Shown here: positions 1 to 64,000 of the stretch, in pieces
How positions within the stretch are numbered: position 1 is the first letter of the stretch
How the letters are laid out: each line of letters opens with the position of its first letter
Assembly (NCBI RefSeq): GCF_964204645.1
Contig: NC_134026.1
Coordinates: 6,595,950 to 6,659,949, forward strand
Length of the DNA stretch: 64,000 nt
Direction of reading: 5' to 3'
From: Tubulanus polymorphus
Lineage: Eukaryota; Animalia; Nemertea
Position numbers and translations under genes: made by a program
The notes under the pieces: generated by a model
What the model saw: only the letters and a program-made list of their open reading frames with translations
The model's database searches: none
Told to the model about the DNA's origin: nothing

Positions 1-3000
1 CGATGTCTCAGATAAAGGTCTCGAAAGGTGCAGCGAATTACCAGTAAGTGAAAAAAAAAATAATTTTCATCGCACGAACGAAACCTGAATCCAGAGTTCC
101 GAATATTCGATCCTGATTGAAAATGAACTAATCTAACTCTACAGTCAAATTATGAAAATTGGGGGATTTTTATTTCATCGGAGTTCTGATTGAAAGAAAA
201 TCATCGCAGCCTCAGGGATAAATCCACATCCACTTTATGATATTTCTTCGAATTATGACTCACTGGAAATATGAAATTTGAAATGTGAAATGATATTTTC
301 GGCCCCAGCGCTTCGAACGGGATGAGTTCCTTGGGCAGGTTTCGACTGAACATATTCCGGATTAGGAGTAGCAATTCCGGGTTACAAATTCTCTACTGAC
401 ACATCTATCAGGAACAGATAATGCTTCGTAGAGCATATTCTGATCGAAACGAACGCGCCATGAGGAGAATTCCCGAATCGGAAGAGACCAACCGAAACCT
501 GCCTTCAAATGGTGGCCTTCAGCAAACTAGATTTTTCTTTGGAATTTGCAAATAATTCTAATTGGTCCCCAAATACAACGAAATCATAGAAGCAAGCTGA
601 TTGATTGAAGGTATAGGTATAGCGGGTAAGCTGTAAGCATAAATCTATGTAAGAATGGACACTTTTTACAGCGTGCTCGTGGAGAAACAAATCAACAGCA
701 GTCAACAACATATCCTCCTTCCGTCCCGAAATCAAATAGGACCACAGTATGTAATATACCAGATTTCAATGTTTTTTTTCATTCACTCATTTTGGTTTAC
801 GATACTAAAACCCTCCAGGTCGATCGAAACCTGAAATTAAGCACCCTACGTAACCTATTTTCACAAAGCATGTGTGTTGTTTAAACCCCCCGTGGTGGTG
901 TTGAAGTTTGTCCTTCCTCTCGAAGTCCTACCTTCACCTTCCTATTCATGTGATGTGTTACAACGGTTTGATTTGCTGCAAAGGTGTATTTATTTTGTGA
1001 CAACAAATAAACGGATCCCCGTTGAAAACTTGAATTGAACAACTGGGTCCTTTTTGGCATATGTCAGTCTAAGCAGACTATGGGTCTGTGCAGTTCGTGA
1101 TATAAAATCCCAAATTGAAAAGAAAAGAGTCAGAAATGTTTCCTTGAGCTACACCATTCGACGTTTCGAATATGCCCTAATAGAGACACCATAGGAATAC
1201 TAATAATGATAGTGTGATATAACATAATTATGAGATGTAATAAGCTAAGCAGTCCGCGACAAAGGACATAGTAGAGGCTATTGATACTGTGTCTAACGTG
1301 CTTGGACTGTGACTGGTGATCAGAGAGAATGGGAGTCCCCATATCACTGTTCACAAATGAAGTCTGAAGCTGGTCTATAACTGGGTCCTCTTGTGTATAT
1401 GTCTAGAGAGGCTCCAAAGCTAATTATTAATCGATACATAAACAATTGTATATACAAATATCTGGTTCATTCGTACATACAACAAGTCTTAGGTCGGCAC
1501 GGCTTACGGATTGGAGTTGTGCGCGATGAAATATGGTTGGACGGGATTTAGCTTCAAGATTTTAGATTCAAACAATTTATGTTCAGAATAACAATTGAGC
1601 CTACAACGACCCACGTTATTACTTACCCCTTTGTTCGTTTGTGTGTAACTTTCGTGTTGTTGCTATCTTTTAAACTCTTGAAATATTACTTGGATGTCGA
1701 CATAAAAGATAATGTTGATATAGTCACGGAATTATTCTAGTGTTGATATGAATTCGCTGCCGAGTCATCCAAGTAGTATCGTTCTAAATGCATGAGCAAT
1801 AATTCAGACACTTCTTATCTAAACATTCTAATCGAACACATTTTAATCAATTTATTCACACTTTTTCTAACCACAGTCCAGAGATTTAACATGTCCTTTA
1901 AATTGTATTGTGATACCTAAAACATCAGTTCGCATGCGAGGGAAATTGAAGGGGATGTTGTCCATCTAATTTCTGATAGAAACTAATTTTCACGAACGGT
2001 GAGATTGAAGGGAATTTTCTGATTTGCGAGTGTATCTAATTTTTGGGAGAAGCTAATTTACGGACGGTCAAATCCTTAGAAAAAAATGCGCCCTGTGACG
2101 GTTCCTGATTCAAAAAGCGATGTTTATATTTTGAAATGTGTATTTTACTTTTTTCAGACGGCCCATGGACAATGCCCAGTCATGTGTCCAGCTGGCCCTC
2201 CTGGACCACCAGGGAAACAGGTAAATCAATCAACGAATTATTTAATTTTCGCACCACGATGATGCGCGTTGTCGAATGAAACACTGTAATCCTTGTCAAC
2301 TGCATTGTCATAACTCCTACAATATAATACGGAACCTCAACGTTCGCAAGTACAATGGCGAACCACCTGCTGGGACCAAAAGTTGGTTAAAGATACCATA
2401 GAAACAATGAACTTTAATCGTTACTTTTTCAACTATCCACTGCTCTTTCTCAAATTAACTCATCATTTGACCATTAGCCCCTGGTGATGGCTGCTGGTCG
2501 AAAGCCGAAACGGTATGGTTCAGTTTTGATAAATTCTAAATTTCGTCTCGAGGAATTCAATTTCGGGATGTTTTGCATTCTTCATAGTGTCAATATTGTA
2601 CGCATTTTCTGCTTATTCTGAAGGGTTCACAAGGACCTCCAGGCCCGAATGGTTTGAAGGGTCTCGCGGGGTTACCTGGATTACAAGGTCAGAAAGGAAA
2701 TACTGGGATGCCCGGAAGAGATGGTCTAAAAGTAAGTCATTCACGATTTTCCCAGCGATATTTTATGGATTTATTCGAGTTGTTGAAGTCACTGTTTGAA
2801 CTATTTTAGGGACAGGATGGTGCACCCGGTGTTCCTGGACCAATCGGACCCCCAGGAAAACAAGGCATAGGGGGACAGCCGGTAGGTTATCAAAGCATCT
2901 TTTTTAGAGGGAAAATTACTAAAAGCCTTCTCAAAATGTTCTAGATTTACTCTTTATTCATCTGATTATTTGATCAGGGTAAAAATGGTTTGGATGGTGC

Positions 3001-6000
3001 TGTAGGACCGTATGGATTTCCTGGATTAAAGGTATTTCATACAGAATTAGAAATAAATTTACCAAAAGGGGAGAGGCTGAATCGTGCAATGACCGAAATT
3101 TTGGTTCGAACCCGTTAAATCTCGTTACTCGAGTTTTCAAATCAGATAATCAAATAGTATCGCAGAGACTCAGTCTTTCATTCTACTGCCATATTTGATG
3201 AACGGCTTTTGATGAAAAGTTGAAGTTATTACATTTTCGTCGGCTATATCTTCAGGGTGAACCTGGACCTGTAGGGCAATTCGGCCCGAGGGGACTAAAG
3301 GTAACCATGCAGTCTCAAATTTTGTCTAAATTTCATTTTTCATTGATATCTGAAACGCGCTTGTATATTTCATTGTTTTTCATTTTAGGGCGATAAAGGA
3401 GATATAGGGCCTGTTGGGCCTGCTGGGTCTGTTGGGCCTGTCGGGCCACCAGGACCAACCATATCTACTGTATGTATAGGTTTTCTATGTATTTTTAAGA
3501 TATCTATGACTTCATAATTACAGACAGTATACGAAATGTAATAATTCATTACAGGAGGGCACTGTGGTTGATGGCCCGAAAGGAGAACCAGGTCTACCGG
3601 GACCAAAGGTACCAACATTTTCAACGTACAAATTAAAATTTGCAGAATTGTTCGCTGTTTGTTTCAATTTTCCAAACATTTTGCTTTCCGCTTTAAACTT
3701 ATTCAACCGGTTAACGATTGCTTTCGAGATAATTTTCTGCGTTAAAATGTATGAATATTGTGTATCTGTAGGGTGGACGCGGGTTCGACGGAGCGCCTGG
3801 TTTACCAGGGATAAAGGTATCATTCAACCACGTATTGTTTATGTTTACTTTTGTGCACTATACGGAAATAAAATCAATTTGTTATTCTGACCATCAAATT
3901 CATAAAGCAAAGGTTTCAAAGGCCCGATAATGATAATTTGTATTTTCCTTATTGTTTAATTCGCGTAATCCTTGATATACAAACATGTAATATAATGCGT
4001 CATAAAAACGATTTTGATATTGAAATACATGCGCGTAGGGCTGTAAAATTAGGCATTGACATCAGAACATCAGGAAATATTCTATTCATTTTGATTTCAG
4101 GGTGAACAAGGAATAAAGGTATTTAACTTTACTATAATTCGAGTCGATGTATTTGTCTGAAAATACAACACGTAGTTTGATTTTGATCAACGCACTGTTT
4201 AGAATATATGATTATATTTTCTGTTAGGGTGATTCTGGTTCTGATGGTCTGGTAGGACCGCGTGGCCATCGCGGTATCAAAGTAAGAAATAGTATATTTT
4301 AATCTGCTTCTTCATATTCATCAGGATCCAAGTCCACAGTTGTCGGATAAGTTTGAGTCTAGGGCTAAATCGTTTAACTCTAGAGTCAATACTTACCGAG
4401 AACTATATGACGTATTGAATGAGTCCACGAATTCAGTAAATTCACGACCTTTTACCGCTCCAGTTGTTGCCCCAGTTGTTGAATGTTAACATCCACGCAA
4501 TATTTGTGGTCGAGATTTTTTCTTAAGTACATGTATATACTTTTTGATAGTAGAAAATGTCGTAATACGTCGTGTGGGGTAATTGATCGTTGATTTAAAA
4601 TATTTTGCAGGGTGAACCCGGGATGCCTGGTCTCGCAAAAATGGACAATAAAACTTTGTCAAATCTGGCGGTAAGTTGAACTAAATATCAAATGGATACA
4701 ATAACCAATGTTTCTCAGTGGTTTAATATTTAATTCATTCTCTTAATTAAAGGAGACTTTGAGTGGAAGAGTAGGAACACGAAACCTAACGGCAATCAAA
4801 GGACAGAAGGTAAATTCGTGTGACATGTTTATTTCAATGAACGAAAGAAAAATGATAGAATTGATGAAATTTTAATAGGAATTTTGTATCGTTCAGGGTG
4901 AGAGAGGACCTGCCGGTTTTCCGGGGGATATCGGACCAAAAGGATCTGCGGTAAGCGAGGGTGGGTGGTACGGGTATCACAACTCTCAGGATTACTCGTA
5001 TAGCGAACAACGTAGACTAAACTGCGGTTTCACCGACTGTAAAAACCAGTCAACAATTTCACGCCAATATCCGGAGTATAAATGGAAATAAAATAAAGAC
5101 TGGTGGTAAAAAAAAACAATTTGTATATCGAGTCTTACCGGGAAATGTGTTTATTTCAGGGTTTGGATGGTGCAAATGGGGTGAAAGGTGACCAGGTACG
5201 TTCTGTACGGTTCGATTATTGATAGAAATACAAAATAGCGCAATAGTCAAAAATATTGAATTTGCTCGTATTTATCAGGGTCAGAAGGGTGAACAAGGAG
5301 AAGTTGGTCTTGAAGGACAACCAGGCCTAGCTGTGAGTTATTCATTAAATCTGTAAATTATCAATTCATTTATCGATATCAAAATGATACAAAAAGGCAG
5401 AAAGATACAGGTAAATAATGTATACAGATGGGCGCAAAGAACATGTATCAAGGAAATTGAAATAATCTACTCAAAGAAATTCGAGGACAAATATGAATAT
5501 AACCAAATACATAGACCATATACGCTTGAACACTATTTTACAATTTTTCAAATTCAATTTTCCAAAAAAAGCCTATTCATTTCATGGGAACATAAAAACA
5601 TAGACACTCAATAATATGGTCAAATGTTATCGTCGTTCATATCATATTTTCACCCAGGAAGTATTTGTGTCCACTCTGCTCTACGATGCTCTGTGACCCT
5701 AAGTTTATACTCAAAACTAAGGTTCTTATAGTGGTATCAAATCTTTAGTCAATGAATTCGAATACGCGTAAAACATCAGTATACAACGGGGTCTTGTAGA
5801 AAACGAAGGCCAGGTGAATTAGAATGGAATTTGATCTGTTTTTCTTTAACTATAGGGGAATCCCGGTCCGAGAGGTTATTCAGGAATAGATGGAATCAAT
5901 GGTCAACAGGTGTGTAATGATCCCTTCTCATCAAATATATACTCGATTTTAAATTCTTAAGATAGCTGTTAAACTTGGGCGGAATTTGAATTTATCTTCA

Positions 6001-9000
6001 GGGACCTCAGGGTATTCCAGGACCTGTCGGGCCGAAAGGAGACCAAGTAAGTAAAAAAAGGAAAATTTACGTTACGCCTTGCTAAGTCTCACAAAATCCA
6101 TTTGTAACTGAACGTTTGTGTTTTTAAGGGGCCGCCAGGACCAAGTGGAGTTGTAAGCGATAATATGGTGAGGGAGCTAATGACTAAATCGGATATAGTC
6201 GTTAAGGTAAATCAGTTAAAACTCAGATTACACACAAAAAAAGTTGAGGAATTCTTACCCGGAGGCTTGAATAATATGCCTGCATGAAATTAACTTATTT
6301 GAACGCAAGAGCTTAAAAACTATACTCTGAACAACTTGCATGTGATTGTTATATTTCTAGGGCCCACCGGGACCGGTTGGACCGGCTGGATCAAGAGGTA
6401 TCGCTGGACCCCGAGGGCCCGAAGGAGCACGTGGGGAGCGAGGACTCACTGGTTTACCAGGACCTGACGGGCGAGACGTATGTATTTTTTTCTTGAATGT
6501 AGAATGAAACTATAAAACCCGATAAAGGTTTAAATGTATTGTTTTTTTATTAGGGTCGCAACGGTGAACCAGGAGATCCAGGTCCGCCAGGATTCCCAGT
6601 AAGTATAATCTATATCCATCTGTATTCAGTAAAACTGGCGTCAACTTCAATTAATATAACATTCAACTATCCTTTAGGGACCAACTGGTCGAAAAGGTCC
6701 GAAAGGAGATCGCGGAATTTATGGTCCGAAGGTCGGTGTAGTTGAGAGAATATCAGTATGAAAAGAAACGACATTATGACACGTCAAACTAACGCTAGCT
6801 CTTATATTTCAGGGTGCCGTTGGATTCCCAGGACGGCCCGGGTTTAGAGGACCCCGCGGATTGCCTGTAAGCAATAAATATTTCGATAGGGCTAAATTTT
6901 GAATAACCCAATCCCTATCATAAACTCCAAGTATGATTTACGGTTTTTAGGGAGCGAAAGGCGATATAGGTGACCCAGGACGGACAGGTCCACCCGGCAT
7001 AGCGGGACCGAAGGTAGGGAGTAAATGATAAAGCTTTTAACACCTTCAAAGCAATGCATTAATCGGCGTTTAACTTTCAGGGTGCGCGTGGATTGATTGG
7101 GCCGCGAGGAAGTCTCGGACCGCGTGGTTTTACCGGTAGAGCTGGGCCACCGGTACGTTCTAATAACCGCATGCATTGATTGTATTTCTCTTGAATAAAT
7201 TACCTGATTGAATGGATATCGAATTGTTTTTTCTTCATCCAGGGCCCACCAGGACCGCCAGGAGAGGCTACGACAAAGGTATAAAAGCAACTACTGAGAA
7301 ATTCCCGTTTTCGAATTAGAAGATTCAATCAGCTATTCAAACTTTAAATCACAGTATCGTAATAATAAAACGTTAAATCCGACAAGATTGCGATTGGACT
7401 AAAAAGTCTATTGAATATAGATAAAGGAGATAAAACATAGATCCCCAGAAGAATTTTAAGACAGAAGATGGGTGGTAGTAGCCACCCGAAATATTTCTAT
7501 TCTCAATAACGTTTTAGTTCAATTACGTTTGTGGGATTTTACGCTGTATTGTGCTGTATTTGTAGGCATTCGAAGGAGGGCCAGTAGAAGACGCGGCTGC
7601 TCATACTGCAGGTGCTCAGGGTGTCTTAACTTTAAATACCAGAAATAACTATTTACGAGGACCAGAAGTACGTTCATTTCATTAAAACATATATCTATAT
7701 CACACAAACTGCATGAGAATAAATACAATTTCACCCATTGAGTATTTTATAAAAGCATGAGTCACTTCCACAAGCACTGGGTGGTCTGGTTTTGAACTTA
7801 ATTGAACTTAATTCAAGTTCATGCATATCATAACCCACAGGATGTTGGTCCAGCTGCATCGTCGAGGTCCATCTCTGTTTCATAGCCAATCTGTAGAACA
7901 TCTCGGAAAAATTTGCAACATTTTGCAGCTGGACTCTAGGTTTAAGGGATTTATCATATATTTTATATATAGTAATCTGATCAACTCTTACAGGGACAGC
8001 GTGGACTCCCAGGAAATCCTGGACAGGTATATTAAATAGAACATGCATGTTAAATGCTTTTACCCCCACACAGTGTTCGTTCCGTCACTATTATTTTTGA
8101 CTGTCCAAACTCGATCCTCGCAAATCTACGGTTCCAGACAGCGTCTGGATTTGGACAGCTTACTTTAATTATTTTCTTAGATAAATCGTTACTCGTCGAT
8201 TGACTTTTTATCTCTGTGTGTTTTTTTATAATATGAAAAATTACCAGGAAATGTTTCATGTTTTTTTCTGCTATGACCCGTTATTTTCTGATCAGTACAA
8301 ATCCCGCTGCATGAATTCAAAATCCTTCTCTTCAATGCACAATACAATATTTGATTCAGAATTTTTATTTTATTTTTGAGATTTTGTTCTTTGCTTTATT
8401 GATACAGGTATATGCAATATTTTCCTTTGTTTTCTTTTTGTGTTGTTTTTTTTAAATTCTTGTATGTGGTCCATGCCTGTTTCAGTTCATATAGGAAAAA
8501 TATTTGTGCTCAGAATCTTAATTCAGTTTTGACTAGTGTATAAATGTTGCAATTTAGATGAACTGCAGCCTAACGTTCAAAACACAGTTAAATAGTTTTC
8601 TTATTGTAGTATTTAAAGATTTAAAGCAAAAAATAATTCTGATTATGTAAATACCAAAAAATTGGTCTAGATATACCCCTATAATCGAAAATTTCTTTGT
8701 CAATTGCAGCCTGGGGCGCGTGGACCTCAAGGAGACACCGGTCCACCCGGAGCACCGGGTAATTCAGGACCACCCGGACCGACTGGTCTACCCGGATCAC
8801 CAGGACCACAGGGACTCGCTGGACAACCAGGAATGCCTGGAATGCCAGGAAGACCGGTAGGTTTATATCATCTGTGTACCATCACCATATATATACAAAC
8901 AACGTCCCTAAACTCTATAGACGCGTTCACACTATGTCTGAACGTTCTAAATTTAGCCCGTTCCTATTTAGAACGCACCAGGCGTTCACACCGACGAAAA

Positions 9001-12000
9001 ACCGTTCTAATTTCGACCGTTCTATTTTATAATGGACTTATCTAGACCGCCAAAAAACCGATGCACGTCCGTTCTAAATTTTGGAATGGACCATTCCTCT
9101 GTGTGTGAATAGAAACTTAGCGTGTCGATCACAGTGTTGCGTTTATAGCTGGACCAGTGATGGTCTGATTTGATGCTGATGACTTGATGCTGTCTTGAAA
9201 AGCATAACACGAGTGAGCGCAAAGCATTGATTTCTTCCATTCCAAATTAGTCCATTCCGTAGCACGGGCTAAATTAAGCAAGCGACAGTGTGGACGCGGT
9301 TTGTGTTTTAGTGTTCAGGTTGCTGATGGAAAAGTGACTGTTTTATATTTACAGGGACGCGATTCATACACTTACAGAACCCAAAATCGTAGAAACTATT
9401 ACTCAAAATTCCCAGACTCTTCCTCAAACGATACTAAGGTTTTATTCGTGTTGTTTTATTGAGGTTTATTGAGTTTTACGTGTCTAACACCCGTGTTTGT
9501 TTATTATTCCTCCACTAGGGAAACACTGTTACGGCTACTAATGATGCGTTGGTTTTCTACAATGCCATGCATGAATTTATAATTGATATCACAATTATTT
9601 TCCTAAACCCAAATTTTTAGTTTTTATCCCGAATTTTACCCCTAACCTTTTTCCTGTACCAAAATTTCAGTTTTTATCCAAAAATTTATGTTCTACAACT
9701 ATCCATTGATTTATTGAATGAGTGTTAAGATTTTTTTCAATGTTTAGCAAATGTTATTTAATTTTAAATTTTCAGTTAAATAATCATAATATTTTGCATG
9801 TTGTTTTAGTATCCAATCATTAAAGTTGTTGTTTAAAATATAAAATTCATTATTATCATATTTTGTCATGCGTTTATTGATTGTCATTTCACAAATTTTC
9901 ACTCGTTGAATATAACTCTTTCTCCGCTGATAATTCTCTGATGAAACGCTCGAGTTTTATTGTGATTTTAGGGCCGATCTCCAAGCGTTGAAGAAATTAG
10001 GAAAATCTGCTACGAAATTCTGAAAGGTAGGCGCGCAAACGTTGCATTCCGATTTGCTGATTAATATGCGACGACGATGAATTCTGATTTAATATGTTTT
10101 ACTATTTTCGTTTCTGTAGAACAAGCAGGGGACATCATTCGGGGACTCCGAGGTCCTAGAGGTCCGGTAGGATACGGCAGACCGGGCCCGCAAGGACCTC
10201 CCGGTGATCCAGGCCAGCCAGGTATACTTACTGGAAGGTACATGTACCTATCACCCACAATTGATCTCACGAAAGCATTTTACTAGAAGCACCCATACCG
10301 AATCTAATTGATTGAATCGAGCAAGCTGAAATATCCTTCCAATGTTAGAAATAGATGATTCAGATAATATCAAAGAGGTTTTGATCGCTATAGAACGAAT
10401 TGTATTTTAGGGGTCATCGGACCGAATGGTTTACAGGGGGAACCAGGAATGATAGGACCTCCCGGACCAACCGGACCGCCCGGAGACAGAGGAGTGCCCG
10501 GTACGTAAATCAGGCACACATTTTTTTCTATAGAATTACCCATCAGAGCTAAGTCTACATGTTTAAATCTATTCTTCAGGACCGCAGGGAGAGAGGGGGT
10601 TTAGAGGACAGCGAGGACGATCAACACTAGGTCCTGTAGGTCCTCCAGGCCTACCGGGTACGTACCAATTCATTCCGTAACCTATCAAATATTCATCTTA
10701 ACAAAACAAACCATTCGAAATTGATGATATATGAATATTTTTTACTGGTAACAGACGACAAAAAGAGGTATCGTGTAAATTCTCTCTGTTTTTGGCTGAT
10801 ATTCGGCTCTATTCAGTTCTCGGTGTTACGCATGTTTTCGTTTGTGACGTTACGATGTCATTTTTTAACGTACATTAACAACTGCGGATAATGCTGTTTA
10901 TCCATTGATTTACAGTTCCGTTCGCGGCGGTAAAACTGATTAGTTCAATTCATTTCATTCACTGAAACCGACATGAAATCAAATAGACGCCAACATCATT
11001 TTTCTAACTCTATTTTCCCATTCGTCGTTTTTTTTCTATTGTTTGTTGATGAAGTCTGCGCCGCGGGTTATTTGTGTTCTCTCCATTCAGTCCTTACGTC
11101 GTCCGTCGCATTTGCATGAATTATTTCGCGTTTGATTTCTTTTTTGTTCTTTTTTTTTGATGATTCTAATTTCTAACCGATAAAAACGGAGCTTAGTTCG
11201 ATTCGGATGACTTCGAGAACTATCTGAACTTGACTTAAAATTTGCCAAACAATTTTTTTAAGAATCCTGGTTTTCACGCGAGCGGTTTCTTTGCAATAGC
11301 TGAAAAAAGCTAAGTGGAAACCGTTCGTGAAAACCAGCCTTTAAAAAGTCAAATCGCTCTCAAGAATCGCTTTTTATTTAGAAATTCGTTTCACTATCAA
11401 AACGAAACTGCGAATGACGTTGCAAATTGCTTGTCAACTTCGTGCAATAGGCGACGATGTTTTACTAGTGATTGAGCATGTATTCAACATCATTGTCTTA
11501 TTGTATTCGACATCAAACTTATTGCCTGGACATAATGAATGAAAAATCACTCCTGAAGATGACTATTGATATACGAATTCGAAACGTTGAATAAATTATT
11601 AGAGCCCAAGGAAACATTTCGGGCTATCTATTTTTCTTTCTGAATATGGGATTTTTCTATATTATCGCCACATCGCTGACTCAGAGTGTTTCATCAGCAG
11701 TTGTCAAAGATTTCCTAATCTAGCTGTGTCAATATCACTATTACTCAACTAAGAATACTCTGATTTTTGCAGGTCCTAGAGGGCGGGCTGGGGTCGGCAT
11801 TCGTGGTGATCCCGGCGACGAAGGCCCGAGAGGTATACCCGGCCCACCCGGTAGCCCAGGAATGCCCGGACCGCAGGGCCCAGCCGGTACGTGTTCAGGG
11901 TGTTATCCGTCTGCTATGAGTGAATTCGGCGCCGCTCATTTGACGCCGATTATACATTCGTTCGGACAAATAAACAACGTTAGAAACAACGAAAACAGTA

Positions 12001-13721
12001 GAAATGATGAACAGAAGCCACCAGCAGCAGCGGCAACAACAACAACGGCAGCAGCAGCAGCGGATAATCCTCCTGATCTAGGACACGTATCCGGTGATTC
12101 CCAGAATGAAGATTCAGACTATCCAGCTTATTCGATCGACGATATCAAAATCATATCAATACCAATTCCAACACCACGAGGAGTCAGTGTTGAGAACCCG
12201 CGTGAGGAGGAGGTTAGTAGCGGAGGAGGTATCGCCAATAATGTCGAAAAGGTGACCATAATTCCGCTTGATAACGAATTAACCTCATCATCAGATACAA
12301 CATACACTGGATACGTCGAGACGAACAGTACAGACATTGATCATGTTTTACAGATCGAAAACTTAGCACCGAAACCATCATCAGACTTAGTCATTAAAAC
12401 TGATCAGTTAGCAATTACAGATAGCGGTATCGAGTCGGATGAGTTATCCGAACCGGTAAAACTTGTGAATAAGCAAACTACAGAAACTAGTGTCGATTCT
12501 AGTAGCGCATTACTAGGAAATGCTGTAGATCCTGGTAAAAGGTTACCAGAAACAAGCGTAGATCCTAGCAGTGCGTTACTAGGAACTGGCGTAGATCCTA
12601 GTAGTGCGTTATTAGGAACTAGTGTAGATCCTGGTAGGAAGTTACCAGAAAGTAACGTAGATCATGACAGTGCTTTACCAAAAACTATTGATGTCCAAGA
12701 GCAGCATTCTGCGGAAACAGAATCATCTAGATATCGCTTCAAAACGACGCCATTACTGAGGCCTACCCCAGCGCCACCTACACCTCATAGCGCACCACCT
12801 GAATCAGTACATACTACACCTGCAATACGAGCAACGACTCTCATCCCACAAACCGGTGAAAACAACATAAATAAACACGAGAAAACTAAAGGTAGTGATT
12901 TCAGTCCAGGGCAAATAATCATATCAGTGAGTTCACGTGACCATCAACCTGATCGCCATCGCGGTAATGAGAGAAACCGAGAATCAAAACAACCTTCAAC
13001 CGAGCGGCCAGTTCCTCTTCCTCAAGAACCACCACGACCAGCGCCGCGTATATCTATACAAACCGATACCAGTCATTCGAAACCAACGCGCCTTAAAAAA
13101 GTTAAATTCGGTATCGAAATCGAAACGTCGGTCGTGAAGAAACGAAAGACAGTTCCTCGACGGAATACTAGAACGAGAAACCATGTTGTTAGTAGCACGA
13201 GACCGTATAGACCTCACCTGCACAAAATGGCTACCGAGATACACCGGAAACACCGACCACGTGGTATAAGCGTGCGCGTGGTAACTCCCAGACGTGGAGA
13301 ATTCAAAAATGATATAGCTGTTGCCGATGCACCAATCAGCGACGACGATGATAGGTTTAAACGCGCAAAAGATTCGTCGATGAAAAAGAGAAATGAAATC
13401 GTCAGAAAACGAAAACTCCGTTTGAAACGAACTAGACCGCGAGCTCGGGCGGATAGAATCAAACGAGTTAGAAATAAAAGATGGCGTCGCGATAGTAACC
13501 TAAACAATCTAATAAACGATAGATTTAATGGTGTTTATAATCATAGATTGCGTCATCATCGGGGAAGATTTGATCGACGTAGTAAAGAATATCATCTTAA
13601 CTCAGAACATAAAAACTTTGATAGTAATCAGCAACCAAGTTCGCAAGTGTCTAGTAGCAATAATCGTGGCAGTGTGACTCATAGAAATGATTCAATGATG
13701 TTAGATTTCGGAGTACGATGA
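1..13721 (+). CDS. FACIT (type IX-like) collagen alpha chain, 5'-partial, many exons
   Basis: Gly-X-Y exons with GT-AG borders, mostly multiples of 9 nt (e.g. 1-43, 2158-2220, 2624-2731, 2810-2881, 2978-3031, 3256-3300, 4101-4118, 6361-6477, last exon 11773-13721). The first exon ends ...RCSELP, like the end of a TSPN/NC4 domain, followed by [11 protein letters not shown]. An NC2-like helix [20 protein letters not shown] sits near 9972-10130 and the last triple helix ends in GTCSGC. Confidence 0.9.
8921..9298. mobile_element. MITE-like element with imperfect terminal inverted repeats, in a collagen intron
   Basis: Left cgcgttcacact...atttagcccgttccta mirrors right tagcacgggctaaatt...agtgtggacgcg. 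Confidence 0.6.
11773..13721 (+). CDS. Terminal collagen exon: end of the last triple helix plus a ~600-aa low-complexity tail
   Basis: Acceptor ttttgcag at 11772. Open frame (ORF 11862-13721) continues Gly-X-Y, then an acidic Ser/Thr/Pro-rich region and an Arg/Lys/His-rich region. Confidence 0.85.
12480..12680 (+). repeat. Coding tandem repeat, 33 bp / 11 aa ([11 protein letters not shown] / [11 protein letters not shown]), about 6 units
   Basis: Repeated gtagatcct(a/g)g..g.g.gttac/t units in the sequence and in the translation. Confidence 0.85.
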
Positions 13722-14781
13722 CCGTTCGAACCATAGCGATTTATTTAATGTATATTGCAAACTGTGATTTGTATTCATGTTTTTGCATTTTTATTTGAAT
13801 TTTCAAAAACGATTTGACGGTTAAACTGCTACAGTAATATCAGTGTTGTGTGTATGTGTGTCTCGTTGGTACAAATTTATACCTCGTTTCTCTTTTTTAT
13901 GAGATGATACCCGCATGTCTCGCGGTTAGAAGAAAAACAAGTAAGTTTTGACAAATGTTGTTTACTGAAAAATCCGTGATCGTTTGCAATGCAGCTCATG
14001 TGGACATTACGTCGCGCCGTCTAGGGGTTGTTCGCGTCATCTTCATCTACATCGCCACCCTCAAGTGGCTATCTACGTCATCCTTTGTCATTTCAAAGAT
14101 TATCAAAATATAATAATCGATAGTTGGATTTTCATGCAATTTAAGTCATTGCATACTACATGTGTACGGGCTATAAGTACATATAACATGTAGATGAACA
14201 TGCGCATGTAACATGCGCCTGTAATGTTTTTACAATGTAATGTTTCTTCTACTCGATTTAGAAGCGCTTTTTGTTCGGTACGATTGGATGTCGATGCGCA
14301 TGCGTGTTATCACGTGGTGTATAAATGTTAATAAAGTTTCGTAAATGAATCAGATTTTCTTGCTGAATTGCCAATCGCTGCTTCAAGTTTTGTAGTATTG
14401 AGCATGCATGACTAAACGTATCAAACGTATACAGTTTCTAGTTTAACGTCCACGGATTGAGGCTTTTGAGAAACGGCAACTGAAGATACGACCAGAAGGG
14501 TACACATCCCCTGAAATGTTCATTGAATTTGTCCTCTAAAAAATTACATACTCGATGGTACATGTAACATGAATCAAAAAGCATTCCTAAGGAACTAAAA
14601 GGATCACTAATTACCCACAATATGGTCTTTATGGATTGCGTTCAAGGATCCAACCGGTTTTGAAAATCGAATGTTCACGAGATATTCCCCGCATTAAGCA
14701 ACGAGGAAGTTTTCATAAAGTAAAAACATTTATATTTTATATAAAAAGAACAAGTTCATAATGTTGATTCATATCTTTTTA

Positions 14782-15886
14782 TCAAGCATGCACGGAATAT
14801 TCGAGCCGGTGATTTTTAAAACAGTGCTGCAAACTCAAATACAATACCAGAATTAAAATAATTATTTGCATCACCAAATTGGCGATGGTGAACCCGTTGA
14901 GGTTTTCACACTTTCCATCAGGGGGACAGCGGTATTTCCCTGGTTTTTTAGTCATGTTTCCTTCGTATTTCGTGGTCTACAAAAATAACCCAAATACAAT
15001 ATTACACACTAGAGCGGCCATCGTGGTTCACGCGAGATTTTGATCGCAAGAGATTTTGGTCAAAAACTCAGTCATGACCATTTTGACCAAGTAATGATAT
15101 AATGGCATATAATCCAACATGGCCGTCAGTGACGTCATATCCAGTCTTCGTTCTGATTGGTCAATACTCACCTCGTTCATGATTATTTGAAATATCTGAC
15201 GAATGGCATCATCAGACAGCGGGCCTTCGTTCTTCTTAACGATCTTATCGAGGACGATTTTCTCTCTAGCCGGGTCGTAAATCGGACGTTTGTTTTTTAT
15301 CTTCCATTTTGCGACATGACCGGCTACGATTGTTCTTTGATTAACGGCTTCAAGAATTACATCGGTGAAAACATCTATATCTTGCCGATAGCAGTCCAGG
15401 TTTTTGTCATCTATTGAGCACGCTCCTGTGTTCCTGAGTCAGAAATAGATGGGTAGACTTAACTAAAATCTGTGGAACTGGGTCCCGAGTTCGCAAGAAT
15501 TTCACAAAATAACGAAGGCCAGATTTACGGACTGGTAGCATCTTAAACCAGAGGTGGAAATACGTCAAACTCTTTTGAATTGCGGGGCGTTTAACGGACG
15601 ACTTAGAAAGTTTCCTTAAAGTTGTAGTTCATATTTCCGTGTTATCATGACTATGTATGAGACTTTGTCGTTCTGCGAGAACAATGACAGAGCGAGCAAG
15701 TAACAGTACGCAATCAGTAGGTGTTCAATTCATAGTCAATCAAATAGTTAACCCCATTTAAAACGAGTCTCATGCTCTATAAATCCTGCCCCGCCGGGAT
15801 TCGGTTTTTACTTACTTGCATTCGCTTGCAGATATAGTTTCACATAATACAGAAATCAGAAGAATTGATACAACCTCGACGAGCAT
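14782..15886 (-). CDS. aroQ: Signal-peptide-bearing, membrane-anchored AroQ-class (CM_2) chorismate mutase-like protein, 3 exons, 175 aa
   Basis: Exons 15886-15816, 15433-15172 and 14976-14782, all GT-AG and phase-compatible (2, then 0). Translation: MLVEVVSILLISVLCETISASECKNTGACSIDDKNLDCYRQDIDVFTDVILEAVNQRTIVAGHVAKWKIKNKRPIYDPAREKIVLDKIVKKNEGPLSDDAIRQIFQIIMNETTKYEGNMTKKPGKYRCPPDGKCENLNGFTIANLVMQIIILILVLYLSLQHCFKNHRLEYSVHA*. The spacing R-x16-R-x10-K-x8-D-x2-RE matches E. coli PheA chorismate mutase R11/R28/K39/D48/R51/E52 without gaps. Confidence 0.9.
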
Positions 15887-16592
15887 TATGGCTGCGTGTA
15901 GCCCCGCTATATCACAGTACAGTATAGAACAGTACCAGTACTGCTGTTAATCGATTTTAACGATACGAAAATAACTCCGGAATTTCCACTGACATGGTTT
16001 GATAACCACTACGTATACATTCAACAATTATAACTGACCTTTCAAATAGACTTATTCCTTTGACCGTAATGGATACACGAATAAACACAGTTAATAATCG
16101 GTGAAAATGCCACGTTAGAATTTTATTAGATTTTTTCGATTATTTCAGTGCAAAAAAATTAAAAAGGAATTTAATTTCAATAAAAATGAAAATTCCAATT
16201 CAGTTGATCCATTTTTTCTAAAGTTCTAAAATCGAGGTACGAGAATAGGTTTAAAAATTAGGAGATAAACATGTTTATTGCTATTTACCGAGACGAGCGA
16301 AAAACCAGTTTTAAAAGAGACGACGAAAAATATATCGGGCGGCATTCGACAATAGAAAGCCATATACGTATAAATTACAGTTAAAAATCAGGTGGAGCTC
16401 GCATATAATGAGTTGGTCTAATTGAGAATCAGTAAACCGTGTCGTTTGATATAATACTCTACATTCAGTACTGTTGTTAACAGGACGTTTACGAGTCTAT
16501 AACGTTATTAACGGTCGGAGACATTCAATGCCAATCTAACCTCTTCAAATTCAAGTTGAGTGTTTCGCAAACAGAATCCGACAAACAGAACG
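15887..16592. promoter_or_regulatory. Probable bidirectional promoter region between the chorismate mutase-like gene (-) and the next gene (+)
   Basis: Head-to-head ATGs about 700 bp apart (15886 on -, 16593 on +). No individual element was verified. Confidence 0.4.
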
Positions 16593-19500
16593 ATGGCTTT
16601 GGACTTCAGAGCTAAAACCTACCGTCCGTTAAATCGGTATGATACAAGATTAAAGTAAGTGTCTCCGATCAGAAAGTAATACATGTTTCTAGATTTTCGT
16701 AGTGAAGATATGCTTATTGGCGACATGTTACTGTGTGCGAATAGAAAAAATACATGTCGCGAAAAGGATTAGTTAATAGTTAGTCTAAAAACGATGGATC
16801 GAAATCAAATTATATGTATCAAATTATTGAATGATCCCAATGATTCGAAATTTCATTGACTTCTTCACGATTTTAGACAATTCAAGTAAAACTTGTTGAG
16901 CTTTGTAGTTAAGGTACCCAGTTCAACAACAGTGTTGATCGAACATGGCAGACGAACAGAATTGAACTTTAAAAGTCAAACTTAACAACCGAGAACACTG
17001 TAGAACTGAGTTCTGAAAATTAAATGATATAGTGGCGCAGAGCCATGACTTGAGACTATCATAGTTCTAGACCCAATCTTACGATTAAGACCAGTCTAAG
17101 CTCATTTTGGTTCCATCATAACCAATCTAACAACTTAAGACTAGTCTTGGTTCTATAGTCAATCAAACGACTTCAGACACGATCTTAAGATTTAACACCA
17201 CTTTTGGCCTTATGTCACGACTGCGCAACTGTACTCAGGGGCCTTAACATTCCATGCAGTATATATTTCCGGTATATATTAGCCTTGTACGAAACGGACC
17301 TACGATTACGTATTATCGAATCCGGACTTTGTGCGACGTCTAGATCCGTACAATCAACCTTACCTCACGATTACGCATTATCGAATCCGGACTTTGTGCG
17401 ACGTCTAGATCCGTACAATCAACCTTACAAACAAATACATGTTTATAGTTATCGTCAGCTATCATTCATATCGAAATCATTCATCATTTCATGAAAATGA
17501 TTAATTTCCTATAACATAAATCAACGAAATATTAATCTTACAGTAGCTATGAATGTACAAGTAGAATAGCCCGTATACACTCAGAGACATGGTACATGAT
17601 TACTATGATGAGAAAAATCCGACCATGCACCCATTTAAAAGATTAAAACCAGAATCTGTTATTCAAAAACGAACATTAAAAATGGAGCACAGAGAGAGAG
17701 TTCGAAACGTCGAGTCCTCCGTTTTTTATTTGAAATTTTTGATAAACGAATTCTGCTTCTTATCTTTTAAAAGTCGGTTTTGAACGAATTTCATTTCAGT
17801 ACTTCATACGGTAAGATGACGACTTGGTACCGAGCCCGAAATCAACTGAGCGATCCTGACAGAGATATGATCAGAAACAACATCGTACTTCCCACTATTC
17901 CAAACAGCCCTATGAAACCAGAACTGAATCATATTCCGAATCCGCTGAAAGTGAAAGTATCCGGCGGAAATTTCTACATCCCGCGACCGTTTACATTACC
18001 GGATCAGGGTGCCCGTCCCCCTTATGCCGCTAGTGACTGCGATCTAACCGCTAGTCTCTATAAAACATACGAGGCTAATTTCCAACCAGGAAAAGTAAGT
18101 CTGAAAAAAAATATTATCAAAATGTTATTATCGAGAAAATTAATTCTTACTCTTTATAATAATAAATTTTTGGAATTAGAAAACAAGACCCTATTAGGCA
18201 GGTTGCAGTTTGCACAGTTCCGAGTTATGATTTAACTCATCGAAAATGAACTAATTCTAATTCGAGTTCAGAGTTAACTCTAACTCACAACTGTGGAACT
18301 GGGTCCTGAGTTCAGAGTTAACTCTAACTCACAACTACATGGAACTGGATCGAGCCATAGCTCAGAATTAACTCTAACTCACAACTATGGAACGCCAGAA
18401 TCGATTGAATTGAGCCAATTAATTCTACGTCACAGATTGGTTATGTTATTATTTTTAGAAATCGGATGCAGTTCACTTGCAGTACTACAGATCCGGGGGT
18501 TACGATGATTTTCATAAGGCTTTTCTTACTCATAAACTCAACAGACAAAAACCATCGGAAATGGTCGCGCCGTACGGACCCGCTCAGTAAGATCTATATA
18601 TAGTAACGGTTTTGAAATATGGAAAACATCAAGCAAATTGAGTGACATACATGCGCGCATGGTTTAAGCGGTATAGATAGTATATTGTTGTGTCCCTAGG
18701 GGCCGGTTCAAAAGTCGAGACTTAAGTCCCAAAAAGTCCCTTAAATCTTGAGACTGGTCTTGAATTGTTAGATTGGTTATAGAACTCAGATGTTCTCGAA
18801 TTGGTTTTAAACCTAAGACGGAACCAGCCCCCAGGATTGTTCTGGGGGTCAAATTCTTCTTTAAAAAGGGCCGAATCCACAAGGCTTTTCCTAAGGGCAT
18901 CCCGGGGCTAAATCTTAGAACGGGTGGTATGATTTAAAAGGTAAAGAAATATATTTCATTATTTCAAAAATGCCACCTATGGCTGAAATGTTGACTTAAA
19001 TGTTGACTCGCGTTAGGCGAGGGGGTGTTTGTTCATCGTCGGGGGTTGACTGTATGTCTGAAGAATAGTTCACATACACCCCCATAAATAACAAATTGAA
19101 TATTTCCATCTCTCGAATTTCATACTCAAAACAATAGTCGACATCATCTCGTGTTTATTCCCGAATAATTTATTGACGACAAATTCACGTTCGTTCTAAA
19201 CGTCCGATTACGCAGGAAATAGTTGTATAAATCAAATTTCAGGACGCGAAATGGCAATGTCGGCAGTAACTGGAGACATATCAAATCAATCAACGAAGCT
19301 CGTGGAATACGTAACGCATTTATTGATGGTAAATGCAAAAAGAAAAGAGTTTGTAATTGATAAACACCTGATGAAGCTACTATACACCAGTATATAGCGA
19401 AATCTCGTGCGTCTAATAAACAAGTTAACCTAGTACTTAAGTACTACTATAATACCTTAAGTACTATTTGCTCGTTTCGTTGTAATGATATAGATATCAA

Positions 19501-20754
19501 CCTGAAGCCTGCAACTACAAGCACTTCTTTACCATTTAACAGTCTGAAAAATGCCTAATGTCTGGTGTCCGTAGTTCATTTTCAATCATAAATGTCTCGC
19601 GCGAAGTTCTGAACACATGTGAAGTTTAGATGATTAAATATTAAAAGAATGGTGATAATGTAATCGAATGTCTGGGGAGCAGGTCCGGGCTGATGGGAAG
19701 CAGGGTCCAGGTGGAGGGTTCTTGGCTAACCATTAATGTTTAACTTGATTATTCAAATTTCGCTTTAAGGTCAAGTAAGTCTCGATGATCTGTACAGAAT
19801 GGACAAAGAAGAAAGTAAACTATCACCACAGATCAATAAGCGGCCTCCAATGACTAAAAGAGTCATAAAATCGCGTAAGTTGAAACTGTCGGCCCCAATA
19901 ATGGTTCCCATTAGTTAATGACAGTAACTGTAAAGTGTTAATCTAAAACTTTCACCTGACAATCAACGATATTACGGTGAACAGTGTGTGATCTCAATGA
20001 CCAGCGACTTCCTCAATAATGACACATACAGTCGCTTTAGATTAAAATAGGACACATACTCAGTGTGACTCCCATTGGCTATCAATGACTTTTATCCCTG
20101 CTGGATGGTGTGCAATTTTCCCAAATATTACTAAATGGAGGCTGGGGATTTACAATAAATCGAATACAATTTGGTTTATGATAATGTACCTGCTGATGTC
20201 TCCGTTCCACTCAAGATTTTAATCATCCCGTGAGACCAATAGCGAATTGATAGAGATTTTAGTCATAGGGCTTTTGTATCCCGCCATAAAAGCGATAACA
20301 ATGTGAATCTGATTCCCTTGAGTGTGGACAGTTTATTGATACGAACGCCTCAAGATCATATATCCCCCTCATGAGGTGGGGTGATATACCCTCGTCAGGT
20401 GAGGGGATATCCCTACATCGGATGAGGTGATATCCCTTCCTCAGGTGAGGTGATATCCCCTCATCAGGTGAGGTAGTCTCACCTCGTCAAATGAGGAGAT
20501 ATTTCCCTCATTAGGTGAGGTGATCCCCTCATCGGATGAGGGGATATCCACTTATGTGAATCAAATGTGAACATAAATCTAATCCTTTGATTCACACGTA
20601 TTTCAACTGCTGATTTGAAAATAGAATTTAATATGTTGATCGTCGATGATGATGATGAGAGGCTTCGATAGTTTCTGTATGCTGTTTTTCAGTGGATAAC
20701 GATCTTGATGCGATTCAAGCCATAGAAAAACGTAACTGGTATCTGGTTCGCTGA
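16593..20754 (+). CDS. Uncharacterised multi-exon protein (Pro/Tyr/Arg-rich; possibly ciliary or sperm-associated)
   Basis: Phase-compatible GT-AG exons at about 16593-16654, 17544-17591, 17800-18094, 18459-18586, 19243-19328, 19770-19874 and 20693-20754, reading MALDFRAKTYRPLNRYDTRLNSYECTSRIARIHSETCTSYGKMTTWY...EKRNWYLVR*. No recognisable domain. Confidence 0.65.
17298..17428 (+). repeat. Near-perfect tandem duplication, about 62 bp x2
   Basis: acgattacg(t/c)attatcgaatccggactttgtgcgacgtctagatccgtacaatcaaccttac occurs twice. Confidence 0.9.
18200..18420. repeat. Dispersed MITE-like family with end motif (a)actgtggaactgggtcc and internal gagttaactctaactcacaact units
   Basis: The same end motif or its reverse complement occurs near 4325, 15470, 16915, 17000, 18290 and 21603. 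Confidence 0.6.
18699..18831. mobile_element. Small MITE (ggggccggttc...gaaccagcccc)
   Basis: Imperfect terminal inverted repeats enclosing ttaagac/gtcttaa-type internal motifs. Confidence 0.5.
20358..20550. repeat. Minisatellite, about 23-bp partly palindromic unit (atcccctcatcaggtgaggtgat), about 8 copies
   Basis: Directly visible diverged tandem units. Confidence 0.85.
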
Positions 20755-23700
20755 TTCATCAGATCTCAACTCGTCGTACGTGTCTCGATTAGGTTTATGA
20801 AAACGACGAAGTTCATTTTCTAGATTATCCAGACTTCATGGAAAAAAAATTGTTTTTGTCGTGAAAAATTTTTCGAGGAATGCACCTTTGTCATAAGGCA
20901 AAAAAATATCTCAGTCAAATTCGTCATAAACGGATAAAACAATATCAAAAGCGATGGCAATGATTCAATTTCCATCAATTCAACAGAAAAGAATCTAAAA
21001 TGTGACGCTATTCAATGATATGTTGAGTAAGTGCTTTATATACGTATATCTATTCTATAAAACGCTTTAGAAAATGTGAAAATGTATGTTTTTGTTTTGT
21101 CTCGTTTGTGTTGAAATACATTTATCAATCATTTGTGTTTAAGTATATCTTTCAATTCAGTTTCGAGGAAAAACACTTTGATCCAAGCCGTCCAGCACTT
21201 TCTATTCAGAACGTCTAGTTCTATGATGGACTCTAAAAACGAACTCTGATTCGCTTCAGGGTCCAAGCGGCCATATTGGATCGCGCGCGAGTTCAGTGAG
21301 AATATACGAGATCTGGGTGAACGGTTTGTGTTCACCAGGTTCTGTAGTCGTATTCACTTGAGGTTGTGAGCGGCTGACCCAATAAATTCAAAATAACGTC
21401 ACTAAAATTCAGCCTCCCTCGGCAAGGATTCGAACCCTGTATCATCGAGACTACCACGGTCGTGGTCGAGTCCAGCACTGCCGAAGGGAGATGTCTTGTG
21501 CTACTGCTGTTCATGTTCTTCACCCGCCACTTTCTTGCATTGCCTTGCTAGAGATGTAATGCGAGTTGAAATGAGTTCCATTTTAGATATCTCCAACTAA
21601 GAACTGTGGAACTGGGTCCGCAATTTGCTTTTCACCGATTCAATGTAACATCGCTGATCACCGCGACACACGATAGAAACATTGAATTGAAATTGATGAC
21701 TGATTTGTCAATCTCTCATTCACACTTTCTGCAATTATTTCTACGGTTATCGACGTATTTTTCGATCAGTTTATTGAGACGATCTTTTTCGATGTCTATA
21801 ATCGGAAACTTTCTCTCCATTCTATCTATGAATCGGTCGTAATCTTTATGTAAATATCGATTCCATTCACCGCTTAGAAATCGACAGGAAAAAAACGACC
21901 AAAGCAAGAAGCAATTATCGAAATCACGTCCGACAACTTCGTGAGATGAAATTACACGCGTTGTAGAGTCTGTAGATTCTAAGATCATAATATTCACGGC
22001 TCAATTACTGAATGTTCTCCCTTTTCAGTAACTCCTATATTCCCCCGGTTGGTGGGTATATTCACTAAATTCCATCCCCTAATGACCACCCCATCCCCCA
22101 TGATATCCGGTGGCGGGGGCGAACAGCGACCAAAACACGGCTATACGCGTTAGTTCAAACAACGGTCAGATCATAATCGGCATGAACTAAAATCGTCACC
22201 GTCGTTTTGAAGATAAATCCTGGTATTCAACAAGGATATTTAAGCGTAGAAATCAAAGCAAAAGCTGTCTCTTCATCCCGTTCATCCGTTCTCCCAAGCA
22301 ATGACGTACGTATAAACTGTGGGGCTTAGTAACAACTAAGAACACGGTAACAGATTCACCAAAAAGCCCCGATTAACTACGAGTTTCCTTTTACTACTGA
22401 AAATATCAATTAAGAGTTGTTCAAGTCATGTGTTTATCAATCCCTAGTCATTTCCCGAATGAGCGGACTCGACTGTAGGATTACATGATGACAGAATACA
22501 CGTGATAATTACTGGTTCTGTCTGCGATTTATGACGGACGAATGGGTGACTCTTTTTCGTAGAAAAGGGTTGGTAGAATTCAGTCCAAATCCATTATGAA
22601 CCCTTTCGTACCCGAGACATCCTATTTAATATTCCGTGTGTCATAATGTGTTGTTTGTGGAGAAATGCGTGTGTGTATATTTCAGACGTTTTAGAGTTAG
22701 GCTTTGAAAAATTATCTCAGTCGAGAGGATTGCTCGTAGGGTTTTCGGGTTTACGGGTTGGTTTAGGACAAGGATGAGGGTAGAATTGACATAAGATTTA
22801 AAGATTGGGCTATAATTAGTATTCGGCTATAATTTGGGCTATTATTCGTACGGTGTGGCCTTCGTGCCTCAGTGGTTAGCGTTACACTTAGACTAGCATT
22901 AAACGGGTTTCGAACTCCGGATTTATCTGGGTTTTTTTTCATTGGAAAACTGATATTTTAATGAATACTGTAACGTTTTTCTCTTCAAATATACATACTT
23001 TCCTTAAGCGAGGTAAAACCATCATCTCAACGAATATGATCTGGCTATAAACATATCTCATGAACTTGTATATAATAAATGTATTCAATCAAATACGGTT
23101 TCTGCTTCTGGGGCCTTCGTGAAGTCAAGCCCGCGATGATGTAACTGTCTCCTCGAATTCGTCGGTCGTGGTAAAAGACTGATCCGATCCTCCTGAGTTC
23201 TTGAGCGTGTAACACTTAAAACATAAGCGCTGAGGAACTGGGAAAAATGAGCTGAAACACGTAAGATGAGACATTTTCTATCACAGCGCGGTATGTCGTA
23301 TTTCATTAGTCGCAGTGACAAAAATCAAGCCTAATTCGATCATCCATTTATGACGCACTACAGGAAGTTTCTAGAATGTTCTAGAATGACAGAGCCTGAC
23401 GCTATCATCGGCGAACTCCGCAAATTAGCTTCTTGCACAAATTAGTTTCCAGGCGGTTGCTATGAAGCGGGAAATCAGCGGGAGCTCAACAGGCACCCGG
23501 CTGCATTAATGACAGGACTGAGGCACAAAAATCGGAAATTGATTGCGGAATGAGTATGGAGCTATATGAGCCCCTGCATCGAGTAAAAATGGAATCAACA
23601 ATTTATCTATAGGTGAACACAATAATCTATTTCATCTACACAACACATTGAACTTCAAATCTAAATAAGAAATAATCGAATATGTTTGTATCAACTCAGA

Positions 23701-23936
23701 TTTAACATTTTCATGAGCAATCATTTTTTCTCATTTTCGTATCTTTTTCTGTTCTTCACAGCCATTATTTTCGTGTTACACAAGTTTACCTAACACTTCA
23801 CACGCGGACCACAAGTGCAGAGATCATTTCTGACGGTTTTATCGACAGTTTCTGACAGGGAAAGAATACCTTTATGACAAGTGCAGTGCCTGACAACTAC
23901 TGCGTCATTGACGGGATATAGAAATTTCTGAATTGA

Positions 23937-25043
23937 TTACATCGACGATATTTTATAGATATCTATAACCGACCCGTTCTCCGGCGTATTACTAGTACTG
24001 GGTGTTTTAGCTACAGACCGTTTCGAGACGATCGAAGCATTTTCCTGATCCGAATAGTCACGGCTGTTCATTCCCGTCGAATCTCGCGTGAACAAACGCT
24101 TCAAATCGCGACGAAAACTCTTCCCGCCCCCGATACAATAGAGATAGAAATTAACGGCGCAATTCGCGTACCATAACTTGTGACAAATGGCGTAGACGAA
24201 CTGACTTATCACCTCGGAATCGATGTTTTTGTTAAGTGGGTAAACAGTCTCTACGAATCTATAAACGCGTATCGGAACATTCAGCGCAATATACGCGGCT
24301 GAGACTAACAACAGCATTTTCGTCAATTGGTTTTTTTCCGATTTTTCGCGAATGTCGTTTTTAACCGATACAGTTCGAGGGCCGGTGATTTTTTTCATTT
24401 CGGCTTTCGTACGCGAATAGATCGATAGGATCAGCGCGTTTAACACGGTCAAAGCGATTATCGGCAACAAACCGTGAAACGCCAGATCGAATATACTCAT
24501 GAATTTATCGAACACGGGACTGTAACCGGTGCGGCGGCAAACGGTACGATTAGTTTTCGGCGATAAAGCGACGGTCATAGTAAACAACGGATAAATATTG
24601 AGCCCTATGACTATTGTACCGATCAGAGCGATGGCGAGAGCCGCCCTTTTTGTTGTACAGTATCTGGCGACTTTAAAAGTCCATCGGACGGCCACGTATC
24701 GATCCGCTGTCATACCGACAACCAACCACGACGAATAGTTTATAAAAGCGTACATTATAAAAGTAAAACCGCGACAAACCTGATCCGTCAGCCAGTTCTT
24801 TAGGAAATTGAAATACATCCAGTAACTGGAAAGCGGGAATATCAGTATGATCGAATCTACGACCGCTAGGGCGGCCATATAGACGGTCGTCGATGAAGTG
24901 CGCTTGCCTCGTAAGCGACGGATCATAATCGCGAAACTTAAAACGTTGCCGATCAATCCGGAAATCACGACGAACGGCGGAATGTACAGGTCAATTATTC
25001 CGATTCCGTTTTTTAGTGCGCGATACGTGTTCTCATTCATCAT
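23937..25043 (-). CDS. Intronless class A (rhodopsin-like) GPCR, FMRFamide/sex-peptide receptor-like
   Basis: Seven hydrophobic segments; GN in TM1, LAxxD in TM2, DRY in TM3, NFYLY in TM7. First in-frame ATG is at 25043; the ORF track starts at a GTG at 25106. Confidence 0.9.
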   Translation of the reverse strand: MMNENTYRALKNGIGIIDLYIPPFVVISGLIGNVLSFAIMIRRLRGKRTSSTTVYMAALAVVDSIILIFPLSSYWMYFNFLKNWLTDQVCRGFTFIMYAFINYSSWLVVGMTADRYVAVRWTFKVARYCTTKRAALAIALIGTIVIGLNIYPLFTMTVALSPKTNRTVCRRTGYSPVFDKFMSIFDLAFHGLLPIIALTVLNALILSIYSRTKAEMKKITGPRTVSVKNDIREKSEKNQLTKMLLLVSAAYIALNVPIRVYRFVETVYPLNKNIDSEVISQFVYAICHKLWYANCAVNFYLYCIGGGKSFRRDLKRLFTRDSTGMNSRDYSDQENASIVSKRSVAKTPSTSNTPENGSVIDIYKISSM

Positions 25044-27477
25044 ACAATCATCGAGTTCAGATATACCTATAAAACACTCGTATGTCCCAAGCTCTACGGT
25101 TCCCACTATATTGATATCTCAATACGTCGATCCAGACTTTTAAGAAGAAGTTGATATTTCTAAAAGCGAAAACTAACAACAAGTTCTATCGACCATGTCC
25201 TAAACTGAAACACTTGAAATACTGAAGAAATTCGCTGAACGACGCAGCAAATTGTTATTCTTTAGTTCGATACGTTACCGCATTTACTCACGATCAGATC
25301 CTCAACAGTTCGCGTTCAATTCAGCCACGAGTTGATTCCTTTTGTATACGTGCGTTCTTCTAACAAATTTAGATAGATAAATCCAATCACGTCTAATTCG
25401 ATATTAATTCCCATTTTGTAGTCTGTATGAGGGGTATAAATTATATATATAAATCACGACAGGTCCGAGGACAATATCTGTACATCAGGAATCATCAATC
25501 GAAGCAGTGTCACTTTCCACCAGCCCCGATACATGAACGCGTCAAATTTAACGACGACGGATTTCGTTTTTTTCGTCGTCAGTTTTTTTTCTTATTAACG
25601 ATGAAACAAGAAACCGAAACATCAATGAATTTGCTGATGGTAATCGCACACTCTCCACGCGTCGGCCGCCGTAAGCAGGATGGGTCCGATATCTAAAGGA
25701 TCAGATGACCATTTAGCGACGACTCAAGTCCGGTTCAATAAATACAATAATCATTAACTGGTCGATTGGCTAAAAACAAATCTAACGATTTTCTACAAAT
25801 CAGAAAGGTCAGTTACATTGTTTCAGTTGTACGTAGAATGTTTGAATTTCTGTCCACTGATAAAATATATTCCATTGTCCATGTCTTTTGTTGTTTTAAA
25901 AACGAAAAACTAAGATATTTTAGCAGATGTTAGTGAGATACGCTATATTTATCTGCCCTGTCCAGGGCTGCTCATCGCACTAACTGATCTCATCTCATCT
26001 CATATTTTCCAATTAAGATCTTGTATCGTTTGTCGTTTCGAGTATAGAGCAGTCACGAAGGTTTGAACAGTTTATGGAGCTTTCGCTCTTGTGTTAAAGT
26101 GTTATCCGTTAATGAACACGTTACTGGACGATGACAACAGTAGTTCCGATCACGAGAACTGGTAGTTAAAGGAAATGGCACGACTTGCCGCATTAGTTTT
26201 GAGTTATTCGACAGGTTTAGATGTCTGCTGCTGCTGCCGGTAACGACTATACGCCATCTCTGAGTGGGTGATTTACGCATGGACTCGATGACGTCGCGCA
26301 ATAAGCGGACATCCACAATTTAAAATCTAACGGCTAAATTGCTTCGACGATTTTGATTGGTTTGTATCTCGTGTGTAGTTTATCTTTAAGAGAATTGGTC
26401 TTGTATATATGCCATTAGAAATGAAAACACATGGTCTATCGCGCTGACCTTCGTTAGATATTACACCATCTTGTTAACACCAAGCATTATCTCCAAAATG
26501 TTAATATTCTATAAGGGGACCTATACTAGCTATGGCTAACGTTCACCTCGCACAGTTTTGGTACATCAGCAGACCTCGTGGTTCGTGGTGAACCCCATCG
26601 TCCTCAATGTGAAAAAAATACAGCACAACTCACATTGATTGATTGATAAAACGATTCATCGCGTATAATAATAAATCTTGTTGTTTTTTTTAACCCAGTG
26701 TGTTTCGTGCGCAAATTTTTAAAAGAAATGTATTCTATGTTGTGGATAAATCACACCATTAGATGTAAATGATGGATTGGTTTGGGATCGCAGTAAATCA
26801 TATTTTACTCGCTGCACGGAATGGCGACAGCTTTATCGGCTTCACCTATATCTGTCGAAAAATCATTTTCAATGATTATGAAAATAAGTTTGATAAGAGA
26901 TTTATGTTGAAATGTGTACTGTGTAACAATTCGCACCTTGACCATCCTCGCTTGCCAGGGTTTGGTTGCCGCCCGCCGAAGCACATGCCAACATAAACCC
27001 TGGTCGCAAACCCTTCATTGGTCTATTACGCCGCCCAAAATTTCTTGGGCGGACAGGTTGCCGCTCAGCGCCCACCAGTCTATATATCTAGCCAATCGAT
27101 GATGTATCTGCGCTTCTTGAATTACCCGGAACAAGTTTTGAATTCTGACAAATTGATTTCAAAGTAAAATGAACGTTTCCTCACCTCCATCACGAACCGA
27201 TACGACGAAATGCAACCCGACCTTGCTACATAAGAACAGAAACTGAATTACACTGTACAAATATCTGTTGACAGTCAATGTAAATGCGACATCAAACTAA
27301 TTCAATTCCTCAACAATCAATTGGATTCTAATAAATTTCTTAGAATTCTGAAATCAGGAAATAATTTATTCATCTTGTTTACTTATTGGTTATAATTAAT
27401 CAATCAAATGAGTTTAAATGAAATGATCAATAGATACGCGTGTAAGTTGTATGGAGTTAATCGAACTTGAAATCAAT

Positions 27478-28438
27478 GGTTTTGACTGAATTTCTACGGC
27501 GGATTTTCATACACAAATATATTCACGAATTTCCGGTCCCAGTAAAACATATATGTAAAAATTTACCACAAAGTTACAAACATGAAACTGAGTGAATATA
27601 GTGAAGAGAAATTCTCTCTGTTCTGCTGAGATTGGCAAGTATACGGTAACAGTTGTTGGAAGTGTGGATATTGCAAATGCGAGAGAAACTGTTACAAGCA
27701 TTATTGCTGTACGCTTTGATTTTGTAGTTTTCTGATCAGACGAAACCATTTTTGAGCCTCTGAATAACTGAATTATCATAATAGAATTTGATATGATAAT
27801 GGAAGTTAACGGTAGAGAGTAAATGTGGATGATTATAATGGTGAACGATGTTATTTGGTCAGCTAATTCGTAGTAACATCCGAAAAAAAATGATCAGAAA
27901 AATGCAACGATAAAGTATGAAGAAGATTTATGACCAGTACATTTACTGCAGTAATTATCAATATAGCAAATCTGGCGAATCTCGGTGTACATATCAAACG
28001 AGATGTGAACGGGAAGAGCACAACTGCCGCACGTTCTAGAGATATTGCTACTATAAACCACGAACTATTACAGGACGCAAGTATCATTACAAATTCATAA
28101 ATTTTACAACTGATCAGTGAATTCATCATGAATATAGGATCATCTTTAACGTGCATGAGAAAAACATTGTAAAACAGGCATCAGAGTTAGACTAATGCAG
28201 TAAATAGTATCACAGACTGATAAAACGATAAGATATTTAGCGTAAGATGCGTATACTGCGGAATCTACGACATCATTATCAGGAATGTAGCTGAATTTCC
28301 GAAGGCTCCAAACAAATACAAGATAGGCAGAATGGCCAATGAAAGCGCGTGGTAAATTCCAGGCTTGTTTGATACGGATATTAGAACGATGTAACCGCTG
28401 TAAGTTCGACCAATCGGAATCTGGGTTAGTAAATTCAT
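27478..28438 (-). pseudogene. Frameshifted paralogue of the adjacent 316-aa GPCRs
   Basis: Starts MNLLTQIPIGRTY at 28438. Homologous pieces are spread over different frames (ORFs 28146-28478, 27863-28156, 27507-27779), with a premature stop at 27507. Confidence 0.85.
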
Positions 28439-29184
28439 GTTGCACTGGATACACGAAGCATTGAGAAATGAATCTCATGCGAATGAAAAATCAAAATAGA
28501 TATTGATTTATTTCTGGCGATTAGATTTATTTGTTCTAGTTGAAATCGTTTTTACATACATGAGGTTAATTTATTTGGAAAATCAATTCTTCGAAACAAC
28601 ACAAAACCTAAATTGTGTGAAATGCTTTATGTGTCAGATATAAGACAACTAAATCACAATGAATTCCTAACTGCAGGCAAGATAATCACACGTGGACTGC
28701 AGCGCAATGATCAACCGTCTGATGAACCAGTGTTCAAGCCCGATACTTGTGCCGGATCATTTTGATACTGTTTTTGATTATTTCGATATGATTAAAAAGA
28801 ACGGCAATTTTTCTAATACTCTATCTGGAAAACCTATATTTTGTTTTCTGCAAACCTTCAATAGAATAAAGCAATTAAATGAATTTAGTTTAAAAAGTTA
28901 AATTTGAAACAAATGACAAATTTATCCTTTACCTCTTTGTATTTGTGTATGTTGTGTAGAAAAATAAGCAAATAAAAATAAACAGATTCAACGACCTGTG
29001 GATGAGTTGAATTCATGATTCGCGATAATTAACTGTTCAAGGTGTGGACTGAATGTATCAATAGACTGACGAAAATTAAAATCCACACACTCAATGATAA
29101 TGGAAGCCAAAGATTTATTGTTTGCAACAAGCTAAAGATCAATTCTCAGAAATCTGGGTCAGTGAGATCACTTGAACTTAATGG

Positions 29185-30135
29185 TTATTTCACTGAATTT
29201 CTACAAGAAACTATCATACAGAAATATTCACGAATTTCTCGTCCTAATAAAAGATATACGTAGAAATTAATGACAAAGTTACAAACATGGATGTGTGTGA
29301 ATATATCAAAGAGGAAAGCTCTAAGTTTTGGATCAATTGGTAGAAAAGAAGTAATAGTGGTTGGAAGTGTAAACATTGCAAATGCGAGTGAAACTGTTAC
29401 AAGCATTATCGTTGTACGTTTGGATTTTGCAGTTTTCTGATCAGACGAAACCATTTTTGAACCTCTGAATAACTGAAATATTATTACAGAATTTGATGTA
29501 AGAATCAAAGTTAACGGTAAAACATAAACGTAGATTACAATTATGATGAAAAATTTTATTTGGTCGAATAATTCGTGGTAACATCCGAAAAACTGATCGG
29601 GAAAATATAGCGACAAAGTGGGTAGAAGATATAGAACCAGTGCATTCACTGCGATAATTGACAATATTGCAGATCTAGCGAATCTCGGTGTACATATCAA
29701 ACGAGATGTGAATGGGAAGAGCACAACTGCCGCACGTTCTAGAGATATAACTACTATTAACCACGAACACATGGAAGAGGCAAGATGAATTACAAATTCA
29801 TAGACTCGACAACTGATCAGTGAATTCATCATGAATATTGAACCAGTTCCTGTGTGCAAGAGAACAAATTGTAAAACAGGCATCAGTGTAAAATTGATAC
29901 AGACCGTGAAATCACTGAGAGACAAAACGATCAGATAGTTAGCGTAAGACAAACCGCGGAATCTGCGACTAATCATAATCAGGAAAGTAGCTGAATTTCC
30001 GAAGGCTCCTAACAGAAACAAAATAGGCAGAGTGATCAGTGAATACGTGAGGTAGCTCCCAGACCTGGTCGCCACGGACATGAGAATGATGTAACTAGCA
30101 TATGGTCGACCAATCTGTATACGAGTTAGATTCAT
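29185..30135 (-). CDS. Intronless short class A GPCR (316 aa), putative chemoreceptor-like
   Basis: 7TM pattern with GN, LSxxD, ERA at the DRY position and NFYVY; very short termini. Confidence 0.9.
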   Translation of the reverse strand: MNLTRIQIGRPYASYIILMSVATRSGSYLTYSLITLPILFLLGAFGNSATFLIMISRRFRGLSYANYLIVLSLSDFTVCINFTLMPVLQFVLLHTGTGSIFMMNSLISCRVYEFVIHLASSMCSWLIVVISLERAAVVLFPFTSRLICTPRFARSAILSIIAVNALVLYLLPTLSLYFPDQFFGCYHELFDQIKFFIIIVIYVYVLPLTLILTSNSVIIFQLFRGSKMVSSDQKTAKSKRTTIMLVTVSLAFAMFTLPTTITSFLPIDPKLRAFLFDIFTHIHVCNFVINFYVYLLLGREIREYFCMIVSCRNSVK

Positions 30136-31333
30136 GATTCCATAGGGGGAGCCAGTTAACTTACTGTCTGAGAGTGTCTACTGACTATCTGAGAGTGCGA
30201 TTGTCGTAATGAGAGTGGCTGTCTGGGTGTCTGAGAATCCACTGACGCTGTACATTGACTGACAGTGTCTCTTCGCTTATTGGAAAATTGATTCAATGTT
30301 GAAGAAATCATGCGAAAGATTATTTGTATCAAATTGAAAAATCAATTTTCAGATTTATGAAGTTTCACTTTCGCTTGAAATGCAACTAAATTATAAATAT
30401 ATACAATCCAAACAATACTTCATTGTAAATGGTGAAGCATTTTACATAAGATGACATCCGACTAGTATTGAAAATATCTACCAATTCTAAGGGGGGAGGT
30501 TCTGTTCAACATCATCCAAACGCAATATTACACTGACATGCAGCCAGGAATTATCGAGGGCAGTTCTTTAACCTACAAACAAAAAACAGATTAAGCAAAA
30601 CTACAGATCTCACGGATCTAACCCTCGATTTAAACGCAACGTTAACAAAAACACGACATGTGCTGAGTTAGTATGTTAATTTGTCCGGTTAGTGTGGTGA
30701 CCAACGAGATGTAGTACTAGCTGGTGAACAGTCAGTCGCAATCACCGCCATCATGACTACCATCCCTATTTGCACAATCACCGCGATCCCCATCCTCGTG
30801 ACTATCAATTCCATCACCACCATCTCCACCTTCACCACTTCACATGTTGAACCAGTCGTCCAGTCAACCAGTCGCTCGGTCATCCAGCCACCCGGTCATC
30901 GAGTCATCCAGTCTAGGTCACAATATAGTTCCTTATTCGGCAACAAGGATACACATGCACAAATAGCCAGGAGTTCTCAAGGGCAGTTCGTTATTCCAGA
31001 AATAGACATATTTTTCCATTTCTGATTAAAAAGACACAAAATCTTGACCAAAACCTAGATTCGAATCGAATCGGGAATATCCGGGGTGCAAGCCACGTGC
31101 GCTAACCACTACTCCACTGAGCTTTAGTTTGTCAGGTAGTCACCACTTTACAGCCTTGTGATCATATAATTCTTTGATAGGTTTCTAAAGAGGTTTCTTC
31201 GGAACATCACATAAAAAGTTATTTGTAAATGTGAGTTGGATAGAATGACTTATTATATTTATTCATTTATTTATTCTCCGTAACACATCAAATCTGGTTA
31301 AAGTTCCGTAAGGAAATCGCTTGGAATTAATGC

Positions 31334-32284
31334 TTATTTTTCTGAAATTCTACAACAGAGTTTCATACAGAAATATTCACGAATTTCTCGACCCAGTAAA
31401 AGGTATATGTAAAAATTTACCACATAATTACAAATTTGAAACTGAGTGAAAATATCAAACAGAGAATCTCGTTGTTCCGTAGGGATTGGTAATAAAACAG
31501 TAATAGTGGTTGGAAGTGTAAATATTGCAAATGCTAGTGAAACTGTTACTAGCATTATTGTTATACGTTTTGATTTTGTAGTTTTCTGATCAGACGAAAC
31601 CATTTTTGAACCTCTGAATAACTGAATTATTATAACAGAATTTGATACAATAATCAAAGTTAATGGTAGAATATACGAGTGAATGACTCCCACGATAAGA
31701 AATGTTGTCTGGTCGTTTAATTCATGGTAACATCCGAAAAACTTGTTGAGAAAATTCATCGACAGAGTAGGTATGAGGTAAAGAACCAGTACATTCAGTG
31801 CGATAATTATCGATATAGTAAATCTAGCGAATCTCGGTGTACATATCAAACGAGATGTGAACGGGAAGAGCACAACTCCCGCACGTTCTAGAGTTATAGC
31901 TAATATTAACCATGAACTATTACAGCCGGCAAGTGCCATTACAAATTCATAGATTTGACAACTGATCAGTGAATTCATCACGAATACAGGACCACCTTCA
32001 ACACGCCAGAGAACAAACTGTAAAACAGGCATCAATGTAAAACTATTGCTCAATACGAAATCACAGATTGACATAACGATAAGATAGTTCGCGTAAGATA
32101 AACCGCGGAACCTGCGACTAATCATTATCAGGAAAGTAGCCGGATTTCCGAAGGCTCCTAACAGGAACAAGATAGGCAGAATGACCAATAACACAGTACG
32201 GTAGCTACCAGACTTGTTCACCAGAGACATAAGGACGATGTTACCAACGTAAGTTCGACCAATCAGCATTCGAGTTAGATTCAT
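31334..32284 (-). CDS. Intronless short class A GPCR (316 aa), tandem paralogue
   Basis: Same length and motifs as 29185-30135. Confidence 0.9.
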   Translation of the reverse strand: MNLTRMLIGRTYVGNIVLMSLVNKSGSYRTVLLVILPILFLLGAFGNPATFLIMISRRFRGLSYANYLIVMSICDFVLSNSFTLMPVLQFVLWRVEGGPVFVMNSLISCQIYEFVMALAGCNSSWLILAITLERAGVVLFPFTSRLICTPRFARFTISIIIALNVLVLYLIPTLSMNFLNKFFGCYHELNDQTTFLIVGVIHSYILPLTLIIVSNSVIIIQLFRGSKMVSSDQKTTKSKRITIMLVTVSLAFAIFTLPTTITVLLPIPTEQRDSLFDIFTQFQICNYVVNFYIYLLLGREIREYFCMKLCCRISEK

Positions 32285-33431
32285 TATTCAAGAGGATCGA
32301 CGTATGACACGGCTGTTGAGAGTTTACTGACTGTCTGAGAGGGTACCATCAGTCTGAGAGTGCACTGACGGAGAGCACACTCACTGCCCGGGTGTGTACA
32401 AAGACTCTCGAGTCTGAGGCCGAACTTGAGAATGAGCGTATCGTCCCTCATTATCTAATTGTATCTCAATTTTGGCGAATTCATCTGTAGAATTAATGTT
32501 AACAGTGAAATATAAATTTTCAGAAATCTGACACAATTTTTGCTCGGATTTATGATTATCAAATTTATTACAGTGTGAGTTATAAATGTAATTTGATATG
32601 ATTTCTGAATTCATTGTAAATGGTAAAATACCTTATTGTCAAACATCTGAACATGTGAACATTAGATATGAAACGTTATCTAATTATACTGGTCGTCAAA
32701 TTTGTTGAGGATTTTGTATTAGAAGCATAATTTGTGTATTTGTATTTCATGTTGCATATTATACTTGCCGTTAGTTGAATTGTATATAACGTGTATTTTG
32801 TAGTTCAATGACTGTTACGTATCATGAGCTGCCTCCTAACCTTAGAAATAAATCATACCATTGCAACGCATTGTCTGTTTTACTCGCTATGGTTGTGGTC
32901 TCCGGCTCCCAAGTGCATAAAACCATAATCCTCAGGTCCACCAGATGCAACGGTCTTTAACAAATTATTCGGTTGTTTCAATCGGAAAATGATTATCGGA
33001 ATGTCTCTCTACGCGCGTCCTACTGATTTACAGGCAAAGTTCTGGAAAAAACCAGAGTCCTCCGCTGACCACCCTCAACTGATTCGTACTTCAGGTGCAT
33101 GCCCGTCAGAAGGATAGCAACTAAGAAATAAAGTCTAAACTTGATCCGTGGCCCATTGTAGTCCATCCAAGAAAATGTCGGATCAAATGGAGTGTCCTGT
33201 TCGACATCACATTGAGATGATTGCTTGTAGGTCTGAGAGTGTGCTGACCGAGAGTACTGACTGTCCGAAAAATGGAATTGACCGGGTTTTCTCGCGTACG
33301 TATTGGGAAATTGATTCAGTATAAATAAAATCCAGAGATATCGCACTGAAAACGTACGCAATTTGTCCTCAATAGATAAGATAGTGCACTAAAACATGAA
33401 AAATATACGTCGCTGTTCTATACGAGTCAAG

Positions 33432-34250
33432 ATGGCAACCTTTAGAGAAGTTGTCACGTTTGAAGACAAAATTTCTGTTTCTTATAACGGCAGAAAAATA
33501 AACGTTTGGTCGGATTCACGAAATCGTGATAGAAAAATTCAGAAATACTATTACGATCCATTGTTTGATCTGGAACCTGGACTTACAGCTTCATATCACG
33601 ATTTATTACAACTGGTGATAACGTTGTGGAGCGAAGAACTGGAGATTGCGATAGAAAAGAAAATTAATGAATTGTACGGGGATGAAATGAAACTGGTTTT
33701 AGAAATGATGCCGATTGATAGCGTAAGTTTAGTGTAACTTATTACACAATTAAAACTAACAGTTTTCTATGAACGCCTGTCACAGTCCACACCATATATC
33801 ATTTATCATTGGTAGGTCAAATTAGATTGGAGAAACCCAATTGGTGGGATCAAAGAACCATCTCAACCTATATCACTGTCTCAGTGTCCCATGAATCAAA
33901 CGTTTGGCCTTGCATGTGATAGCGTTGTCAAGGCTAGAGACCTCAAATGCTATATTCGCGAGTCTCCACATGTGATAGTTTGGGGACTTCACGCGGATTG
34001 TGAAATACAGGGCTGCAAATGTTCATACAAAGTGAATTTGCCAAACGTTGAAAATCCGGCCATATTGCAGGCTTTGAGAAATGAAATCGCTTCACTCAAA
34101 CGAAAACTAGATAATACAATAACCAGTCACAACGCACTGAAGGACAGCATCAAACAGCATTATGATAACTTTGAAAACCGGTTCGAACAAATACAACTGA
34201 ATAATATCGATGAATCAACTCAACAAATGCCAAAGCAATCTGGAAAGTAG
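33432..34250 (+). CDS. Two-exon uncharacterised protein (unnamed N-terminal domain plus coiled coil), copy A
   Basis: Exons 33432-33722 and 33816-34250, GT-AG, phase 0; joins ORFs 33396-33737 and 33891-34250. Confidence 0.8.
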
Positions 34251-35440
34251 AGTAGAATATGACGTCACATGAGTAGAAACAGAAGAACCTAAACGGGTGA
34301 TGACGTCACTGGTGGAATTAATGACCGTCACCCCACGCAATGCTATCAGTTTTTACTGACTTTCGCCAATGCTTTCATCTAGCCATCGCTGTGCACACAC
34401 GTTTTAATTGCGTGTATAATGATACGTATAGAAGAAGAAACTGTCACTGTACATTATAAATGTAACTGGAGTAACCGTTATTGTATAACTGTAAATTGTT
34501 TATTTTTTGTATCCTGTGCCCGAAAAAATTTGTATAATTTCTGGAGCACAATAAATTAAATCTGAATCTTCGCCCAATTACAACCATATTATATTTAGGA
34601 TGTGTACATCACAAATTTAGGATGTGTACATCACGATTTTCACGTATATCGGCCCGTGTTTTTATGTTTTTCAAAATTAATTCTCGTGCGATAATTCAAA
34701 ACTTTCAACGTTTATGAATACTGAAAGTTCTAGGATAAAGTCGAAATATCTAAAAAAAACTAACTCAAGGAAACTTTGGGCTCATTTTTCCAATTTCTTA
34801 GTACAAGGGGTTGGACTGGCATTCCTTCGTCGATCCCATCAAAATGATTTTCTACGAAGACTATACCTGACCCCACACGATGGGCATGGATTTAACCGTC
34901 TTATGCAGAGGTCCAGTGTTTGAGTCCGCTTCATGCAATACATTTCTTTATCGCCGAATTCGTTCTTTTCATCAATATTTTGGTTTGTTAAATACAGTAC
35001 CGGTACGCATATTTCTTTTCTTGTTCAAAATGTTCATAATGATTTGTTATTCCTTGGAGTAATCATTTCTTAACAATACTCCGAGGTTAGTCTAAATGAA
35101 ATAGGTTTAGAAATGAATACGTAAGTTATCTCAAGCAAATACGCTAACAACATGAAAGAATCCCCCATTTCTGGACAGCAAGGGCGATCTAGGAAAATTG
35201 AAAGCCGGACTAGAAGAAATAAAAGAAAAGGCATTTCTCAGATAAACCAGCCAAGTAGCGGGATCAAAAGATGTTAAGACATTTTTTGAAAATACATAGA
35301 TTCTAAAAGAAGAAAATTCCGAGATGCACCACCCCTTCGATTCCCTGCCGCAGGGATTCGAACCTGGTGGCACTTATGATACTGCGACGGTCGCGCGCGG
35401 ATGCCAAGCTGTTTCATGACCTTGTTTCATTAGGTCAAAG

Positions 35441-36329
35441 ATGGCGACCCGTGGAGCCGGTGGATCTGTCATCAACCGTACCACATTTGAACACGAAATT
35501 GCCATGTCTTATAACGGACGAAAAGTAAACGTTTGGTCGAATTCACGAAATCGCGAAAGACAAATACAGAAATATTATTACGACCCGTTGTTTGATCTGA
35601 AACCTGAATTGTGTGATTCAAGTAATTCTGTATTACAACTGGTGATAACGTTGTGGAGCGAGGAACTGGAGACTGCGGTTGAAAAGAAAATTAAAGAATT
35701 GTACGGGGATGAAATTAAACTGGTTTTACAAATGATACCCATCGATACGGTAAGTAAGTTCGAACTCAGCTTGAGACCGACACAGTCCAGTCGAATATCA
35801 TCTAATAATTGCTTTATTTATTTGTTAGGTGAAACTAGACTGGATAAACCCACCTGGTGGGATCAAAGTACACGTGGATCCTATATCACTGAGTCATTGT
35901 CCGATGAATCAACTGTTTTTAGTTTCATGCGATAATGCTGACAAGGCTACAGCCTTCAAACAGTGTTTGCGCGATATGCCACACGTGCTAATTTGGAAGC
36001 TTCATCTGAATTGTTTGCGACAGGGCTTCAATTATAGATACAAAGTGAATTTACCAATCCTTGAAAATCCGGCATTAACGAAAAGTGTGAGAAACGAAAT
36101 TGTCTCTTTAAAACGACAGATTGATAATAGGACGACAAAAGCCAGTCACAACGCACTGAAGGACAGCATCAAACAGCATCACGATAACTTTGAAAACCGG
36201 TTCAACCAAATACAACAGAATATTGATAAATTAAGCCAACAAATGCCAAAGAAGAAGATAAGAAATAGTGACATCACAGGATCAGTAGAGAAACAGTGCG
36301 AGAAACTGGATAAATCAAATGGAATATGA
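35441..36329 (+). CDS. Two-exon uncharacterised protein, tandem copy B
   Basis: Exons 35441-35749 and 35829-36329. Same intron position as copy A and clear similarity (SYNGRKxNVWSxSRNR...QKYYYDPLFDL). Confidence 0.8.
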
Positions 36330-37000
36330 TGTCACTTCAAAAAAGAAGAAAGAACCAATAGCAGACCCAGCATCAAAGGGGTACAGTTAACCAGTAATTT
36401 GTTATCAATTTAAGATTTAATGAAATAAAGCTCATCAGATTAACTGTTTTATTCAAAATGGGGTTCTTCGTTTAAACAATTTAAACGTGTAGGGCTGGCA
36501 AGTGGGTAAACTACCTATTGTTTTTTATTTGTAATTTGCCAAGATACACATAAAACCAGTCCTCAAATTATATTGAATGCAGTCTTTGGATAGAATTAGA
36601 GGTTTTTATTGCAAACGTTTTTATACACTATTTTTGGTTGGCACAAACTTCATGCAATAAGCAAAATCGACACCAAAAATAACAAACTGGTATTTCTTTT
36701 ATCAATTCGATTTTAAAACAAAAATAAATATTTCGAAATCAGTTTCAATTGCAAAAAATAACCCATTGTTACAAATATAATCTGCTATCAACGTTATTTA
36801 GTCGGAATATAATCAGGCAATATGTCAGAGGTTCTTCACTGTTAGTCATGTTTTATGAAGATATCACATGAACTGCATATCAATTTGGCATGGACGGAAA
36901 ACAGCAATCAATTTTATTAATTCCCCTCGAACTTTTAGCGAATTTACACCAATCAGATCCTACACCAGATTGAAGAAACATTAACCAACATTTATCTTAA

Positions 37001-37261
37001 CCCTTTCAGTGCCGACTAATTAACACCCTATAGTGCTGGACATAATTTGAAAATTTTGAAAAATTCCACCCTAATGTGTTGAATAAGAGGAATACCACTA
37101 TAGTGTGTCTACACCGCAGTGCAGTGTATCGTTAGTTACTAATATTTCATATGTTTGACAGGTGCTGCCATTCAATAGAGCTAAAAACTAATTACATCAA
37201 TACACTGCAGTACGGTGTGCTAGCAAAATACATCACTGATTTATACACCGCACTGAAAGGG
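37001..37261. mobile_element. piggyBac-type MITE
   Basis: TIR ccctttcagtgc / gcactgaaaggg flanked by TTAA on both sides (36997-37000 and 37262-37265). Confidence 0.85.
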
Positions 37262-37512
37262 TTAATTTAAGTACGTGATATCAAGTTAAATAGTACGTTT
37301 AGTATGTTAACACCTCCTTTGGTTTTAGTAATATGAGCACTATGTTGACTATAAAGTTTAGAATCTTTATACAATTGTCTTTAAAGAGTATCTTTTATAA
37401 TAATGGTCACCATTGAGATGAAAATTTCAGTGGGAAAAATTGATATGGAAGAAAATGAAAAAATCCTAAAAGTAATAATCAGTTAACGTATCAAAAACTG
37501 GTTTTTACACAT

Positions 37513-38064
37513 AAACAAGCAGCCTATCAGCTGATACAGCTCCGCTGTTATATGGCAAGATTTTACAAGGACCACCTACACAGCACTCTAAAGAGTTCAA
37601 ATCCAGAAAACGGCTCTATATCTTTTTAGGCCTTGGCCGATAGTATCATACGTACCAAGCTTTGTCAAAATCAGATAATGATTGTAGGACTAGTAGCAAA
37701 TGCATGATTTTACAAGTGTGACCTGTACAGCGCCTACTAGATATCAGATTGGGAAAATGGCTCAATTACATTTAGCCCATGACCAAATATCCGTCAAGAT
37801 TGGATAATAATTGTAGGACAAGTAGTGATTTAAAGATTTTACAAGAGCCACCCGTACAGCATCCCCTAGAGATTAAATTTGGAAAACCGCTCTATAAGTT
37901 TTTAGCCCTTGGCCCATAGTATCTACATACCAAGTTTGGTCAAGATTAGAAAAGAACTGTAGCACTAGTAGCAAACTGGAGCAAAAGTTGGACGGACGGA
38001 CAGACAGATGACGACGGATAATCACTATCAGCTCTGCTGACTTTCAGTCACAGCGGAGCTAAAA
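37513..38064 (+). mobile_element. Non-autonomous Helentron-type (HINE/DINE-like) element
   Basis: 5' aacaag start, subterminal inverted repeat agctccgctgt (37538) / acagcggagct (38050), internal ~145-bp tandem units, GACG/GACA microsatellite, 3' hairpin, and insertion in an A-run. Confidence 0.7.
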
Positions 38065-38742
38065 ACTTCAATAAAGACTAACATACAGATTGTGTGAAGA
38101 TACCCATGCCAAGATCAGTGTTCTCCAATGGGGATTTTAGAGAGGCAACCACCCCTGTTATATCTGCTGCCCCTGAATTTAATTTTCATCGAAGGTGACT
38201 CCAAACCACTGAGCAAAAGCTTTACAATTAAGCATCTGGCAACAACCAACAGCATAAGGAGAACACTGCAGCAGGGCTAGTTACAGCCATAGCTTGATAG
38301 CCTGATCATCTTAGTTCGTACGGCTATCTGACAACTTTTCTTAAGATTTAACCATTTTTAAAAGCAAATCGCAACTGAACAACGTAGCATAAACTGGGCC
38401 CTGGTCTCGACTACGAATTGAGCCCTCTTTGACCTATAGATACATACAATTTACAGCTGTTTTGATGCCCTTTTAAAGACAGAAACCTCAACAGACACTT
38501 TTATCATCAACATGAAAACATTTTATCGAATACAAAATTATCGACTAAAAATTGTCATATCCATCATAGTTAATCTCTTTAACTGAGATATTCTTATACG
38601 AAATGCAATCATACAATCTACATCAGTGACAATATAATAACATAGAACCAGAAGCACCGTAGAAAGAATCCGTACAGAATGGCTAAAATATATTTTCTAT
38701 AAAACAGCAGAAAAGATTTATTGTGAATGATTTTTCTAGGGT

Positions 38743-41085
38743 TTATTTCATCGTTCCCACTGCGTCGTCGTACGAAGGAGGAGCCATCGAAGGAGCTGTG
38801 GGCTGAGGAGCTCCAGGAGGAAGATAACTGAAAATACAGACATTGATAATCATTATCACAAACCGATTAGACATTATTACCCGTATTGAAACCTTGTGCT
38901 CATCAACATATTTCTGAGAACGAATAAATGCCAAGAAATACAGCAAATTCAAAAATTGAAAATACAATTCACAAGATTCATAAAGCCATGGTTTTCAAAT
39001 TGGCTAATGTCCAGATAGGTGGGACAACCATAATGCAGGCCCATAGCCAGCCAATTTTCATGGAAAGTGGAACTTTTTGTAAAGTGCCCATGCATCAGTC
39101 GGGTCCTGAGGGTACTCGCATGGAAAATTATTTTCTAAGTTCTAGCATGTTTGGGGTGAAAATTTTGAACGAAAACAAATGAAAAAGTGTTACCCATGAG
39201 TGAATCTTTTGAAATCGATGCTCAAATTTTCCGGCATCAGGACTTAACTTCATCAATGAGCAGGGGATGAGGGTTGGTTGGAAGCCACACAGGCATGTTA
39301 TGTACCGTAGATGACTTCGTAAATTGAATTGTAAATACAAATTGGGACTCAAAAACAGCAACAAATTTTCTTATGACCTTAACTGAATTCAACTAGTTCT
39401 CAAAGCGACAATATAAAGGATAATTTGTATGATTTGTAGAGGTTTATTATTATGAGACTTACCTATTCTGTGCAGGATTATAAGGCGGAGGATAGTGAAC
39501 TGGATCTACAGTAAACGGCAGTCCACCATTAGTTGCACTTGTATTATCAGTAGGTATCGGATAGGCTGAATCAGGAGGAGGGTAAGGACTATTTTGATAT
39601 TGAGTTGTAGGAGGGTATTGCTGAGGTTGTGGCGGTCCGTATGGATTGTACGCAGGTTGTGGTCCCGCTGGTCCGGTTATTACAGTAGTGGCACCCAACG
39701 TTCCAACACTGTTTTCCTGTTCAAAATACAAATAAAATTGCATAATTCAACAAAATAAGTTCATATTCAGCTGCATCTTTTTATCTCCCTGATTTAGTAC
39801 CATAACTTGTTGCCTATTCTAGATTTCTTCTTGCGATATCAAGAATCAATAACTATGTAGCCATTCAAGGTTATATTTACAGATGCTGGGATATCGGATG
39901 ATCTAAGCTACTATTCACCCCCAAACTTTTACTACGAGCCCCTGTGAGTTAGCCTTATAAGTAGAGCCATTCAGCTTCGAGTGAAACCTATAAGATCATA
40001 ACCGTTCCACAGTACGTTTCACTCTACTCCGGTTTTGAAAATTACCTTATTCATCTAAGTAAAAATCCAAAAAAGAACCATGAAACAGGGTCCTGGGTAC
40101 ACTGGAACCTTATAATGAACTCGGATACAACGATTCATCGGATACAAAAAATATAGAATTTCGTCCCAAGTAAGAACATTTGATTAATTTCACACCGGAC
40201 ATAACAAACTATCGGTTTAAACAAACATATTTTCTGGTCCCATGACATTCGCTGTAACAAGGTTCCACTGTATTTGGACTAGTCCCAGTATCTGGTTCCG
40301 AAATTTTGTTCAACTTGGTAGAGCTAAAAAAAGGTTCATTTCCAATGAAACCCTCTCCAGGATTCAATTATCAGTTATCAGGTTAACATTTAGACCCAAG
40401 ATTGAAAATGAACTAATTGTAACTTAACAGAGGTCAATAATAGCCGTGAACCTGTAAAACCAGTAGTTCCATCAGATTAATAAGAATCGATTATTCGAAC
40501 CTGAGCTGCTTGCATTTTCTTCTTAGTAACAATACACAGTATGATTCCGATGACGAGGACACTGATACCAAAAAACAGAAGGATTGGACCGACAACCTTG
40601 TAGCCATTGTAACTGAAAACAAACAGTAAAATGACGACAAAATAATCCATGAATTACTACATGAATACAGTGAAACTTTCTTGTTGATGCCCTAAATGAC
40701 AACACTTTGTAAATTGAATTCGAAATACAAATTTGGACAAATAATAGACACAACTTCAGTAGTGTGACGATTTAACCGAGTTTGAATGTATGACATATTC
40801 TGATACTGACCTGCTATTGAAAAATGGATCGTCCCACGGACTTTGTCTGTTATAACCCAATGCCGTTAACGTTATACCAGGAAATAGCAAGAACACACCG
40901 AACATGACGCACGCCACAGAACAGAATCCTATACACCCTGCAACCTGAAAACTGCCTCCCCCAAAAGTTAACCCCCCTCCACCGCTGTGGTGATGTCTGC
41001 CATGTCTTCTTCCTCCTGTAAAGTGATGTCTTGCGTGGTGATGTGTCCTATGGTGGGATCTGTGTCCACGGCTACGACGAGGCAT
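38743..41085 (-). CDS. Two-transmembrane protein with His/Arg-rich N-terminus and Pro/Tyr-rich tail carrying PPxY motifs
   Basis: Phase-compatible exons at about 41085-40811, 40613-40501, 39716-39463 and 38827-38743. TM2 reads VVGPILLFFGISVLVIGIILCIV; motifs YPPPY and APPSYDDAV. Confidence 0.85.
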
Positions 41086-41140
41086 TTTGATATATCAGAC
41101 CTAGTAGGGTTAAAAAAGAGTATCAAACAATCAGATAGTC

Positions 41141-41750
41141 AATAACCTGTCAGTGATTTAATAGTTTCACAATCGCATATTTTCACTGGTATAAGCAGCC
41201 CATCCGATTAGCTTACCACCAACGATTAGGTAACTAACTAACAATCAGACTGAGAGGCTTCTATTCACAAGTGAGAAGCCACAGCCTCTGCATCGGGATC
41301 CGCGCAATTATTCCAATGCTGAGCAGACGGTGGCACGTGCTACTGTCGCAAAAATCTCGTGCCCTCTTTCTCATGCCCAAAGTAGAAAGGGGCACATTGA
41401 TTTTAAACAAAAAGCACATAATTCTTCATGATTTTGTCTTTATTTCCTGGAAACTACATCTCAATGCAGTTAATTTGCTAGAAAGCACTTCGTGTCAGGA
41501 CTTAAATTGCTCGGAAATCCCAGCAAAAAGGCAGATTTTCAAAATTTCAGAATGCCCTTTTTATTTCAAAACGCCATTTTTCTTTCAAAATGCCATTTCT
41601 ATAAGTTGCGCTACCCTCGACAGTGGTCCCTGAATCCGCCCTAGTCAGTAACCTGTTTGTGGTTAAGTTTCACAATCGGATATTTTCACAAACCACAAGG
41701 TTTAAGCACATCCAATTATAGAAAGCTTACCACCAATGATTAGAACTAAC
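41141..41750. repeat. Two copies (about 41141-41236 and 41647-41748) of a ~95-bp mini-element; a third copy is at 49906-49990
   Basis: Shared taacctgt...gtttcac.at.g.atattttca...catcc.atta...gcttaccaccaa.gattag. Confidence 0.75.
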
Positions 41751-41925
41751 TATAGAGACGGAGCAGTGGAGTGAGAGACCAGGCCCTGGCCAGCACAGGC
41801 ACTGTGTGTGGTGGCAGCAGTATCACTAATCAGTAATTAAGTAGGTCTATCTTGATTTTTAGTTAATTTCATATTCGATATTCATGAACATTTTGGTTTC
41901 CATAGACAAGTGGCTGTCTAATATC

Positions 41926-42120
41926 AATTAGTCGACAAAAACCCACAATAAAAAATAAAAACTATTTGATAGTAGTTAGTTTGACGTTTCGACTCAAATC
42001 TATGAGCCATTTTCAAAAACTGTTTTTGAAAATGGCTGGCTCATAGAAACGACAACGTCAAACTAACTTTCAAAATTCAAATAGTTTTTATTTTTTATTG
42101 TGGGTTTTTGTCGACTAATT
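41926..42120. repeat. ~195-bp near-perfect palindrome (possible Penelope-like inverted terminal remnant)
   Basis: aattagtcgacaaaaacccacaataaaaaataaaaactatttga is mirrored exactly at the right end; the centre reads gccattttcaaaaac-t-gtttttgaaaatggc. Confidence 0.8.
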
Positions 42121-42697
42121 CATGAACATCATTTAGATAGCTTTCTTGAATAGTAACTTTCTTACTAAAGTAACTTACTACTGCGACAGAATTTAAATTA
42201 TCATTTACCCGTTACTTGACGATTGTTGTTGCTTTTTTATCACAAAAATGACAAGAATTCTGAACGGAAGTAAACATTTAGCTCCACACGACCTTTTAGT
42301 TAAAGTACAAGTATCGCTCGCAAGTCGAAATTTGGGTTCGATTCCTGAATTCATAATGCAGATATATGGAATTCTGCAAGGGTCATACGACTTACGACTT
42401 ACGTTTTACAAAATACATTTAACGACTTACTACTTCCTTCAAGATGTTACGACCTACGTTTTACGAGTTACATCTTACATCGAGCATGAAGGCGCGTTAT
42501 TCAACCGGACTTCGTCTTCGATAGATTTCGCTCTGAAATAAATGGCAATTAATTGCAGCTGTCAACTGAACGATTGCTCTCATTAGTATTTTCTATAGTG
42601 TTTTATTCAAATGTATATATCATCCATCCTCGCTTGCCAGGGGTCCAGTATCACTCCCAAACTCGCTTCCACCAGCCCCCTGGCCTCACGAAGCGTA

Positions 42698-42950
42698 ATT
42701 TCATTACTGGCGCTGTTGCGCATGACGTCATATATCGATTTGCGAAATACTTCCTTGTTCGGTAAAACGTTCGCTGATTGGTCCATTTAACGGGAAAACC
42801 AACAGAAGTCTACTGTCGGTTTGTTACAAGCGCTGTGATTGGTACGACCGGATTCTGGTCGGCTAGTAACGACTCCAACGACTCGTGAGGTCAAGGGGTT
42901 CGGAGTACAGCTTTAGCGTAGTGGGTTCGAATCCCTTGACGGGTGAAGAT
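42698..42950 (+). repeat. Dispersed repeat carrying CRE, CCAAT and B-box-like motifs; inverted copy at about 60033-60238
   Basis: ttcattactggcgct..tgcgcatgacgtca...tttgttacaagcgctgtgattgg...gtgggttcgaatcccttgacgggtgaagatg matches the reverse complement at 60.0-60.2 kb. Confidence 0.8.
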
Positions 42951-43103
42951 GTATATCACCATGCATATAGTCTAAGATCTAAGTTGTGTTTGTTCATTTA
43001 AACAATTAGTTTATTATGTTGTAAATTTTCTATGTGTAATAATCTGTAAATCATGTGTTCTCCGGGTCTGAGTGTAAATAAATAGATATATAAATGAATA
43101 AAT

Positions 43104-46044
43104 TGTAACCGAATAGGCCAGGCACAGTAACCGACTGGCTCTCCGGGCCAGATTTTTCTCACAACGGCTGCGCCAGACAATATACCGCCGCTCAGTACTG
43201 GTCTACAGCTTGGCCTCCCTAACGCACGGGCCGGGCCAAATAACTTCGTCGGAGATCCCCTCTACACGTCGTGCCTCCTATCGATTCTAGGTGGGTCTTC
43301 GGGTCCAATCGTCCTTAACTTGAAGGCGATCATCAACAACTCGGAATCCTTTCTTTCCATGGTAGCGCGTCCTCGTTCCAAGGTTGTTCCCGAAACAGGT
43401 CGAACTGACTCAGACTCAGATATCCACTCAAAATAAGACATAAGACCGTTATTCGTGAAAAATTAACGATTGCCATGTTTATTCAGCTCAACAACGGATT
43501 AAAAGAACAGGGTGTTGCTCGTCACTCAAGATCAAAGCAATCTCCCAATACTCGTAATAAAATATGTGTACTCTCGAAAATCCCCAGGAACAAGGGACGT
43601 TTATAACATTTATAACTGGCCCTTAGGCATAACGACGGCTCGTAGAACTAATCATGTTCCACGGATATAATATTGTACGATGGCGCGATTAGGCTCACAC
43701 CCAAAAATGAGAGAGAGAGAGAGAAAAAGGGGGGGGGTTTGAACTATGAGAGTCAAATAATTAAAAGGCTTGAGTCCGAAGCGGAAATGTCGGTGACGAT
43801 GAGCAGATCCCAATATCTGAACCCGGCCAAGGACCGACTCGATAATGCCTCCTCTTGAACTACCACTACAGGGATTCTTCATCTTGGTTGGAATTCGCCT
43901 TCACTGGTGGTCCGACGCAGGGACTGATCAGTTCCCTGGTCCGCCCTTCTTTCTTCGGGACACTCATCTCTGGTCCTCTTAGGCAGTAAGACATCAAGGG
44001 GAGACTTGGTTTCGACCTGGACTACCACTGGCAGCATGGTTGATCGTCACCCGACAAATTCCGAAACTCAAGGGGGGTCAAGTGACCCAACGAAATAAAA
44101 TACCGTCAAAAAATGATATTCCCTCACCCTTCTCTCTCAACTCAGTTTTAAGGAAAATACTAAGGACCGCACGCGAAATCGCCCGCGGAAATAAATGCAA
44201 CGAGGCCTAGGCGACCCCGAATAAAATTCGACTCTACAACGATGCATTGCATAAATGGTTGAAACGCGAGGCGGATATAGCCGAAACGGTTAGGTCCCGC
44301 CGGCGCATTACTAAAGTCAAACGGCTTAGCTGCCCGATTATCTTCTAACTCGAATTATAACTCAAGCGTGAGGTATTTCGAGCGACTGGGAGACAGAGAG
44401 GAATAGTCCTCGCTGTGCCCCAGTCCCAGCATCACAATGATGTGGAAACTCGTTAGAATAATACCTAATGTCCGTATTTTAATACTAGAGGGATCGATCG
44501 TCGATCGATAATACTTCTCGTGGAATAGGACGGGTAATGCCCCATGATTAAGGCGATTAATGCTTAAGGAGGGGAGGGAAGAAATCGGCGACAGTGCCAG
44601 CACCCGACTGGAACTCAGTCTCTGCAGATTCTCGTCTAACGGCTGACCGGCAGACCCCATTCTTCGTTCTCTTCGCTTTTCCGTGGACCAATATACCATT
44701 CCCGTAGGTGGTCAAACCATCGACATCAGACGTCCTCTCCGGACCCGGCAAATCCCGTAGGCGGCTGAACCATCCGCACCAATAACCCTCGTCGTCTTCA
44801 ATAGCCTAGCTATCTGGACCGTCAACGGACTGAGACCAAAATAACCTACCCAAACCAGTCACAAAATCCACCAAAAATCGCCAAAATCCACCCACCCGGG
44901 ACGGGAATTACCTTCGGTAGAGCTTTAAACAAGGGCTGTCGTTGGAGACGACCTAATAGTATCGCAGTGATGATTGGCGAATACTACAGAAGTTTAGAAT
45001 AACATGGCGGGCCGGGGACAATCAGGACCTCGCGGCACGGAAACAATAACAAATACCAATAATAAAAGCAACGTAATTCAATCACATCCCCCCGAGGAAA
45101 GGAAACCCGGTCCCCGTCGGGACGCGGGAGGTAGGCCTACAACTTGCTTACATTGTAACTTGGAATATAGTATTCGTTGGTTAGAGAGAGCTAAATTGAA
45201 CCATGCGAGTGGTCGACGCTCAGGTCAGAATCCCAAACTAACGCGCTGCCCGCCTTATATAGGGCTCGTTGTCCCCGCGTTGTCCTGATTGGCTACCCGC
45301 CTTTGTCCCCGCTACGCTCCAATAGGTTGAAAATCACGTGGTACGGCGTGACGTCACGATCACGCGTGACTGACCGCCGTCCACGACGTCGCTCGATCGG
45401 AACCTACAAGCATAGATTTATTTATACGAACTCCGGTCCGAGTCGAGCATTAAAAACTCCGAAAAGAAAAAGATTTATTATCAAGAGAATATTTAACTTC
45501 CAATTAGTTACAAAAAAATGTAGTTCACCGAAAGAGGGAGCACTCAAGCGGTCGGCACCGCGGAGTACCAAATTGAACCGGCCCGAATCCGGGCGCTACT
45601 CGACTTCACTAGAGCGGAATTCATATGTCACAATATAACATCGTTAGGATATAAATACGAACGTATTGGTAAGAAGATTTAAGACGTACTGATGTGCTTT
45701 AAGTGCATTTTGATTTCTTTGAACTACTGGTTCCGCCGAATAGTTATAAGACGGTAAGACAACATAGTCTGAGTAAAATCCCCCAACGAACACAACTCGA
45801 CTGGACGCGAGCTGAGTTCGTCCCGCAACGCAGTAAGAAAGGTAACCAGGTTATAAACGGGAATAAAGGATAAGGAAATTTAATAATTGGTGCTATTTTA
45901 AGGATCTATAAATATTAGACGCTATCTGTGGCGATACATGAGGGATTCAAAACTGGCGCTCTGGCCCGGTTATAAAACTGCTATGCAGGCAAGAAAGTGA
46001 TTTAAATTTGGCGCCTATAACATCATCACGGAATTTCCGCTACA
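43104..46044 (-). mobile_element. Probable solo LTR (2941 bp) of a Gypsy-like retrotransposon
   Basis: TGTAAC...GCTACA ends with the 4-bp duplication AAAT on both sides (43100-43103 and 46045-46048). GC-richer than its flanks. Minus-strand TATATAA at 45255-45261 and AATAAA at 43478-43483. No long ORF. Confidence 0.7.
45250..45370 (-). promoter_or_regulatory. Pol II promoter cluster inside the LTR
   Basis: TATATAA at 45255-45261, CCAAT at about 45288-45292, E-box CACGTG at 45335-45340, CRE TGACGTCA at 45349-45356. Confidence 0.6.
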
Positions 46045-46303
46045 AAATAAACTAAGCGGATGTCCCGAGTTCGAACCCAGTAGGCCTAATAGACTGGTTA
46101 CCGGTCTCTATATTCAATTAGAATATTGAATGGGACGGACAACCAGTCTAACCCAGTAACTGCAGCTGATTCAGTGGTCCTGACCTGATGCTGAAAAGAT
46201 GATGTACCTGGGTGTCGCAGGTTCGAAGCCAAATAACTGATACTGATTCAGAATGATCTTGTAGTGATGCTGAATAGAAGATAGGTGTCCGACGGGGATA
46301 TCA

Positions 46304-46900
46304 ATACGAATACGAATACGAATACGAATATTTATTATACTCCAACCATTCCCATGGTATATGGCGGAGAAAGCAGTATTCACATTATATTATACAAAAA
46401 CAGTAGATAAAAGCACTTTGAAACATAAAAAACGTTATTTACAACATACTTTTTACACACTACCGGCGGGATCTATATACATCAAGATTCCAAAAGGTAT
46501 CTAAATTTAGGTAACTTTCACACAGAATTCGGTAAGTAATTTACAGTCAAAAATGAAATGTAGTTCGTCGCCTAAAATGTTACAGGTGGGGCATAATCTA
46601 TCGGTTCTCGGTAGATGGAGGTTTGGCAATTTATTTACAGGTAAGAGATAAGACCCAATCCAGAACTGGAATAAACCGGTCACTGTCATCAAGTCGATTT
46701 ATATAGTTTTCAAATTTAATATCCTTCTTATATTGTCTAGAATTAATGTTATAACGGGTTATTATTTAGCCTAAATTCTGTCTCTTGCACATGCTGATCA
46801 CGGAGTATACGGTGTAATTGTTTTGGAGAAGTCCTAGAGTTTACCATAGATTATTGTGTCCAGATATACGAAAGGCCACAGTCATCAAAAGTTTTCTTAA
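46304..46900 (-). mobile_element. Decayed 3' end of a non-LTR retrotransposon (LINE)
   Basis: Frame LPRTDRLCPTCNILGDELHFIFDC (the C-x2-C...H-x4-C knuckle found after LINE reverse transcriptases), followed by AATAAA and an (ATTCGT)n tail at 46304-46336. Confidence 0.7.
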
Positions 46901-47092
46901 TAAATAACATCAAGAAATACAAATCAAAAGATCTTATAGAGAATTGAACTAAGTTGGTTTACTGCGCGTAGCGAAAAAGTCTTCAATATCGTTTAAGAAT
47001 AGGTAAATAAGATACGTGATAGATTTTCACCTTATCTTAAACCTCTATCTGCAGCAAAATATTGTGATGTGTTACCGTTAAGATTTCTGACG

Positions 47093-47327
47093 TGATCGCC
47101 ATCTATTGGAATTTGGCTGAACCGACTAGACAGCTCTTATTTCTCACCGACTTTTCTTGAATTTGCTGAAATCACACTCGCCATCTGATGGATTTATATG
47201 TAACTACAGTCTAATGATGGTTATATCCACCAGATGGCGAGTGTGATTTTCACGGATTAAAGAAGAGTCAGCGAGACAAGTAAGAGCAGTCTAGACAGTT
47301 CAGCCAAATTCCAATAGATGGCGATCA
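47093..47327. mobile_element. Palindromic (fold-back) MITE
   Basis: tgatcgccatctattggaatttggctgaac is mirrored by gttcagccaaattccaatagatggcgatca; the inner arms also pair. Confidence 0.8.
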
Positions 47328-47632
47328 TAGCATCATTGCTAAACCTGGGTTCGAATCCAGAAATCACTGCTTCCGATTTTAAGTCCTGATGCTGGATAGA
47401 TGAACAGGGGTGCCCGTGTTCGATCCTTGAGTAGACAGCAACAGCAACATTGTCTATTTATTTCGCATTATTTTACAAAACTTTTTAACAATTGCTTATT
47501 TATTTTACGAAGGCATTTTAATTTAAAACGAAAATAACGTAAGTCATCACAAGATGCTTTCACTTTCTGCTTTAAGAAGTAAAAACACACCCGCCTTGTT
47601 GAGAAAGTATTTGGTATTGCATCAATTGAAAC

Positions 47633-47705
47633 CTCGCATACCAGGGTAAGAATCCTCGCGTGCCAGGGTACGAATCATCGCGTGCCAGGGTAAGAATCCT
47701 CGCGA
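47633..47705. repeat. 21-bp tandem repeat (atcctcgcgtgccagggtaaga-like), about 3.5 copies
   Basis: Directly visible. Confidence 0.8.
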
Positions 47706-50262
47706 GGGGGCTACACGCGATGTGCCGAACTACAGTTTCACGAACACGATCAACTTTTTAACTAAATTTTGTGAAGAAATCAATGTGTGTTTAAGCGACA
47801 ATTGAGGACAAGTCTCACAAAAGATCAACCCCTGGGAAGGCCAAGTAGTAGACCTGTTCTTTGTAGTTCTTAGGCTAAACAAAAGTGATACCTTGTTTCT
47901 CCGCAGCGGCCGGGTCATTTTTGTAAAATATAAAATTTATAAACAGTTCATTTCTATAGCGGCCGGGTCTGTTATGGTGAAATTGATCACGATTTTAAAA
48001 AAAGTAATGTATAGGGTAGGTAGGCAGCCGGCCGGGTCAACATTTAAGCTCAGCAGAGCGGAGAAACAAGGTATCAATTTTTTTGGCCTTATGTTAATCG
48101 TATCTGTGAAACAGTACTACTACCCTAGTACGAGGATTTGGGTTTTTGATGCGAGGGCTTCAGCTTTTTTTAGACGCTGCAGTTTCGCACACTAACTAAA
48201 TGGCGAGTACGGCATTGTATTCAGTTCGAGTCCAGTTTCACGAAGAAAGGATGAATCAATTTAAGAGTTAAGCTATGTTCATGAAACTGGGTCCACGTGA
48301 ACCGTTTCACATAACCGGTACAAACGGTCAACCGCAATTGAATGTTTGAACGCAATTGGTTTGTGAAACTGGACCCTCGGCTCAATTTCTTAAAAAACTT
48401 TACTCAATTCGAGTTAACCGCCTCAATAAATGAGTAAAATCATTGCTATGAAACTGAACCAGTGGGATGTGACGCACTTAGTGTGAAAATGCTGGCGTCT
48501 GTATTCATAATTAGAACAACACAGACAATTCATCTTTATTTCAAATAAAACAGTAACGTTAGTTCGCACGAAATATTATAGTCCCGTAAAGAAAACCTGT
48601 CGATATTTCAACTTTTTGGTTTCAATGATTGTGGGACTTAACAGTCATACAAAAATGTCCATTTAACAAAAAAATAATGCCCATTTACTATATCACACAA
48701 GTTTAAAAATTTACAAATTCAAGTTTTGGTTTCATTGATTGAGTGACTTAAAATATGTCCATTTACAGTATACATGTGTATCATAAAAATCTAATACAAA
48801 ACCAGACCAATGAAACCGGGTCCCGAGGTACAAACAATTACAAACTAATGCAGTTACATGGAGTGCGTAAATTATCTCATGCCCTTGATCCATCTCAGAA
48901 AGCCCATCATTAGGGTTTTCTCTAATTCCCTCAATTGTGATTACGGTAGCTTGGCGAGGCAGAAAACCCATTATCGTTGCTTTGCAGCTATATTCAATCC
49001 AAAATTAAACTAAATAATTTTCAGTAAAAATTAAAACGGACTTTACACAAATTTAAAAGGTTTAGAATACAAGACGATGGTCTCTAGAGAAACTCCTAAA
49101 TGTTAAGTCTGAAGAAATAACTAAAACAGGGAAAAATAGAGAGGGAAAAATAAGTTAATTGAGAAAAGTAAAGCTGGAGGGTGTTAAGTGCTTAGGTTGA
49201 TAAGTTTTGTTATTTTAGGCATAGGTTGTTCTAGTTATTTCTTCATTTCGTTTAATTATTTTTTTAATTCAGATTCTTGATAAATAAATTACGCCTCTAA
49301 ACTTTTAAATTTGCATATTGCGGGATTTAAATATATTCTATGCTCGAGTCAGGCAAAATCTACGTTACAGCTTTGAGAGACAAATCATGGGATAACTCTA
49401 TTGTTTTTATGGATATGTGATACGCAGTCCATGAAACCATCACATACAGAACAACAGTGGCCTACCCGTGCCGGCCAGCACAATATAATACCGGTAATAT
49501 ATTTGACTTTAAACTTTAAAATTGCAGATCTCAGAAGTGGCAGCATATCAATCTCCAGGTAGATGGCTAGTCCCTGTCTCTGTCAAATGGCATAATTGTC
49601 CCCACTTTGTCCTAAAATAAGAGAGAAAACTGCAAATATTACATCCAAAATGTTCGATTGAATTAACTATGAAGTGGGAATTGTATTCATGAAATATTTC
49701 GGACACTAGAATTTATAATTACCTTATTAAATTCTAGACAATTCAACACCATTATTCACTCTTTGATCAGTTTTCAAATTGTTCTATTGGACAAATTTCA
49801 TGCTGCAATAAATCATTATACTATGAAAAGAATTAGCAATGTATTAAGAAAATTATAGCAGTCAGAAATTGGGGCTAAATTCTATAAGTACTCTAGTAGC
49901 TCATGAGTAACCTGTCTGTGGTTTAGTTTCACGATTGGATATTTTCATACATCCGATTATAAAAAGCTTACCACCAACGATTAGGTAACTAGGGGTTTTT
50001 GTATATGCACTTTCAGGTCCAGAGTTTAACTCTTCAGAAATCAAATAATTAGAGGTCTAAAAAATTACAATTTTTGGAACTAAAGTTTGTATTTCCCAGT
50101 AGTACTTACCCTTTCCTATGGTTTTTGCCAATATTTTTCTAAATTTGGATTGATTGCCAATGGTTTTTCTATACGACCCGGCCCTGCGGTATTGCATTTA
50201 GCCACCGGCGAAATCCGCCATCTTTTTACATCAGCTATGCGGGGCAGGTGGGCGGGATTCCC

Positions 50263-50360
50263 ACCATAGGAAAGGGTAAGTACTACTCGGAAATACAAAT
50301 TTTAGTTCCAAAAATTGTAATATTTCCGTCGAGTACTGTACCCTTTCCTATGGTTTTTGC
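50263..50360. repeat. DIRS internal complementary region (ICR)
   Basis: The first half is the reverse complement of the left terminus (50065-50121). The second half, tatttccgtcgagtactgtaccctttcctatggtttttgc, is the reverse complement of the right terminus. Confidence 0.9.
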
Positions 50361-50620
50361 TAGACTAGCCTAGCACAAGGATGGTGGGAAAGGTAGATAG
50401 AAAAACCACCGCTCAAACGCAAGGTAGGAGGGAAAAAGAGAGCACTTACCCAAGCACGGAATGGAGCACTGTAGCACAGGGAAGACCGGTTGGCCACAGT
50501 GAGTCCATCCAGCTCAGGGGCCCCCCCCCAGAATTTTGCGAAATTAATACTTGCAGATATGAACCCAAACTATGTACAAGGATACACCCCCTGTGATCCT
50601 GATAATGCAACATAAATATT

Positions 50621-51765
50621 CTACACTAAAGGGTCCGATCGGAAAGAACGGACACCTTGAGTCATGACAACAGGACCAAGTGAAGCTAATGAGCCTAACT
50701 GGCCTGAAACATCCCGTAAATAAAATGACGTGAATGTCGATGGAGAATTCCAAAAGGCGGCCCGACAGACTTCCTCCAACGGAGCACCCGAAAAGGCTGC
50801 ACAGGAAGTAGCCATAGACCTCACTTGATGAGAAACCACTCCCTCCGAGGAAAGATTCTCCTTCAATAAAATGTCCTTGATCAGTGAAGAGACCCATCGG
50901 GCCACTGTGTCCCGCGAAATATCACCCTTTAGGTGATCCAGCAGCGGAATAAATAACCGCTCCTGTGAACCCCTCCGTGAAGCAGAGCAATCTAAATAGA
51001 AACACAACGCCCGCACAGGACATAAAGTCCTGTCCGGGATGCCCGGTTCCACTCGATGTTTTAGGGCTTCAATTCGCCATTGACGCCCAACCGAGCCTGG
51101 TCGTTGGTTCTTTGCCAAAAATTCCAAAGCAGGCCCCAGCGAAACAAATTCCTTCGCTGGCCCAAAGACAATATGACCTTGTCGGACTGAAAGCGCATGA
51201 ATCTCAGAGCGACGGGCCGAGCAAGCCAAGAACAGCAAAAATACAGTCTTTTTTGACAAATTTGCAAATGACGCTGCCGAAAGAGGTTCAAATGGAGCCT
51301 CCATTAACTTCTTCAAAATTACAGACAGATCCCGTGGTGGAACTGTCCTTGGTATCCTAGGCCGGGAAATAGAAAACCCTGCAACCAGCTGGGATATCCG
51401 ATGATCCCATGCTACATATGGCCATCCAGAAGCACGCAATGTATGAGAAATCGCGGAGCGGTAACCTTTAATAGTTATGACCTGCAAACCTTTTACTACA
51501 AATAGGTGCAGTAAAAAATCTGCCAATTGAGCTACAGAGGGTGAGCATGGATCAATTTCCCCTGCAGCACACCAATCCGCAAAATGACTCCATTTGGCAT
51601 CGTAAATGGTACTTGTTGATGGCCGCTTAGATCCTGCGATAAAGGAGGCAGCCTGTTCTGAAAAGCCTGAAGCTGACAAGGATCGCTGGACAATGGCCAG
51701 GCGAGCAGATTTAACCACTGGCTGTTTGGATGATGCCGAAAGTTCCCCTGAGACAGAAGCGATGG
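50621..51765 (-). CDS. DIRS tyrosine recombinase (C-terminal part of the 893-aa ORF)
   Basis: SAM-like binding region (STIYDAKWSHF), then LACSARRSEI (R), HQVR (HxxR) and FWNSPSTFTSFY (W, Y). Confidence 0.9.
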
Positions 51766-53704
51766 GCAAATTCGGAAGAATCCTGGGGTTGTCGCACAGT
51801 AGGTTGAGAAGTGGTAGGAACCATTTCTGAGCCGGCCAACATGGTGCTACCAGAACTATGTTGCAATTGACTGATCTCTCTATTTGATCCAGTAAGCGCG
51901 GCAGGACTGGTGTGGGCGGGAACGCATACGCATGCATCCCCGACCAGTCCAGAGAGAAGGCATCGACCCCCCACGCTTCCGCGTCTGGAAACGGGGACAC
52001 AAACAGAGGACACCTCCGATAGAACCGGGTGGCAAACAGATCCAGCAGCGGATTGCCAAACATGCCCCGAACCCGTTTAGCTACTTCTTGGTGGAGAACC
52101 CATTCTGTCGCAATAGCCTGACCTCGACAAGACAGAGCATCGGCCATCACGTTCCTTTTCCCTGCTAAATGTGCCACAGTCAGGGACACGCCCTTTGTCT
52201 GGCACCAAAGAAGAATTTTGGCCGACAGACCTGTGAGGGTTTCTGAGTGAGTGCCCCCTTGGTTCTGAAGGTAAGCCCTCACATTTGAATTGTCTGTGGC
52301 TAACCAAACGTGGTGGCCCTCCACTCTCCTGTGAAAGAACTTCAGGGCCTTCCACACGGCCAGCATTTCTAGGAAATTTATGTGGTTGGTGGCCTCGTAG
52401 CGAGACCATCTCCCGGCTTTGACTCGGTTCTCCAGATGTGCCCCCCATCCTTGGTGACTGGCATCCGTGAATACACGAACTGGAGCCTCTAACGGGGCTA
52501 GTGACACCCCGAGCCGAAGATTCGTAGTTGCCGCCCACCACTGAAGATCCGGACTTAGATCGGTTGGAGGTACGGGAATCAAGGTCTCCCAGTTGCCCTT
52601 CGACTGAGACCAGAAGACCTTCCAATATTGTTGCAAGCGCCTGCTTCTGAGGCGGCCTAAGGGCACCACCAGACCCATGGAGCTGATGGAGCCTAGAAGC
52701 CGTGACCAGTAACGAGCTGTTCTCGGGGTTGTGGACACTCCCGCTACAGCTTCTTGAAGTTTGGCTACTCGAGCCATAGACGGAAAGACTTTGCCGATTC
52801 GGAGATCGAAGTCCATGCCGAGATAAGTGAACTGTTGGGCCGGCGTCAACTGAGATTTTTCCCTGTTTACGCGGAACCCTAGCTGATGGACTAAGTCCAA
52901 GACTGAGGTCATTGCCTCCCGACATTCCTGAGCCGAATTCGTGACTATTAACCAGTCGTCGAGGTAAACGAACAGTCGAACACCCCTTGACTGAAGTACC
53001 TTCTGAACTGACTTGACCAACTTGGTGAAAACCCACGGGGCCGTACTGAGGCTAAATGGAAGAGACCTGAATTGGAACTGGCGGCCTTTCCATTTTATCC
53101 TGAGAAATCGCCGAGATTTTGGGTGAATTGGAACCTGAAAGTAAGCATCTTTCAGGTCCAAAGAAGCCGCCCATTGACCCGGACGGAGCCCTTGAATCAC
53201 GTCCTTGGGCTTGGTCATCCGGAACCTTGGAATGTCTAGGTGCCGATTGAGGGATGACAGATCTATCACTGTCCGTTGACCCCCTGTGGCCTTTGGTACC
53301 ATGAATATTCGAGAAAACCAGCTGGGAGAAGTTTAGTTGCAAACTGGTTCTATCGCTCCCTTCTCGGCCAATTCCTTGAGAGCCGGAGAGATTAAGGCCT
53401 CCTGACCTGGTTTTGGCCGCATGTCGGGAGGTGACCTCATCAGGCGCGGCCGCCTTAGGAAACGGAGACGGTAGCCACGAGAGATGACCCGGGAGGGCCA
53501 ACCGTCCCCAAAAAGGTCAGACCAGTGGGTTGCTGCCTGCTGCAGACAACCTCCCACTGGTCCCAAGAATTCATTTCGAGTTTTTCCGAAAGGAAGAGCC
53601 CCTTTTTGGAGCCTTCCCCTTGCCTCGATACGAACCGGAACTGTTACGACCGGACGAGGCTTGACACGATTGTTGAAGTTGCGCGCTAGTTCTCCAACTG
53701 GCAT
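51766..53704 (-). pseudogene. DIRS pol: reverse transcriptase, RNase H and Dam-like methyltransferase domain, disrupted
   Basis: Motifs DLKDAY, YLDD, FTDAS, HINFLE, TDN, ADALS, DLFA, DAFSLDW and YAFPP. In-frame TAA at 53333-53335 between KGAIEPVCN and TSPSWFSRIFMVPK; +1 frameshift near 51765. Confidence 0.9.
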
Positions 53705-54618
53705 CCGAAGCCGCCTGAGAAAGCGCTGAAGTTTGAGATGGTCCTGTTTGCGTCCGTGCCGAACCTTGCGCCGCCGACGTCGGACCAGAACGCTTTTTCC
53801 ACGGAGTTCGGGGGTTGGACTTGGCCTGAACCTCCCGAATCTTCCTCAGCTCAGCGGAAACCGGAGCGCACCAACCGGAGAAGAGACGTGAAGATGTCCC
53901 CAATGGGGCTCTCAGCAAAGCACTGGACACCATATCCAGTAGACGAGTTTTGGAACTGGGAGTTAATCACTGACTGACGGGAGGCTAACACAAGATTAGC
54001 CTGACCCCGAACCGACAACGGAATTACATGCGAAACAGACCGAGCCAAAGATTGGATAATCCGGTCCATTCCCTCCAGTTTTAGGGCAACTGACTCTGGG
54101 TCGGAGCCCGCATGAACCGATGCCCGACCCGGACCGGTACCGACCGAACCGGGCCGTTCGCGACTACCGCGGCGCGCGCTCGGTTCCGAACATGTAGTCC
54201 GAACCGGCCGAACCGACCTAACCGGTGAACGACCAGAGACCGGTGAATGAACGGAGACCGGTGCCGGTGAACCAGCGTTCCTCCCCGGTGAACGGAGTTG
54301 GGAAGCCGATCGTACCTGAACGACTGGTGACCGCTCCGCTTTACGATAAGAAACAGGATTAGAAACGTCGGTTGGCACGTCGGCCGAAACCGACGAATCC
54401 CTGCTAACTCGACGACGATCTCTTAGTTTAAAAGCCTTATCGGCCCGAAGCCAAAGGTCCTCGGACCACACCTCGCAAATCTTGCAAGGATTGCTCCTTG
54501 CACATATTTGACCGGATTTGCGCCTGCACGACGCACACGAATCGTGGTTGTCCCAGGCACCAAACAAATGCCCGCATGCCTCCCCGCCACGATGTTGACC
54601 CTTAGGAGGGGGTGGCAT
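53571..54618 (-). pseudogene. DIRS gag-like ORF1, broken into two frames
   Basis: N-terminal Cys/His finger (CGH...DNHDSCASC...C...CKICEVW) in ORF 53851-54618; the basic C-terminal part is in another frame (53571-53933). Confidence 0.75.
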
Positions 54619-55192
54619 AATTATCTGTTACAAATCAAAACAATTCAATTCAATCAAATTATATTTGAAAAATAGAAACCAGGGATAACCCCCAAACCGA
54701 ACGGACTCACCGTTATGAGAGTGAAAACTCCCTAATATCCTAATTCCCAGATTTTTACGGCGAAAAAATCCAACGCGTTCTACTGCGAGAACGCCAAGGA
54801 AAAAGATGGCGGATTTCGCCGGTGGCTAAATGCAATACCGCAGGGCCGGGTCGTATAGAAAAACCATTGGCGATCAATCCAAATTTAGAAAAATATTGGC
54901 AAAAACCATAGGAAAGGGTACAGTACTCGACGGAAATACAATTTTGGGTTGGTGTCATATTTTTCATTGAGGCCAAAATGGCCGAATTGGCAACACCCCT
55001 ATATTGCTAGGCCCTCTATACCTGCAGTGCACATATGTATCTCCATAACCGTTAGTTCTAGAGGGTCAAATGACCACTCAAATTCGCAGACAGGCTGTAA
55101 TATGGGGGTTTGTAATACATTTATTATATGACCAAAAAATAATACTTTTCAAGATATTTCACAAAAACTGATTTCAAGGGTATTGATATATA

Positions 55193-56453
55193 AACTAGGG
55201 GTCCAGGGACACCATGCCCACTTGGGAAGTGGTTTCCAATGCTCAACAATCTAACAATTTCAATATTCAACGCCCCCTGGTGACCATATACAAAAACCAA
55301 TGACCTTGAAACTCACTACAATCATAGAACATGTCAGCTGCTACAATTTTGTAATTGATTGTGATAACAATATATGCCTTGTTATCAAGGGATCATTCAT
55401 TTATTACGTACGCATTAAATTTGAATTTTTCAACCCCCCCTCCCCCTCTGTACGCAAAATCGGCCATTTTTTCATATACATTAAGCATTACAGTACGCAA
55501 TTGCACTTACCCCTCCCCTAATGCGTACGTAATAAATGAATGACCCCCAATCTAATATGGAAATACTAAGTAATTCTACCATTCAATGCCCCTGGTGACC
55601 ATATGCAAAACCCAATGACCTTGAAACTCACCACAATAATAGAACATGTCATAAACTACAACTTTGCAATTGATCATGGTAACAAAATATGCCTAGGTAC
55701 CAATCTAATAAGGAAATACTAAGTTATTCTACTATTCAACGCCCCCTGGTGACCATATAGAATAACCAATGTCCTTAAAACTCATCACAATCATAGACAA
55801 TGTCATGAGCTATAACTTTGCGATTGATTGTGGTAACAAAATATGCTTAGGTATCAATATAATCTGGAAAAACTTTTTTCCACCTACGAATGAGTACTGA
55901 TGATACCAAGATGGCCGCCAATTACGTCATAATTGGCCGATCAAAAATTCCTGGCTCAGGTATAAAACATCCCTTTCCAAAGAATACCCTTCACAAATTG
56001 CAATGAGAAATGGCAAACCAGTAGGAAGCTACACGACTCAGAATTTGGGCCAAAATTGACATTTTTGGGCACTAAAAAGGTCATAGGTCAGCCACCTTGA
56101 TTCCAATCGACCCAATTTTTCTTATGGTGATGGGTCCTTGGGGGATTCAAATATATACGAAAGATCAAGGTAATTGATATAAGTGTCTTCAAAATTTCCC
56201 TCAAAAAGTGTAAAAAGTGCTGATTTTGACGAAACACAATGGCTGCCAGTCAGCCATCTTGATTGTGACAGGGCCAGTTTTTGGGCTGAAGATGTGTCTA
56301 GGGTAGATACATGTACAAACCAAATATCAAGACATTACCTTGAAGCATCTTCAAAACTTCCCAAAATAACTGGATTCCATCTACGGATGGACAGACGACG
56401 GACGAAAAGCAAACGCAATAGCCCGCTGGGACTAAAGTCCCAAGTGGGCTAAA
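55193..56453 (+). mobile_element. Non-autonomous Helentron-type (HINE) element with internal ~155-bp tandem repeats
   Basis: 5' aactag; subterminal inverted repeat gcccacttggga (55216) / tcccaagtgggc (56438); three attcaa.gcccc.tggtgaccatat units; gacggatggacagacg microsatellite; 3' hairpin. Confidence 0.75.
55389..55547. mobile_element. PIF/Harbinger-type MITE nested in the HINE
   Basis: ~29-bp TIR ggg(a/g)tcattcatttattacgtacgcatta with 3-bp duplication CAA; the neighbouring tandem units show the empty site. Confidence 0.85.
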
Positions 56454-56589
56454 AATCACGCATGCAGTTCTTATGTAGCAATAAGGTCAGAAGATCTTAT
56501 TGTTGTCATTGATTTTTTACATGGTCTGAATGAACCTGGTAGACAAAAGGCAGACTCACAGTTTAAAATGGGTTTATATTTACAATTTT

Positions 56590-57272
56590 TAGAGATTAGG
56601 GTCGGCATATAGGCTGGCCCACAAAATTCCAAAGTTGTACCCTAGAGGTCCTGATATTGCCAATGCTTCCCTCCAGAATGACCTAAATCGCATCTCGTCA
56701 TGGGCAAAGCGTTGGTGCTGGTTGCTCAAAGGTAGGTTAAGATAACCAGAGGCTTAACTACTGGTTAAGAACTTAACCACTGGTTAAGAACTTAACCACC
56801 GGTTAGTTAACCACTAGTTAAATTCAGTTGCTTAAAACCTCCGTTAGGTTGTGGTTTGCTAACCGGTGGTTAAAGTTAATTTATCCACTGGTTAGCCTCT
56901 TTTTCATTTGCCCAGCCTCACTTTATATGACCATAATTTTCTAGATATAAATTCTTCCTGCCGTTTTTGTAATGCCAAATAAGACTGTAAGCATTTCCTA
57001 AGTAACGTAAAAATAATTGTCAGTACTGCTAAATTCATAGAGGCAAATCTATATTCTATATAACCTTAGCTTACTTGGGATATAAGTAAGAGTATTTTTC
57101 TGTGTGCACTCTTATGTCTGTAATTAACTTGGTTTTTAACTTCGTTTGTATCCCTTCTCACCCTGATTTTGACTTGATCTGTTTAATAAGAACTTGTTCA
57201 TTGGTATTGCTATTGCTCTTAATAACTAATACAATTTAACGAAATAAAGTCATATGCCAACCCTAATCTTTA
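56590..57272. mobile_element. TIR-bounded non-autonomous element containing a palindromic ggttaagaacttaaccact array
   Basis: agattagggtcggcatat is mirrored by atatgccaaccctaatct; the array lies at about 56748-56900. Confidence 0.55.
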
Positions 57273-57471
57273 ATAAAGGACCAATGGTCCAGTGGCTTCA
57301 AACTGGTGTGAAGTAAAAAATCTGTCACGTATAGGCTACCGGTACGCAAAAATTCATTTCATTGAAATTAAACGAGGAAAAAATATATATAAAAGGACTC
57401 AATTTTGGTCAGTGTGAACTTTCAATAACTGACTTGAAGAGTGTGAAATCTTCGAAAAATTGATTATGGGA

Positions 57472-57616
57472 ATTTATGTCTCAACAAATGTTCATAATTA
57501 TAATACATCCCTAGAACGACGTAAAACAACTAAAACTATGAGTAATTTATGTCTCAACAAATGTTCATAATTATAATACATCCCTAGAATGACGTAAAAC
57601 AATTAAAACTATGAGT
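57472..57616. repeat. Tandem duplication, about 73 bp x2
   Basis: atttatgtctcaacaaatgttcataattataatacatccctagaa...aaaactatgagt occurs twice. Confidence 0.9.
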
Positions 57617-58310
57617 GACCCGTTAAAATACGGTACAAACTTAGTGAGAGCCAGGGTTTCATCAGAGGTTTTTCATTAACATATGGAACCAATTAGGACA
57701 GAAGCTCTCAAGTTCTTCAAATTTGAGGCATAAAGTTTATCGACTGGGTTTTAATAATTTCACGATAGGATTGCTTTAAGTAGCTTACATCTTCACTCAG
57801 ACAAATCGTTGTTATGCGCGACCTACACTGTGGCGTGCGTTATCTTTAACTGATAAGGCTGGCTTATGTCGACAAGCAAGGCAAAGCCTACCTAGACAAC
57901 TGAGTTAATCGCCGATTAGCAGCAACTAGCGGCCTACGAGAGGCCGCCAGTCTAGTATTGTGTTTTCACATGTTTAATTTTGGACAGTTAAAGATGCTGC
58001 AGAGTGCTCAAATAAATCGAATTTTTGACACTCTTTGGTAAATTTATCAAAAAATATGAAACCCATGGCTTTCAACTTTGCGCACCACAAAGAGACACAA
58101 ATTACGAAATATATTTTCGCTTAATCCGTTCGCCCGTTAGTGGTGAAATGACAGGCTACCGAAATAGCTTTGAGCGTAGTGTATTATGATTATCAATCTG
58201 CCAGACCGTTGACATAGGCTAGCCAAGCTAGGCGAGCCAAAAATTGTAAATATGAACCCATTATAAACTGCGAGTCTGCCTTTTGTCTACTAGGTTCATT
58301 CAGACAATGT

Positions 58311-60548
58311 AACAAGAGCCCCAAGGGGCACAATGGCCAGCCTGTCAGATTTGCTTTTTATAAATGATGTAATCTGTGGGTTATATTTATCAATATACAC
58401 TCCCTGCTCAATATCATTTACATAGTAAAATCGTGTGTTAACACAGACAGCAGGAACGAATGTAATATAGAAATACTAAGTTATTGTATTGTTCAACGCC
58501 CCCTGGTGGCCATAAAAAAAACCAATGAGCTTGAAACTCACCTCGATCATAGAACATGTCATGAGCAACAACTTTCCAATTGATTATAGTAGCAAAATAT
58601 GCTTAAGTATCAATTATGATGTGGAAAAACTTTTTTTCCACCTACGAATGAGTACTGATGACCCCAAGATGGCTGCCAAGTGCGTCATAATTGCCTGGTC
58701 AAAAATACCCTCTCGGATATAAAAGATCCCTTTCCAAAGAATACCCATTACAAATTGCAATGAAACATGGCGCACCATTAGAAAGCTACAGTACTCAGAA
58801 TTCAGGCCAAAATTGACATTTTTGGGAACAAAAAAGGTCACAGTACGGCCATCTTGAGTCCGATCGACTCAATTTTTCTCATGCCGATGGGCCCTCGGGG
58901 GATACAAATATATACGAATGATCAAGGTTATTGATAAAAGTGTCTTCAAAATTTCCCTCGAAAACTTCAAAAATGTGTAAAAAGTGCTGATTTTGGCGAA
59001 CAACAATGGCTGCCAGTCGGCCATCTTGAATCTGACAGGGCCAGTTTTTGGCCTGAAGATGTGTCTAGGGTAGATACACGTATAAAACAAATATCAAGAC
59101 ATTACCTTGAAGCGTCTTCAAAACTTTGGAACTCTCACGAACTATCTAGATGGTTATCTCTCGACCTCAATAGCTTCAAGACCCATCTCAAAACAACTTT
59201 GTTCCATGCAGCATACCATTAACTCTCGGAAAGCGAATTGTATTTAACATTTTTTGGCAGAATAAAATTTGATTGAATTTTCAATTCGGGCACATGGCTA
59301 ATTAGCATATCAAGGTCATACACCCGATTTGGTAAAGCCTTTTTTTCGCGAACCTTGCGCAATTGTCAAGGATGAATTTTCTGTAGAGCAAATAAAAATT
59401 CCTCCCAAACACCAAATCAACTAAAGATTTCATAGAAATCGATCTTGAAATACAATTTTAAATCTTAAAATAAAACCCGGAAGTAAAACAGTAGACGATA
59501 CCGCGGATTCACGTGAACACCTGATTTCTGTAAACGAAATGTTGGTTGTGACAAAATTGTTCAGACGGTTTTAGGTGGTAATAAGTACGGAAACGTAACG
59601 ACCATGGTCGACTTATTCGATGAAATCAGGCCTATGTGATATCCAAATTTTGACTTTTTTATTCTCCAGACCTCCCTGATATAGAAATAAAAAAGTTTGG
59701 TGGTACGAAAGTGCAATCACAGCGCCGACGGGGACAGAGCCGTGTCAGAGATCGGCGGAGTGAAAATTGAGGTGGACGAACACGAAGAAGTAGGCTATTG
59801 CGCTACTTGAATCACGAAAACTCCAGGCGCGGCCCCGACGCTTTTCGTTGATTAAGTAATACAAATATCATGCAATGGGTTTTCACAATCTACCGCTGGT
59901 ATTTACCGGATTTCAATATCACTCCAAAATTCAAAGAAACCTCGAAATATCGAACCGGAACACTTCCGGTAGATATCCGCGGCTGCCCAACCAGGAAACT
60001 TATTTGTTTTAATAGATATTGATAGGATCCATCATCTTCACCCGTCAAGGGATTCGAACCCACTAAGCTAAAGCCATGCCAGAATCGGGTCGGGCCAATC
60101 ACAGCGCTTGTAACAAACCACATTAGGTTTCTGTGGAATTTCCCAGTAAATGGGCCAATCAGCGAAAACGTAGCGAACGCGGAAGTATTGTCGCTTGTTG
60201 ATACATGACGTCATGCGCAAAAGCGCCAGTAATGAAATCGCGATAATTCACGTGAACAGCTGCTGATATTTTCAGATAAACCAATCACAGGGAAGACACA
60301 ACTTCCTGATTGGCTGATAAAAATTGAAATTTTCCCGATTTAACTTTCGTGAAAAATGCAGAAAACATTTTTATGAGACCCTATTTCAAAATTCTGCTCG
60401 CTACGATTCCGAGAATGGATTACGCTTAAATACGTGATTTGTTCGAATATGCCCTCACTTGGCAAGCAAAAGAGCCTTTTGTGTGGAAACCATGTCATTT
60501 AAATTCGCTCCATTTGTATAGTAATAGGCTCAGCCTACGGCTGGCCTA
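58311..60548 (+). mobile_element. Second HINE of the same family, with foreign sequence captured or inserted internally
   Basis: 58465-59125 aligns with 55720-56360. The 5' ggccagcc pairs with ggctggcc in the terminal hairpin at 60526-60547. The element splits the right arm of the large inverted repeat. Confidence 0.65.
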
Positions 60549-60941
60549 AAAAACCAATGACAACAATAAGATCTCACCTTATTAATACAATTGCATTTTT
60601 GTATATCAATACCCTTGAAATCAGTCTTTATGTAATATCTTGGAAAGTATGACTTTTTGGTGATATAAATGTATTACCAACCCCCATAATACAGCCTTTC
60701 TGCGAATTTTGAGTGGTCATTTGACCCTATAAGGACTAACGGTTATGGAGATACATATGTGCAGGTATATAGGGCCTAGCGATATAACGGGGCGTTGCCA
60801 GTTCGGCCATTTTCGCCTCAATGAGAAACATGACACAACACAAAATTGTTCCCAGACTCTTAATTAGTTGATTTCTGAAGAGTTTAGCTCTGGACCTAAA
60901 AGTGCATACAAAACCCCCATGAGCTACTCTAGTATAGAAAA

Positions 60942-62265
60942 TCAATCATTTTCAAGCTTGGGTTGAGCAGAATTGATTGAGGATTCAGCATCATCAGCAG
61001 CAGCTGCACTTCTTTCCAGACTTCTGTACAGAATAATTGATTGTTCGAATATAATCAAATTAATGCACACTGGAGTAATGAAAAACTCACCATTTCTAAA
61101 GTTGTATCGGATAAGCTCAGTGCCATTTAGCAGGATTTCACTTCCAAGAGTCACAACGTCATGAAGTTAAGAGAACTGATGATTTTCTGCGAAAATAAAC
61201 ATATATAAATAAATGAACAGTTAAGTCTTATAACAAGCTAGAACCAGGTATAGTGAATATTACTTAGTTTCTTAAAAGAATAGCAGCTTCAGCAAAAACT
61301 TAAGCTTCTTACCTCTTTGAAGGTGAATATCATTAATTTCTATAGCTCCAATTAGTGTTGGGGGTATTGCATTCTGGAAGGAGAAAATTATGCCAGAAAA
61401 TGGTTAATGAAATAAACAGATACTGCAATTTGTTTGTGTTCAATTGACAGAAAACCCACCAGGTTAATGAGTAGTTTATCACAATGTGTTGAGTGTATGC
61501 AGATTTCTGAGGTGTCTGATGGTAGCTTTAAACTGTGTCCTCTAGTAAAGCATTGATACCTGCCAACATTGACCGATCAAAAACACATAATTATCTGGAC
61601 TTGATTTGAAGATCGTCGCAAATTATTGCAATAAATCGATATAAAACTCACCACTTCTTAACAAATTTGAAGTGAATTCCCAATGTTTACTGTTCACAGA
61701 TTCTGTCAAGAGTTCAACTATTTCAGCTCCTAAAAACAAATGTTAGAAATTGTCAGTTAAGTTGTTATGAAATAGGAGCGGTTTCACACCAAATACAAAA
61801 CTTACCATTTTCATCAATGTTTTTAATGTTTTTATTTGAGGTTGACTGTTGGGTGCCAAGACCTCCATAGCTCTGTTCACAGAAAATATATATGGAAAAC
61901 ATAAAGATGTTGATAATTCCAACTTTGATTCCAATTCCAACTCAGGGCATAAATGAGTTTTAACGATTGATAACTCACTTCAAACTAAGCAGTGATCTTT
62001 AAGTGATTGAATGCTGGAAATATAAAACAGATAGAATAATTTATATAGAACAGTTAGAAACAACAAATAGAACTCCAAAAAAACTAAAAAAATTCCTAAC
62101 AGGTTTTACCTGCTGCTGGTGGTGCTGCAGTGTGTATCTCATCCTGTAAATGAGAGTAAAACAATAACAGAGACTGTGAAGAATTCTGTAGAGAAAGTCA
62201 TTAACAGTTTTGTACTTAACTTTTAAATGAGCCTGTTTAAATGGTAAATGCATTTATTTCATTCT
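60942..62265 (-). other. Cluster of exon-like segments of an unidentified gene or decayed gene
   Basis: Several AG...GTAAG/GTGAG-bounded segments with open frames (about 62144-62110, 61940-61806, 61729-61653, 61373-61312, 61186-61091). No consistent full model could be built. Confidence 0.35.
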
Positions 62266-62544
62266 GAAAAAGAAAGAAAGAATAATCAGTGGCAATAGAG
62301 CACAATGTAATATCTCAAAGTTATCAACCAATCAGACAGAAACAGTACAGGATTTCTGTAGATTAAGCTGCTTTACTAATTTCATACTGATTGAACAGTT
62401 ACAGATATATGTAACATTGTGTACAGATACAGAGTACAGATCACTGCATTACTTCATCCTGTGATTGAACAGTGATTTAATGTTCTCTAATCTTCACTAG
62501 ATTCCCATCCGTCTAACTAAAACATCAGAACATTTCAACTCACC

Positions 62545-62745
62545 TAACCTCCCGACCCGACCCTCCCAGGCCCCATCCCTCCCACCCTCCCTCGCACCAT
62601 CCCTCCCGCCCTCCCTCGCCCCTTCCCTCCCGCCCTCCCTCGCCCCTTCCCTCCCGCCCTCCCTCACCCTTTCCCTCCCTCCCACACCCTCCCTCAATGC
62701 CCTCCCACCTAGTCTTCCCCAATGCCCTCCCTCAATGCCCTCCCA
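62545..62745. repeat. C-rich low-complexity tandem repeat (ccctccctc...), G-quadruplex-prone on the minus strand
   Basis: Directly visible. Confidence 0.85.
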
Positions 62746-63566
62746 TCATGCCTCCTCAACTCTCTTGTCTCCTCCTCAGACACCGCTTATCTGTACAAAA
62801 ACTACGAAAAGATTTGCCATTTTTCACAATCATATCAATTTCATATATAAATTGAAATCCTTAATCAATTGCATCATTGACAGGACTCACAGATACATTT
62901 CTCAAATTTTGGAGGCATTAAATGATCATATGCCTAGTGTGTGGTCTTGAAAATCACATGGCTTGAATTTTACAGATGATTTCATTATCAATTTCATTAT
63001 CATTATCAATGATCATATGCCTAGTGTGTGAATTCATTCAAATTATTCCTATTATTTCTACTCCCTCCAATAAGTATTCACAATAATTAATAATGTTATA
63101 AGGGAGGGGGAGGTATACGGAGGGTTCACCCGAACTTAGGAAATAAGCCCGAACCAAACCTCCACACTCACAAAATGTTGTGAGAAGGACAAACACAAAC
63201 CAAGGACATGAATGATGGCTGAGATCAAAATTATTCAATCAACTATATTTATGTTGCTTCACAAATCTAACGTTGTCACTCTTTATTATAAAACCGTTGT
63301 GGACCAATGATAGTTGATAGTTCGATTAGATATTTCTACATAAGCAAGTTGTTTTATATAATCTTATTCATCAGATTTATCAATCATTGATTATGAACTA
63401 ACTGCTGATGTTTACAAAATATATACGTCATAAATAATCTGTTTGACTATGATTTGATTGTCTTTACAAGTTAACACTTGAACCCAGTGGAACGAATCAA
63501 ACTCAGCCATTTTCCTTCATTTGCCATTTTTCGTTTTTACTCTTTTCTCCGACCTTTAGCGCTTGA

Positions 63567-63755
63567 GTCGAGGTAGGTATAGACCCCTGCCCGCCCTCTA
63601 AGCGTGCAGGACACTAAACCTTCGAATTGCTCTCGAACCCCACTCTTTATATTTCATTTCTTTTTTCAGTCGAGGTAGGTAAAGACCCCTGTCCACTCGC
63701 TAAGCGTGCAGGACACTTAACCTTCGAATTGCTCCTGGACCACACTCTTTATATC
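63567..63755. repeat. Imperfect direct duplication, about 85 bp x2
   Basis: gtcgaggtaggta.agacccctg...ctaagcgtgcaggacact.aaccttcgaattgctc occurs at 63567 and 63669. Confidence 0.8.
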
Positions 63756-64000
63756 AGCATTTCATGCTGTTTTATTTTGTGGTTAGAAGCGCACGCGTTA
63801 TATTTTTTCTTTTCATATGGCTTTCCTTATTTGTCGTCTGACTAGAACTCTCATCAGTTACGACTGGATCAAGTTAAATCTTTTAGAGACAAACAGCAAA
63901 AAGTTGTGTTAGTTGCACCAACAGCAGCAGCAGCACCAACAGCAGCAGCACCAACAGCAGCGGCAGCGGCACTGGCACCAGCACCACCAGTACCAGCACC

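What the first reader, a model, noticed from the sequence alone, without database searches (positions are those of the whole stretch)
14782..15886. Hidden three-exon animal gene for a signal-peptide-bearing, membrane-anchored AroQ chorismate mutase (probable domesticated horizontal transfer)
Seen in the sequence: three minus-strand exons (15886-15816, 15433-15172, 14976-14782) with GT-AG sites splice in frame to 175 aa. The protein has a hydrophobic signal peptide (MLVEVVSILLISVLCETISA), a core YRQDIDVFTDVILEAVNQRTIVAGHVAKWKIKNKRPIYDPAREKIVLDKIVKKNEGPLSDDAIRQIFQIIMNETTKYE, a Cys-containing linker, a TM helix (FTIANLVMQIIILILVLYLSL) and a short tail. The ORF track misses it. Established knowledge: this is the AroQ/CM_2 pattern, and the E. 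coli PheA catalytic residues R11, R28, K39, D48, R51 and E52 are all present at identical spacing. The IYDPxRE...NxGPL motif is typical of bacterial PheA/AroA(G) chorismate mutase domains. Animals lack the shikimate pathway; the animal chorismate mutases I know of are horizontal acquisitions in plant-parasitic nematodes and some plant-feeding insects. Inference: a bacterial enzyme was acquired, gained introns, a signal-peptide exon and a membrane anchor, and is displayed on the cell surface or in a lumen. It could act on microbial or dietary chorismate/isochorismate, for example diverting precursors of siderophores, folate or quinones, or supporting a symbiont.
Basis: partly seen in the sequence, partly recalled or inferred. 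Interest (0 to 1): 0.95.

Follow-up and report, generated by a model that had tools for sequence, protein, structure and literature searches.

The report
Ribbon-worm membrane-anchored bacterial chorismate mutase
A marine ribbon worm carries a spliced, three-exon gene for a bacterial-type chorismate mutase fold with an intact set of active-site residues, predicted to be anchored on the outside of its cells, and likely taken from bacteria long ago, although animals do not make the molecule this enzyme would act on.

Summary
Observation confirmed. Three minus-strand exons splice to 175 aa, and run contigs skip both introns. The product is identical to an unnamed RefSeq protein of the ribbon worm Tubulanus polymorphus, so it is annotated but not described. 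It scores 67 bits on Pfam CM_2 (cut-off 27). It keeps E. coli R11, R28, K39, D48, R51 and E52 at identical spacing, with T and E for S84 and Q88. It belongs to a small family: a Lineus protein, a second Tubulanus paralogue and five unnamed proteins, one clade (100/97) apart from bacterial-type AroQ. The family shares extra cysteines, an N-glycosylation sequon and, where the C-terminus is intact, a hydrophobic anchor. Tandem members keep just one complete composite active site, a sign of selection on the pocket. Best reading: an old bacterial acquisition re-engineered as a cell-surface or lumenal AroQ-alpha dimer that would convert microbial chorismate to prephenate. Activity, location, donor and purpose are untested. 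All relatives have lost E52, so a binding role or another substrate stays open. Known animal chorismate mutases belong to plant feeders; I found no paper on this family.

The parts
15816..15886 (-). Coding exon 1: start codon, predicted signal peptide (about residues 1-20) and first conserved Cys (C23)
   Evidence: hydropathy; X5 contig reaches 15908, 22 nt upstream of the ATG
15434..15815 (-). Intron 1, 382 nt, GT-AG, phase 2
   Evidence: skipped in a contig of run X5
15172..15433 (-). Exon 2: most of the AroQ/CM_2 domain with R40, R57, K68, D77, R80, E81, Cys29, Cys38 and N110
14977..15171 (-). Intron 2, 195 nt, GT-AG, phase 0; it falls inside the N110-x-T112 sequon
   Evidence: skipped in contigs of runs X4 and X5; present in the X1 contig
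14782..14976 (-). Exon 3: end of helix 3 (T112, E116), Cys128/Cys134 linker, hydrophobic anchor, 15-residue tail, stop
14830..14886 (-). Predicted transmembrane helix, residues 142-160
   Evidence: 19-residue Kyte-Doolittle mean 2.54; a like stretch in P0004, P0005 and P0126

Best explanation
This is a spliced ribbon-worm gene for an AroQ-fold protein, likely acquired from a bacterium before the Tubulanus and Lineus lineages split, whose product is predicted to be a glycosylated, membrane-anchored dimer facing the outside of the cell or a lumen, where it would turn chorismate of microbial origin into prephenate. Shown: gene structure, splicing, chromosomal setting, family membership, residues, and one clade with the Lineus and paralogous proteins. 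Inferred: entry into the ER by the N-terminal hydrophobic stretch, anchoring by the C-terminal one, disulfides among five conserved ectodomain Cys, a glycan at N110, and an intertwined AroQ-alpha dimer in which R40 of one chain completes the pocket of the other. Least certain is the purpose. My preferred guess is salvage at the gut or phagolysosome surface: prephenate decays to phenylpyruvate in acid, which animal aminotransferases turn into phenylalanine (both recalled, not tested), so one enzyme could give access to an essential amino acid and also drain chorismate from nearby microbes.
For: Splicing and continuity. Identity with a RefSeq protein on a 31.9-Mb contig. CM_2 67.3 bits against cut-off 27. 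All six charged or polar E. coli residues kept, S84 as T, Q88 as E; Glu at the Q88 place is also found in the efficient secreted M. tuberculosis and yeast enzymes (PMC7762937, one passage) and in 85 of 162 other rows. Family: best hits fall from 86-109 bits (4 proteins) to 61 bits; 7 of 7 first domains form one clade, 100/97, in a 45-row tree. Five of six pocket positions in the range 30-88 are invariant over six members against 16 of 59 positions overall (hypergeometric p 0.004, kinship not corrected). In the tandem proteins domain 1 lacks R11 but keeps R28, K39, D48, R51, T84, E88, and domain 2 keeps R11 but has lost R28, K39, R51 and Q88; helix 1 of domain 2 is as conserved as that of domain 1 (27 of 36 each) while its other parts drift (10 of 24 and 9 of 25 against 19 of 24 and 15 of 25): one composite site is being kept. 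Secretory traits absent from the bacterial-type rows: Cys at position 9 in 10 of 10 family domains, sequon at 82-84 in 3 of 163 other rows, one of which is P0126, itself a family member. Homodimer model score 0.83, best control 0.00, runs agree in at least 83% of contacts, pLDDT at least 73; the mark was reached by 20 of 30 solved homodimers and 1 of 23 solved single chains in microbes, 17 of 29 and 0 of 30 in eukaryotes; like dimers are solved, so the pass may be from memory.
Against: No activity, localisation or tissue data. Every other family member has A or V at the E52 place, where 160 of 162 other rows have E, which suggests the family's ligand may not be chorismate. The nearest solved relatives are regulatory CM domains with minimal activity despite the same polar residues (PMC5526877 passages). 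No NCBIfam chorismate mutase model reaches its cut-off (best 56 bits against 106). The donor is unresolved and only 2 of the 23 non-family clusters looked up carry an organism name, both bacterial. No source of extracellular chorismate is known for this animal; the role of exported CMs is disputed even in bacteria (PMC10520331 passages). The three non-reference coding differences seen in runs are all amino-acid changes (L85I, E135D, K165R), conservative and outside the pocket, too few to test selection.
Confidence: 0.55

Rival explanations
1. Same origin and topology, but the pocket now binds or converts another dicarboxylate or aromatic acid: a binder or sensor of microbial metabolites, or an isochorismate pyruvate lyase-like enzyme that makes salicylate, above all in the members without E52.
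For: A or V at the E52 place in all relatives; Val there marks the lyase PchB and Glu correlates with mutase activity (PMC12329711, passages and sections 16, 21). Regulatory CM domains keep the polar residues, have minimal activity and bind chlorogenic acid and citrate (PMC5526877). Family-specific invariant W38, T85 and H34-type residues near the pocket.
Against: The window's own protein keeps E52 (E81) and has the complete mutase set. The secreted M. tuberculosis enzyme has Val at this place and is still an efficient mutase (kcat/Km 3e5) with only trace lyase activity (PMC12329711 section 21). The cytoplasmic tail of 15 residues has no evident signalling domain.
Confidence: 0.3
2. The family is older and wider than nemerteans: an early acquisition by spiralians, animals or another eukaryote, kept patchily, so the gene is inherited rather than a nemertean-specific transfer.
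For: Five family proteins come from unnamed sources (P0003, P0152, P0162, P0006, P0126). P0126, called on a 218-kb contig, reads through the place of intron 2 into linker and anchor without a break, and it and the tandem proteins are only 35-46% identical to the nemertean ones in the domain. Only 150 of 992 hits were listed.
Against: All 3 named members are nemertean. No named member from molluscs, annelids, brachiopods or other animals came up among the 150 listed representatives or in three word-index searches, though the latter missed even the Lineus protein and are weak. No yeast or plant AroQ-beta enzyme is hit by sequence.
Confidence: 0.13
3. Contamination, misassembly or a decaying recent insertion.
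For: None found; X1 may be the source sample of the assembly, so it is not fully independent.
Against: Two spliceosomal introns removed in contigs of two studies; unbroken DNA contig through collagen, this gene and the next promoter; GC 0.41 and GC3 0.46 within the range of neighbouring host genes (GC3 0.33-0.53); relatives on two other chromosome-scale contigs in two species.
Confidence: 0.01

Closest known systems
AroQ-alpha chorismate mutase domains: E. coli EcCM (PheA 1-109, PDB 1ECM); Bacillus AroA(G) CM domain (5GMU), Thermus 2D8D, Listeria 3NVT, Geobacillus 5J6F
   Same: Single three-helix CM_2 domain, same charged pocket residues at the same spacing, best sequence matches among solved structures, predicted intertwined homodimer.
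   Different: Those are cytoplasmic, without signal peptide, disulfides, glycan or anchor, and are fused to pathway enzymes. Best identity of the domain to any non-family row is 40%.
Exported AroQ-gamma chorismate mutases (secreted M. tuberculosis CM; those of plant-parasitic nematodes and fungi)
   Same: Signal peptide, work outside the cytoplasm, disulfide; T and E at the S84 and Q88 places as in the secreted M. tuberculosis enzyme (PMC10520331, PMC7762937 passages). Nematode enzymes are horizontal acquisitions (PMC4828791 passages).
   Different: AroQ-gamma has a six-helix protomer with rearranged topology and is soluble; this protein is a three-helix alpha-type domain with a membrane anchor (gamma model 40 bits against cut-off 74, below the alpha-type models). 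The tandem relatives reach a single-site, six-helix-like arrangement independently (inferred). The host is a marine worm, not a plant parasite.
Horizontally acquired chorismate mutase of sap-feeding hemipterans (whitefly, mealybug, psyllid)
   Same: Bacterial CM gene domesticated in an animal genome (PMC4943190 passages; PMC4607527 table row).
   Different: Donor listed as Enterobacteriales for whitefly; linked to plant feeding and obligate endosymbionts. I did not obtain these sequences, and none grouped with this family among the rows I had.
Isochorismate pyruvate lyase PchB (AroQ fold)
   Same: Val at the E52 place in four of the relatives' catalytic-type domains, Ala in two.
   Different: The window's protein has Glu there; PchB has Ala at the D48 place (PMC12329711) where the family keeps Asp; PchB was not hit by sequence.

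Membership tests
AroQ / Pfam CM_2 (PF01817) | Score above the curated cut-off | tested here: met
   67.3 bits against 27, profile 1-79 of 80; 7 of 7 aligned family members match
AroQ / Pfam CM_2 (PF01817) | Pocket residues R11, R28, K39, D48, R51, E52, S84, Q88 | tested here: met
   R40, R57, K68, D77, R80, E81 identical; T112 and E116 are common variants
AroQ-alpha | Three-helix protomer forming an intertwined homodimer with R11 in trans | tested here: inconclusive
   Prediction only: score 0.83, best control 0.00, R40 in the interface; may be from memory of solved dimers
Chorismate mutase (EC 5.4.99.5) | Catalyses chorismate to prephenate | not testable with these tools
   Needs assay; no NCBIfam equivalog cut-off reached
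AroQ-gamma (exported CM) | Six-helix protomer with rearranged topology | tested here: not met
   One CM_2 stretch of 78 residues; TIGR01806 40.2 bits against 74.15, lower than alpha-type models
AroQ-gamma (exported CM) | N-terminal export signal | tested here: inconclusive
   Hydrophobic N-terminus in P0002, P0004, P0005, P0162 by hydropathy only
PchB-type isochorismate pyruvate lyase | Non-acidic residue at the E52 place | tested here: not met
   E81 in the window's protein; met in the relatives
Domesticated horizontal transfer | Integrated in host chromosome, with introns, transcribed | tested here: met
Domesticated horizontal transfer | Nested with support inside a named bacterial donor group | tested here: inconclusive
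   Family monophyletic (100/97) but sister group unresolved on 94 columns; most other rows unnamed
Domesticated horizontal transfer | Absent from sister phyla | tested here: inconclusive
   No named non-nemertean member, but five members are unnamed and only 150 of 992 hits were listed
Domesticated horizontal transfer | Purifying selection (dN/dS) among orthologues, synteny | not testable with these tools
   No genome held and no DNA for the relatives; protein-level conservation of the pocket is the substitute

The most novel reading that the evidence does not exclude
Ribbon worms (and perhaps other marine eukaryotes) have an ancient, diversified family of cell-surface shikimate-pathway ectoenzymes: transmembrane homodimers and GPI-type single-chain tandems that re-invented the one-site pseudo-dimer of AroQ-beta and -gamma. 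They let a non-herbivorous animal intercept bacterial chorismate or isochorismate, for phenylalanine salvage (this paralogue, with E52) and salicylate-type chemistry or sensing (paralogues without E52): an unrecognised channel of animal-microbe chemistry.
Probability: 0.3. Interest if true: 0.88.

Novelty: new variant of a known kind. Interest (0 to 1): 0.72.

Why it matters
Animals lack the shikimate pathway, and the chorismate mutases described in animals belong to plant parasites and sap feeders, where the substrate has an obvious source. A membrane-anchored version kept and duplicated across ribbon-worm classes implies that chorismate or a like molecule matters at the surface or gut of a marine invertebrate. 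It also offers a clean, small system for the open question of what exported chorismate mutases do, and a natural series (E versus A or V at one pocket position; homodimer versus single-site tandem) for studying mutase versus lyase specificity.

Tried and rejected
No whole genome is held, so paralogue count, synteny and other shikimate genes were not checked. Run search: no RNA holder listed; X6 had nothing laid, no proof of absence; contig depths were not used to rank expression. Word-index protein searches found only the protein itself or 7 proteins with the profile, missing P0004 and P0005, so they are weak. Locus searches found nothing: metagenome contigs, prokaryote genomes, viral contigs with P0126. 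Atlas feature searches gave no usable hit; structure neighbours were CM_2 clusters of 97-100% bacteria. Single-chain folds were poor (pLDDT 53 and 48); Foldseek gave CM domains at the top but none at E <= 0.001, and the wide search of the tandem model gave no Z of 8 or more, with single-chain yeast and maize CMs among many unrelated helical rows: inconclusive for the pseudo-dimer. The idea that Glu at the Q88 place tunes the enzyme to acid mucus is recalled; searches found no support for either half, so it is not used as evidence. A loose contig end at the exon 2 boundary in run X2 does not match elsewhere in the window. The first tree (161 rows, 12 near-duplicate rows dropped) finished only as a quick tree; the careful tree used 45 rows, left out P0152 and the degenerate second domains, cut P0006 at its exon end, and its bootstrap had not fully settled.

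Full report
Observation. A contig from run X5 (study P2) skips both introns and one from run X4 (study P1) skips intron 2. Neither run is on record as RNA, but both also skip the introns of the neighbouring collagen, while a 15,995-nt contig of run X1 holds 8000-17114 unbroken with the introns in place. The gene lies tail to tail with the collagen (transcript contig to about 14316) and head to head with a spliced plus-strand gene whose contig starts at 16288. Base composition is host-like. The protein is letter for letter XP_074643096.1, 'uncharacterized protein LOC141900212' of Tubulanus polymorphus, on a 31.9-Mb contig. So it is real and annotated, but unnamed.

Family. Exon 2 scores 64.4 bits on Pfam CM_2 and the whole protein 67.3 bits, cut-off 27. 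The best NCBIfam models and solved structures are bacterial AroQ-alpha-type domains of AroA(G) and PheA; none of the NCBIfam cut-offs is reached. Against E. coli PheA the pocket reads R40, R57, K68, D77, R80, E81, T112, E116 for R11, R28, K39, D48, R51, E52, S84, Q88; this residue list and the cross-chain role of R11 are as given in PMC5526877 (passages). A two-copy model of residues 21-138 scores 0.83 against a best control of 0.00 (runs agree in at least 83% of contacts, pLDDT at least 73; mark reached by 20 of 30 solved homodimers and 1 of 23 single chains in microbes, 17 of 29 and 0 of 30 in eukaryotes). As like dimers are solved, this shows likeness only.

Relatives. Among 1.84 billion representatives, 992 hit at E <= 0.001 and 150 were listed. 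Four stand clear of the rest (86-109 bits against 61 or less). Two are named: Lineus longissimus XP_064644599.1 and a second T. polymorphus gene, XP_074648200.1, on another contig of 27.4 Mb. These species are in different classes, Palaeonemertea and Pilidiophora; that this is the deepest split of the phylum is recalled. Both proteins have the same build: hydrophobic N-terminus, five ectodomain Cys, CM domain, hydrophobic C-terminal helix, short tail. Five more are unnamed: P0006 (looks like an unspliced exon 2 with the same borders, inferred from its translation), P0126 (domain, linker, anchor and tail, no break at intron 2), and the tandem proteins P0003, P0152 and P0162, which end in a GPI-signal-like hydrophobic stretch (GPI is my reading of the pattern). 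In a 45-row tree the seven first domains are one clade (100/97); the window's protein branches first (the other six 98/89), and the Lineus protein pairs with the other Tubulanus paralogue (92/80), which suggests a duplication before the two classes split. The sister group is unresolved. Of 23 non-family clusters looked up, 2 carry organism names, both bacterial, 6 carry only a CM-type function name and 15 none; structure neighbours in the Atlas are 97-100% bacterial clusters. Bacterial origin is therefore the simplest reading, not a demonstrated one, and the unnamed members leave the family's breadth open.

Signs of adaptation and selection. A Cys at E. coli position 9 is in 10 of 10 family domains and is not among the six commonest residues of the other rows; an N-x-T sequon at 82-84 is in the catalytic-type domains and in 3 of 163 other rows, one being P0126 (these rows include near-duplicates). 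Five of six pocket positions between 30 and 88 are invariant in six members, against 16 of 59 overall. The tandem proteins give the strongest hint: domain 1 has lost R11 (S, S, K) and keeps R28, K39, D48, R51, T84, E88; domain 2 keeps R11 and has lost R28, K39, R51 and Q88. Since R11 works in trans, the two halves add up to exactly one pocket, and helix 1 of domain 2 is conserved while its other helices drift. Folding did not confirm this arrangement.

Against a plain mutase. E52 is kept only in the window's protein; the relatives have A or V, where 160 of 162 other rows have E. Val there marks the lyase PchB, but also the efficient secreted M. tuberculosis mutase (PMC12329711, passages and sections 16 and 21). 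Regulatory CM domains keep the polar residues with minimal activity. Nothing here shows where the worm would meet chorismate.

Mechanism. Most likely (0.55) a type I membrane glycoprotein dimer with two outward-facing pockets that would convert microbial chorismate to prephenate; salvage to phenylalanine through acid decay of prephenate is my preferred but untested purpose and rests on recalled chemistry. A binder or lyase-like role has 0.3, an older and wider eukaryotic family 0.13, artefact 0.01.

What is known. Animal chorismate mutases are reported in plant-parasitic nematodes and hemipterans (PMC4828791 and PMC4943190 passages, PMC4607527 table row). Exported CMs are described as the AroQ-gamma subclass, with a disputed role (PMC10520331 passages). 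I found no paper on a nemertean or membrane-anchored alpha-type enzyme: 0 papers hold 'chorismate mutase' with 'nemertea'; searches listed none on it (listings only; one search showed 25 of 5,609); PMC13390645 has no 'chorismate' in its main text. The library lacks most subscription journals, and I read no supplements, where genome-wide HGT lists may name these genes.

Verdict. A real, undescribed variant of a known kind: known fold and known mode of acquisition, new architecture and new host group. Interest 0.72.

Noticed in passing
window:16288-19800 (+): Spliced gene transcribed away from the CM gene, its contig starting about 380 nt from the CM transcript end, so a shared promoter is possible; ATG at 17816, no Pfam match in the exon tested.
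   Followed up: partly
window:2500-14316 (+): Many-exon collagen-repeat gene ending in a long, low-complexity non-collagen exon (11771-13718); run contigs show 11 extra letters between 10657 and 11771, which hints at a micro-exon.
   Followed up: no
window:15172 (run X2): One contig matches exon 2 up to its border and then continues with 255 or more unlike letters not found in the window: a close paralogue, an insertion allele or another splice form.
   Followed up: partly
window:23940-32287 (-): Cluster of single-exon rhodopsin-family receptors (three with 7tm_1 hits) and one more copy at about 27510-28490 that appears split over frames.
   Followed up: partly
window:33393-36326 (+): Two tandem, similar genes without a confident Pfam family, each with a C-terminal coiled-coil-like stretch.
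   Followed up: no
window:50600-54630 (-): Retroelement with RT and RNase H domains; its layout looks DIRS-like to me (recalled, not tested).
   Followed up: partly
window:17085-17230, 18264-18400, about 19550-19630: Short, very high-copy repeats in introns of the neighbouring gene (thousands of run contigs pile on them), and a 23-nt tandem array at 20363-20549.
   Followed up: no
P0003 and P0152: Near-identical tandem proteins with different C-terminal hydrophobic tails: alternative splicing or two close species.
   Followed up: no
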